From positions 1 to 53,433 of the IMG/VR virus record IMGVR_UViG_3300030390_001591: 53,433 bases of DNA. The stretch is one strand, 5' to 3'. Shown one piece after another: positions 1 to 53,433 of the stretch; position 1 is the stretch's first letter, and each line of letters starts with the position of its first letter. A program made the position numbers and the translations under genes. The DNA is from a virus. Taxonomy: Duplodnaviria > Caudoviricetes. The notes beneath the pieces were generated by a model. It saw only the letters and a list, made by a program, of their open reading frames with translations, did not search any database and was not told the origin of the DNA.

Positions 1-10947: not shown

Positions 10948-11735
10948 TGTTTCAATATTTTTATCACGAACGAATTAGAAAATCAGTAGCAACTTTTGGA
11001 ACGCTTTTTAATAATATATACGTCCAGCGAAAAGGTAAAAACAATACTATTACTGATCAGGTTAAGGTGCCATTAGCATACGCCCCGCGCGAGAAATATC
11101 TTGAAAGAATTAGAGAAAATCCGTCACTAATAGACAACACTAAAGTGTCTCTTAAACTACCACGTTTATCCTTTGAAATTACTTCTTTGTCATATGACAC
11201 TGAGCGAAGTTTACCGAGATCGAATAATTATAATAAAGCATACGGCACAAGCAATACGCAGGCTACTAAAATATATTCACCAGCACCTTATACAATATTC
11301 TTTCAATTAAATGTATATGCTAAGTTACAAGATGATGCGCTACAAATTGTCGAACAGATTCTTCCATATTTTAATCCGCATTATAATCTAACTCTAAAAC
11401 CATTTGAATTACATCCAGATGTTAAAGAAGACGTTGCTATAACTCTTCAATCAGTATCATTCCAAGATGATTTTGAGGGAGCATTAGAACAAAGACGGAC
11501 TATTATATACACATTAGATTTTGGAATGAAAGTTAATTTTCATGGTCCGTTTAGGACCGGTAATATTATTAATAAAGCAATTACTGATATTTATTTTGAT
11601 AAAACAAATTATTTGTCAGGTGATTCAGACGGATTAGTAGTTAAATCTACAGTACAGCCGAATCCATTAAACGCCACGCCATTTAGCGATTTTGGATTCA
11701 CAACAACCACCGACTATTATGAGGATTCAGCATAA
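10947..11735 (+). CDS. gp15: Tail sheath stabiliser/terminator gp15
   Basis: FYHERIRKSVATFGTLFNNI, VPLAYAPREK, DALQIVEQILPYF. Confidence 0.95.
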   Translation: MFQYFYHERIRKSVATFGTLFNNIYVQRKGKNNTITDQVKVPLAYAPREKYLERIRENPSLIDNTKVSLKLPRLSFEITSLSYDTERSLPRSNNYNKAYGTSNTQATKIYSPAPYTIFFQLNVYAKLQDDALQIVEQILPYFNPHYNLTLKPFELHPDVKEDVAITLQSVSFQDDFEGALEQRRTIIYTLDFGMKVNFHGPFRTGNIINKAITDIYFDKTNYLSGDSDGLVVKSTVQPNPLNATPFSDFGFTTTTDYYEDSA

Positions 11736-11974
11736 TGTTATCATTTAAACAATATAATTCAGAATCATTTGTTGGAGCAATGAAAGGCGCTTTAATGGGT
11801 CCGCATGGTCCTAATCATAATCCAAATAAGACAAAGAAAACACGTGAGATACTGCCTGATAGAGTTACAATATCACCTCAGGCAAAAGCAATGCGTGATA
11901 TTGAACAAAGAGCTTCTACATCGAGTCCTTCAGGACCGGCTTCTTCGTTAAGCGGAACAAAAAGAGTTAGATAA
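11735..11974 (+). CDS. Small hypothetical protein, possible internal head protein
   Basis: TAATG overlap with gp15; N-terminus MLSFKQYNSE resembles the T4 capsid-targeting sequence. Confidence 0.55.
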   Translation: MLSFKQYNSESFVGAMKGALMGPHGPNHNPNKTKKTREILPDRVTISPQAKAMRDIEQRASTSSPSGPASSLSGTKRVR

Positions 11975-12367
11975 ATGAGTGATTGGAAAAAGTCAGACAA
12001 TTTACCAGAAGATGATTTTGATTATTCTCGTAGAACTTATTACGATTTAATTGAAAAAGGTAATGCTGCACTCGAAGATATGATTGAAGTAGCTCGAGCT
12101 TTGGAACATCCCCGAGCTTTCGAAGTTGTATCTGGTATGATTAAAAATGTATCCGACGTAAATGATAGACTTATGGATCTGCATAAGAAAAAGAAAGAAT
12201 TTGAAAAGAAGGATGTTCTTCAGGTGACAGCTCCTGAGGGAACTACAAATAATTTATTTGTAGGATCTACAGTAGATTTGCAAAGAATGTTACAAGATAT
12301 GAATAAACCTGTTAAGGATGATAACGTAATTGATATTACAGATAGATTAGATGATGGAAAAGAATGA
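11975..12367 (+). CDS. gp16: Terminase small subunit gp16
   Basis: DFDYSR, HPRAFEV, NNLFVGSTVDLQRML. Confidence 0.95.
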   Translation: MSDWKKSDNLPEDDFDYSRRTYYDLIEKGNAALEDMIEVARALEHPRAFEVVSGMIKNVSDVNDRLMDLHKKKKEFEKKDVLQVTAPEGTTNNLFVGSTVDLQRMLQDMNKPVKDDNVIDITDRLDDGKE

Positions 12368-13964
12368 TTCTTATTTAGGCAATCCGAGTGTTAAACGTGA
12401 TGGTGTTGTTACTAATTGGACAAATAGTGAAGTTAAAGAATACGCTAAATGCATGCAAGATCCTGCATACTTTGCAAGAAAATATTGTAAAGTAATTCAT
12501 CTTGATAGAGGTTTAGTTCCATTTGATCTATATCCTTATCAAGAAAAAATGTTTAATCAATTTAATACAAATAGATTTAATATTGTCTTGGCCTGCCGTC
12601 AATCTGGTAAATCTATTTCATCAGTGGCATATCTACTTTGGTTTGCGCTTTTTAATAGTGAAAAAGTTATTGCTGTTATGGCAAACAAGGGTGCGACCGC
12701 CCGGGAGATGCTTGGAAGAGTAACTTTAATGCTTGAGAACTTACCATTCTTTTTACAGCCTGGATGCAAAGCTCTTAATAAAGGATCTATTGAATTTAGT
12801 AATAATTCAAGGATTGTTGCTGCTGCGACATCGGGATCATCTATTCGCGGTATGTCTGTTAACCTACTCTATCTCGATGAGTTTGCATTTGTTGAAAGAG
12901 CAGCTGAGTTTTATACATCAACTTATCCAGTTGTGTCATCTGGTAAAGATACAAAAGTTATTATTACATCTACAGCAAACGGTTTAGGTAATGTTTTTCA
13001 CAAAATCTGGGAAGGTGCAACGCAAAAAACAAACGAATTTATTCCATTTAGAGTCGACTGGTGGGATGTTCCAGGAAGGGACGAAGAGTGGAAAAAAGCT
13101 ACAGTAGCTAATACTTCGCCTGTACAATTTGATCAAGAGTTTGGAAACACATTTTTTGGTACAGGAGATACTCTTATTAATGCTAATACACTCCTTGAAT
13201 TAAGAAGGCATGATCCATTAGAAATTACAAAGGATGGTGTAAAAGTTTATAACCAACCAATCAAAGATCACAATTATGTAATGTTAGTTGATGTTGCTAA
13301 AGGAAGAGGACAGGACTATAGTACTTTTAGTGTAATCGATATTAGCGCGGAGCCGTTTAAGCAGGTTGCTGTATATCGCAATAATCTTATCTCTCCCCTC
13401 CTCTTCCCTAATATTATATATAAGTATGCGAATTCCTACAATCAGGCGATGGTTGTAATAGAATCAAACGATGCTGGAATGGTTGTATGTAATGGTTTAT
13501 ATCATGATTTAGAATATGAAAATATGTTTGTTGAGTCAGTCATTAAAGCAGATGCGCTTGGTATTCTTATGACTCGTAAAGTAAAACGAATTGGATGTTC
13601 TTCATTTAAAGATTTATTAGAAAATAATAAACTTGAAATTGTAGATGAAGATACAATAATAGAAATTTCTACATTTACTGCGAGAGGCTCATCATATGAA
13701 GCTTCAGATGGGAATCATGATGATATTGTTATGAATTTAATTATGTTTGGATATTTTGCTGGAACATCTGCGTTTAGTGAGATGACTGATATTAGTATAC
13801 GTGATTTAATGTTTCAACAAAGAATGCAAGAAATTGAAAACGACATATTAGATTGGGGTTTTGTAGATGATGGTTTAGATAATATTGCTCCAGCAACTGC
13901 AGATCAACCATGGTCAACAAATTTAGACGCAAATGATGTGCCATGGGTTGTTCAAGAATGGTAA
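12351..13964 (+). CDS. gp17: Terminase large subunit gp17
   Basis: YLGNP, RQSGKS Walker A, YLDEFAF Walker B, DVAKGRGQDYS, HDDIVM. Confidence 0.97.
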   Translation: MMEKNDSYLGNPSVKRDGVVTNWTNSEVKEYAKCMQDPAYFARKYCKVIHLDRGLVPFDLYPYQEKMFNQFNTNRFNIVLACRQSGKSISSVAYLLWFALFNSEKVIAVMANKGATAREMLGRVTLMLENLPFFLQPGCKALNKGSIEFSNNSRIVAAATSGSSIRGMSVNLLYLDEFAFVERAAEFYTSTYPVVSSGKDTKVIITSTANGLGNVFHKIWEGATQKTNEFIPFRVDWWDVPGRDEEWKKATVANTSPVQFDQEFGNTFFGTGDTLINANTLLELRRHDPLEITKDGVKVYNQPIKDHNYVMLVDVAKGRGQDYSTFSVIDISAEPFKQVAVYRNNLISPLLFPNIIYKYANSYNQAMVVIESNDAGMVVCNGLYHDLEYENMFVESVIKADALGILMTRKVKRIGCSSFKDLLENNKLEIVDEDTIIEISTFTARGSSYEASDGNHDDIVMNLIMFGYFAGTSAFSEMTDISIRDLMFQQRMQEIENDILDWGFVDDGLDNIAPATADQPWSTNLDANDVPWVVQEW

Positions 13965-13987
13965 TAATTTTTTAAAAATCAAATGTA

Positions 13988-13995
13988 TATAAATA
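13988..13995 (+). promoter_or_regulatory. T4-type late promoter TATAAATA
   Basis: Exact consensus upstream of gp18. Confidence 0.8.
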
Positions 13996-14060
13996 TAACT
14001 AATTGAACATAACCGTATTATGAAACTTATAATTTCTATTAGATTGGAAAAGGAAACGAC

Positions 14061-15809
14061 ATGGCAATATATGCACCATCAGAGTCTCCGGCAGTAGTTA
14101 CAAGAGAAATTGACTTAACCAACGGCGTACCAAATGTACCTACTTCTACAGGCGCAATTGTTGGCGATTTTCGTTGGGGTCCGTGTAACGAACCGATTCT
14201 CATTAACAATGAAGGAACACTAGTAGCCACATTTGGAACACCAAATGACGCCACTACTGTAGACTTTCACAGCGCATCATACTATCTTAGGTATTCTAAT
14301 GACCTTTATGTCATTAGAGGGATGGATTCGAATACCGGTGTCAACGCTTTTCAAAGCGGCGGCACAAGAGGTGATATTACAGTCGAAAACGATGCTGAAT
14401 TCGATCAAATGTTTGGCACGCTAACAGATAGTGGACACACATTTATAGCAAGATATCCAGGAGATCTTGGAAATTCATTAAGAATAGAAATCTGTGGGTC
14501 AAACCATGCAGATGCAACAAATGCAGCATATCATACAGATTATAATGCTTGGGCATATAAAGATAACTATGATACTGGCCCTGGTACATCAGCACATACT
14601 GCGGCTATTGGCGGTAAAAACGATGAAGTTCATGTTGCTATTGTAGATACTACTGGCGATCTTTCCGGAACAGCCGGTTCAGTAATAGAAACATATCCGT
14701 ATGTTTCACAAGCTAAAGGTGCACAAAATGCTGACGGAACTAATAACTTTATAACTGATGTTATTAATAGTAGATCTCAGTATGTCAAATTAGTTACTAT
14801 GCCAGCCGGTATGGGAACTGGAGCTGGTTCAGCTGCAACAACAACGTCAGATATGAAACTAGCTGCGCAATTAGATGTAGTATTAACTACTGGTGAGAAC
14901 GGTGACCCGTTAGGAGTTGGCGATTGGATGAATGGGTATAATACAGTTGAAGACGTTAATGAATACTTAATTGATTTTATTATAGCTCCCAGCTTAAACG
15001 GATCAACTGATCACACAACATTAGTTAACCATTTAACGACTATTGCAGCATCAACGAGAAAAGATTGTATGGTTTTTGCTTCACCGAATAGATCTGCTGT
15101 TGTTAATAATAGAGCACGAGCTAATGCAGATATTCTCACTGGAGTTGCTGGCTTTACGCGAAGCTCATATTTAGCAGTAGATAATAACTTCTTGAAGGTA
15201 TATGACAAATATAACGATAAGTATATTCATATTCCTGCCGCATCATCAACAGCTGGTCTATGTGCAGCTACTGATAATAATTTTGCTCCTTGGGTATCAC
15301 CTGCTGGTACACGAAGAGGTCAGTATTTTGGTGTGACAGCACTAGCTTATTCTCCGAATAAATCACAAAGAGATCAACTTTATAGAGCTGGCATAAACCC
15401 AGTCACTAATATGCCAGGTCAAGGTATATTGTTGTTTGGTGATAAAACACACTTATCAAGACCATCAGCATTTGATAGAATCAATGTTCGTAGACTCTTC
15501 TTGGTTATCGAAAGAGCCATTGCAGAAGCTGCTAAAAATATTCTATTCGAATTTAATGATGAATTTACAAGAGCTGAGTTTGTAAATATTATTGAACCAC
15601 TTTTGAGAGATATAAAGGGTCGAAGAGGTATTACTGATTTCAGGCTAGTAGCCGATGAAACTAATAATCCAGCTTCGATTATTGATACAAATCAATTTGT
15701 AGCAAGTCTCTTTATTAAACCAGCACGGTCCATTAACTTCATCACTCTTAACTTCGTTGCAGTTCGCACGGGTGTTTCGTTTGAAGAAGTTGTTGGTCAG
15801 GCTACATAA
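14061..15809 (+). CDS. gp18: Tail sheath protein gp18
   Basis: SPAVVTREIDLT, FRWGP, PWVSPAG, FDRINVRRLF, IKPARSINFITLNFVA. Confidence 0.97.
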   Translation: MAIYAPSESPAVVTREIDLTNGVPNVPTSTGAIVGDFRWGPCNEPILINNEGTLVATFGTPNDATTVDFHSASYYLRYSNDLYVIRGMDSNTGVNAFQSGGTRGDITVENDAEFDQMFGTLTDSGHTFIARYPGDLGNSLRIEICGSNHADATNAAYHTDYNAWAYKDNYDTGPGTSAHTAAIGGKNDEVHVAIVDTTGDLSGTAGSVIETYPYVSQAKGAQNADGTNNFITDVINSRSQYVKLVTMPAGMGTGAGSAATTTSDMKLAAQLDVVLTTGENGDPLGVGDWMNGYNTVEDVNEYLIDFIIAPSLNGSTDHTTLVNHLTTIAASTRKDCMVFASPNRSAVVNNRARANADILTGVAGFTRSSYLAVDNNFLKVYDKYNDKYIHIPAASSTAGLCAATDNNFAPWVSPAGTRRGQYFGVTALAYSPNKSQRDQLYRAGINPVTNMPGQGILLFGDKTHLSRPSAFDRINVRRLFLVIERAIAEAAKNILFEFNDEFTRAEFVNIIEPLLRDIKGRRGITDFRLVADETNNPASIIDTNQFVASLFIKPARSINFITLNFVAVRTGVSFEEVVGQAT

Positions 15810-15826
15810 GGGGATAGGAGAATAAA

Positions 15827-16381
15827 ATGGCAATTTTAGGTGTAGACCAATTTAAAGCTAAATTAGCAGGTGGAGGCGCACGCCCGAATCTGTTTAAAAT
15901 TACTTTAGCATATCCGATCATTATGACAGGTGATGTTGAACTAACATCATTTATGTGTAATGCTGGACAATTACCCGGATCGAATGTAAGTTCTATTCCC
16001 GTACCATATAGAGGAAGAGTCCTTCATATGGCAGGAGATAGAACATTTGATCCATGGTCAGTAAATGTAATCAATGATACTAACTTTGAAGTAAGACGTA
16101 GTATGGAAATCTGGATGAATGCTATGAACGCGCATTCAGCAAATACTGGTGTTACTTCTCCATTAGATTATCAAGCTGACTTAACTGTAGAACAACTAGA
16201 TAAAAATGAATCAGTGCTTTATGCATACAAATTTAGAGGTTGTTTTCCAACAAATGTTTCACCGATCGCGCTGGCATATTCTAGCAACGATACAATCGAA
16301 GAATTCTCGGTTGATTTCCAGGTACAATACTGGGAAAGCTACTCAGGTGGTGAAGCAACTGGTGTTAAAGTTACTACTTAA
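15827..16381 (+). CDS. gp19: Tail tube protein gp19
   Basis: GGARPNLF, AGDRTFDPW, IEEFSVDFQVQYW. Confidence 0.96.
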   Translation: MAILGVDQFKAKLAGGGARPNLFKITLAYPIIMTGDVELTSFMCNAGQLPGSNVSSIPVPYRGRVLHMAGDRTFDPWSVNVINDTNFEVRRSMEIWMNAMNAHSANTGVTSPLDYQADLTVEQLDKNESVLYAYKFRGCFPTNVSPIALAYSSNDTIEEFSVDFQVQYWESYSGGEATGVKVTT

Positions 16382-16387
16382 TTGAGT

Positions 16388-16435
16388 AATAAATAGTACT
16401 AATTGAAGAGGTGTAGGGGGAAGCACTTTCCCCCT
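16388..16435 (+). promoter_or_regulatory. Late-promoter variant AATAAATA followed by a GC-rich hairpin
   Basis: AATAAATA at 16388-16395; AGGGGGAAG-CAC-TTTCCCCCT at 16415-16435, no U-tract. Confidence 0.5.
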
Positions 16436-16460
16436 CGCCAACATATTTAAAGGATTAATT

Positions 16461-18077
16461 ATGGCAGATGATAATTCACTTAAGCTTTTTGGTTTTGAGA
16501 TAAAAAGAGCTGGATCAAAAAATAAAGAAGAAAAGCTGAAATCAGTCGTTACTGCAAAGGACGATGATGGTGCAGGTTATGTAACTGCATCAGGTGCCGG
16601 TCATTTTGGTCAATATGTTGATATTGATGGAAGTGGTGCAAAAGATAATTACCAATTAGTAATGAAATATCGTGGAGTAGCTATGCATCCAGAATGTGAC
16701 GCTGCTATTGAAGACATCGTAAATGAATCAATTGTTATAGATGAAGAATCTCCTGGAGTCTCACTAGTTCTAGATGAAATTGAGGCTAGTGAAAATATTA
16801 AAGAACAGATTACAGAAGAATTTGCTAATATTTTAAGAATGTTAAATTTTGCAGAAGATGGTCATGATATCTTTAGAAGATGGTATATTGATGGTAAAAT
16901 TTACCACCATTTAGTTGTAGATCCAAGTAATGAAAAAATGGGTATTCAAGATATTCGATTTATTGATGCTCCAAAAATGCGTAAAGTAAAAGAAATTAAA
17001 AAGAAAAAAGATTCAGCAACAAATGCTGATATAATTGAAAATGTAAAAGAATATTACGTGTATCAAGAAACGCCTGGTAAGGGCGGTGTCGGAGCAATAC
17101 ATACTTCACAAAACAGACAGGCTGTAAAATTTACTCAAGATTCTATCAGTTATGTGACTTCTGGTTTGTTAGATGAAGCAAGAAAAAAAGTTCTTTCGCA
17201 TTTACAGAAGGCTATTAAGCCAGTTAACCAATTAAGAATGATGGAAGACTCGCTTGTCATTTATAGACTAGCTCGAGCTCCTGAAAGAAGAATTTTTTAT
17301 ATCGATGTTGGTAACCTTCCGAAAGGCAAAGCTGAAGAGTACATGAAAAATATCATGGCTAAATATCGCAATAAATTAGTATACGATGCTAATACAGGTG
17401 ACTTACGAGATGATCGTAAACATATGTCAATGCTCGAAGATTTCTGGTTACCACGCCGAGAAGGTAATAGAAGTACTGAGATTTCAAGTCTTCCAGGTGG
17501 TGACAACCTAGGACAGATTGATGACATCATTTACTTTCAAAAACGTTTGTATAAATCTTTAAATGTTCCATTACAAAGATTAGATCAAGAAAATAATGGT
17601 TTTAGTATTGGAAGATCAACTGAAATTAGCAGAGATGAAGTTAAATTTCAAAAGTTTATTGATAGACTTCGTAATAGATTCTCACATTTATTTCTTAAAA
17701 TTTTACAAAAACAGCTAGTGCTTAAAAAAGTTATAACCGAAGCTGATTGGTCAAAGTGGGAAAAAGACATTCGAGTTGATTATAATAGAGATAATCACTT
17801 TGTCGAATTAAAAGAGTCAGAAATTTTAAAAGAAAGAGTACAAACATTAGATATGGTTAGTCAATATGTAGGAGAGTATTTTACAAAAGACTGGGTTATG
17901 AAGAATGTTTTAAAATTATCTGAAGAAGATATAAAAGATTTAGAAGATAAAGTCGATGATGAAAATGCTGAAAAAGAACGCGAAATGGAAGATGAACAAC
18001 CAGATCAGCAAGAGCCTCTACAACCTGAGGCACCAGAAAAAGCCGCAGAACCGCCTCAAGGGCAGAAAAATAATTAA
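16461..18077 (+). CDS. gp20: Portal vertex protein gp20
   Basis: RAPERRIFYIDVGNLPKGKAEEY, MLEDFWLPRREG. Confidence 0.98.
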   Translation: MADDNSLKLFGFEIKRAGSKNKEEKLKSVVTAKDDDGAGYVTASGAGHFGQYVDIDGSGAKDNYQLVMKYRGVAMHPECDAAIEDIVNESIVIDEESPGVSLVLDEIEASENIKEQITEEFANILRMLNFAEDGHDIFRRWYIDGKIYHHLVVDPSNEKMGIQDIRFIDAPKMRKVKEIKKKKDSATNADIIENVKEYYVYQETPGKGGVGAIHTSQNRQAVKFTQDSISYVTSGLLDEARKKVLSHLQKAIKPVNQLRMMEDSLVIYRLARAPERRIFYIDVGNLPKGKAEEYMKNIMAKYRNKLVYDANTGDLRDDRKHMSMLEDFWLPRREGNRSTEISSLPGGDNLGQIDDIIYFQKRLYKSLNVPLQRLDQENNGFSIGRSTEISRDEVKFQKFIDRLRNRFSHLFLKILQKQLVLKKVITEADWSKWEKDIRVDYNRDNHFVELKESEILKERVQTLDMVSQYVGEYFTKDWVMKNVLKLSEEDIKDLEDKVDDENAEKEREMEDEQPDQQEPLQPEAPEKAAEPPQGQKNN

Positions 18078-18096
18078 ATTTTAAAATAATTAATTG

Positions 18097-18104
18097 TATA
18101 AATA
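18097..18104 (+). promoter_or_regulatory. T4-type late promoter TATAAATA
   Basis: Exact consensus; a second variant ACTAAATA at 18107-18114. Confidence 0.8.
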
Positions 18105-18127
18105 TAACTAAATAAGTGGAGAATACA

Positions 18128-18376
18128 ATGGAAGACGAGATTGAAAATGATTATGAAATTGAAACTACCGAAGAAGAAGATATAACTGTTGATGAACCTG
18201 TACAACAAGAGCAGGAAGTTAATCCATTGATGGATATGGTCAATGCAATTGGTGATGGTGATTTTTCTAAGGCTGGTGATTTGTTTGGTGCAGAATTAAA
18301 TAATAGATTAAGTGATACTATTGAACAAGAAAGAATTAGTGTTGCAAGTAATATATATGCTGGTAAAGAAGAATAG
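18128..18376 (+). CDS. gp67: Prohead core protein (gp67-like)
   Basis: Small acidic protein directly after the portal; ATG at 18128 follows GGAGAA. Confidence 0.65.
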   Translation: MEDEIENDYEIETTEEEDITVDEPVQQEQEVNPLMDMVNAIGDGDFSKAGDLFGAELNNRLSDTIEQERISVASNIYAGKEE

Positions 18377-18383
18377 GAAGTAG

Positions 18384-18596
18384 ATGCTTAAGTTTAAAGA
18401 ATTAAAAGCTAATTTACAAGAGGCTTCTAATATAGTTAAGAAGTTGAAGATAGACCGTAAAAATGTGGTTATTCAAAAACTTGCACATAATAAATTTAAG
18501 ACTTTAATTGACGGTGACGAACTCGATACATATCCAAATGAAAAAGAAGCTATGGCAATGGCTAAAGAATTCATTAAGCAGTATAAGGGTAGATAA
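18384..18596 (+). CDS. Small head-region protein (gp68 position)
   Basis: Position between gp67 and gp21; N-terminus MLKFKELKANLQE. Confidence 0.55.
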   Translation: MLKFKELKANLQEASNIVKKLKIDRKNVVIQKLAHNKFKTLIDGDELDTYPNEKEAMAMAKEFIKQYKGR

Positions 18597-18597
18597 C

Positions 18598-18837
18598 GTG
18601 GCTTGGGTAACAATGACAAATAACACTGGTTATCAATATAATAATGCGCCAGCAGATCCTGGTACAACTACTTTTAATAAGCGTTCGCGTAGAATATTAT
18701 GGTTAAAGCAAACAGGTGGTGTTCGTACAGAAGAAAATGGGCATAAAGTTTATACTAATGTGCGTAAAGTCACTAGTCCAGCCAACAATATTGATATTGG
18801 TGAAATGAGTAAAACTTGGTGGGATGGAAGAGCATAA
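18598..18837 (+). CDS. Hypothetical protein in head gene block
   Basis: In-frame GTG at 18598 just after the previous stop; fills the gap before gp21. Confidence 0.55.
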   Translation: MAWVTMTNNTGYQYNNAPADPGTTTFNKRSRRILWLKQTGGVRTEENGHKVYTNVRKVTSPANNIDIGEMSKTWWDGRA

Positions 18838-18864
18838 AAATGATTAAAGATAAAGGCCAGTAAA

Positions 18865-19515
18865 ATGAAATTAATTGCAGAATACCAAGATCAAGAAATA
18901 TCTTATATGACAGAAGCTACCGAAAACGGTGGAAAAAATCATGTAATTGAAGGTATTTTCGCACAAGCTGAAAGCAAAAACCGGAATGGCAGGATTTATC
19001 CAAAAGCTATTATGGAAAAAGCAATCGCTAAGTATAACAAAGAACAAGTAATTCCTAAGAGAGCAGTCGGTGAATTGAACCATCCAGATGGTCCCACTGT
19101 AAACTTAGACAAAGTATCCCATCGCATTACCGAACTAAATTGGTCCGGTAATAACGTGATGGGTAAGGCACTTATATTAGACACTCCAATGGGGCAGATC
19201 GTTAAAGGTTTACTCGATGGTGGCGTTCAACTAGGTGTATCAACTCGTGGTATGGGAAGTCTAGAGAATCGTAATGGAACCAACTATGTAAAAGAAGATT
19301 TTATGTTAGCAACGGTTGACATTGTTCAAGATCCATCCGCCCCAGAAGCTTTCGTTAATGGCATTATGGAGGGGGTCGACTGGATATGGAACAATGGTGT
19401 GATAGAAGCTCGAGACATTGAAAAGATTGAGACTGAAATTAAGAAAGCTCCGCGATCGGGATTGTATGAAGTGCAAACTCGTGAGTTTAAGAATTTCCTC
19501 TCGTTGCTTAAATAA
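18865..19515 (+). CDS. gp21: Prohead protease gp21
   Basis: NRNGRIYP, GELNHP, GVSTRGMGS, DIVQDPSAPEAFV. Confidence 0.97.
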   Translation: MKLIAEYQDQEISYMTEATENGGKNHVIEGIFAQAESKNRNGRIYPKAIMEKAIAKYNKEQVIPKRAVGELNHPDGPTVNLDKVSHRITELNWSGNNVMGKALILDTPMGQIVKGLLDGGVQLGVSTRGMGSLENRNGTNYVKEDFMLATVDIVQDPSAPEAFVNGIMEGVDWIWNNGVIEARDIEKIETEIKKAPRSGLYEVQTREFKNFLSLLK

Positions 19516-19530
19516 TAGAGGAGTCAAAAC

Positions 19531-20688
19531 ATGACTGATCAAAATTACGAACAGGATGTCGACCTCGATGAAGCAACGGAAGTTGTGGACGAGGCTAAGG
19601 CACCAACTACAAAAGGTAAGGCACCAGATCCTAATCATACCGAAGACGATGGTATGACAAAGACTGATCCTAAAGCCCAAGCTAAAAAAGGCGCAGCCGG
19701 AACAAGTAAAGCCAAAAATGGTGATACTTCCGGTCAAGAACCAATGCAAAAGCTAAATGCTGGATATGGCATGATGAATGCAATGAAAATGGAAAATATG
19801 ACTAAGTTGGCTACTTTGCCTGCTGATGTTATTAATACATTGTATCAAGAAGCATTTGGCACTGACTTGGATCTAGATGAGTCCGATGAAGAATTAGTAG
19901 AGTATAACTTTGATGACGATCTGGAAGCTTTGGTTGAATCCGAAGCAACTCTTTCAGACGACTTTAAAGGTAAAGCTTCTACAATTTTTGAAGCTGCTGT
20001 TAATTCCAAACTTATGGAAAAAGCTGCAGATATGGAACTTGTCACTGCAACCCTTATTGCTGAAAAAGTCGAAGAGCTGGAAGAGCAATATAACTCTGAA
20101 ATCTCTGAAGCTGTTGTCGAAGCACGTGAAGAGCTTGTCGAAAAAGTCGACGGTTATCTAAACTACGTTGTTGAAACATGGATGGAAGAAAATAGACTGG
20201 CTGTTGAAACTGGTCTTAGAACTGAAATCGCTGAAACATTCATGGGAAGTCTGAAAGACTTGTTCACTGAATCTTACATCGAAGTTCCAGAATCCAAAGT
20301 TGATCTTGTTGATGATCTTGCCGAGCAGGTAATTGCTCTGGAAGAAAAACTCAATGAGGAAACATCTACCATCATCGAAATGAGATCTGAAATGCAGAAT
20401 CTTGAGCGTCATGCAATTATTGCAGAAGCTTCAAGAGATCTTGCTGGAACTCAAGCCGACAAACTAACTAAACTTGCAGAATCAATTGATTTTGAATCAG
20501 CCGATGCATTTTCTGCTAAAGTAGATACTCTTGTAGAATCTTACTTTTCAGAACAACCTCAAGTAGAAGTTGAAGCTTCTACACCTCGCCAATCAATCAC
20601 CGAAGCTAATGAGCTCGATGATGGTGAAGAAGTTGTAACAAGCGCACGGATGGATCAATATCTAACTGCAATCAGATCAAATAACTAA
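19531..20688 (+). CDS. gp22: Prohead core scaffold gp22
   Basis: Acidic coiled coil, FKGKASTIFEAAV, VDGYLNYVVETWMEEN. Confidence 0.93.
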   Translation: MTDQNYEQDVDLDEATEVVDEAKAPTTKGKAPDPNHTEDDGMTKTDPKAQAKKGAAGTSKAKNGDTSGQEPMQKLNAGYGMMNAMKMENMTKLATLPADVINTLYQEAFGTDLDLDESDEELVEYNFDDDLEALVESEATLSDDFKGKASTIFEAAVNSKLMEKAADMELVTATLIAEKVEELEEQYNSEISEAVVEAREELVEKVDGYLNYVVETWMEENRLAVETGLRTEIAETFMGSLKDLFTESYIEVPESKVDLVDDLAEQVIALEEKLNEETSTIIEMRSEMQNLERHAIIAEASRDLAGTQADKLTKLAESIDFESADAFSAKVDTLVESYFSEQPQVEVEASTPRQSITEANELDDGEEVVTSARMDQYLTAIRSNN

Positions 20689-20700
20689 GGAGACAAAAAG

Positions 20701-22053
20701 ATGTCTAATACATACAAATCGCTTACTGAAAAGTGGGCACCGGTTTTGAATGAAGAATCAGCCGGAAATATCGGTGATAGCTACAGACGTTCTGTAACTG
20801 CTGTTGTTCTCGAAAACCAAGAAAAAGCTTTACAAGAAGCTCGTTCTGCTCAGCAAGGTTACTTGACAGAGGATGCGCCTGGTGGTGCAAATACTGGTTC
20901 GATCGACAAATGGGATCCAATCCTTATCTCGCTCGTACGTCGTGCAATGCCTAACATGATGGCATATGACGTCTGTGGTGTTCAGCCAATGACTGGTCCA
21001 ACTGGCCTGATCTTTGCAATGAAATCACGTTTCAATGGCGGTTCAATTTCTAATGACGAAGCACTGTTTAACGAAGCAAATACCAAGTTCTCTGGTGATT
21101 CATCTGGCACAGCTATGGATGCTGATGGTTCTGGTCTTGGAACTACTGATGGTACTGCTGGTACTGCAACTACCCTAGACGATGAGCGTGCATCTGCTCA
21201 ACCAAGAGGCGGTATGGATACTGCAAATGGTGAAGGTCTTGGAACCACTGGTACTTCTCCAAACTCTGCTTTCAATGAAATGGGTTTCACCATTGAGAAA
21301 GCAACTGTATCGGCCAAAACACGTGCATTGAAAGCAGAATATTCGCTTGAACTCGCACAGGATCTGAAAGCAATCCACGGTCTGGACGCTGAAAGTGAAT
21401 TGGCTAACATTCTTTCGACTGAAATCCTCGCAGAAATCAATCGTGAAGTTATCCGTACTATCAACAGCCAAGCTAAAACTGGTGCTGCTACTTCTCAGAC
21501 AGCTGTCAATGGTATCTTCTCATTGAAAGATGATGCAGATGGTCGTTGGAGTGTTGAAAAGTTCAAAGGTCTGATGGTTCAAATCGAACGTGAAGCCAAC
21601 ACAATTGCAAAAGAAACTCGTAGAGGTCGTGGTAACTTCATCATTACTTCTTCTGATGTTGCTTCCTGCTTGTCTGCTACTGGAATGTTGGACTATGCTC
21701 CAGCTCTGAAAGATAGCCTGACAGTCGACGATACTGGTAATACTTTTGCCGGTGTTCTTAACGGTCGTACCAAAGTATACATCGATCCATATGCAACAGT
21801 GGATTATGTAAACGTTGGCTATAAAGGTACCAATGCTTATGATGCAGGTATCTTCTATTGCCCATACGTACCGCTGACCATGGTCCGCGCCGTAGGCGAG
21901 AATGACTTCCAGCCACGTATCGGGTTCAAAACTCGTTATGGCATGGTGTCAAACCCATTTGTTGGAGCCGCTCCATCAAACGGTCTTGCTAATGTAAAAA
22001 CTAACCAGTACTACAGAATCTTCCGCGTCGATCACATTCTTGACGCTGCATAA
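20701..22053 (+). CDS. gp23: Major capsid protein gp23
   Basis: GVQPMTGPTGLIFAM, RALKAEYSLELAQDLKAIHGLDAE, FQPRIGFKTRYG. Confidence 0.99.
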   Translation: MSNTYKSLTEKWAPVLNEESAGNIGDSYRRSVTAVVLENQEKALQEARSAQQGYLTEDAPGGANTGSIDKWDPILISLVRRAMPNMMAYDVCGVQPMTGPTGLIFAMKSRFNGGSISNDEALFNEANTKFSGDSSGTAMDADGSGLGTTDGTAGTATTLDDERASAQPRGGMDTANGEGLGTTGTSPNSAFNEMGFTIEKATVSAKTRALKAEYSLELAQDLKAIHGLDAESELANILSTEILAEINREVIRTINSQAKTGAATSQTAVNGIFSLKDDADGRWSVEKFKGLMVQIEREANTIAKETRRGRGNFIITSSDVASCLSATGMLDYAPALKDSLTVDDTGNTFAGVLNGRTKVYIDPYATVDYVNVGYKGTNAYDAGIFYCPYVPLTMVRAVGENDFQPRIGFKTRYGMVSNPFVGAAPSNGLANVKTNQYYRIFRVDHILDAA

Positions 22054-22092
22054 GATTAATCTTATATAAAAAGAGGGATTAACCCTCCAACT

Positions 22093-22119
22093 AAGCCCCA
22101 CTTCGGTGGGGCTTTTTTT
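22093..22119 (+). terminator. Rho-independent terminator after gp23
   Basis: AAGCCCCAC-TTCG-GTGGGGCTT plus U-tract; cUUCGg tetraloop typical of T4-like phages. Confidence 0.93.
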
Positions 22120-22145
22120 ATGCTTTTTTTTGTCTTAAACCGCAT

Positions 22146-22177
22146 TTAACTGTGTACATTGCCTTAGAACTGTGGTA
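22146..22177 (+). repeat. 32-bp promoter repeat, copy 1 (copy 2 at 40743-40774)
   Basis: TTAACTGTGTACATTGCCTTA(G/A)AACTGTGGTA, one mismatch between copies. Confidence 0.9.
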
Positions 22178-22181
22178 TAAA
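22153..22181 (+). promoter_or_regulatory. Early sigma70-like promoter
   Basis: TGTACA-17bp-TATAAA with TGTGG extended -10. Confidence 0.8.
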
Positions 22182-22205
22182 GGTATTAACAAAGGAGACT
22201 ACCAA

Positions 22206-22727
22206 ATGAAGCAGATCATCTCAAACCTAGAAAATGTTTTTACCGATCTTGATAAAAAATTCATTGACGGCCAAATCGAATGGGCCTTAGGACGGAAAGT
22301 AGCTCTTAAAGAATGGCGGTTGAATAACATCCTTGGTTATCACTATGGCGCAACAGTAAATGAAGGTTACAAAAATTGGGGCAAAGACGATTGGGGTTTC
22401 TACGAAGAAATGTTTCGGATTTGCGGTGGTAAAGGTCACTATAACACACTCATTCAAAATAATGATGCAGGAATTGCTCAGATATTTGAAAAGAACTGCA
22501 AAAGAACAATTGAAGCAAGAAATGCTAAAGTAGCTAAAAAGCTGGAAACATTCGGTGTCACAGAAGTTAAAGACTCAAATATTTCTAAAACCTCAGATGG
22601 TTTTCACGGAGTATTTAATGTGGAAACAGACAAGGGAGACAAGCGGATTGAAATCGATACAATCTTAGCTGGTGGATATAACATCCAATGTCTCCACCTT
22701 CGTACTCTAGTAAAAATGAAGAAATGA
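22206..22727 (+). CDS. Hypothetical early protein
   Basis: ATG at 22206 after AAAGGAGA (the ORF-track start lies inside the promoter); C-terminal TILAGGYNIQCLH. Confidence 0.75.
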   Translation: MKQIISNLENVFTDLDKKFIDGQIEWALGRKVALKEWRLNNILGYHYGATVNEGYKNWGKDDWGFYEEMFRICGGKGHYNTLIQNNDAGIAQIFEKNCKRTIEARNAKVAKKLETFGVTEVKDSNISKTSDGFHGVFNVETDKGDKRIEIDTILAGGYNIQCLHLRTLVKMKK

Positions 22728-22740
22728 AAAGGATATAATT

Positions 22741-22953
22741 ATGTGGGAAGTTAGAGGACAATTTAATAAGCCACAATCTGAAGGTAACGATTCGCAGTTG
22801 GAATGGAGTGCAATACACTGCGAATCTCGTGAAGAGGCTGAGGATTGGTGGGAATGCAGATCTAAGGCAACTTTCGGTAATGGTGGAACGACTAGTGTTA
22901 GCACCATGTTTGATCCTGATGGTAAAGTTGTTAAAGTTATGTTCAAACAGTAG
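22741..22953 (+). CDS. Hypothetical small early protein
   Basis: AAGGA RBS; lies between the previous ORF and a terminator. Confidence 0.65.
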   Translation: MWEVRGQFNKPQSEGNDSQLEWSAIHCESREEAEDWWECRSKATFGNGGTTSVSTMFDPDGKVVKVMFKQ

Positions 22954-22980
22954 AACGTAAACGATATTATTGTATAATTG

Positions 22981-23006
22981 AGGGTCCTTTCTAGGGCCCT
23001 TTTTTT
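22981..23006 (+). terminator. Rho-independent terminator
   Basis: AGGGTCCT-TTCT-AGGGCCCT plus T-run. Confidence 0.8.
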
Positions 23007-23008
23007 CG

Positions 23009-23016
23009 TATAAATA
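23009..23016 (+). promoter_or_regulatory. T4-type late promoter TATAAATA
   Basis: Exact consensus upstream of gp3. Confidence 0.8.
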
Positions 23017-23036
23017 CCAGTAACAAGGAGTTTAAC

Positions 23037-23540
23037 ATGGCAAAATTAACATCTAATATAAATTTTCTACAAAGTAATCAATTTAAAATTATTATTGATA
23101 GAAAGCAGTATGCAAATATAGAGTTCTTTGCTCAGTCTATTTCACATCCAGGTGTAGTATTTACTTCTCCTGCAATGGCATATAAACGAATTGCATCGGT
23201 GGGATTACCGGGTGATACATTAACGCTTGATGAACTTCAAATGGAAATCATAGTAGATGAGGAAATGAAATCTTACACTGAAATGTATAATTGGATTAAA
23301 CTTTTAACCGAGGATCGAAGCAACTTATCGTCTGATGTAGTCCCAATACCGCTCGTTAGTCATGAGGCAGATATACGTTTAATGATATTAAATAGTAGCA
23401 ATCAGGTGGTGAAAACTATTCAATATATAGATTGTGTTCCAACTGGAATAGGAAATATAGCATTTGCATCTACATCCGGAGAACCTAGTATGGTTACTTT
23501 TAATGCATCATTTAGAACGGAATATTTTAATATAAAATAG
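23037..23540 (+). CDS. gp3: Tail completion/tube terminator gp3
   Basis: NFLQSNQFK, FFAQSISHPG, IVDEEMKSYTEMYNWI; gp3-uvsY-uvsW synteny. Confidence 0.88.
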   Translation: MAKLTSNINFLQSNQFKIIIDRKQYANIEFFAQSISHPGVVFTSPAMAYKRIASVGLPGDTLTLDELQMEIIVDEEMKSYTEMYNWIKLLTEDRSNLSSDVVPIPLVSHEADIRLMILNSSNQVVKTIQYIDCVPTGIGNIAFASTSGEPSMVTFNASFRTEYFNIK

Positions 23541-23573
23541 AATATATATACAACTATATTATGGAGAATTGAT

Positions 23574-24020
23574 TTGTTAACACTTGAAAATATACTTGAA
23601 GAATGGCAAGAAGACTGTCAAATAGATGAAAATAATTTAGATATAAGCTCGATCGAAATTGCAAAACTTCATGCAAAATATCTTGAGATGCTGTCTATTA
23701 CAAAACTCAAGCTGAAAAAAACTGAGTTAAATCAAAAAATATTGTTAAAAGAAAAATGGCTTTACTATAATGGTAAGCTGACAGAAGATGAACTCATTGA
23801 AAAGGGATGGGAATTTGATCCATTCCGTGGAATGAAAATTATGAAAGGGGATATGAATCGCTATTATGATTCGGATATAGATATACAGCAGAGTGAAGAA
23901 AAGGTAATTTATTTTAAAACGACTGTAGAGACCTTAACTGAAATAGTAGATACATTACGTTGGAAGCACCAGACAATTAGTAATATTATAAAATGGAAGA
24001 TGTTTCAAGCCGGTGGATAG
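23574..24020 (+). CDS. uvsY: Recombination mediator UvsY
   Basis: W.EDC.ID, KLHAKY, KWLYYNGK, ISNIIKWKMFQAG; TTG start with GGAGA. Confidence 0.92.
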   Translation: MLTLENILEEWQEDCQIDENNLDISSIEIAKLHAKYLEMLSITKLKLKKTELNQKILLKEKWLYYNGKLTEDELIEKGWEFDPFRGMKIMKGDMNRYYDSDIDIQQSEEKVIYFKTTVETLTEIVDTLRWKHQTISNIIKWKMFQAGG

Positions 24021-25515
24021 AATTTTATTACAAAAGAAAAACGAAGCGATGTTACTTGTTGGCTGCGATAACGGAATTGCTATGGAGCTAAGTGAATTCT
24101 TTTCATTTTTTGTTCCAGGATACAAATATATGCCACTATTTCGTAATAAAGTATGGGATGGTAAAGTACGATTATTTAATCCTGCTAGCTATGAGTTGCC
24201 AGTCGGTTTGTTGTCTTATGTAAAAGAATTTGCTGAGAAGCGTGGATATACAGTTGAGTATGAAGATGGACCGTTTGGACCGCCTGAATCATTTAACAAA
24301 ATTGATGCTAAAGACATTATGAGTTTTATAAAGTCTCTTAATATTCATAGTAAAGGTAAGGCTATTGAAGTAAGAGATTATCAGTTTAATGCTATTTGTG
24401 AAAGCATTAGGAAAAAACGAGCAATTTTGCTATCACCAACTGGATCTGGAAAATCATTAATAATTTATGTTTTAATGAGATGGTATATGGCAAATCATGA
24501 TGATAAAGTTTTAGTTATTGTTCCTACAACATCTTTAGTACAACAGATGATGTCAGACTTTGGTGATTATTCATCTAATGATAGTGGATTTTCTGAAGAA
24601 GATTGTCATGCTATCTTTTCTGGTCAAGCTAAAATGAATATATCTGAAAACGTTTTTATTAGTACGTGGCAGTCAATTTACAAACTACCTATAACATGGT
24701 TTAGCCAATTTGGTGTTATATTTGGTGATGAAGTTCATGGATTTAAATCTAAATCTTTATCTAATATTATGAATAAGGCTAAAACAACAGTGTATCGCTT
24801 TGGTACAACTGGAACACTTGATGGAACTCAAACACATAAATTAGTACTCGAAGGATTGTTTGGAAAGGTAATGAAGGTTACCACAACTAAAGCATTACAG
24901 GATAAAAAGACCCTGGCTGCTCTTGATATCTTCATTTTAAGACTAGAACATGGAGAAGACGTCAGGCAATTAATAAGCGGATCTACATATCAACAAGAAA
25001 TAAATTTTATAATCGGAAATGAGAAACGTAATCATTTTATAAGAAATCTTGCTCTCGACCAAAAAGGCAATTCATTAGTTTTGTTCCAGTTTGTAGAAAA
25101 ACACGGTAAGATTTTATATGAATTAATACAGTCTAAGGCTGATATAAATAGAAAAGTATTCTTTGTTAGTGGTGCTACTGAAGCCACTGACAGAGAGGCT
25201 ATAAGGAAAATAACAGAAAAACAAAAAGACGCGATTATCGTGGCCAGTCTGGGGACTTTTAGTACAGGAATTAATATACGCAATCTTCATAATATTGTTT
25301 TTGCTAGCCCCTCAAAGTCACAGATTAAAGTACTTCAAAGCATCGGACGAGGACTCAGAAAAAGCGACAACGGAGTAACTACTAAACTATATGACATATC
25401 TGACGACATACAATACAAATCTAAGAAAAACTATACACTTCTTCATTCAGAAGAAAGAATAAAGATTTACAAGAGAGAGCAGTTCAATTTCAAGTTATAC
25501 AAAATAAAGGTTTAG
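24013..25515 (+). CDS. uvsW: SF2 helicase UvsW
   Basis: WDGKVRLF, SPTGSGKS, DEVH, LQSIGRGLR. Confidence 0.96.
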   Translation: MDRILLQKKNEAMLLVGCDNGIAMELSEFFSFFVPGYKYMPLFRNKVWDGKVRLFNPASYELPVGLLSYVKEFAEKRGYTVEYEDGPFGPPESFNKIDAKDIMSFIKSLNIHSKGKAIEVRDYQFNAICESIRKKRAILLSPTGSGKSLIIYVLMRWYMANHDDKVLVIVPTTSLVQQMMSDFGDYSSNDSGFSEEDCHAIFSGQAKMNISENVFISTWQSIYKLPITWFSQFGVIFGDEVHGFKSKSLSNIMNKAKTTVYRFGTTGTLDGTQTHKLVLEGLFGKVMKVTTTKALQDKKTLAALDIFILRLEHGEDVRQLISGSTYQQEINFIIGNEKRNHFIRNLALDQKGNSLVLFQFVEKHGKILYELIQSKADINRKVFFVSGATEATDREAIRKITEKQKDAIIVASLGTFSTGINIRNLHNIVFASPSKSQIKVLQSIGRGLRKSDNGVTTKLYDISDDIQYKSKKNYTLLHSEERIKIYKREQFNFKLYKIKV

Positions 25516-25519
25516 GTCA

Positions 25520-25945
25520 ATGATTACAGACAATGTCAAACAGATCAAGATGGTAAATGGTGATGAAATTATATGCGAAATATTAGAAGAACTCGAAGAC
25601 GATTTAATTGTGAGATATTGTCTATTAATTGATAAGTTTAGAACTAAGAATACTGAAGAAGAATATACTACTACTTTATATGTGCTTAAGCCTTGGATGA
25701 CATATGTTGAACAAAATGATGAGGTAATTACTGTTAATGCTTATCATTGTATGGCTTTAGCTACTCCACATTCAGAGTTAATGAAGCAGTACGAAGTGGC
25801 TCTTTCTCGGATAATTGAGATGTCGCGTGAAGAAGAAAATGAAAAAGAAGACAAAAATAATGTCTTAGAGTTTGAAGCAGATAGTGGAGTTGAAAATGTT
25901 GTGACTTTATCATTTAATAACACACCGAAGAATAAGCTTCACTGA
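25520..25945 (+). CDS. Conserved hypothetical protein (Sm-like fold, between uvsW and gp55)
   Basis: KQIKMVNGDEIICE...LKPWM pattern seen at this locus in T4-like phages. Confidence 0.7.
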   Translation: MITDNVKQIKMVNGDEIICEILEELEDDLIVRYCLLIDKFRTKNTEEEYTTTLYVLKPWMTYVEQNDEVITVNAYHCMALATPHSELMKQYEVALSRIIEMSREEENEKEDKNNVLEFEADSGVENVVTLSFNNTPKNKLH

Positions 25946-25980
25946 GCTGGATACTACCCCCTGTTTAAAGAATACTCTTT

Positions 25981-26010
25981 ATTATACCATGATTTGCATG
26001 GTATGTACAC
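25981..26010 (-). promoter_or_regulatory. Leftward (antisense) sigma70-like promoter overlapping an inverted repeat
   Basis: Reverse complement reads GTGTACA-17bp-TATAAT; ATACCATG/CATGGTAT inverted repeat spans the spacer. Confidence 0.6.
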
Positions 26011-26043
26011 CGTTTATTTTTAAAATATTAAAGATAATATCTG

Positions 26044-26072
26044 TGTACAAATAACTAAAAATATAGTATAAT
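26044..26072 (+). promoter_or_regulatory. Early/middle sigma70-like promoter for gp55
   Basis: TGTACA-17bp-TATAAT. Confidence 0.8.
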
Positions 26073-26099
26073 TGTCAATATAAAGTGGAGACATGAGAT

Positions 26100-26693
26100 A
26101 TGGCCAAAAGTAAATCTAAAAATGTTCATTATGTAAACAATGCTGAATTTTCATTATCAGTTGTTGAATACGTCCGAACAGTTGCTGAAGCAAAAAATAA
26201 TAATAACACATTACCAATTGTTCCAGATGATATTGCTATTTCATTTCTAAAAATAGCTGAAAATCTTTCACATAAATCAAATTTTATACGATATACATAT
26301 CGTGAAGAAATGGTAATGGATGCAGTAGAAAATTGTCTAAAAGCAGTAGAAAATTATAATATTGATGCCAAAACTCGTTCAGGCAAACCAAACGCTTTTG
26401 CATATTTTACTCAAATTATTTGGTTTGCTTTTCTCCGAAGAATCACAAAGGAAAAGAAACAACAAGAAATTAAAGAAAAATATATGCTTCAGTCTGGTGT
26501 GGAAGCATTTATTACGTCTTCTGGAAGCGAGGAGGCCACTCAAGTAGCTACTCACTTTGTTGATACTTTAAAAGATAGAATCAATAAAGTTAAAGAGTAC
26601 GATACAGAACTTAAAACTTATGCTAAGGCTAATAAGACACCAAAGAAAAGAGCCAGAAATGTTGATTCAGATTTACAAGATTTCTTAAAATGA
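26100..26693 (+). CDS. gp55: Late transcription sigma factor gp55
   Basis: HYVNNAEF, NFIRYTYREEMVMDAVENCL, NAFAYFTQIIWFAFLRRITKEKKQ. Confidence 0.96.
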   Translation: MAKSKSKNVHYVNNAEFSLSVVEYVRTVAEAKNNNNTLPIVPDDIAISFLKIAENLSHKSNFIRYTYREEMVMDAVENCLKAVENYNIDAKTRSGKPNAFAYFTQIIWFAFLRRITKEKKQQEIKEKYMLQSGVEAFITSSGSEEATQVATHFVDTLKDRINKVKEYDTELKTYAKANKTPKKRARNVDSDLQDFLK

Positions 26694-26911
26694 GTCAGAT
26701 TCAAGCAAGAATCAAACTTCATATGGATGCCATTCAAGACATTATGGAGTCTCCTGGACAGGATCATTTAATAGAAGGCAAAACTGATCTATTAAATCAA
26801 ATGGCTAAAGTTAGTTTATTTGCTGCACATATGAACGATGAAGACAAAGATTACTATCAAGCAGTACAATATACTCTTGAAGAAAAATCAGATTGGAATG
26901 TTAAAAAATGA
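26690..26911 (+). CDS. Hypothetical protein
   Basis: ATGA-coupled on both sides between gp55 and gp47. Confidence 0.7.
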   Translation: MSQIQARIKLHMDAIQDIMESPGQDHLIEGKTDLLNQMAKVSLFAAHMNDEDKDYYQAVQYTLEEKSDWNVKK

Positions 26912-27969
26912 AAATAGCAGTCTTGAATGATACTCATTGTGGTATTAGAAATAGCTCGGACATCTTTTTAAATAATGCAAATACCTTCTATGATAAAATA
27001 TTCTTTCCATATTGTGAAGAACATAATATTAAACAAATAGTTCACCTTGGTGACTACTATGATCATCGTAAGTTTGTTAACTTTAAAGCTCTTAATTCAA
27101 ATAGAAAACATTTTCTTAATCGATTAAGAGATCTGGGTATTGCTATGGACATTATGCCAGGTAATCACGATACATATTATAAAAATACAAACGATCTGAA
27201 TTCTCTTAAAGAACTACTTGGTCACTTTATGAACGAAATTCATATTGTAATGAAGCCAACTGTAATGGAATACGGATCATTAAAACTAGCAATGTTGCCT
27301 TGGATCACTCAAGAAAATCATGATGAATCAATAAATTTTGTAAAAAATTGTAAGGCCGATTGGCTTGGTGGTCACTTAGAACTATCAGGTTTTAATTTAA
27401 TGGCTGGTGTGATCAATCAACACGGTATGGACCACACACTTTTTAATCGTTTTGAAAAGGTTCTATCAGGTCATTTTCACACGAAGTCTCAGAGAGACAA
27501 CGTGATGTATCTTGGTTCACAAATGGAATTCTTTTGGAATGATGCACATGACAACAAATACTTTCACGTCATTGATACTGACACACGTGAAATAGAAGCT
27601 ATTAGAAACCCACATACATTGTACGAGCGTATTATATACGATGATAGTGACTATAACTATTTGGATATGAATCTTGATCATTTAGATCATAAGTTTGTCA
27701 AAATAGTCGTAAAAAATAAAAAAGATCTGTTTACATTTGATCGATTTGTTGATAGAATACAGAATAGGAAGATACATGAGCTAAAAATCGCTGAGAACTT
27801 TGACGAGTTTATTGGTGAAAACGTAGAAGACGAAAGCATTTCACTTGAAGATACTTCTACATTATTAGATAGCTATGTTGAATCTGTTGACACTGAACTA
27901 GATAAAGATCGGATAAAGGTTGATATGAGAAAACTTTTGACTGAAGCACAGGCACTTGAAATAGTATGA
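26908..27969 (+). CDS. gp47: Recombination endonuclease subunit gp47 (Mre11/SbcD-like)
   Basis: DTH, LGDYYD, GNHD, GHFH phosphoesterase motifs. Confidence 0.96.
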   Translation: MKIAVLNDTHCGIRNSSDIFLNNANTFYDKIFFPYCEEHNIKQIVHLGDYYDHRKFVNFKALNSNRKHFLNRLRDLGIAMDIMPGNHDTYYKNTNDLNSLKELLGHFMNEIHIVMKPTVMEYGSLKLAMLPWITQENHDESINFVKNCKADWLGGHLELSGFNLMAGVINQHGMDHTLFNRFEKVLSGHFHTKSQRDNVMYLGSQMEFFWNDAHDNKYFHVIDTDTREIEAIRNPHTLYERIIYDDSDYNYLDMNLDHLDHKFVKIVVKNKKDLFTFDRFVDRIQNRKIHELKIAENFDEFIGENVEDESISLEDTSTLLDSYVESVDTELDKDRIKVDMRKLLTEAQALEIV

Positions 27970-29681
27970 TTATATTTAAAAACTTACGTTGGAAAAATTT
28001 CTTATCTACTGGTGATAAGTGGACTGAAATTAATTTAAATAAGATATCATCAACATTAATTGTTGGTCAGAATGGCTCTGGCAAATCAACTATGCTTGAT
28101 GCTTTATCTTTTGCTCTATTTGGAAAGCCTCATCGTAATATTAATAAACCACAATTAGTGAATACTATTAATAATCGTGATTGTATTGTTGAGGTAAATT
28201 TCACTATAGGAAAGTACGAATATAAGGTTGTCCGTGGTATCAAGCCACAAATCTTTGAAATATGGAGAAATGATTCTTTATTAAATCAGTCATCCCACGC
28301 GAAAGAATATCAAAAAATACTTGAGCAAAATCTTCTTAAATTAAACCATAAATCTTTTCATCAGATTGTTGTATTGGGAAGCAGCTCGTTCATTCCATTC
28401 ATGCAACTACCGGCTCAACATCGTAGAGATGTGATTGAAGACTTACTTGATATTAACATATTTTCAAAGATGAATATGCTTATCAAAGAAAAGAATAGCA
28501 TTGTAAAAGAAAAACTAAAAGACCTTAACTATGACTTGGATATTGTAAAAAATAAAATAGAATCTCAGAAAAAATATATTAGAGATATAACTCAAATTAA
28601 TACGGACGAGATCAATGATAAGAAAGATAAAATTAAAGAAGTACAAGAGATCATCACGGGATTACAATTATCTAATTCCGAACTTTGCACTTTTATTGAA
28701 AAAAATGCCGAAGCCTGCTCCTCAGCGCTTAAAGCAGCCAATGATAAAAAACAGATCGTTTTGTCAGATAAGGCTACAACATCATCTTCCATTAAAAATG
28801 TCGTCACAGCTTCGAAATTTTACAAAGAGAACGACAACTGTCCTACCTGTACACAAACAATTGAACAAAGTTTTAAGCAGGGGAAGGTGGATAGCCTCAA
28901 AACCGAAGCGATCCGGCTTAAGCATACGATGGATACATTACAGAAACAGGCAGAGGAGATTACCGAAAATTTAGATAAGTGGACAAAAGCACATGAGGAA
29001 ATAAGAAAAAAACAATCCGATGTTCATTCTAATAATAAAAACATTGAGATATATCAGGATCAGATTACTGGCTACAATTCCGGTATTGCTAGATTAACTT
29101 CAAGAGAAGGTGATCTTTCTACGGCTAATTCTGATTTACTTGATATGCGTATTCAGCATGATCAATACATGGAATCACGTTTTGAATTAAATGAACAATA
29201 TTCTTATAATAGTGTTATGGGCGAAATGCTCAAAGATACAGGAATTAAGACAAAGGTTATCAAACAATATATTCCTGTTATCAACAAACTTGTTAATCAA
29301 TATCTTCAGGTTCTAGATTTCTTTGTTCATTTTAATCTAGATGAAAGCTTTCAAGAAACCATTAGATCACGTCATCGTGACGCCTTTTCATATGATTCGT
29401 TTTCTGAAGGTGAGAAACAGCGTATTGATCTGGCATTATTGTTTACTTGGAGAATGATTGCTAAGATGAAGAACTCAGTCGCTACTAATCTTTTGATTCT
29501 CGATGAAACATTTGACAGCTCACTTGATCATGATGGTGTAGATAATTTGATGAAAATATTACATACCTTAGATGATGATACAAATGTGTTTGTTATCTCT
29601 CATAAGGGAGAGATCCTTGATGGAAAATTCAAAGAAAAACTTGAATTCTATAAAGACAAAAACTTTAGTAAAGTAAAATAA
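27966..29681 (+). CDS. gp46: Recombination ATPase subunit gp46 (Rad50/SbcC-like)
   Basis: GQNGSGKS, CPTC zinc hook, FSEGEK, LILDE. Confidence 0.97.
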   Translation: MIIFKNLRWKNFLSTGDKWTEINLNKISSTLIVGQNGSGKSTMLDALSFALFGKPHRNINKPQLVNTINNRDCIVEVNFTIGKYEYKVVRGIKPQIFEIWRNDSLLNQSSHAKEYQKILEQNLLKLNHKSFHQIVVLGSSSFIPFMQLPAQHRRDVIEDLLDINIFSKMNMLIKEKNSIVKEKLKDLNYDLDIVKNKIESQKKYIRDITQINTDEINDKKDKIKEVQEIITGLQLSNSELCTFIEKNAEACSSALKAANDKKQIVLSDKATTSSSIKNVVTASKFYKENDNCPTCTQTIEQSFKQGKVDSLKTEAIRLKHTMDTLQKQAEEITENLDKWTKAHEEIRKKQSDVHSNNKNIEIYQDQITGYNSGIARLTSREGDLSTANSDLLDMRIQHDQYMESRFELNEQYSYNSVMGEMLKDTGIKTKVIKQYIPVINKLVNQYLQVLDFFVHFNLDESFQETIRSRHRDAFSYDSFSEGEKQRIDLALLFTWRMIAKMKNSVATNLLILDETFDSSLDHDGVDNLMKILHTLDDDTNVFVISHKGEILDGKFKEKLEFYKDKNFSKVK

Positions 29682-29685
29682 ATTG

Positions 29686-29714
29686 TGTACAATACTAATA
29701 AATTGTGATATAAT
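29686..29714 (+). promoter_or_regulatory. Early/middle sigma70-like promoter
   Basis: TGTACA-17bp-TATAAT. Confidence 0.8.
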
Positions 29715-29744
29715 ATACTTAATTGAAACATGGAGAAATATATA

Positions 29745-30422
29745 ATGGAACTGACTGAAAATACTCTGCAAATTCTTAAGAATTTTTCAGCAATTAATTC
29801 TAATATTGTTATTAAAGAGGGCCATACCCTTCAGACAATTGCTGAAGCTAAAAATCTTTTGGCTAAAGCCGAGGTAGTAGAAAACTTTCCACAGGATTTT
29901 GGCATTTATGATTTAAGTGAATTTTTAGGTGTACTTAATCTAGTCGATTCGCCTCAGCTAGAATTTCGTGAAGAGTATGTAACAATTGCAGACTCAAGTG
30001 GCAGATCTAAAATTAAATACAGATTTGCTGATCCAGAAATGCTTACTACAGTATCTAAAGATGTAAAAATGCCAGCGCACGATATTAGCTTTAATTTAGA
30101 TAATACTACACTAGGTCGTATTAAAAGAGCTGCTTCAGCACTAGGCCATAATGAACTAGTTATTGAGCCTGATGGCGATGGATTAGCAAGTTTAACGGTT
30201 ACTACTGTTGAAAACTCAACTGCAAATACGTATTCTATTACTGTACCAGTCGAGTCTAACCAGAGTATATATAAGCTTGTATTTAATATTTCTAATATTA
30301 AAGTTTTAGCCGGAGATTACAATGTCGAAATTTCGTCAAAACTAATTTCTAAATTTACTAACTCAGCAAATTCAATAAATTATTGGATTGCACTTGAAAA
30401 AACATCAACTTACGGAGAATAA
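29745..30422 (+). CDS. gp45: Sliding clamp gp45
   Basis: LKNFSAINSNI, FGIYDLSEFL, YWIALE; ATG at 29745 after GGAGA. Confidence 0.95.
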   Translation: MELTENTLQILKNFSAINSNIVIKEGHTLQTIAEAKNLLAKAEVVENFPQDFGIYDLSEFLGVLNLVDSPQLEFREEYVTIADSSGRSKIKYRFADPEMLTTVSKDVKMPAHDISFNLDNTTLGRIKRAASALGHNELVIEPDGDGLASLTVTTVENSTANTYSITVPVESNQSIYKLVFNISNIKVLAGDYNVEISSKLISKFTNSANSINYWIALEKTSTYGE

Positions 30423-30428
30423 AATAAT

Positions 30429-30626
30429 ATGGCCGACCATAAAAAAGCTTACGATCTAATGAACCAAGTGTCACGATCGTCTATTGCAATTATCGATACT
30501 ATCACTCAACGTGGTGGTTTTCGAGGTGAAGAACTTTCAACGATTGGTCAATTGAGGGATCAATGTGCTCAAGCAGTACAAGTAGTTGAATCATTTAAAC
30601 AAGAAGAAGCTGAAGAAGAAGAGTAA
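30429..30626 (+). CDS. Small hypothetical protein
   Basis: GGAGA RBS; QRGGFRGEELSTIG motif. Confidence 0.7.
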   Translation: MADHKKAYDLMNQVSRSSIAIIDTITQRGGFRGEELSTIGQLRDQCAQAVQVVESFKQEEAEEEE

Positions 30627-30650
30627 ACATCTATAAGGATAGACTATATA

Positions 30651-31595
30651 ATGAATCTTGATAATGAATTTCTGTGGGTTGAAAAATATCGCCCACAAAC
30701 TATTGAACAAACTATCCTACCTTCTGAATTAAAATCAACATTTTTAGAAATTGTCAAGACCGGTGAACTTCCAAACATGTTATTTACAGGAAGTGCCGGC
30801 CTAGGCAAAACTACTGTTGCAAAAGCTTTATGTAATTCTCTTGACTTAGATTACATTTTAGTGAATGGTTCTGAAGAAGGTAACATTGATACCCTCCGCG
30901 GTAAAATCAAACAATTTGCTTCATCATTATCTTTACAGGGTGGCTACAAAGTAGTCATCCTGGATGAAGCTGATTACTTAAACGCTCAATCAACTCAACC
31001 GGCTTTAAGAGCCTTTATTGAAGAGTTTTCTAACAATTGCCGGTTTATCTTAACCTGTAATTTTAAAAATCGTATTATTGAACCACTTCATTCTCGATGT
31101 GGTGTATATGAATTTAACACTTCAAAGAAAGATCTAAGTGAATTAGCTAAAGATTTTTTTAGACATGCTCGCAATATTCTTGAACAAGAAAATATTACAT
31201 ATGATCCAAAAGATCTTGTTAATATAATTATGAAACATGCTCCAGATTGGAGGAGAGTCTTAAATGAACTTCAAAGACGATCAGTGGGTGGTAGTTTTAG
31301 TAGTAGTGGTTCTTCTAGTTCTGCTAATAATGAAATTGATGCACTTATAAAATATATTAAAGAAAAAGATTTTAAACAAATGAGAAGCTGGGTTGTCAAT
31401 AATATTGACACCGATGCCTCGGCTATTTTTCGTGGAATATATGACCGTATGAATAGTCATATGAAACCAGCCTCTGTACCACAGGTTGTTCTTATTCTTG
31501 CAGACTATCAATATAAACATGCTTTTGTTGCTGATCATGAATTAAATGTGGTAGCATGTATGACAGAGCTAATGGCTAATGTGGAGTTCCAATAA
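30651..31595 (+). CDS. gp44: Clamp loader AAA+ subunit gp44
   Basis: LWVEKYRP, GSAGLGKTT, ILDEAD, PLHSRC. Confidence 0.97.
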   Translation: MNLDNEFLWVEKYRPQTIEQTILPSELKSTFLEIVKTGELPNMLFTGSAGLGKTTVAKALCNSLDLDYILVNGSEEGNIDTLRGKIKQFASSLSLQGGYKVVILDEADYLNAQSTQPALRAFIEEFSNNCRFILTCNFKNRIIEPLHSRCGVYEFNTSKKDLSELAKDFFRHARNILEQENITYDPKDLVNIIMKHAPDWRRVLNELQRRSVGGSFSSSGSSSSANNEIDALIKYIKEKDFKQMRSWVVNNIDTDASAIFRGIYDRMNSHMKPASVPQVVLILADYQYKHAFVADHELNVVACMTELMANVEFQ

Positions 31596-32179
31596 TGGAT
31601 AATGCAGTTGTATACGATTTTGAAACCTTATCACAAGATCCTGTCAAAGGTGTAGTTATTTCTTTCGCTATGCTTTCATTTGACGAATCTCGTTTTATTA
31701 ATAAACCATATTCGTATGAAGAATTATTAAAGAATTGTCATATGATTAAATTTCTGGTAGACGAACAAGTAAAGGAATATGGCAGGTCAGTTCAACAAAG
31801 CACCATTGATTGGTGGAAAGATCAACCAAAAGAGGCTCAGTATCAATTAAAACCATCTGAAGATGATGTATCTATTACTGAGCTGTACGACTTCTTTGTA
31901 GAAAATAGGCCAGATGATCTTAAAAAAGTATATACCCGAGGTAATACATTTGATCCAGTTTTCTTTGACTTTTTAATGGCTGATACTGATCAAGTTACTC
32001 CATATCCATGGTGGATTGTTCGTGATACACGATCTCTTATAGATGGTATGGCCTGGGGATCCAGCTTAAATAATAAATTTATGCCGCCTTCCGTAGCCGA
32101 TAAATTTATTCATCATGATCCAAAGCACGATATTGCGGTTGACGTTATGAGAATTCAAACCGTGGCTCAATCACTATGA
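31595..32179 (+). CDS. dexA: DexA-like 3'-5' exonuclease
   Basis: YDFETL, TIDWW, RGNTFD, WIVRDTRS, HDPKHD DEDD motifs. Confidence 0.8.
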   Translation: MDNAVVYDFETLSQDPVKGVVISFAMLSFDESRFINKPYSYEELLKNCHMIKFLVDEQVKEYGRSVQQSTIDWWKDQPKEAQYQLKPSEDDVSITELYDFFVENRPDDLKKVYTRGNTFDPVFFDFLMADTDQVTPYPWWIVRDTRSLIDGMAWGSSLNNKFMPPSVADKFIHHDPKHDIAVDVMRIQTVAQSL

Positions 32180-32556
32180 GTCCCTTTGACTATTTAAATA
32201 GTATAAACACATCAAAGAAAGACATTATGTCTGATGACCTTGATGAAAAAGACTATGCTGCCTTTGTAATTAATAGAACTCTGTCATATTTTAATGACAC
32301 CGTCTTGATGGCAAATGAAATGAATTTAAATGCCCATCTAGATAATAGGCTTCAGTACGATTTTTATCGGCAAATTGTCAGACAGCGTAAACGATTTTCT
32401 AAATGGACAAAGGAAGATAAGTCAAAAGACATTGATGCCATTAAAGAATACTATGGATATTCAAAAGAAAAAGCTTACCAAGTACTCTCACTTATTAATA
32501 AAGAGCATCTTGACAAAATTCATTCAGCAATTAATAAAGGCGGTAAAAGACGCTAA
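32176..32556 (+). CDS. gp62: Clamp loader small subunit gp62
   Basis: PFDYLNSIN, ANEMN, RKRFSKW, KEYYGYS. Confidence 0.94.
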   Translation: MSPFDYLNSINTSKKDIMSDDLDEKDYAAFVINRTLSYFNDTVLMANEMNLNAHLDNRLQYDFYRQIVRQRKRFSKWTKEDKSKDIDAIKEYYGYSKEKAYQVLSLINKEHLDKIHSAINKGGKRR

Positions 32557-32568
32557 AAATTTAATTAG

Positions 32569-32576
32569 TATAAATA
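32569..32576 (+). promoter_or_regulatory. T4-type late promoter TATAAATA upstream of regA
   Basis: Exact consensus in the intergenic gap. Confidence 0.65.
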
Positions 32577-32631
32577 TAGCTATCATGAGTACATTATCGT
32601 GAATAGAATATATTAGAAGTGAGTTGAAAAA

Positions 32632-33045
32632 ATGAATGAAGAAGCTACTTTAGTAGACTGGTCTCCCGATTCAATGTTGGAGATTACTCTTAACGATCCA
32701 GATGATTTTCTAAAAGTTAGAGAAACTCTTACACGCATTGGCGTGGCATCTCGAAAAGAAAAAAAACTATTTCAATCTTGTCATATTTTACATAAGCAAG
32801 GTCGTTATTTTATTGTACATTTTAAAGAATTGTTTTTACTTGATGGTAAAAAATCCACATTAGAAGAAAGTGATGTTGCTCGACGAAATACTATTGCAAC
32901 ATTAATTTCTGATTGGGGACTAATAACCATTGATAAACCTGATTGCGCTATACCGGCTGCTCCTTTAAGACAAATTAAAATAATTTCTTTTAAAGATAAA
33001 AATCAATGGGAATTATGTCCAAAGTATAATATTGGCCGAAAATAA
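32632..33045 (+). CDS. regA: Translational repressor RegA
   Basis: PDDFLKVRETLTRIGVAS, QSCHILHKQGRYFIVHFKELF. Confidence 0.97.
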   Translation: MNEEATLVDWSPDSMLEITLNDPDDFLKVRETLTRIGVASRKEKKLFQSCHILHKQGRYFIVHFKELFLLDGKKSTLEESDVARRNTIATLISDWGLITIDKPDCAIPAAPLRQIKIISFKDKNQWELCPKYNIGRK

Positions 33046-33093
33046 TTTTTTCCCTATGTACTTTTGTAATTAAGACACTATATATACTATAGA

Positions 33094-33183
33094 GGCAATT
33101 CGTAGGAATTGTCCAAATACGGAGGGATGCAGAATAGTCTGGTCCCAGAACATTCTTGCTTGGAAGAGGAGAACACCAAAATG
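33094..33183 (+). promoter_or_regulatory. ROSE-like RNA thermometer in the hsp20 5' UTR
   Basis: Three hairpins (33094-33113, 33124-33146, 33153-33173); the last has UUGCU with a bulged G paired over the GAGGAG Shine-Dalgarno. Confidence 0.75.
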
Positions 33184-33651
33184 ACAGGCATACAAACACT
33201 ATTTCCGCGATCATCTTTTGTAGGATTCGATCATCTGTTTAATGAAATGGAACACACCGTTCGTCACGCAGCTGATCATTATCCACCCCATAATATTATT
33301 AGAGCATCTGAGCACGAGTATCTTATTGAACTCGCAGTTGCTGGTTTTTCAAAAGATGAATTATCAATTGAAGTTAAAGATAGAACTTTAATGATAACAG
33401 GAGAACATGTAAGCAAGGGAAGAGACTTTATTCATCGAGGTATTAGTACCAAGAAGTTTAAACGTACTTTTCGATTGTCTGAACACGTTCAAGTAAATGG
33501 AGCAGATATTCAAGATGGCATACTTGCCGTAGAACTGAAGTATGAAATCCCAGAAGAAATGCGTCCTCGTAAAATCAATATTGGTCAAACGAGGAAAACA
33601 AATGACACAAGTAATACTAGTAGCACACAACTACTCAACGAAGGCAATTGA
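33181..33651 (+). CDS. hsp20: Small heat shock protein Hsp20 (IbpA-like)
   Basis: VGFDHLF, YPPHNI, IELAVAGF, HRGIS, DGIL, PEEMRPRKINI; ATG at 33181 after GAGGAG. Confidence 0.95.
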   Translation: MTGIQTLFPRSSFVGFDHLFNEMEHTVRHAADHYPPHNIIRASEHEYLIELAVAGFSKDELSIEVKDRTLMITGEHVSKGRDFIHRGISTKKFKRTFRLSEHVQVNGADIQDGILAVELKYEIPEEMRPRKINIGQTRKTNDTSNTSSTQLLNEGN

Positions 33652-33880
33652 GTTAATCATTGAATCATTATCTTCATTTTGGAAGTATCTAAAATTTAGA
33701 AATGATGTTAGAGTAACTCAAAATGAATTATACAGATTAAAAGATTCTGAACTATATGACATTGGTATCACAAGAGGTGATATTGAAGCAATTGCAAGGG
33801 GTGATGTTGAATTTGTTCGAAGAGCAAATTATCGTTATCTCGAACCAGTATCCAATCCTAATTTAAAAGGATGGAGTTAA
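33602..33880 (+). CDS. DUF1127 (YjiS-like) small protein
   Basis: R.T.NELYRLKDSELYDIGITRGDI matches the DUF1127 signature; ATG at 33602 after GAGGA. Confidence 0.88.
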   Translation: MTQVILVAHNYSTKAIELIIESLSSFWKYLKFRNDVRVTQNELYRLKDSELYDIGITRGDIEAIARGDVEFVRRANYRYLEPVSNPNLKGWS

Positions 33881-34053
33881 TGGCAATAAGTATAGCATCT
33901 ACTATATTTTCGCCATTGTCGGGATTTTGGTCTGCATTCGAACGCTTCAGCTGGACGATGGGATATTCCAGGGCGGCGGCGGAACTCGCGCGAATGGGAT
34001 ATTACGAGGAATCGAGAAAATGTATGATGGAAATACAAAAATTGCGTAGCTAA
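33880..34053 (+). CDS. Small hypothetical protein
   Basis: TAATG coupling and GGAG RBS; GYSRAAAELARMGY motif. Confidence 0.7.
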   Translation: MAISIASTIFSPLSGFWSAFERFSWTMGYSRAAAELARMGYYEESRKCMMEIQKLRS

Positions 34054-34054
34054 A

Positions 34055-34085
34055 AAAAAGGGCAGAAATGCCCTTTTTATTTTTT
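34055..34085 (+). terminator. Rho-independent terminator (possibly bidirectional)
   Basis: AAAAAGGGCA-GAAA-TGCCCTTTTT with A- and T-tracts. Confidence 0.88.
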
Positions 34086-34122
34086 AGTCTAAATAATAAT
34101 ATATCCACAATGGAGAAAATAT

Positions 34123-34551
34123 ATGAATAAATTTTTAATGGTATTTGCATTGTTAACAGTGTTTACAGGTTCTGTTCAAGCAAAAGATTTAACAATTGAT
34201 ATGTTAAATAAAAGAGACGATGGCGCAAAAATGGCTTATAGTGAAGATATTGCCAGAATCGATGTTGGTGATACTATCACTTGGCTACCAGCAAAAAAAG
34301 GACATAACGTAGAATTTCGTGCGGGTCCTGATGGAGTGAAGCTGCCTAAAAAGTCAAAAATGAATAAGGAATTCTCTATGACTTTTGATACACCAGGCAT
34401 TTATTACTACTGGTGTACACCTCATAAATCTATGGGAATGATCGGTCTTGTAGTTGTTGGTGATAATATCTCAAATAAAGATGCTATTGCTAAAACTAAA
34501 ACTTCAGGTAAATCTAAAAAGAAACTTAAAAAACTCTTAACACAAATATAA
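34123..34551 (+). CDS. Pseudoazurin (blue copper protein) with signal peptide
   Basis: Sec signal ending VQA; MLNK...VGDTITW...GHNV...CTPHKSMGM gives His/Cys/His/Met type-1 Cu ligands; TCTAAATA at 34088-34095. Confidence 0.9.
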   Translation: MNKFLMVFALLTVFTGSVQAKDLTIDMLNKRDDGAKMAYSEDIARIDVGDTITWLPAKKGHNVEFRAGPDGVKLPKKSKMNKEFSMTFDTPGIYYYWCTPHKSMGMIGLVVVGDNISNKDAIAKTKTSGKSKKKLKKLLTQI

Positions 34552-34564
34552 AAGGAACACACAC

Positions 34565-34786
34565 ATGACACAGAAAAACCCTTTTGAAATTAGAGCTGAA
34601 ATGCTTCAAATGGCTAAAGATTATATGGACCAACAATACAAAATGAATATTCAACTTACTACTGGTATGTATGATCAAGGCCAAAAAACTATGATTGAAT
34701 TGCAAGATGCATACAAAATGTATTCAGTTGAAGATATGATGGAAAAAGCTAAAGAAATGTATTCTTTTGTCTCGAAGAAAGATTAA
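34565..34786 (+). CDS. Conserved small hypothetical phage protein
   Basis: KNPFEIR.EML.MAKD...MEKAKEMYSFV; AAGGA RBS. Confidence 0.75.
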   Translation: MTQKNPFEIRAEMLQMAKDYMDQQYKMNIQLTTGMYDQGQKTMIELQDAYKMYSVEDMMEKAKEMYSFVSKKD

Positions 34787-34789
34787 AGG

Positions 34790-34818
34790 TTTACATTACC
34801 TCTATATTATGTTATAAT
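34790..34818 (+). promoter_or_regulatory. Early/middle promoter for gp43
   Basis: (G)TTTACA-17bp-TATAAT. Confidence 0.8.
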
Positions 34819-34841
34819 TACTCTAATGACGGAGGAATGTT

Positions 34842-37445
34842 TTGAATAATTTTTATACATCTATCAATCGCCATAAAGGTGAAATTCTATATCGTGGTTA
34901 TACTGCTAACGGTACTCGGATTGAAAAACGTGAAAAGTTCGGTCCAACATTTTTTTTACCATCAAAGGATCCATCTAAATACCGATCCCTTGATGGTAAT
35001 TATTTAAACTCATATCAGTTTGATACAATGTATCAAGGTAAAGAATTTCTAGACACATACAAAGATATGGAAGGCGTGAAAGTCTACGGAACTAGGAATT
35101 ACGTTCATCAATATATTACAGATAACTTTCCAACTGATATAGAATTTAATCAGAAACATATTAATATAGTTAATTTTGATATTGAAGTTGCATCAGATGA
35201 TGGATTTCCTAGCCCAGATGAAGCATTACATCCAGTCATTTCAATAGCTTTAAAATCTAGTAAGTCATCCATATATCAGGTTTGGGGTCTAGACGAATAC
35301 GATCCTGCTAAAACTGAATTAGATATGGCGGGTGATCATATTAAGTATCACAAATGTGATACTGAGACTGAACTGCTAGTTTCATTTATAAACTATTGGA
35401 CCAAAAACTATCCAGACATCATTACTGGATGGTATATTAGACAATTTGATATTCCGTATTTAGTTAACAGAATCTGTAGGCTCGCCGGAGAAATACCGGG
35501 TGAAGATGGCCAAATAAAATGTAAACCAGCTCGTAGACTTTCTCCATGGAATAACGTCGGAACAGGTTCATCTCGAGGTCAAAAAAGTTCAAAATATGGT
35601 TATGAATTAGAAGGCATTCAAATCGCTGACTATATTGAATTATTTAAAAAGTTTGGTTATTCATACGGACCTCAAGAGTCCTATAAGCTAGATCATATTG
35701 CTTATACTGTCCTAGGTGAAAACAAACTATCATATGAAGAGCATGGTAATCTTCACAGTCTGTACAAAGCAGACCATCAGAAATTCATTGATTATAATAT
35801 TAAGGATGTTCAGCTTGTTGACCGAATCGATAGTAAGATGGGTCTTATCAACTTAGTTTTAACTATGGCCTATAAAGGTGGCGTTAATGTAAGTGATACT
35901 TTTGGCACTACGGCTATATGGGAATCGATCCTCTATCGCAGACTTCTTAAAAATGGTGTTATACCACCGGTCGAACAGATTTCTCAATGTATGTATGGTT
36001 TAGTCGGTAATCCAGACAATCAAACTTATGATGCAAATGGTTCGAAAGAAGCTCAACGCACTATCGCCGGTGGATATGTCAAACCACCGAAGCCAGGTGC
36101 TTATGATTGGGTAGTCTCATTCGACTTGAATTCTCTATACCCAAACATTATTGTGCAGTCTAATATTTCACCAGAGACTATTATTAGAGATAAAACTTGG
36201 AATCATTTTACTCAAGGTGTCAATCACTATTTAAATAACGATGATATTCAGACTGATGATTATTCAGTTTGTGCTAGTGGTGTTCCATTTAGTAAAAATA
36301 AACAAGGTATTATTCCTGAATTAATTGTTGAATATTATGCTGAACGTAGTGTAATTAAACAAAAAATGCTTAAAGTAAAACAAGAGTATGAGCAAACGAA
36401 AAATACGGCTCTTGAGTCAGAAATTAATCAGCTAGAAAATAATCAAATGGCTATCAAGATTCTACTTAATTCTTTGTATGGCGCAATGGCAAATAAGTAT
36501 TTTAAATATTTTGATAATGCTCTTGCTGAAAGCGTAACCCTTACCGGCCAACTTTCTATTAAATGGGCTGAACGAGCTATTAATAATGAAATGAATAAGG
36601 TACTTAAAACTAAAGGAAAAGATTATGTTATTGCTATTGACACTGATTCAGTCTATATTAATTTTGGGCCTCTTGTTGCTCAACTGGCGCCAAAGAACCC
36701 TGTTGAAGCATTGGACAAAATTTGTAAGACACACTTCGAACCCATGATTGCAGCAGCTTATGATAAATTATTTCATAAGCTGAATGCGTACACTCCTCGC
36801 ATGGAAATGGGTAGAGAAGTTATAGCCGATCGTGGCATATGGACAGCAAAGAAACGATATATTTTAAATGTTCATAACAACGAAGGTGTTCAATATTCTG
36901 AACCAAAACTTAAAATCATGGGTATTGAAGCTATCAAGTCTAGTACTCCTGAAGTAGTCCGTGATAAATTTAAAGAGATATTTAAGGTTATTATCAAAGG
37001 TAATGAGTTAAGTACTCGTAAGTTTATAAATGATTTTAAACAAGAATTCAAATTGTTATCGGCAGAAAAAGTTTCGTTTCCGCGTGGCGTATCTGAACTT
37101 GATAAGTGGAAAGATCGTCGAACTATCTATAAAAAAGGCACTCCGATACACGTGCGCGGTGCCTTATTATATAATAATCAAATTAAAGAAAAGTCTCTTG
37201 ACAAAAAACACGATATGATTCAGAAGGGTGAAAAAATTAAGTTCACTTATCTTAAAGTTCCAAATCCTATTAGGGAAAACGTCATTTCGTTTCCAGATTA
37301 TTTACCAGATTCTCTGCATCTAAACAAATATATAGATTATGACAAACAGTTTGAGAAAACATTTCTAGAGCCACTTGAACCGATATTAGATGCGGTTGGG
37401 TGGTCAGTAAATGAGCAAGCAACATTAGAGGATTTCTTTGGATGA
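34842..37445 (+). CDS. gp43: Family B DNA polymerase gp43
   Basis: DIEV exonuclease motif, [24 protein letters not shown]-terminal clamp motif TLEDFFG; TTG start with GGAGG. Confidence 0.98.
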
Positions 37446-38674
37446 CTAATATTAGTATCACTACTGAACCTACCGGGCGAAGCCCTGAACATAAATATTT
37501 CTTTGGAGAAAAGACGAAGTGTTTAGATAAGACTCGACCAAAGTATTATAAAGTTGGAGAGATGGAAGACTTTCTTCAACTTGCAGATTTGATGATGCCT
37601 AGGTTAATATCTCAATTGATTTATAAAGAACCTTTATGCCTTGAGACATGTAATATCAGATTTAAAATAATTACTAATGATGCAAGACATGAGCAATTTG
37701 TTAAGAATATGTTTGATGTATTGCCTGATGGGTTTGATCCTCAAGTTTATCCACATAGTGTGCATGATTCTGATTGGACGATTTGGCATAATACAGAATT
37801 AAAGGTCGATGAACCAAAAATCTATGTAAATCTTGATACTAAAACTATGTTAATTGCTGGGACAACATTTCTAGGTGAAATCAAAAAAGGTATATTTGGT
37901 ATAGTTAGTTTTGAACTACCAAGATATGATATTTTACCAATGCATTGCAGTGCCTTTACATATAATGATACAACTAATTTAATGTTTGGATTAAGTGGCA
38001 CAGGTAAAACAACTCTTAGTAGTGATCCAGAATATCAATTGATTAGCGACGATGAAGTATCTTGGAATCAAGATGGAATTGAAATGATTGAGACTGGTTG
38101 TTATGCAAAAAGTGAAGGGTTAACACCAGAGACACATAAGACTATATTTGATGCAGTAGAAAAAGCAAGATCAGAAGATTGCTTAGTTGTAGAAAATCCA
38201 GGTGTACCAAACGCAAGATTAAGTTATCCTATCACTTGTGTTGAAAACGCGTATCATGAACCTCAACAATTTAATCATCCAACTAATATCTTTTTTCTTA
38301 CTATGGATGCGAAAGGTGTGTTTCCTCCGGTATCTAAAATTTCTGGTGAGACTGTCCGCCGCTTCTTTGAAACTGGATACACGAGCCAAATGCCTGGAAC
38401 TGAACAGGGAGCAACAGAAATCAAGCCACTGTTTAGTCCATGTTATGGTTCTCCTTTTATGCCAAGACCAATACATGTTTATAGTGATTTGCTAATGCAA
38501 AAAATTCAGTCTAATAATTGCAATGTATATCTTATTAATACTGGTATGGATAAAGCTGGTCAAAGATATCCATTAGACTTTACTAGAAATTGTGTCAAGG
38601 GAGCTATTAGACGTAGTACTCATGACGATAGCGAAAATGTGCTAAACATTCTAGAAAGCTTAATAAATGATTAA
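37442..38674 (+). CDS. pckA: ATP-dependent PEP carboxykinase (shortened)
   Basis: [48 protein letters not shown]. Confidence 0.9.
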
Positions 38675-39383
38675 TTTTATTTTTGATGTTGATGGAACCC
38701 TTACTCCAAGTAGAGGACAAATGGATCCAAAGTTCTCTTCGTTCTTTTTTGACTTTTGTACACTAAACAACGTATATCTTGTTACTGGCAGTGATATTCA
38801 AAAAACACGAGAGCAAGTTGGAGAAGTTATTTGGGGAATGACTAAGCGTAATTATCAATGTTCTGGTAATGATGTATGGGAACGTGGTAAGAATATTCGT
38901 ACTTCTACTTTAAAGTTACCGGATGAAATGTGGAGCTATTTAAATAAAGCAATCACTGACAGTTCATTTCCAGTTCAAAATGGACAACATATTGAGGAAC
39001 GTCCTGGGTTATATAACTTGTCTATTCCAGGAAGAAATATAGGTAATCGTACTCGAATTCAATATGTAGCATATGATAATCATACTAACGAAAGAAATAA
39101 TATTGCTGCTAAGCTACAAGAGCAATTTCCATTGTTTGAATTCAAAGTTGCTGGAGAAACTGGTATAGATATTACTGCTATAGGAAATAATAAATCACAA
39201 ATTCTTAATGATTTTGATCCTTCAGATGTTATCTATTTCTTTGGAGACAAGTGTGATAAAGGTGGAAATGATCATGAAATCGCATTAGCTGTACATGATC
39301 GTGGAGGAGAAAATAGTACATATCAAGTAAATAGTTGGGAAGACACATTTTCTTATTTACAAGCTGTTAAAAATGTGGTATAA
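38667..39383 (+). CDS. HAD-IIB phosphomannomutase-like enzyme
   Basis: FDVDGTLT, VTGSD, IPGRN, FFGDK...GGNDHEI as in eukaryote-type PMM. Confidence 0.85.
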   Translation: MINFIFDVDGTLTPSRGQMDPKFSSFFFDFCTLNNVYLVTGSDIQKTREQVGEVIWGMTKRNYQCSGNDVWERGKNIRTSTLKLPDEMWSYLNKAITDSSFPVQNGQHIEERPGLYNLSIPGRNIGNRTRIQYVAYDNHTNERNNIAAKLQEQFPLFEFKVAGETGIDITAIGNNKSQILNDFDPSDVIYFFGDKCDKGGNDHEIALAVHDRGGENSTYQVNSWEDTFSYLQAVKNVV

Positions 39384-39384
39384 T
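39356..39384 (+). promoter_or_regulatory. Early/middle promoter
   Basis: TTTACA-17bp-TATAAT with TGTGG extension. Confidence 0.8.
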
Positions 39385-39410
39385 AATTCTATATAATAAT
39401 GGAGAACTAC

Positions 39411-39824
39411 ATGACTAAAGTATGGTTTAATGACATTGAGCAAATGCATGAAAAGTTTGGTGTCAACGATTGGTTCGAAGCCAATAAAGATAACAAAGAA
39501 TTGATGGCAAAATATCTTGCATTTCGTATGTCAATGATTAAAGAAGAATATGACGAGACCATGGATGCCATCGAAGCAAAAGATGCTGAAGAAGTAGTTG
39601 ACGGTCTAATTGATATGTGTGTATTTGCTATTGGTACTCTTGAAGTATTAGGTGTTAATGGCAATGAAGCGTGGACAAAAGTGTTTAATGCTAATATGAC
39701 TAAATCTCCTGGTGTTAAGCCTGGTCGTCCTAATCCATTTGGATTACCTGATTTGCTTAAGCCTGAAGGATGGACCGCACCAACTCATAGAGGTAATCAT
39801 GGAAGTCTCAGCGACATTCTTTAA
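39411..39824 (+). CDS. All-alpha NTP pyrophosphohydrolase (MazG/dUTPase-like)
   Basis: EEYDE...EEVVDGLID...ANMTK...DLLKPEGW; ATG at 39411 after GGAGA. Confidence 0.85.
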   Translation: MTKVWFNDIEQMHEKFGVNDWFEANKDNKELMAKYLAFRMSMIKEEYDETMDAIEAKDAEEVVDGLIDMCVFAIGTLEVLGVNGNEAWTKVFNANMTKSPGVKPGRPNPFGLPDLLKPEGWTAPTHRGNHGSLSDIL

Positions 39825-40734
39825 ATCTATATACGATAACAAAACTAATCGTAAAATGAAATTCAGCGGCTTCTCTCAATTTGAGAAGCTGTTGTATAAA
39901 CTATCTGAAATACCAAGAGAGGGCAAACGCGATGCTGAACTTATATCACCGGCTAGTTATGTTGATAGTACGACTCGGGCAAACAAAAATGTTTTGGATT
40001 GGTCAGGTTGGGCTGCTGTTGATGTTGATGATCATGAGTTTCAAGGAAACCTAGAGAATGAGTTACGTAATCGTTTCGGCAGTCTTTCTTATGTTTGTTA
40101 TAGTACTGCTAGTAGTTCCAACCGCCATCCAAAGTTTAGACTTGTCTTCCCACTTAACACATCAATTGAATCTACTAAAATCCGTCATTTCTGGTTCTCG
40201 CTCAATAAAGAACTCGGAGAAATCGGAGATGGACAGACTAAAGATTTATCTCGAATGTATTATATCCCTGCAACGTATGCTGGCGCTAACAATTTTATAT
40301 TCAGTAATATTGGTGATAGCATTGATCCTCACGAGTTAATGGCAAAACATGCCTACGCTGAAAAGCGAGGTTCGTCATTTATAGATAGATTATCCCCAGA
40401 AATGCAAACTCAGATTATAGAACATCGCAAGACTAAGATGGAAAATACTAATGTGGTCTGGTCCGGATATCGTGATTGTCCATTTATTAATAAGAATCAT
40501 ATTAAAGAATGGTTTACTATATCTGGTACTGATAACTCAGGTCGATACGCGATGATATATAAAATTATGGTATCAACAGCATTGAGCGCTATCAAGAAAC
40601 AATATCCAATATCAGCATACGAGATAGAGCAATTAGTAAGAGAACTTGATAATGAAACAACCCGTAAATATGAGAAAAGACCATTAAACATAGAAGCGGA
40701 TAGGGCTATAGAATATGCATATAAAAATGCATAA
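39799..40734 (+). CDS. AEP-superfamily primase/polymerase-like protein
   Basis: AVDVDD, YSTASS, KFRLVFPL, D.QTKDLSRMYYIP; ATG at 39799 after GAGG. Confidence 0.7.
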   Translation: MEVSATFFKSIYDNKTNRKMKFSGFSQFEKLLYKLSEIPREGKRDAELISPASYVDSTTRANKNVLDWSGWAAVDVDDHEFQGNLENELRNRFGSLSYVCYSTASSSNRHPKFRLVFPLNTSIESTKIRHFWFSLNKELGEIGDGQTKDLSRMYYIPATYAGANNFIFSNIGDSIDPHELMAKHAYAEKRGSSFIDRLSPEMQTQIIEHRKTKMENTNVVWSGYRDCPFINKNHIKEWFTISGTDNSGRYAMIYKIMVSTALSAIKKQYPISAYEIEQLVRELDNETTRKYEKRPLNIEADRAIEYAYKNA

Positions 40735-40742
40735 AGGCTAAA

Positions 40743-40778
40743 TTAACTGTGTACATTGCCTTAAAACTGTGGTACTGT
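40743..40778 (+). promoter_or_regulatory. Early promoter, copy 2 of the 32-bp repeat
   Basis: TGTACA-17bp-TACTGT; near-identical to 22146-22177 and followed by the same ACAAAGGAGA RBS. Confidence 0.8.
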
Positions 40779-40801
40779 GGTATCATACAAAGGAGATACT
40801 G

Positions 40802-40990
40802 ATGAACCTATTCACTCAAACAATCGCTAATCAAATCCCTACAGGTCTAGATCGTTACGATCAAATCTTCGCTGCTAAGAGACTCATCCTTGCATCAGAT
40901 TCTCCTATTCTAGCTACATGCAGAGAGACTCTAGAAGAAATCGAAGAAATCATCTTCCAACGAGACACAAAGGAATTAACAGATGCTTGA
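40802..40990 (+). CDS. Hypothetical early protein
   Basis: ATG at 40802 after AAAGGAGA. Confidence 0.7.
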   Translation: MNLFTQTIANQIPTGLDRYDQIFAAKRLILASDSPILATCRETLEEIEEIIFQRDTKELTDA

Positions 40991-41141
40991 TACAGAAACT
41001 CAGAAATTAGTAAAAGACTATCTTAACAAAGGTGGTAAAATCGTTAAATATCGTCCTGGATATGCTAAAACTGAACCTCGGCGTTTTAAATATTCTGTTG
41101 CAAATCAAGGCCGTAAAACAGTAACTTTGAAAGGTTATTAA
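40983..41141 (+). CDS. 52-aa basic protein with SutA-like RNAP-binding motif
   Basis: Not in ORF track; MLDTETQKLVKDYLNKGGKIVKYRPG...; AAGGA RBS; stop abuts the next ATG. Confidence 0.7.
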   Translation: MLDTETQKLVKDYLNKGGKIVKYRPGYAKTEPRRFKYSVANQGRKTVTLKGY

Positions 41142-41513
41142 ATGAAAGATAAGTATTCAATTAAATTTCTGCAAAAATGTGCAGAAGTACAAATCAAAAA
41201 AAGTAATGATTATCAAAACCCAAATTCTCGAGTAAAGCAGGCCGATTACTATCCTCGCGGCTGTGCTACTATTCTTGACACAATGGCTGCAAAAGTTCTT
41301 CGTATGCAATCTGTTCTTGAAGCTATGGAATTAGATCCAAATTACGTGCCAAATTTTGAGTCACTCGAAGATTCATGTGTTGATATTACCAACTACGCAT
41401 CCTTCTTTGCTGCCTATATGAATAGTGCTATTGATGGTCAGACTGATGAGCGTGATTTTTTAAATCGTCCTATAGCACTCAAAGGAAAACCAAATGAGAT
41501 CGTTCAGCCTTAA
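41142..41513 (+). CDS. Nucleotide-modification-associated domain protein (Nmad1/DUF1599-like)
   Basis: KKSNDY...K..R...ESLEDS.VDITNYA. Confidence 0.7.
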   Translation: MKDKYSIKFLQKCAEVQIKKSNDYQNPNSRVKQADYYPRGCATILDTMAAKVLRMQSVLEAMELDPNYVPNFESLEDSCVDITNYASFFAAYMNSAIDGQTDERDFLNRPIALKGKPNEIVQP

Positions 41514-41973
41514 AGATATAAATTTGATAGAACTCTTGGCAAAAGCAAAGGCTGAGAGTCAACTTATTTTTGACAAAGAGTCTACTCGAAAGGGTAGAAC
41601 TCTTAATGATATTACTGTTACTAATATGTACGGTCTTGCGGCTGAACAGTTTCTTATTGAAAAATGTAATTTCACCGATAATCCTTTACCATATCAGGAT
41701 GTAATATCTCCAGAAGGTATTGATGTTGAAGTAAAGGTGACGAAGGTTTTTAATTACATTCCCGATGTATTACGTCGTTTGAAAGAAAAGCGGAAAAAGT
41801 ACCCTAGTTTATATCAGCCTGATTGGGTTTTCATATATACCAATAATAAAAAAACCCGCGAATACGTATTTGCTGGCACATACAAATGGAATGGTAACAC
41901 ATATGTTACTAAAGATTGGTCTTTAGAAATTGATAGAGAATTTCTTGCTAACTATGGAGGAGCAAATAATTGA
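41494..41973 (+). CDS. Putative PD-(D/E)XK-fold nuclease
   Basis: G.AAE...YQDV......VEVK catalytic spacing. Confidence 0.55.
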   Translation: MRSFSLKDINLIELLAKAKAESQLIFDKESTRKGRTLNDITVTNMYGLAAEQFLIEKCNFTDNPLPYQDVISPEGIDVEVKVTKVFNYIPDVLRRLKEKRKKYPSLYQPDWVFIYTNNKKTREYVFAGTYKWNGNTYVTKDWSLEIDREFLANYGGANN

Positions 41974-42329
41974 AATCTGGAAAAGTCTGGGGAATGACTG
42001 AACTTATTGAAGCTAATGGTACTTTAGAATTTCATCGTATTGAAATGGAAGCTACAGGAGTATGTTCAAAACATCTTCATGAATATAAATGGAATGGCTT
42101 TTATATTGAGTCAGGTATAATGCTTGTACGCGTATGGCAAAATGATTACGATTTAATTGATGAAACTGTTTTACAAGCCGGTGAATATACCAAAGTTAAA
42201 CCAGGTGTTTATCATCAATTTGAATGTATTGAACCTGGTGTAGCTTTTGAGTTATATTGGGCTGAGTTTAACCACAACGATATCATAAGAGAAACTGTAG
42301 GGAGATCAGACAATGAGGGAATTTATTAA
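41970..42329 (+). CDS. Cupin-fold protein (sugar isomerase-like)
   Basis: KVWG, CSKHLH, PGVYHQF; TTG start with GGAGG. Confidence 0.8.
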   Translation: MKSGKVWGMTELIEANGTLEFHRIEMEATGVCSKHLHEYKWNGFYIESGIMLVRVWQNDYDLIDETVLQAGEYTKVKPGVYHQFECIEPGVAFELYWAEFNHNDIIRETVGRSDNEGIY

Positions 42330-42618
42330 TGATGCTTGGAACAGCGTCATGGATGCAAATATTAATCCTTTAAAGAATATACCCAATCTTCAAGTTAGAC
42401 ATTTGATTATGCAAATACTGGCTTGGATGTGGGTTTCCGTGTGCTCTATGTACATAGGAAGTATTATGTTTTGGGGTATTAATGCAATTGTTCATACATT
42501 ATTATTAGCAGCAATTGTGATTACAGTCGGCACATTTGATACTGCAAAGCGCAATCCTAAACTTTTCAATAGAATTGACGGGTATAATGGCCGCAGAAAT
42601 AATGGAGAACACGACTAG
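42313..42618 (+). CDS. Small membrane protein
   Basis: Two hydrophobic segments after NPLKNIP. Confidence 0.7.
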   Translation: MREFINDAWNSVMDANINPLKNIPNLQVRHLIMQILAWMWVSVCSMYIGSIMFWGINAIVHTLLLAAIVITVGTFDTAKRNPKLFNRIDGYNGRRNNGEHD

Positions 42619-43025
42619 TGAAAATAGGATTTACTTGTAGTACTTTTGATTTACTTCATGCTGGACATGTATCTATGCTCAGAGAAGCAAAGTCGCAATG
42701 CGACTATTTGATTTGTGGTCTGCAAGTAAATCCTAATGTTGATCGTAAAGAAAAGAACTCTCCAATACAAAATATTGTGGAAAGGCAAGTACAGCTTTCC
42801 GCAATAAAATATGTTGATGAGGTCATTATTTATTGTACAGAAGCCGATTTACTTGATATAATAAACATGTATCCAATTAATGTTAGGATACTTGGTGAAG
42901 AGTACAGAAGCAAGGATTTTACCGGTAAAGATGAATGCCGTAACCGTGGAATTGATTTGTATTTTAACAAACGTGATCATCGCTTTTCAACTAGCGATCT
43001 AAGAAAGAGAGTATGCGAACAATGA
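42618..43025 (+). CDS. Cytidylyltransferase (TagD/glycerol-3-phosphate CT-like)
   Basis: FDLLHAGH, YVDEV, RDHRFSTS. Confidence 0.9.
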   Translation: MKIGFTCSTFDLLHAGHVSMLREAKSQCDYLICGLQVNPNVDRKEKNSPIQNIVERQVQLSAIKYVDEVIIYCTEADLLDIINMYPINVRILGEEYRSKDFTGKDECRNRGIDLYFNKRDHRFSTSDLRKRVCEQ

Positions 43026-43711
43026 AAATGAATTCAATATTAGATATTCGTCAATACTTTGTTGATGAACTAAATAGTGAGTCATATACTATTGATAAAA
43101 CTGGCGCACGAACTATTGAGTTAATCGGTGCTTCATTTAAAGCTGATGCTCCATCGATTTTTGGCACGCCATCACACTCTTATATTCGAAAAGAATTAGA
43201 TTGGTATGAAAGCCAATCAACTAATATCTTTGATATTAATAAAGAGTCTGGTGGAGATGCTCCAGCTGCTTGGAAATATGCGGCTAACACTCATGGTGAA
43301 ATTAATTCAAACTATGGACATCTAATCTATGCTAATAAATATTTTGATCAATATCAAAATGCATTATCTGAATTAGATAAAAATCCTGATGGTAGACGTG
43401 CTTCTATGATCTACAATCGGCCTTCAATTTGGGTGGAGTTTAACGAAAATGGAAAATCTGATTTCATTTGTACTAACGCTGTCACTTACTATATTCGTGA
43501 TAATTTACTTCATTGTGTAGTCCAAATGCGGTCTAATGATGTAGTATTTGGCTATAAGAATGATTATGCTTGGCAACGACATGTCCAAAATAAATTAGTA
43601 GAAGATTTAAATAATATCTATAGAGTTAAAGATCCGGTTATTGCTGGCACAATGATATGGCAATGCCAAAATCTTCACGTATATGAAAGGCATTTTAATC
43701 TTGTTACATAA
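43022..43711 (+). CDS. gp42: dCMP hydroxymethylase (T4 gp42-like)
   Basis: DKTG.TIE.IGASF.AD, ELDWY, GEINSNYG, SDFICTN, MRSNDVVFGYKNDYAWQ, LHVYERHF; Asp at the C/U specificity site. Confidence 0.9.
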   Translation: MKMNSILDIRQYFVDELNSESYTIDKTGARTIELIGASFKADAPSIFGTPSHSYIRKELDWYESQSTNIFDINKESGGDAPAAWKYAANTHGEINSNYGHLIYANKYFDQYQNALSELDKNPDGRRASMIYNRPSIWVEFNENGKSDFICTNAVTYYIRDNLLHCVVQMRSNDVVFGYKNDYAWQRHVQNKLVEDLNNIYRVKDPVIAGTMIWQCQNLHVYERHFNLVT

Positions 43712-44162
43712 TACTGATCGTCAACATAAATGGGATCTAAGATATTTAGAGCTGGCTAAAACTATTGCTGGATGGTCTAAAGATCCTTCAAGTCAGATCG
43801 GAGCTATTGCTGTAGGTTCAAAGGGACAAGTCTTAGCTCAAGGATATAATGGATTTCCACGTGGTATGGTTGACAGCACTAACTTGTATGAAAATCGAGA
43901 AGAAAAATATGCTCGAATTGTTCATGCTGAAATGAATATGATTTACAATGCTTCATTCAATGGAGTATGTTTGAATAAATCTACTGTTTATGTCTCAGGT
44001 CTTCCTACTTGTTCGGATTGTGCCAAAGGTCTTATTCAGGTTGGTGTTACTGAACTGGTTATGCCACAACAAAAGATTGTTGAAAAATGGTATGACTCAT
44101 GGCAAAGATCTAAGTCATATTACAAAGAAGCTGGTCTTAAATACCGATGGGTAACAATATGA
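43683..44162 (+). CDS. cd: dCMP deaminase
   Basis: SKDPS, GYNGFPRG, HAE, PTCSDC. Confidence 0.92.
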   Translation: MKGILILLHNTDRQHKWDLRYLELAKTIAGWSKDPSSQIGAIAVGSKGQVLAQGYNGFPRGMVDSTNLYENREEKYARIVHAEMNMIYNASFNGVCLNKSTVYVSGLPTCSDCAKGLIQVGVTELVMPQQKIVEKWYDSWQRSKSYYKEAGLKYRWVTI

Positions 44163-45127
44163 AAGTCATAACAAATCCTATTAATAATATCCCAGTAAAT
44201 GCCAAATCACATACTCTTGGTTGGGCTCAACTTTGGCGAGATCAACTTGGCGCTTACATAGATAATAAATGCACGCCAAATGTTAGAAAAGCTAGTACTG
44301 TTTATATTGATCATGGAGCTAACTTTGGGGGAACGTTAAATCTATTTGGCGGTGCCAATAAAGAAGTTTATGATAAGTTGAATATAATTGCATCGTGTAA
44401 AGATGTAGTCTCACTTGATTGGGACATGCCTGATTATGGAGCTATGTTAAAGAAAAGACTGAGTGCTAAGACTACATACGAAGGAATTACTGAAGACTGG
44501 TGTGATTTACTATCTAAAAGGTTTAAAAATGTTAAATCACTTAAACAACAAGAATTGGATTTAAATAATGTCATTGTCGGAGATAGCCATACTTTGTCTT
44601 TTTGCGATCGGGGTGATATGGTGTTTCGTAATGATGGTAAAACTCTTCATGGCGCTCTTAAAGCCGGCCTTTCTAGTCTTATTCGTGATAATAATATACG
44701 CTATAACCGTATCACTTTCTGTTTAGGATCTATTGATATTCGTCATCATTTATTACGACATGAATTAAATATTGACGTTTTAATAGATTCTTATTATGAG
44801 CAAGCTATGAAATATAGTAGTGATTCAACAGATGTTTGGTTTACTGCTCCAGTACCAGTAGAATTTGAGGGTCGACGCATTCCTAAATCTGGCTTTTTTA
44901 AAAAAGAACCGTTTTACGGTAGCTGCGAACAGCGTAGAGATGTTACAGATATGTTTATAGCAGCTTTGCATAAACGAACTAGTAATGTTGTACAACCACC
45001 AGCTGATTGGTATAGCATGGATTCTCAAAAATATGCTGAAACTTATATGGAGCATGGTAGTAGTTTTCATATAGCTCCACCATTTTATAGAAAAAACAAT
45101 TGGGGAGCGACAGTTTTTGCCACATAA
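44159..45127 (+). CDS. Uncharacterised two-domain protein with C-terminal SGNH-like motifs
   Basis: VIVGDSH, LGSID, late SFH; ATGA-coupled. Confidence 0.55.
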   Translation: MKVITNPINNIPVNAKSHTLGWAQLWRDQLGAYIDNKCTPNVRKASTVYIDHGANFGGTLNLFGGANKEVYDKLNIIASCKDVVSLDWDMPDYGAMLKKRLSAKTTYEGITEDWCDLLSKRFKNVKSLKQQELDLNNVIVGDSHTLSFCDRGDMVFRNDGKTLHGALKAGLSSLIRDNNIRYNRITFCLGSIDIRHHLLRHELNIDVLIDSYYEQAMKYSSDSTDVWFTAPVPVEFEGRRIPKSGFFKKEPFYGSCEQRRDVTDMFIAALHKRTSNVVQPPADWYSMDSQKYAETYMEHGSSFHIAPPFYRKNNWGATVFAT

Positions 45128-46016
45128 TAATCACGTAGTTGACTTAATCAATAAAGACTATCCTTTCCCTTGGAGTAGTCCCGAGGATACTAAGGAACAT
45201 TATTTAGAATTAGCTAAGGATTGGGAAGATCCTTATGGCCCTCCTGTTATTAAAAAGCATGAGGGCATTCGTGTTGTTAGAGATGACTACTTAGTCGGTA
45301 GTAAGGTTCGAGGTGGGGACTGTCTTATATCTTCTTTACCGAAAAATATAGACACTATTGTTTATGTTCAACCACGGACTGGATTAGCTGGGGTGAGTAT
45401 TCTTGATGTAGCAAAAAGACACAATTTAAAAGTTAAACTCTTTATGCCTTCATCGAAAAAAATATCACCGCATCAGGCTTGTTGTATTGAACGCGGAGCA
45501 ATAGTAGAATTTCATAGAATTGCTGCTATGCCTAATTTAAATGCCATTGCAAAGAAATGGTCTGACGAGCGATCTAATTGTTTCTTTGTTCCACTCGGAT
45601 TAAAGCATGAATTAGTCACAGCCGGAATCGTTAAAGTTGCGTCAAAGATCGATCCACCTGACGAGGTTTATACTGCCACGTCCACGGGCGTGCTCACACG
45701 GGGGCTTCAAATTGCTTGGCCAAATGCTAAGTTTACATCAGTTTGTGTGTCAAGAAATATGAAAGCCGGAGAGCTTGGCATTGCTGAGGCAATATCCGAG
45801 CCATTAGCATTTACTGCCTCTGAGAAAAAAGATAAGCTTCCACCATTTCCTAATATAAGTACTTATGATGGAAAAGCCTGGAAGTACATTCCAAAGAATT
45901 CAAACAAAGATATTTTATTTTGGAATGTAGGTGCTGAACCACCACTAAGCCGTTGGGCTATTATCGATGAAACAAATTCTTATAAGAAGTGGCCAAAAGA
46001 TGAGCTGGTTGAATGA
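45117..46016 (+). CDS. PLP-dependent fold-type-II enzyme
   Basis: VVRDD...GSKVRG (PLP lysine), STGVL phosphate loop, TYDGKAW, LFWNVG. Confidence 0.75.
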   Translation: MPHNNHVVDLINKDYPFPWSSPEDTKEHYLELAKDWEDPYGPPVIKKHEGIRVVRDDYLVGSKVRGGDCLISSLPKNIDTIVYVQPRTGLAGVSILDVAKRHNLKVKLFMPSSKKISPHQACCIERGAIVEFHRIAAMPNLNAIAKKWSDERSNCFFVPLGLKHELVTAGIVKVASKIDPPDEVYTATSTGVLTRGLQIAWPNAKFTSVCVSRNMKAGELGIAEAISEPLAFTASEKKDKLPPFPNISTYDGKAWKYIPKNSNKDILFWNVGAEPPLSRWAIIDETNSYKKWPKDELVE

Positions 46017-47019
46017 AGAAGCCCTAGACATTTTTGTCGACTACTATTATCCAAAAGCAAAGTGGTTGCAAAATAATGTTAATTGGGGTCCATTAGATTA
46101 TGAAGGACCAGAAGCTGCAAAAGCTATTGATGATCCTTTAATGCAAAAGATTGACATATATGACTGCTTTACTCGTAATGCAGCAGGATTTTCTAATGTA
46201 CTTCAGGATCTTAGATTTGGATCTAAAACTCCAAAATGGAGATGGCAGGATAAAGATCGAAGAGAATTGAATACTAAAAATGATTTGATTAAGTGGGATA
46301 CAAAAACTTGGATGTATGTGTTCCTAAGTCATCGGGTTACAGGGTCTGGAGCTTCATTTGAAAGTGATCATGGATATAGAAATAATATTATTCAACACTG
46401 GGGAAAGCATCGAGATATTAAAGATATGGCCGAGGACTTGGTAAGCTTTAAAGCTACTGGTAAACCTCTTTTTACATCAATCGGCAATCAACCACCTGCT
46501 CCAAAAAAGGGAGTATCAAACGTAGATTTCCTTTCTAAAGAGCTTCCCGAAGTTATAGATAGATTAGGTGACTGGCTTGTACAGCGCAAAAGAGGACACA
46601 AAGAAATTGTAGACTTTTTAAATGTTTATAACAAGTCTGCCGGTCATAGAAAATTCAATTTCCAATACGCAGCCTTTTCAATGGATTGTTCTGATTACTT
46701 TCCAGAACACGTTGATGTTGATAGCCATACATACTTAGGTAATAATGCAGTTCGATGCATGAAGAAATTATCTGGGGGTTGGAAACCAGATAATTTTATG
46801 GATTTATTGAGAGAAAAAACGGGTGGAAAACCAAAAGATTTAGAAGATGTAATGTGTGACTTTGTGCGGTTTGGACAAAATTATGTTCCTCGAGGAAACG
46901 GAACCTTCGATCATATACCATCAACGTTAGCAAATAATTCGAGGTGGCATTCTGGCTGGGAACAACGGCAAGGTGTGCCACCTCAAAAAGGTATACAATT
47001 AGAGGATTTTATGGTATAA
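46000..47019 (+). CDS. 5-hmdU DNA kinase-like / aGPT-Pplase helical-domain protein
   Basis: N-terminal DDPLM...YD..TR and C-terminal YLGNNA...DLEDVMCDFVRF resemble the family's DPIL...N..R and G.GA...D.E..LCEF.KY patterns (divergent). Confidence 0.55.
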   Translation: MSWLNEEALDIFVDYYYPKAKWLQNNVNWGPLDYEGPEAAKAIDDPLMQKIDIYDCFTRNAAGFSNVLQDLRFGSKTPKWRWQDKDRRELNTKNDLIKWDTKTWMYVFLSHRVTGSGASFESDHGYRNNIIQHWGKHRDIKDMAEDLVSFKATGKPLFTSIGNQPPAPKKGVSNVDFLSKELPEVIDRLGDWLVQRKRGHKEIVDFLNVYNKSAGHRKFNFQYAAFSMDCSDYFPEHVDVDSHTYLGNNAVRCMKKLSGGWKPDNFMDLLREKTGGKPKDLEDVMCDFVRFGQNYVPRGNGTFDHIPSTLANNSRWHSGWEQRQGVPPQKGIQLEDFMV

Positions 47020-47840
47020 TGACTAAGAAATTAAAAATATCCGTGATCGGCTGTGGGTTTGTAGGCACAGCTGTTATTAATGGTTTTAATAAAACACTAT
47101 GTGATATTGCACCAATCGATATCAAATACAGTACTACAGTATCAGACACTGATTCATTTTGTGATGTATTTTTTGTATGTTTACCTACACCCATGAATAA
47201 TGATGGATCTGTTAATGCTGCACTTGTAATTGAAACTGTTAAATGGTTAACGCTTAATAGGGCTGGACATATTGTAATAAAATCAACAGTCACGCCTGAT
47301 ATTATAGATAAACTTTCTGGTGATAGGGTAGTTTATAATCCAGAATTTTTAAATGAAGTATCTGCTAACGAAGACTTCATTAATCCACCAATGCATATAT
47401 TTGGCGGGCATATTAAAGACACAAATAATATTGAGAAAATATATAAAAAATATAGTAAATGTAAACCTTGCCCATGCCACCATGTGACATTAAAAGAAGC
47501 AAGTTTTATTAAATATGGAATCAATTGTTTCCTTGCTACAAAAGTATTATGGTTCAATCAATTCTATAATATAATACAAAAACATGATTGTAATTTTGAT
47601 GAGATTACTTATGCAATGAGATCAGATCCAAGGATTGGTAATTCTCATACAAGTGTTCCAGGATTTGATGGCAAAATGGGTTTTGGTGGAGCCTGTTTTC
47701 CAAAAGACACTTCAGCATTTTTAGATTTTGCAATCTCGTTTTCAGTCCTAGATGAGGTAATACAAGCAAATAATAAGATTAGATCTGAATATACGAAAGA
47801 TAAAAGAGAGCTTGAACAAAATGTCTCTTTTAGTAAATAA
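47019..47840 (+). CDS. UDP-glucose/GDP-mannose dehydrogenase-family protein
   Basis: GCGFVG, VCLPTP, IKSTV, NPEFL, GFGGACFPKD; lacks the usual C-terminal domain. Confidence 0.9.
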   Translation: MTKKLKISVIGCGFVGTAVINGFNKTLCDIAPIDIKYSTTVSDTDSFCDVFFVCLPTPMNNDGSVNAALVIETVKWLTLNRAGHIVIKSTVTPDIIDKLSGDRVVYNPEFLNEVSANEDFINPPMHIFGGHIKDTNNIEKIYKKYSKCKPCPCHHVTLKEASFIKYGINCFLATKVLWFNQFYNIIQKHDCNFDEITYAMRSDPRIGNSHTSVPGFDGKMGFGGACFPKDTSAFLDFAISFSVLDEVIQANNKIRSEYTKDKRELEQNVSFSK

Positions 47841-47843
47841 CTA

Positions 47844-47872
47844 TTTACATTATTTCTATTTCATGTTATAAT
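47844..47872 (+). promoter_or_regulatory. Early/middle promoter for uvsX
   Basis: TTTACA-17bp-TATAAT. Confidence 0.8.
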
Positions 47873-47897
47873 AAGCCTATAATCAAAGGAGATATAA

Positions 47898-48953
47898 ATG
47901 GCGTCCATTATGGATAAACTCAAAAAGAATTCTAAGCTCAAATCAACAGAAATTTTGTCAGAGTCTAAATTCTTCAACGAAAAAGAAATGATTGCTACCG
48001 ACGTACCGATGGTCAATGTGGCCTTATCAGGATCAGTTGATGGTGGTATGTCGCCGGGATTGACAGTGCTAGCTGGTCCATCTAAGCATTTCAAAACTTC
48101 CTTTGCTTTACTTATGGCAGGGGCATATCTCAGGAAGAAAAAAGATGCTGTCATGTTGTTTTACGATTCAGAATTTGGTTCACCTCAAGCATACTTTGAA
48201 CAATTTGGTATTGATACTTCGCGGGTTCTTCACACGCCAATTACTAACGTCGAAGAACTAAAATTTGATCTCGTTAATCAACTCGAAGGTCTAGATGCTA
48301 AAGATGATGTTATTGTAGTTATCGACTCAATTGGTAACCTTGCATCAAAGAAAGAATTGGAAGATGCTCAGAATGAAAAGTCTGTAGCTGATATGTCTCG
48401 TGCTAAACAGCTAAAGAGTTTGTTTAGAATGTGTACTCCATATCTTGCTATGAAAAATATTATTATGTTGGCTATTAACCACACATACCAAGAGATTGGA
48501 TTATTTCCTAAAGCAATCGTTTCTGGCGGTACTGGCATCTACTATAGTGCTAATAATATTTGGATCCTCGGTCGACGTCAAAACAAAACTGGCACTGAAG
48601 TAACTGGTTATGATTTTGTTATTAACATTGAAAAGTCTCGCTTTGTAAAAGAAAAGTCTAAGATCCCTGTTACTGTATCATGGGAAGGTGGCGTTGAAAC
48701 ATATTCAGGTTTGCTAGATGTTGCGATGGCTGGTGGCTATGTAGTTAAACCAAGTAATGGTTGGTATTCTGCTGTCGATATGAGTAATGGTGAAATCTCT
48801 GATAAGAAGGTTCGGCAAAGTGGAACTCTTGAAAAAGAATTCTGGGATCCTATCTTTACTAACACAGACTTTAAAGACTTTATAAAAAAGCAGTTCACTA
48901 TTGGCTACAAATCTGATATAGATATGGATGAGCTTATAGAGATGGAAGCATAA
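47898..48953 (+). CDS. uvsX: RecA-like recombinase UvsX
   Basis: AGPSKHFKT, FYDSEFG, IDSIGNLASKKE, SGGTG. Confidence 0.97.
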   Translation: MASIMDKLKKNSKLKSTEILSESKFFNEKEMIATDVPMVNVALSGSVDGGMSPGLTVLAGPSKHFKTSFALLMAGAYLRKKKDAVMLFYDSEFGSPQAYFEQFGIDTSRVLHTPITNVEELKFDLVNQLEGLDAKDDVIVVIDSIGNLASKKELEDAQNEKSVADMSRAKQLKSLFRMCTPYLAMKNIIMLAINHTYQEIGLFPKAIVSGGTGIYYSANNIWILGRRQNKTGTEVTGYDFVINIEKSRFVKEKSKIPVTVSWEGGVETYSGLLDVAMAGGYVVKPSNGWYSAVDMSNGEISDKKVRQSGTLEKEFWDPIFTNTDFKDFIKKQFTIGYKSDIDMDELIEMEA

Positions 48954-49243
48954 TGCAATATGTTGAAAATAAAGATTATGAATTTATTCCAGGAAAAAAT
49001 GATGATTGGCAAATTAGATTTTTAACCGGAGACTTTATGGAAAGTGTTATACAATACGGCACTATTCGTATGGAAGATGGTGAACAGATGACGTTTGATT
49101 TTCATGTAGAAAATAGTCCAGATGAAACATTAAATTCAGAAAATGAAGAATTACAAAAACATGCCGGTGACATTTTGATTTCTATTATTGAAGATGCCAT
49201 TGAAAATAAAGCAAGTGATTTACACATTAATGAGGTAAAATAG
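48953..49243 (+). CDS. gp40-like small protein
   Basis: Position between uvsX and gp41; I.F..G.F...I.YG...FDF pattern. Confidence 0.55.
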   Translation: MQYVENKDYEFIPGKNDDWQIRFLTGDFMESVIQYGTIRMEDGEQMTFDFHVENSPDETLNSENEELQKHAGDILISIIEDAIENKASDLHINEVK

Positions 49244-50625
49244 TGAATACAAATATAGAACAAGTTGTTCTTAAAAATATTCTAACTAATGAGAAATATA
49301 TGAGAAAGGTTTTGCCTTTTATTAAGGCAGAATACTTTGAAGGTATCTATAAAGAACTCTTCAAACAATCTGGTAAATTTGTTGCCAAATATAATAAACT
49401 ACCGTCAGCAGAATCATTTAAAATCGAGATTGATTCTGCTGATAAGTTTAGTGACGATCAGTACCGGCAAGCGGTAGAAATCATTCCTGAGCTATTCACA
49501 AAAGAAACAAGTGATGAACAATGGTTACTTGATGCTACTGAAAAGTGGTGTCAAGACCGAGCATTGTTTAATGCTGTTATGGAGTCAATTAGTATTATTG
49601 ATGGCAAGCATCCAGATCTATCTAAAAATGCTTTGCCTGATATTCTAACTAAAGCTCTTGGTGTTTCATTCGATACGAATGTCGGCCATGATTATCTTGA
49701 AGCATTTCAAGAACGTTATGATTTTTATCATCGTGATGAAGAACGAATTCCTTTCGATATTCAATTGCTTAATGATATTACGAAGGGTGGTTTACCACGT
49801 AAGACATTAAATATCATTCTAGCTGGTACCGGTGTCGGTAAGTCATTAGCAATGTGTCACTTCGCAGCAGCTAATCTGACTGACGGTAAGAATGTCTTAT
49901 ACATAACAGCTGAGATGGCAGAAGAGCGTATTGCTGAACGTATTGATGCAAATCTTCTTAATATTCAGATTGATCAGTTGACCGATTTAAGCCAATCTAT
50001 GTTTGCTGAGAAAGTCCATAATCTTTCAAAGAAAACTAATGGCAAACTAATCGTAAAAGAATATCCAACTGGTTCTGCTAATGTTGGTCATATGAGAGCG
50101 TTATTAAGTGAGCTAAAACTTAAAAAGTCATTTATGCCAGATATTATCTATATTGATTATTTAAATATCTGTGCTTCTTCTAGAATGAAAGGTATGGGAG
50201 GTGCTATTAATTCATATAATTATATTAAAGCAATTGCGGAAGAGTTTCGTGGATTGGCAGTTGAATTCGACGTCCCGATCGTATCTGCAACGCAAACGAC
50301 GCGTAGTGGTTATGGTAACTCGGATGTTGGGCTTGAAGATACGTCTGAGTCTTTTGGATTACCCGCTACGGCAGATTTAATGATTGCTCTTATTGCAACT
50401 GAAGAACTTGAACAGATGGGTCAAATCGCAGTTAAACAATTAAAGAATAGATACAATGATCCGACGTTCCATAAAAGATTTGTCATTGGTGTTAATAGAG
50501 CTAAAATGAGATTATTTGATGCTGATGAAAGTTCTCAAACATTAATGAATGATACTCCGGTATTTGATAATTCAGCTATTGGCGAAAGAATTGTTAATAG
50601 CAGTTTTGAAGGATTTAAATTATGA
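49243..50625 (+). CDS. gp41: Replicative helicase gp41
   Basis: AGTGVGKS, IVKEYPTG, IDYLNIC, SATQTTR, SESFGLPATAD, LKNRY. Confidence 0.97.
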   Translation: MNTNIEQVVLKNILTNEKYMRKVLPFIKAEYFEGIYKELFKQSGKFVAKYNKLPSAESFKIEIDSADKFSDDQYRQAVEIIPELFTKETSDEQWLLDATEKWCQDRALFNAVMESISIIDGKHPDLSKNALPDILTKALGVSFDTNVGHDYLEAFQERYDFYHRDEERIPFDIQLLNDITKGGLPRKTLNIILAGTGVGKSLAMCHFAAANLTDGKNVLYITAEMAEERIAERIDANLLNIQIDQLTDLSQSMFAEKVHNLSKKTNGKLIVKEYPTGSANVGHMRALLSELKLKKSFMPDIIYIDYLNICASSRMKGMGGAINSYNYIKAIAEEFRGLAVEFDVPIVSATQTTRSGYGNSDVGLEDTSESFGLPATADLMIALIATEELEQMGQIAVKQLKNRYNDPTFHKRFVIGVNRAKMRLFDADESSQTLMNDTPVFDNSAIGERIVNSSFEGFKL

Positions 50626-50879
50626 AACAAACCGAAGCCGAGTGTCTTGTTGTAGCAAGTGAAGAATGTGCTGAACTAACAAAAGAATGTATGAAAATTT
50701 TACGGTTTGGTATGAGTAATAAGCACAAAGAAAATCTTATAAGCGAAATGGGTGATGTTCAATGTATGTTAGATTTACTAGGCGATCATCTTAATATTTC
50801 TGGTGATGATGTCTTTAAGGCATCCCTCGCTAAAAGAGAAAAACTAAAAAAATATAGCAACTTAATTGGAGATAAATAA
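50622..50879 (+). CDS. MazG-like pyrophosphatase
   Basis: EECAEL...K..RFG...EMGDV. Confidence 0.75.
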   Translation: MKQTEAECLVVASEECAELTKECMKILRFGMSNKHKENLISEMGDVQCMLDLLGDHLNISGDDVFKASLAKREKLKKYSNLIGDK

Positions 50880-51136
50880 TGGGTAAAGAAACATCACAGG
50901 GTATTCATACCGGAACATCTAAATCAATTCGTAAAGCTATGCGCCGAGATTATATTGCTTCAGGTGATAGGTTTATGAATCAAATGAGAGCTTTAGGCAA
51001 AGGCAAAGATGTGGTATTTACGATTGAAAATCCGAATAAAGCAGAAACTAATAAGCGGTTTATTAAGCATCGAATTTCAGGTAAAAACTATTTGAATTCG
51101 CGCAAAGGAACTTTTACAATGAAAGAAGTGCAGTAA
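50879..51136 (+). CDS. Basic hypothetical protein
   Basis: TAATG coupling; GK.V..TIENPNK.ETNKRFI. Confidence 0.7.
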   Translation: MGKETSQGIHTGTSKSIRKAMRRDYIASGDRFMNQMRALGKGKDVVFTIENPNKAETNKRFIKHRISGKNYLNSRKGTFTMKEVQ

Positions 51137-51140
51137 AGCA

Positions 51141-51266
51141 ATGGAAACGGTATTAGCATTTTTTATAGCTGGATTTTTCACTGGCCTAGGATTGTATTCT
51201 GCTGAAAAAGTTGGCGGTAAAATTGATACGCACTATGAACAAAAGGATGAACAAAATGAAAATTGA
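51141..51266 (+). CDS. 41-aa single-TM protein
   Basis: Not in ORF track; METVLAFFIAGFFTGLGLYSAEK...; fills the gap between neighbours. Confidence 0.5.
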   Translation: METVLAFFIAGFFTGLGLYSAEKVGGKIDTHYEQKDEQNEN

Positions 51267-51453
51267 AGTTAACGATGATGCAGTATACGAATTAGTACAT
51301 CAGGTTCTTATGCAAATGGAAGAAGATATGCCTCAAAGTAAAAAACTAACAAAAGCTATCAAACGAATTAATCATAATATTATGATCCCAACAGATTGGG
51401 AAGAAATGTATGACCAAGATTTTGTTGAATATGATACTGGAGAATATAAGTAA
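51256..51453 (+). CDS. Hypothetical protein
   Basis: In-frame ATG at 51256 after AAGGA. Confidence 0.65.
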   Translation: MKIEVNDDAVYELVHQVLMQMEEDMPQSKKLTKAIKRINHNIMIPTDWEEMYDQDFVEYDTGEYK

Positions 51454-52118
51454 TGAAGGCTAAATTGATAGGATATACCCAAGTTCATGATATGCCAGAA
51501 ATTGGTGATGTTCAAGACCTTATTGCCTTTTGTGCAAGAGTATCAAATCCTACAAACCAGATTAATAGTGCGACCAGTGAAAAGCTTATTAAATATCTAA
51601 TTAAGCATAAACATTGGTCGCCACTTGAAATGGCGTCAGCTACTATGGAAATCGAAACAACTCGTGATATTGCTCGCCAATTATTACGTCACCGTTCATT
51701 CTCATTCCAAGAATTCAGTCAACGATATGCTAATCCAAATGATATGGACGAAACTTTTGTATTGTCTGAAGCTCGTCTTCAGGATACTAAAAATCGTCAA
51801 AATAGTATTGAAACTGAAGATGATAGCCTGCAAAATGAATGGTGGAATAAGCAAATGGCCGTCATAGAAACATCTAAGATGGCTTATGATTGGGCAATCG
51901 ATAATGGCATTGCAAAAGAACAGGCTCGTAAAGTTTTGCCTGAAGGTTTGACTTTATCTCGCTTGTACGCTAACGGAACTCTTAGATCATGGATTCATTA
52001 TATTGAATTGAGAAGTGATAATGGTACTCAAAAAGAGCATATGGAACTTGCTCGAGAGTGTGGTAAAGCTATTAGTAAAATCTTTCCTCTCGCAGAGGAT
52101 CTAATTCAGGGAGAATAA
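51453..52118 (+). CDS. thyX: Flavin-dependent thymidylate synthase ThyX
   Basis: ARVS, HWSPLE, RHRSFSFQEFSQRY, EQARKVLP, TQKEH. Confidence 0.96.
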   Translation: MKAKLIGYTQVHDMPEIGDVQDLIAFCARVSNPTNQINSATSEKLIKYLIKHKHWSPLEMASATMEIETTRDIARQLLRHRSFSFQEFSQRYANPNDMDETFVLSEARLQDTKNRQNSIETEDDSLQNEWWNKQMAVIETSKMAYDWAIDNGIAKEQARKVLPEGLTLSRLYANGTLRSWIHYIELRSDNGTQKEHMELARECGKAISKIFPLAEDLIQGE

Positions 52119-52120
52119 AA

Positions 52121-52372
52121 ATGGGTAAAAAACTTTCGACTTATTATTCTGATAATGGAAATGACTATTGCGAAATACATTTTAGCTATAAAGAAGAACA
52201 TGCCTACATTAAATATTTTACAGATAATGGAATTAAATATTTTGAAGAAAGTTTTCCAAATAATTCTCTTCGCTACGTAGAAGATGCTGCAGAAAATTGG
52301 GCCCTTGGACATAAAGATATATCTGGAATACCTAATCAACAGTACACCCTTAAATTTAAAGAGGTATCCTAA
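52121..52372 (+). CDS. Hypothetical protein
   Basis: GGAGA RBS; YVEDAAENW motif. Confidence 0.7.
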   Translation: MGKKLSTYYSDNGNDYCEIHFSYKEEHAYIKYFTDNGIKYFEESFPNNSLRYVEDAAENWALGHKDISGIPNQQYTLKFKEVS

Positions 52373-52572
52373 TGGGATTAGAATCATATTATGACGAATT
52401 ACATATGAAAAATTCTGAAAATGTTCGAATACAAATGTTGCAAGAAGAAATTTACTACTATGAATCCCTTCTTGAACCACACGATTGCGGACATATTCAT
52501 ACTACTATTAGTTTTCTAAAACAGAGGATTGAAAATCTTAATGGTAAAAAAGAATGGCCTTTTGTAAAATAA
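52372..52572 (+). CDS. Hypothetical protein
   Basis: TAATG coupling, GAGG RBS; PHDCGHIHT. Confidence 0.65.
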   Translation: MGLESYYDELHMKNSENVRIQMLQEEIYYYESLLEPHDCGHIHTTISFLKQRIENLNGKKEWPFVK

Positions 52573-52575
52573 AGG

Positions 52576-52604
52576 TTTACATTTTAAATAAAGTGTAATA
52601 TAAT
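52576..52604 (+). promoter_or_regulatory. Early/middle promoter
   Basis: (G)TTTACA-17bp-TATAAT. Confidence 0.8.
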
Positions 52605-52633
52605 ACGTATATAACAATAAATCAGGAAACTAA

Positions 52634-53242
52634 ATGAAACTTAAACATATAGCAATAATGTTAGGCAACGCCGCCGTTTGTGGTCTTGTCGGTTATGCTG
52701 CTTATGAAGGTACAAAAGTAGCTACTGAAAAAAAAGAGGAAGTGCAATTACTTGCAGAAGAAATGGCTAGCGAATTAGCAATTGAGCAGGAAGCTATTCG
52801 AACAGCACAAGCAGAAGAAGTTAAGCAGATACAATGCTTAGCTACAAACATATATTATGAAACCATGGCGTCGTCTTTAATAGATGCCATGGCTGTTACC
52901 GATGTTGTATTAAATAGAGTTAAACATGAAAAATACCCTGGCACTCCGTGTGAAGTAGTACATCAATCGTATTTAAATGATAAGGGTGAACCACTATTAA
53001 ATAAATGTCAATTTAGTTGGTATTGTGATGGTAAGGCTGATGAGCCACAAAATGCTGAAGCATGGGAACGTTCAGTAAGTCATGCTGTTACAATGTTCAC
53101 TACTAGTAAATGGCGTGGAATAACTGAAGGTTCTACTCATTATCATGCAACATATGTAAGTCCTAGCTGGGCAAAATCTTTTACTAAGATAGCTCATATG
53201 GGAGCTCATATTTTTTATAGAATGGAAGATGGACAATCATGA
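52634..53242 (+). CDS. SleB-like cell wall hydrolase (Hydrolase_2) with N-terminal hydrophobic segment
   Basis: CLATNIYYE, VVLNRV, CQFSWYCDG, HYHATYVSPSW, HIFY. Confidence 0.92.
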   Translation: MKLKHIAIMLGNAAVCGLVGYAAYEGTKVATEKKEEVQLLAEEMASELAIEQEAIRTAQAEEVKQIQCLATNIYYETMASSLIDAMAVTDVVLNRVKHEKYPGTPCEVVHQSYLNDKGEPLLNKCQFSWYCDGKADEPQNAEAWERSVSHAVTMFTTSKWRGITEGSTHYHATYVSPSWAKSFTKIAHMGAHIFYRMEDGQS

Positions 53243-53412
53243 GTGAAGAACATCAATATTGTACTACAAAGGGTTTAGGATGGGCATTTCTTGTACTTGT
53301 CTTTATGATATTAGGATTACCTGTCATTATGCTAATGCTAACAGTAGGTCTTGAAGATTATGGTATGTATTGTAACATGAATTTACTGCCTTGCTTTGGA
53401 TTAAGCGAATGA
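53239..53412 (+). CDS. 57-aa membrane protein
   Basis: Not in ORF track; ATGA-coupled; MSEEHQYCTTKGLGWAFLVLVFMILGLPVIMLML... Confidence 0.6.
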   Translation: MSEEHQYCTTKGLGWAFLVLVFMILGLPVIMLMLTVGLEDYGMYCNMNLLPCFGLSE

Positions 53413-53433
53413 TACTATGAAAACTGAAATGAT

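Follow-up and report, generated by a model that had tools for sequence, protein, structure and literature searches.

What do three tightly overlapping genes do in a marine, T4-like phage, when they lie within a T4-like replication module, close behind a gene predicted to make 5-hydroxymethyl-dCMP? The window, meaning the whole stretch of 53,433 nucleotides that was analysed, is a 53-kb fragment estimated to be 30% complete. A first-pass annotation of its letters had reported three overlapping reading frames at 44159-47019, and these were borne out, all on one strand (Table 1). ORF1 and ORF2 share 11 nt and ORF2 and ORF3 share 17 nt, or 50 nt if the upstream ATG of ORF3 is used. The end of the upstream dCMP deaminase gene and the start of ORF1 share an ATGA, and the TAA of ORF3 overlaps the ATG of the downstream gene by 1 nt. 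The start at 46000 is favoured for ORF3 because its relatives are 338-340 aa long, and that at 44159 for ORF1 because its relatives are of about 320 aa. From stop to stop the three open frames span 313-356 codons; when the stretch was shuffled 200 times by mononucleotide, the longest frame to arise had 144 codons. The trio and the gp42-type enzyme together probably constitute a cassette for post-replicative, amino-acid-type hypermodification of 5-hydroxymethylcytosine (5-hmC), in which ORF1 stands at the usual place of a kinase.

Table 1. Positions of the trio and of its neighbouring genes in the window
Feature	Coordinates	Strand	Details
Variable accessory genes, 5' of the gp42-type gene	41970..43025	+	only in part of the relatives
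Cupin	41970-42329	+	Pfam Cupin_2, E 5.5e-6
Small hydrophobic ORF	42313-42618	+	
TagD-size cytidylyltransferase	42618-43025	+	Pfam CTP_transf_like, E 4.2e-12
T4 gp42-type dCMP hydroxymethylase (predicted)	43013..43711	+	best PDB match (phmmer): T4 deoxycytidylate hydroxymethylase 1b49, E 5.6e-68, residues 9-231
dCMP deaminase, T4 cd-like, pool enzyme	43683..44162	+	Pfam dCMP_cyt_deam_1, E 1.3e-15; phrog_174, E 3.6e-35
ORF1	44159..45127	+	ATG 44159 (alternative 44147) to TAA 45127; 322/326 aa
ORF2	45117..46016	+	TTG 45117 to TGA 46016; 299 aa
ORF3	46000..47019	+	ATG 46000 (alternative 45967) to TAA 47019; 339/350 aa
UDP-glucose/GDP-mannose dehydrogenase family gene	47019..47840	+	Pfam UDPG_MGDP_dh, E 9e-17; UDPG_MGDP_dh_N, E 5.3e-15

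From which base would such a cassette start? By looking for aGPT-Pplase2, the first-pass annotation implied a thymidine pathway, and this framing fails, as the adjacent thymidylate-synthase homologue is of the T4 gp42 type. T4 gp42 is characterised by a catalytic Cys, by Asp179, which confers cytosine specificity, and by an Asp at the position of ThyA D169, where an Asn marks the 5-hydroxy-dCMP synthases (PMC13326640). The enzyme in the window, which shares some 51% of its residues with gp42 of T-even-like phages, keeps the Cys (DFICTN) and has Asp at the ThyA N177 (KND), D169 (RSND) and L143 positions; its segments 'sdfictn' and 'mrsndvvfgykndyaw' align with 'sdfmctn' and 'mrsndvvfgfrndyaw' of T4. 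Homology, the catalytic Cys and both Asp residues place it among the T4 gp42 deoxycytidylate 5-hydroxymethyltransferases. The diagnostic residues are kept in 60/60 homologues from related loci, and cassettes further removed have thymidylate-synthase homologues with the same cytosine-type signature. Judged from these residues, the precursor enzyme is of the cytosine-specific, hydroxymethylating type, and with such a neighbour the substrate of the trio should be 5-hmC and not hydroxymethyluracil (hmU).

Could the cassette nevertheless act on hmU, with 5-hm-dUMP arising by deamination of 5-hm-dCMP through the adjacent dCMP deaminase? This enzyme does sit between gp42 and ORF1, and the characterised relatives of ORF2 and ORF3 all act on thymidine derivatives (PMC8989533). 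However, every linked thymidylate-synthase homologue is of the cytosine type, with Asp at the N177 position, which is occupied by Asn in the dUMP hydroxymethylases of M6 and Pam3. The deaminase gene is adjacent in many relatives, but in several of the 3-2-1 and 1-3-2 arrangements described below it lies elsewhere or went undetected in the locus. The window also encodes a ThyX for dTMP. T4, too, has gp42 as well as cd and makes no hmU. Taken together, this makes a route through hmU highly improbable. The 5-hmC reading resembles the T4 pathway in its gp42 orthologue, its dCMP deaminase and its T4-like replication module. In T4 the set is completed by alpha- and beta-glucosyltransferases, whereas here the trio follows gp42, no glucosyltransferase was found among the scanned ORFs of the window, and the predicted decoration is not a sugar.

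Do the three genes belong together? The first-pass annotation was prepared to give up its proposal if they were not conserved as a set. Of 80 related viral loci, 65 carry the complete trio on one strand; each of the remaining 15 is truncated by a contig end within 1.5 kb on the side of the partners. Among the 65, 42 have the order 1-2-3 and 23 the order 3-2-1. Another 13 loci show a third order, 1-3-2-gp42, and two loci have a fused 1+3 gene followed by ORF2 and gp42. In all 44 loci whose flank extends for at least 1.5 kb, a gp42-like gene lies upstream. This co-occurrence and linkage support the idea of a conserved DNA-hypermodification unit.

What kind of protein is ORF1? It belongs to phrog_13881 (E 4.5e-91) and has no match in Pfam, even at E 10. 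Its structure model (pLDDT 91.8) consists of a conserved alpha/beta N-terminal domain of unknown fold class (approximately residues 1-130) and an SGNH-fold domain (residues 134-317). The latter has the three-layer alpha/beta/alpha architecture, as seen from its structural matches: nearly all of the top 50 are SGNH/GDSL enzymes (Z 8.7-11.8), the esterases aligning with residues 134-317 at Z 11-12, and Foldseek assigns the SGNH fold with a probability of 1.00 (best E 2.6e-3). The SGNH label first given to ORF1 is therefore sound, and the motifs quoted with it are present and conserved (S17-H18..G21-W22, H52-G53..N61..G64-G65 and G141-D142-S143-H144).

The SGNH signature comprises a Ser in block I, a Gly in block II, an Asn in block III and a His in block V, with an Asp three residues before the His. 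When these blocks are placed from the secondary structure of the ORF1 model, Ser143 of the GDSH motif (60/60 diverse homologues), Gly160 (59/60) and His304 (60/60) are in position, and the whole GDSH motif and G190/I192/D193/R195/H197 are likewise invariant in 60/60. Two of the signature residues are absent: block III reads G190-S-I192-D193, with an invariant Ile at the expected Asn position, and there is no Asp three residues before His304. As modelled, the C-terminal domain is thus a divergent, non-canonical SGNH-like member. It has the fold (Z 9-12) and the block I Ser, block II Gly and block V His in common with SGNH/GDSL esterases and O-acyltransferases such as PAF-AH, sialate O-acetylesterase, PatB and OatA. 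Unlike these enzymes, ORF1 lacks the block III Asn, the block V Asp and a Pfam match, carries an additional conserved N-terminal domain, and has genomic and fusion partners that are directed to DNA.

ORF1 is tied to the helical protein encoded by ORF3 through strict co-occurrence and independent gene fusions. Seven metagenomic representatives of 639-790 aa combine an ORF1-like N-terminus with an ORF3-like C-terminus, in P0369 (979 aa) FkbM is followed by HMUDK_hel and then by an ORF1-like part, and ORF233c of Aeromonas phage 44RR2.8t joins an ORF1-like part to a weak HMUDK_hel match; fusions with ORF3-like or HMUDK_hel domains thus occur in both domain orders. The ORF1 homologues of Aeromonas phage 25 and Tenacibaculum phage PTm1 have no detectable helical partner. 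Some ORF1 homologues adjoin an inositol-phosphate synthase or a UDP-galactopyranose mutase instead of a PLP enzyme, which suggests that the ORF1 step may not be specific for amino acids. In the inositol-type sister cassettes, the partner of ORF1 passes the HMUDK_hel model PF18723 (43.1 and 31.9 bits).

Is ORF3 a kinase or a transferase? It had been described as DNA-kinase-like, and all that is left of this is a remote resemblance to the helical domain found alongside the 5-hmdU DNA kinase; ORF3 contains no kinase domain and has no match in Pfam at E <= 10, nor in PHROG. The top solved match to its model (pLDDT 93.4) among 48,161 chains is PUGT, 8z2m_A (rmsd 4.0 over 204 aligned residues), with a Z of 9.1 that is modest for a helical protein, since the comparison tool warns below Z ~13. 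Ranks 2-19 are AGOG, DUF2419 and HhH glycosylases. A Foldseek search of the PDB returned nothing at E <= 1e-3, and nothing was found by a profile search of PDB sequences. Among the BFVD models, proteins named 'Amino acid:DNA transferase domain-containing' take second and fourth place (E 9.5e-16 and 8e-4), and places 5-12 go largely to Pplase1 or 5-hmdU DNA kinase helical-domain proteins. The modelled fold is therefore of the helix-hairpin-helix DNA-glycosylase-like type found in PUGT.

At the level of Pfam it is true, as first stated, that no aGPT-Pplase2 is recognisable: one of 62 family members touches ADDT (PF18724; E 0.00099), a model that finds M6 gp51, as positive control, at E 1.4e-46, and one of 62 relatives reaches HMUDK_hel (PF18723) at E 0.01. 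The fold and the Glu-x3-Cys motif of the amino acid:DNA transferases (AADT) are, however, present in ORF3. The motif reads D-L-E282-D-V-M-C286-D-F, compared with I-Q-E243-V-E-T-V-L in M6 gp51, where Cys247 lies four residues past Glu243, and E291-x3-C295 in M6 gp55. Across 62 relatives, E282 and C286 each reach at least 90% conservation, and the seven fused forms keep both without exception. Their equivalence to the transferase residues is drawn from motif likeness and from the register of a weak hhalign comparison between the ORF3 family and seven HMUDK_hel proteins, in which the invariant residues are aligned (E 0.0017, probability 15%, 132 columns); hhalign against M6 gp51 alone gave nothing meaningful. 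Both Cys and Glu are essential in the M6 gp51 and ViI gp247 transferases (PMC8989533), and by this pair ORF3 would count as an AADT. The nearest solved structure, PaMx11 gp46 or PUGT (8z2m, 8z2n), is a 5-phosphomethyl-dU glycinyltransferase with the same spacing between Glu243 and Cys247, two of the residues mutated in the PUGT paper; identity over the structural alignment is 8%. In contrast to PUGT, whose substrate is phosphorylated 5-hmdU, ORF3 occurs in a context of 5-hmC without a kinase. We propose from the model that ORF3 is an aGPT-Pplase superfamily (AADT / HMUDK_hel) protein acting as a base-flipping group transferase. That the helical protein is itself the transferase, offered as a second option in the first-pass annotation, fits best with the PUGT fold, the AADT-named BFVD models and the Glu-x3-Cys motif.

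Which component is then missing? The thymidine pathways of M6, ViI and PaMx11 consist of a dUMP hydroxymethylase, a 5-hmdU DNA kinase, an aGPT-Pplase2/ADDT transferase and a PLP decarboxylase (PMC8989533; PMC11472151). As in those pathways, a 5-hydroxymethyl pyrimidine made by a thymidylate-synthase homologue would enter DNA and be elaborated on the polymer, and the trio likewise includes a helix-hairpin-helix-fold protein with the essential-type Glu-x3-Cys and a gp52-family PLP enzyme with the same Lys, in genes clustered beside the hydroxymethylase. The differences are that the base is cytosine rather than uracil, that one helical protein, too divergent for either Pfam model, replaces the usual pair of clade 1 and clade 2, and that a two-domain SGNH-fold protein is located at, and fused at, the position of the P-loop kinase 5-HMUDK. 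The kinase domain PF18748 was found in none of five records, including contigs estimated to be 77% and 86% complete and the complete genome of 44RR2.8t. It was also absent from the scanned ORFs of the window, which covers about 30% of its genome and leaves room for a kinase elsewhere. AADTs use phosphorylated 5-hmdU from a co-encoded kinase; here the linked hydroxymethylase appears dCMP-specific and PF18748 is absent. What appears to be missing is the activating kinase. ORF1, which other phages carry fused to the helical domain, more likely fills this gap than the role of the transferase.

The HMUDK_hel domain is thought to be a DNA-binding, base-flipping helper of the kinase. By analogy, ORF3 might be only a DNA-binding, base-flipping subunit, while ORF1 is the group transferase whose Ser/His moves an acyl, aminoacyl or other group onto the 5-hydroxymethyl oxygen and ORF2 acts on an ester-linked amino acid. 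ORF1 is the constant element across cassette types (with the ORF3 family and a PLP enzyme, with a Pfam-significant HMUDK_hel and inositol-phosphate synthase, or alone beside UDP-galactopyranose mutase), the fusions place it where 5-HMUDK has its P-loop kinase, its catalytic-looking residues are invariant, and the SGNH-fold transferases PatB (Z 10.9) and OatA (C-terminal domain, Z 9.2) are among its structural matches. However, ORF3 keeps the Glu-x3-Cys that is catalytic in AADTs and needless in a passive DNA clamp, although the uncharacterised HMUDK_hel family keeps this pair too, and a gp52-like enzyme would be unable to decarboxylate an amino acid whose carboxyl group is tied up in the ester. 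ORF1 as the transferase is thus a serious but rather unlikely explanation.

The PLP label proposed for ORF2 holds through its match to phrog_7093 (E 2.6e-32; residues 29-273 against profile positions 14-279 of 279), which M6 gp52 matches at E 2.2e-159; Pfam PALP remains below its cut-off of 35 (E 3.5e-4, 20.4 bits). Lys63 aligns with K36 of gp52, the lysine named in PMC8989533; at least 98% of 66 homologues retain it, as do all of 11 diverse relatives. Direct BLASTP between ORF2 and gp52 aligns the C-terminal 45 residues alone (E 2e-6). From the family-level match and the conserved Lys, ORF2 is predicted to be a fold-type II PLP enzyme of the M6 gp52 family, with Lys63 as the PLP lysine. M6 gp52 decarboxylates C-alpha-GlyT on DNA (PMC8989533). 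The sole PDB sequence matches of the ORF2 family profile are weak and to cysteine synthases (best E 0.009), which catalyse beta-replacement, so that decarboxylation by ORF2 is not assured.

The cysteine synthases invite another explanation, in which the trio would be auxiliary metabolic genes with no relation to one another and no action on DNA, coding for an esterase, a PLP enzyme resembling cysteine synthase and a helical protein of unknown kind. The structural matches of ORF1 to carbohydrate and lipid esterases would agree with this, as would the PEPCK, phosphomannomutase and UDP-glucose dehydrogenase genes of the same region. Such a miscellany is hard to reconcile with the strict gp42 linkage in three gene orders, with the fusion of ORF1 to a DNA-glycosylase-fold domain, with the DNA-acting gp52 as the closest family of ORF2, or with the fusion, in Erythrobacter phage ZS04, of ORF2-like domains with a ParB-DNA methyltransferase; it is the least probable of the explanations.

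How might the 5-hmC cassette work? We infer a chemistry in which ORF3 would flip out 5-hmC and Cys286 would add to C6, whereupon the 5-CH2-O-X group would leave to give an exocyclic methylene. A free amino acid would then add to the methylene via its side chain or another atom that is not the alpha-amine, since PLP chemistry demands that the alpha-amine of the appended amino acid be free. The leaving group, supplied by the kinase in thymidine pathways, would come from ORF1, most likely through esterification of the hydroxymethyl group by its Ser/His pair. ORF1 is accordingly proposed to be an activating or acyl-transfer partner of ORF3, with a hypothetical acyl donor; we know of no precedent for esterification as 'activation'. 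ORF2 may subsequently decarboxylate or otherwise tailor the appended amino acid, and the pathway would probably end in an amine-bearing 5-substituted cytosine, which would shield DNA from host nucleases.

Given T4-type hmC synthesis and, next to it, three conserved relatives of the enzymes by which other phages attach amino acids to thymine, a decorated cytosine in the DNA is probable. No paper describing such an hmC cassette was found in the literature and, if the proposal is correct, this would be a DNA base without prior chemical description. The genes flanking the core are variable. The cupin, hydrophobic ORF and cytidylyltransferase are restricted to the closer relatives of the window, and minimal cassettes do without them. 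The dehydrogenase gene directly 3' of ORF3 is also outside the core; many loci lack it and have UvsX directly after the trio.

The three genes of the cassette lie on one strand, as listed in the table. The first-pass annotation had described an overlapping trio at this place, and its coordinates and overlaps are borne out: ORF1 and ORF2 share 11 nt and ORF2 and ORF3 share 17 nt, and the open frames extend over 313-356 codons, whereas none of 200 shuffles had a frame longer than 144 codons. The preceding dCMP deaminase gene is coupled to ORF1 through ATGA, and ORF3 to the next gene through TAATG. At E <= 1e-3 there are 243 metagenomic relatives of ORF3 and 408 of ORF1, and the start codons of the trio are fixed by the lengths of such relatives.

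Coordinates of the three overlapping open reading frames in the window
Feature	Position	Strand
ORF1	44159-45127	+
ORF2	45117-46016	+
ORF3	46000-47019	+

The window is a 53.4-kb piece of an uncultured T4-like phage, with an estimated completeness of 30%. Its T4-type genes encode portal, capsid, sheath, terminase, UvsW/X/Y, the gp41 helicase, clamp, clamp loader and a family B polymerase. The closest named phage is C48C1 (Kyanoviridae), with a UvsX identity of 75%. Between polymerase and UvsX, C48C1 carries a methyltransferase, a primase and two sugar-nucleotide genes, whereas the window has a long run of translationally coupled genes, the trio among them.

Which base does the cassette modify? 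The gene at 43013-43711, just upstream, encodes a thymidylate-synthase homologue that matches T4 deoxycytidylate hydroxymethylase (PDB 1b49; E 5.6e-68). This gp42-type enzyme keeps the catalytic Cys and has Asp in place of ThyA Asn177. According to a 2026 paper (PMC13326640), some gp42-like enzymes produce 5-hydroxy-dCMP, the marker being Asn at the position of ThyA Asp169. In the protein from the window this region reads R-S-N-D, the same as in T4, and a 5-hydroxy-dCMP synthase of the RB69 kind was rejected because of the Asp retained at the diagnostic position. In related loci all 60 homologues, the one from Aeromonas phage 44RR2.8t among them, have Asp at the D169, N177 and L143 positions, and this pattern is shared by those thymidylate-synthase homologues that accompany more distant ORF1 cassettes; the dUMP hydroxymethylases of M6 and Pam3, in contrast, have Asn at the N177 position. 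Judged by these residues, the base targeted by the cassette is cytosine and not thymine. Since the window encodes ThyX as well as the gp42-type enzyme, thymine in this phage is probably unmodified.

In the literature surveyed, amino-acid-type decorations are described for thymine only, every one of them starting with a DNA kinase, and the phage cytosine hypermodifications are sugars on 5-hydroxymethylcytosine (5-hmC) or 5-hydroxycytosine; its papers on thymidine hypermodification mention cytosine in passing only. The P-loop 5-hmdU DNA kinase (PF18748) was found in none of five records, among which are the full genome of 44RR2.8t and contigs with an estimated completeness of 77% and 86%; the positive control, M6 gp54, was detected at 7.7e-18. 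In M6 this kinase and the helical protein gp55 are encoded by adjacent genes, whereas in window-type cassettes ORF1 takes the place of the kinase as the neighbour or fusion partner of the helical protein. No description of an SGNH-type or kinase-less pathway on hmC was found in the main texts of the literature searched. The cassette is real and conserved, and it is apparently an undescribed variant of pyrimidine hypermodification, predicted to target cytosine. Elsewhere, in Ralstonia phage phiRSL1 (locus L089, ORF230-232), a protein of the HMUDK_hel type (PF18723, the helical domain that accompanies the kinase) is encoded between a gene annotated as sulfotransferase-like and a deoxyuridylate hydroxymethyltransferase; the sulfotransferase-like protein may be another non-kinase partner of the helical domain.

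ORF1 has no Pfam match, and its profile gave only a chance ribosomal-protein match among PDB sequences. Its predicted structure is confident (pLDDT 91.8) and upholds the SGNH-like label of the first-pass annotation: residues 134-317 adopt an SGNH fold, with a Foldseek probability of 1.00 and Z scores up to 11.8, SGNH proteins making up nearly all of the top 50 chains. G141-D142-S143-H144, G190, I192, D193, R195, H197 and H304 are invariant in 60 diverse homologues. ORF1 lacks both the Asn of block III and the Asp of block V found in canonical SGNH enzymes; its domain is a divergent, SGNH-like one. The N-terminal domain, of about 130 residues, is alpha/beta, with near-invariant H18, N61, G64, G65 and R100; the language-model atlas returned no usable match to it.

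For ORF3, no match was found in Pfam (E <= 10), in PHROG, by tblastn against 50,697 phage records, or with the family profile among PDB sequences; PF18723 itself has no match in the window. The predicted structure, built on an alignment of 62 relatives, has a pLDDT of 93.4 and a pTM of 0.90. Foldseek gave weak matches in the PDB, the best of which are all archaeal 8-oxoguanine glycosylases (top E 0.056, probability 0.98). An exhaustive structural aligner ranked PaMx11 gp46 (PUGT; 8z2m), a 5-phosphomethyl-dU glycinyltransferase, first among 48,161 chains (Z 9.1, which is modest for helical proteins, over 204 aligned residues at rmsd 4.0); the next ranks, as far as 19, are taken by AGOG, DUF2419 and other helix-hairpin-helix glycosylases. 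Among predicted viral structures, ranks 1-3 are members of the family itself (TM 0.76-0.80), one of them named 'Amino acid:DNA transferase domain-containing', and ranks 4-13 are nearly all AADT, Pplase1 or 5-hmdU-kinase helical-domain proteins. In the language-model atlas, PF18723 or the transferase family PF18724 (ADDT) occurs in 10-36% of the members of neighbouring clusters. Support at the sequence level is thin: one of the 62 relatives touches ADDT (E 1e-3) and one HMUDK_hel (E 0.01). Comparison of the ORF3 family with seven HMUDK_hel proteins by hhalign gave E 0.0017 at a probability of 15%, with invariant Asp, Gly and Cys-acid residues in the same register; comparison with M6 gp51 alone gave nothing beyond a 16-column match at chance level. 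Protein P0366, which has FG-GAP repeats, was discarded from the long ORF3 matches as a spurious repeat match.

For the M6 gp51 and ViI gp247 transferases, Lee et al. (2021; PMC8989533) report two essential residues, a conserved Cys and the Glu that neighbours it, and propose that attack of the thiolate on C6 generates an exocyclic methylene. ORF3 has a similar motif, E282-x3-C286 (E243-x3-C247 in gp51 and E291-x3-C295 in gp55), each residue of the pair being conserved in at least 90% of the family. We propose that ORF3 would be a group transferase that depends on its Cys and takes flipped-out 5-hmC as substrate. The main rival explanation shares this substrate and assigns the roles differently: ORF1 would be the transferase and ORF3 its DNA-handling subunit. 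Prediction of an ORF1-ORF3 complex scored 0.00 against a mark of 0.32, a value that weighs on neither side of the question of binding. With ORF3 as the transferase, the leaving group that otherwise comes from a kinase would be supplied by ORF1, probably as an ester formed via its Ser/His pair.

What would ORF2 contribute? Over nearly its full length it matches phrog_7093 (E 2.6e-32), the family to which M6 gp52 belongs (2.2e-159). Lee et al. (PMC8989533) also describe gp52 as a PLP-dependent decarboxylase that works on DNA, where it turns C-alpha-glycinylthymidine into 5-aminoethyl-dU. Lys63 of ORF2 is kept in at least 98% of 66 homologues (identity 39-96%) and corresponds in the alignment to Lys36, which is proposed as the PLP lysine of gp52. 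The Pfam PALP match of ORF2 is under the cut-off, and a single-sequence search of PDB sequences gave no match. The fold type is clear; the reaction is a prediction, because the family profile matched cysteine synthases only, and weakly, in the PDB (best E 0.009). ORF2 would tailor an appended amino acid with a free alpha-amine, most likely by decarboxylation. A related enzyme is found in Erythrobacter phage ZS04 gp7 (812 aa; locus L084, 2326-4764), which joins a PLP domain of the gp52 family (PALP E 3.5e-10; phrog_7093 E 1.1e-37) to a DNA methyltransferase motif of the N6/N4 type, with a ParB-like N-terminus and a further domain at the C-terminus; the same type occurs in phage R6L gp1 and Microcystis phage Mae-JY30. 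This fusion is another sign that the gp52 PLP family works on DNA.

The grouping that the first-pass annotation had described recurs in related phages. Among 80 viral loci retrieved with ORF3, the trio is complete on one strand in 65, in the order 1-2-3 in 42 and 3-2-1 in 23, and the other 15 end at a contig edge on the relevant side. A gp42-like gene lies upstream in all 44 loci with enough flank. Eighty further loci came from a scan with an alignment of fused proteins, which reached distant loci that single-protein queries (P0306 and P0267) did not. The order ORF1-ORF3-ORF2-gp42 is seen in 13 of these, a fused ORF1 and ORF3 followed by ORF2 and gp42 in two, and the fusion alone in one. A different arrangement occupies 55 of the 80: ORF1 and myo-inositol-1-phosphate synthase, then a 131-aa ORF, in many cases an FkbM methyltransferase, and finally a helical protein above the Pfam HMUDK_hel threshold (43.1 and 31.9 bits). 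In another nine, ORF1 and myo-inositol-1-phosphate synthase are present and the sequence ends before the position of the helical gene. Thus, in all 71 second-set loci with enough downstream sequence, ORF1 has a nearby helical partner of this superfamily. The inositol-type sister cassette is found in loci L100-L175 (for example L104:7968-12181 and L156:7962-12648), some of which have an upstream cytosine-type thymidylate-synthase homologue and a dUTPase/dCTP-deaminase-like gene; it points to a cyclitol-type decoration of hmC.

Seven metagenomic representatives have an ORF1-like N-terminal part fused to an ORF3-like C-terminal part. Two fused proteins show weak MGDG_synth matches in their linkers (E 8e-4 and 3e-3), which were treated as chance. 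A further metagenomic protein, P0369 (979 aa), comprises an FkbM methyltransferase (37-192), HMUDK_hel (288-633) and an ORF1-like domain (650-978); since its domains run in the reverse order compared with the ORF1-ORF3 fusions, the fusions arose independently. Among cultured phages, ORF233c (795 aa) of Aeromonas phage 44RR2.8t (locus L001, 4357-8337) combines an ORF1-like part with a weak HMUDK_hel match and adjoins a sodium:solute symporter. Free-standing ORF1 homologues are found in Aeromonas phage 25 (locus L178, 2755-6026), beside UDP-galactopyranose mutase and a 358-aa protein, and in Tenacibaculum phage PTm1, between ribonucleotide reductase genes. Profile search detected no helical partner in the phage 25 and PTm1 genomes, an empty answer that weighs little; the 358-aa protein, which hhalign matched to neither of the two helical alignments, was rejected as a hidden partner. 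For neither 44RR2.8t nor phage 25 did the literature searched yield a report on DNA chemistry.

ORF1 keeps varied company: a PLP enzyme, inositol-phosphate synthase, UDP-galactofuranose synthesis or a solute importer. This variety suggests a common core of ORF1 and the helical protein, to which the accompanying genes supply different groups. A bolder joint reading, which we offer tentatively and consider rather unlikely, is that ORF1 founds a new class of enzymes acting on a nucleobase within DNA: an SGNH-fold O-acyltransferase that would esterify the hydroxymethyl group of 5-hmC, so that a carboxylate, and not a phosphate, becomes the leaving group for the Cys-dependent ORF3. Decarboxylation by the PLP-dependent ORF2 would then leave an aminoalkyl or aminoalkoxy cytosine, a base new to chemistry that would take the place of cytosine in a widespread marine group of T4-like phages; with the other donor genes, the same core would yield a family of undescribed cytosine decorations.

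Kinase-less coupling of hmC to AADT-like and gp52-like enzymes predicts a modified cytosine and a mode of activating a hydroxymethyl base that would both be new, and the core enzyme is available in fused form in cultured Aeromonas phages. Modified bases of this kind determine the restriction and CRISPR defences that a phage can evade, and they affect metagenomic and long-read sequencing of these abundant marine phages; their enzymes are a source for site-specific DNA derivatisation.

Other genes of the window lie outside the cassette. Upstream of the neck genes, at 2109-9089, lie two ORFs of very large size (1453 and 866 aa), which matched no family in a Pfam search at E <= 1e-4 and are presumably tail fibre or baseplate proteins. 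Right after the DNA polymerase, at 37442-39383, come an ATP-type phosphoenolpyruvate carboxykinase (PEPCK_ATP, 410 aa, E 3.9e-92) and then a phosphomannomutase of eukaryotic type (E 2.5e-23); PEPCK is present in only two of 80 related loci (L005 and L013) and is therefore an unusual auxiliary gene in a phage. In addition to MazG, the window encodes a plastocyanin-family copper protein, Hsp20 and ThyX (positions 34123-34551 and 51453-52118 for this group); the copper protein and Hsp20 suggest a cyanobacterial host.
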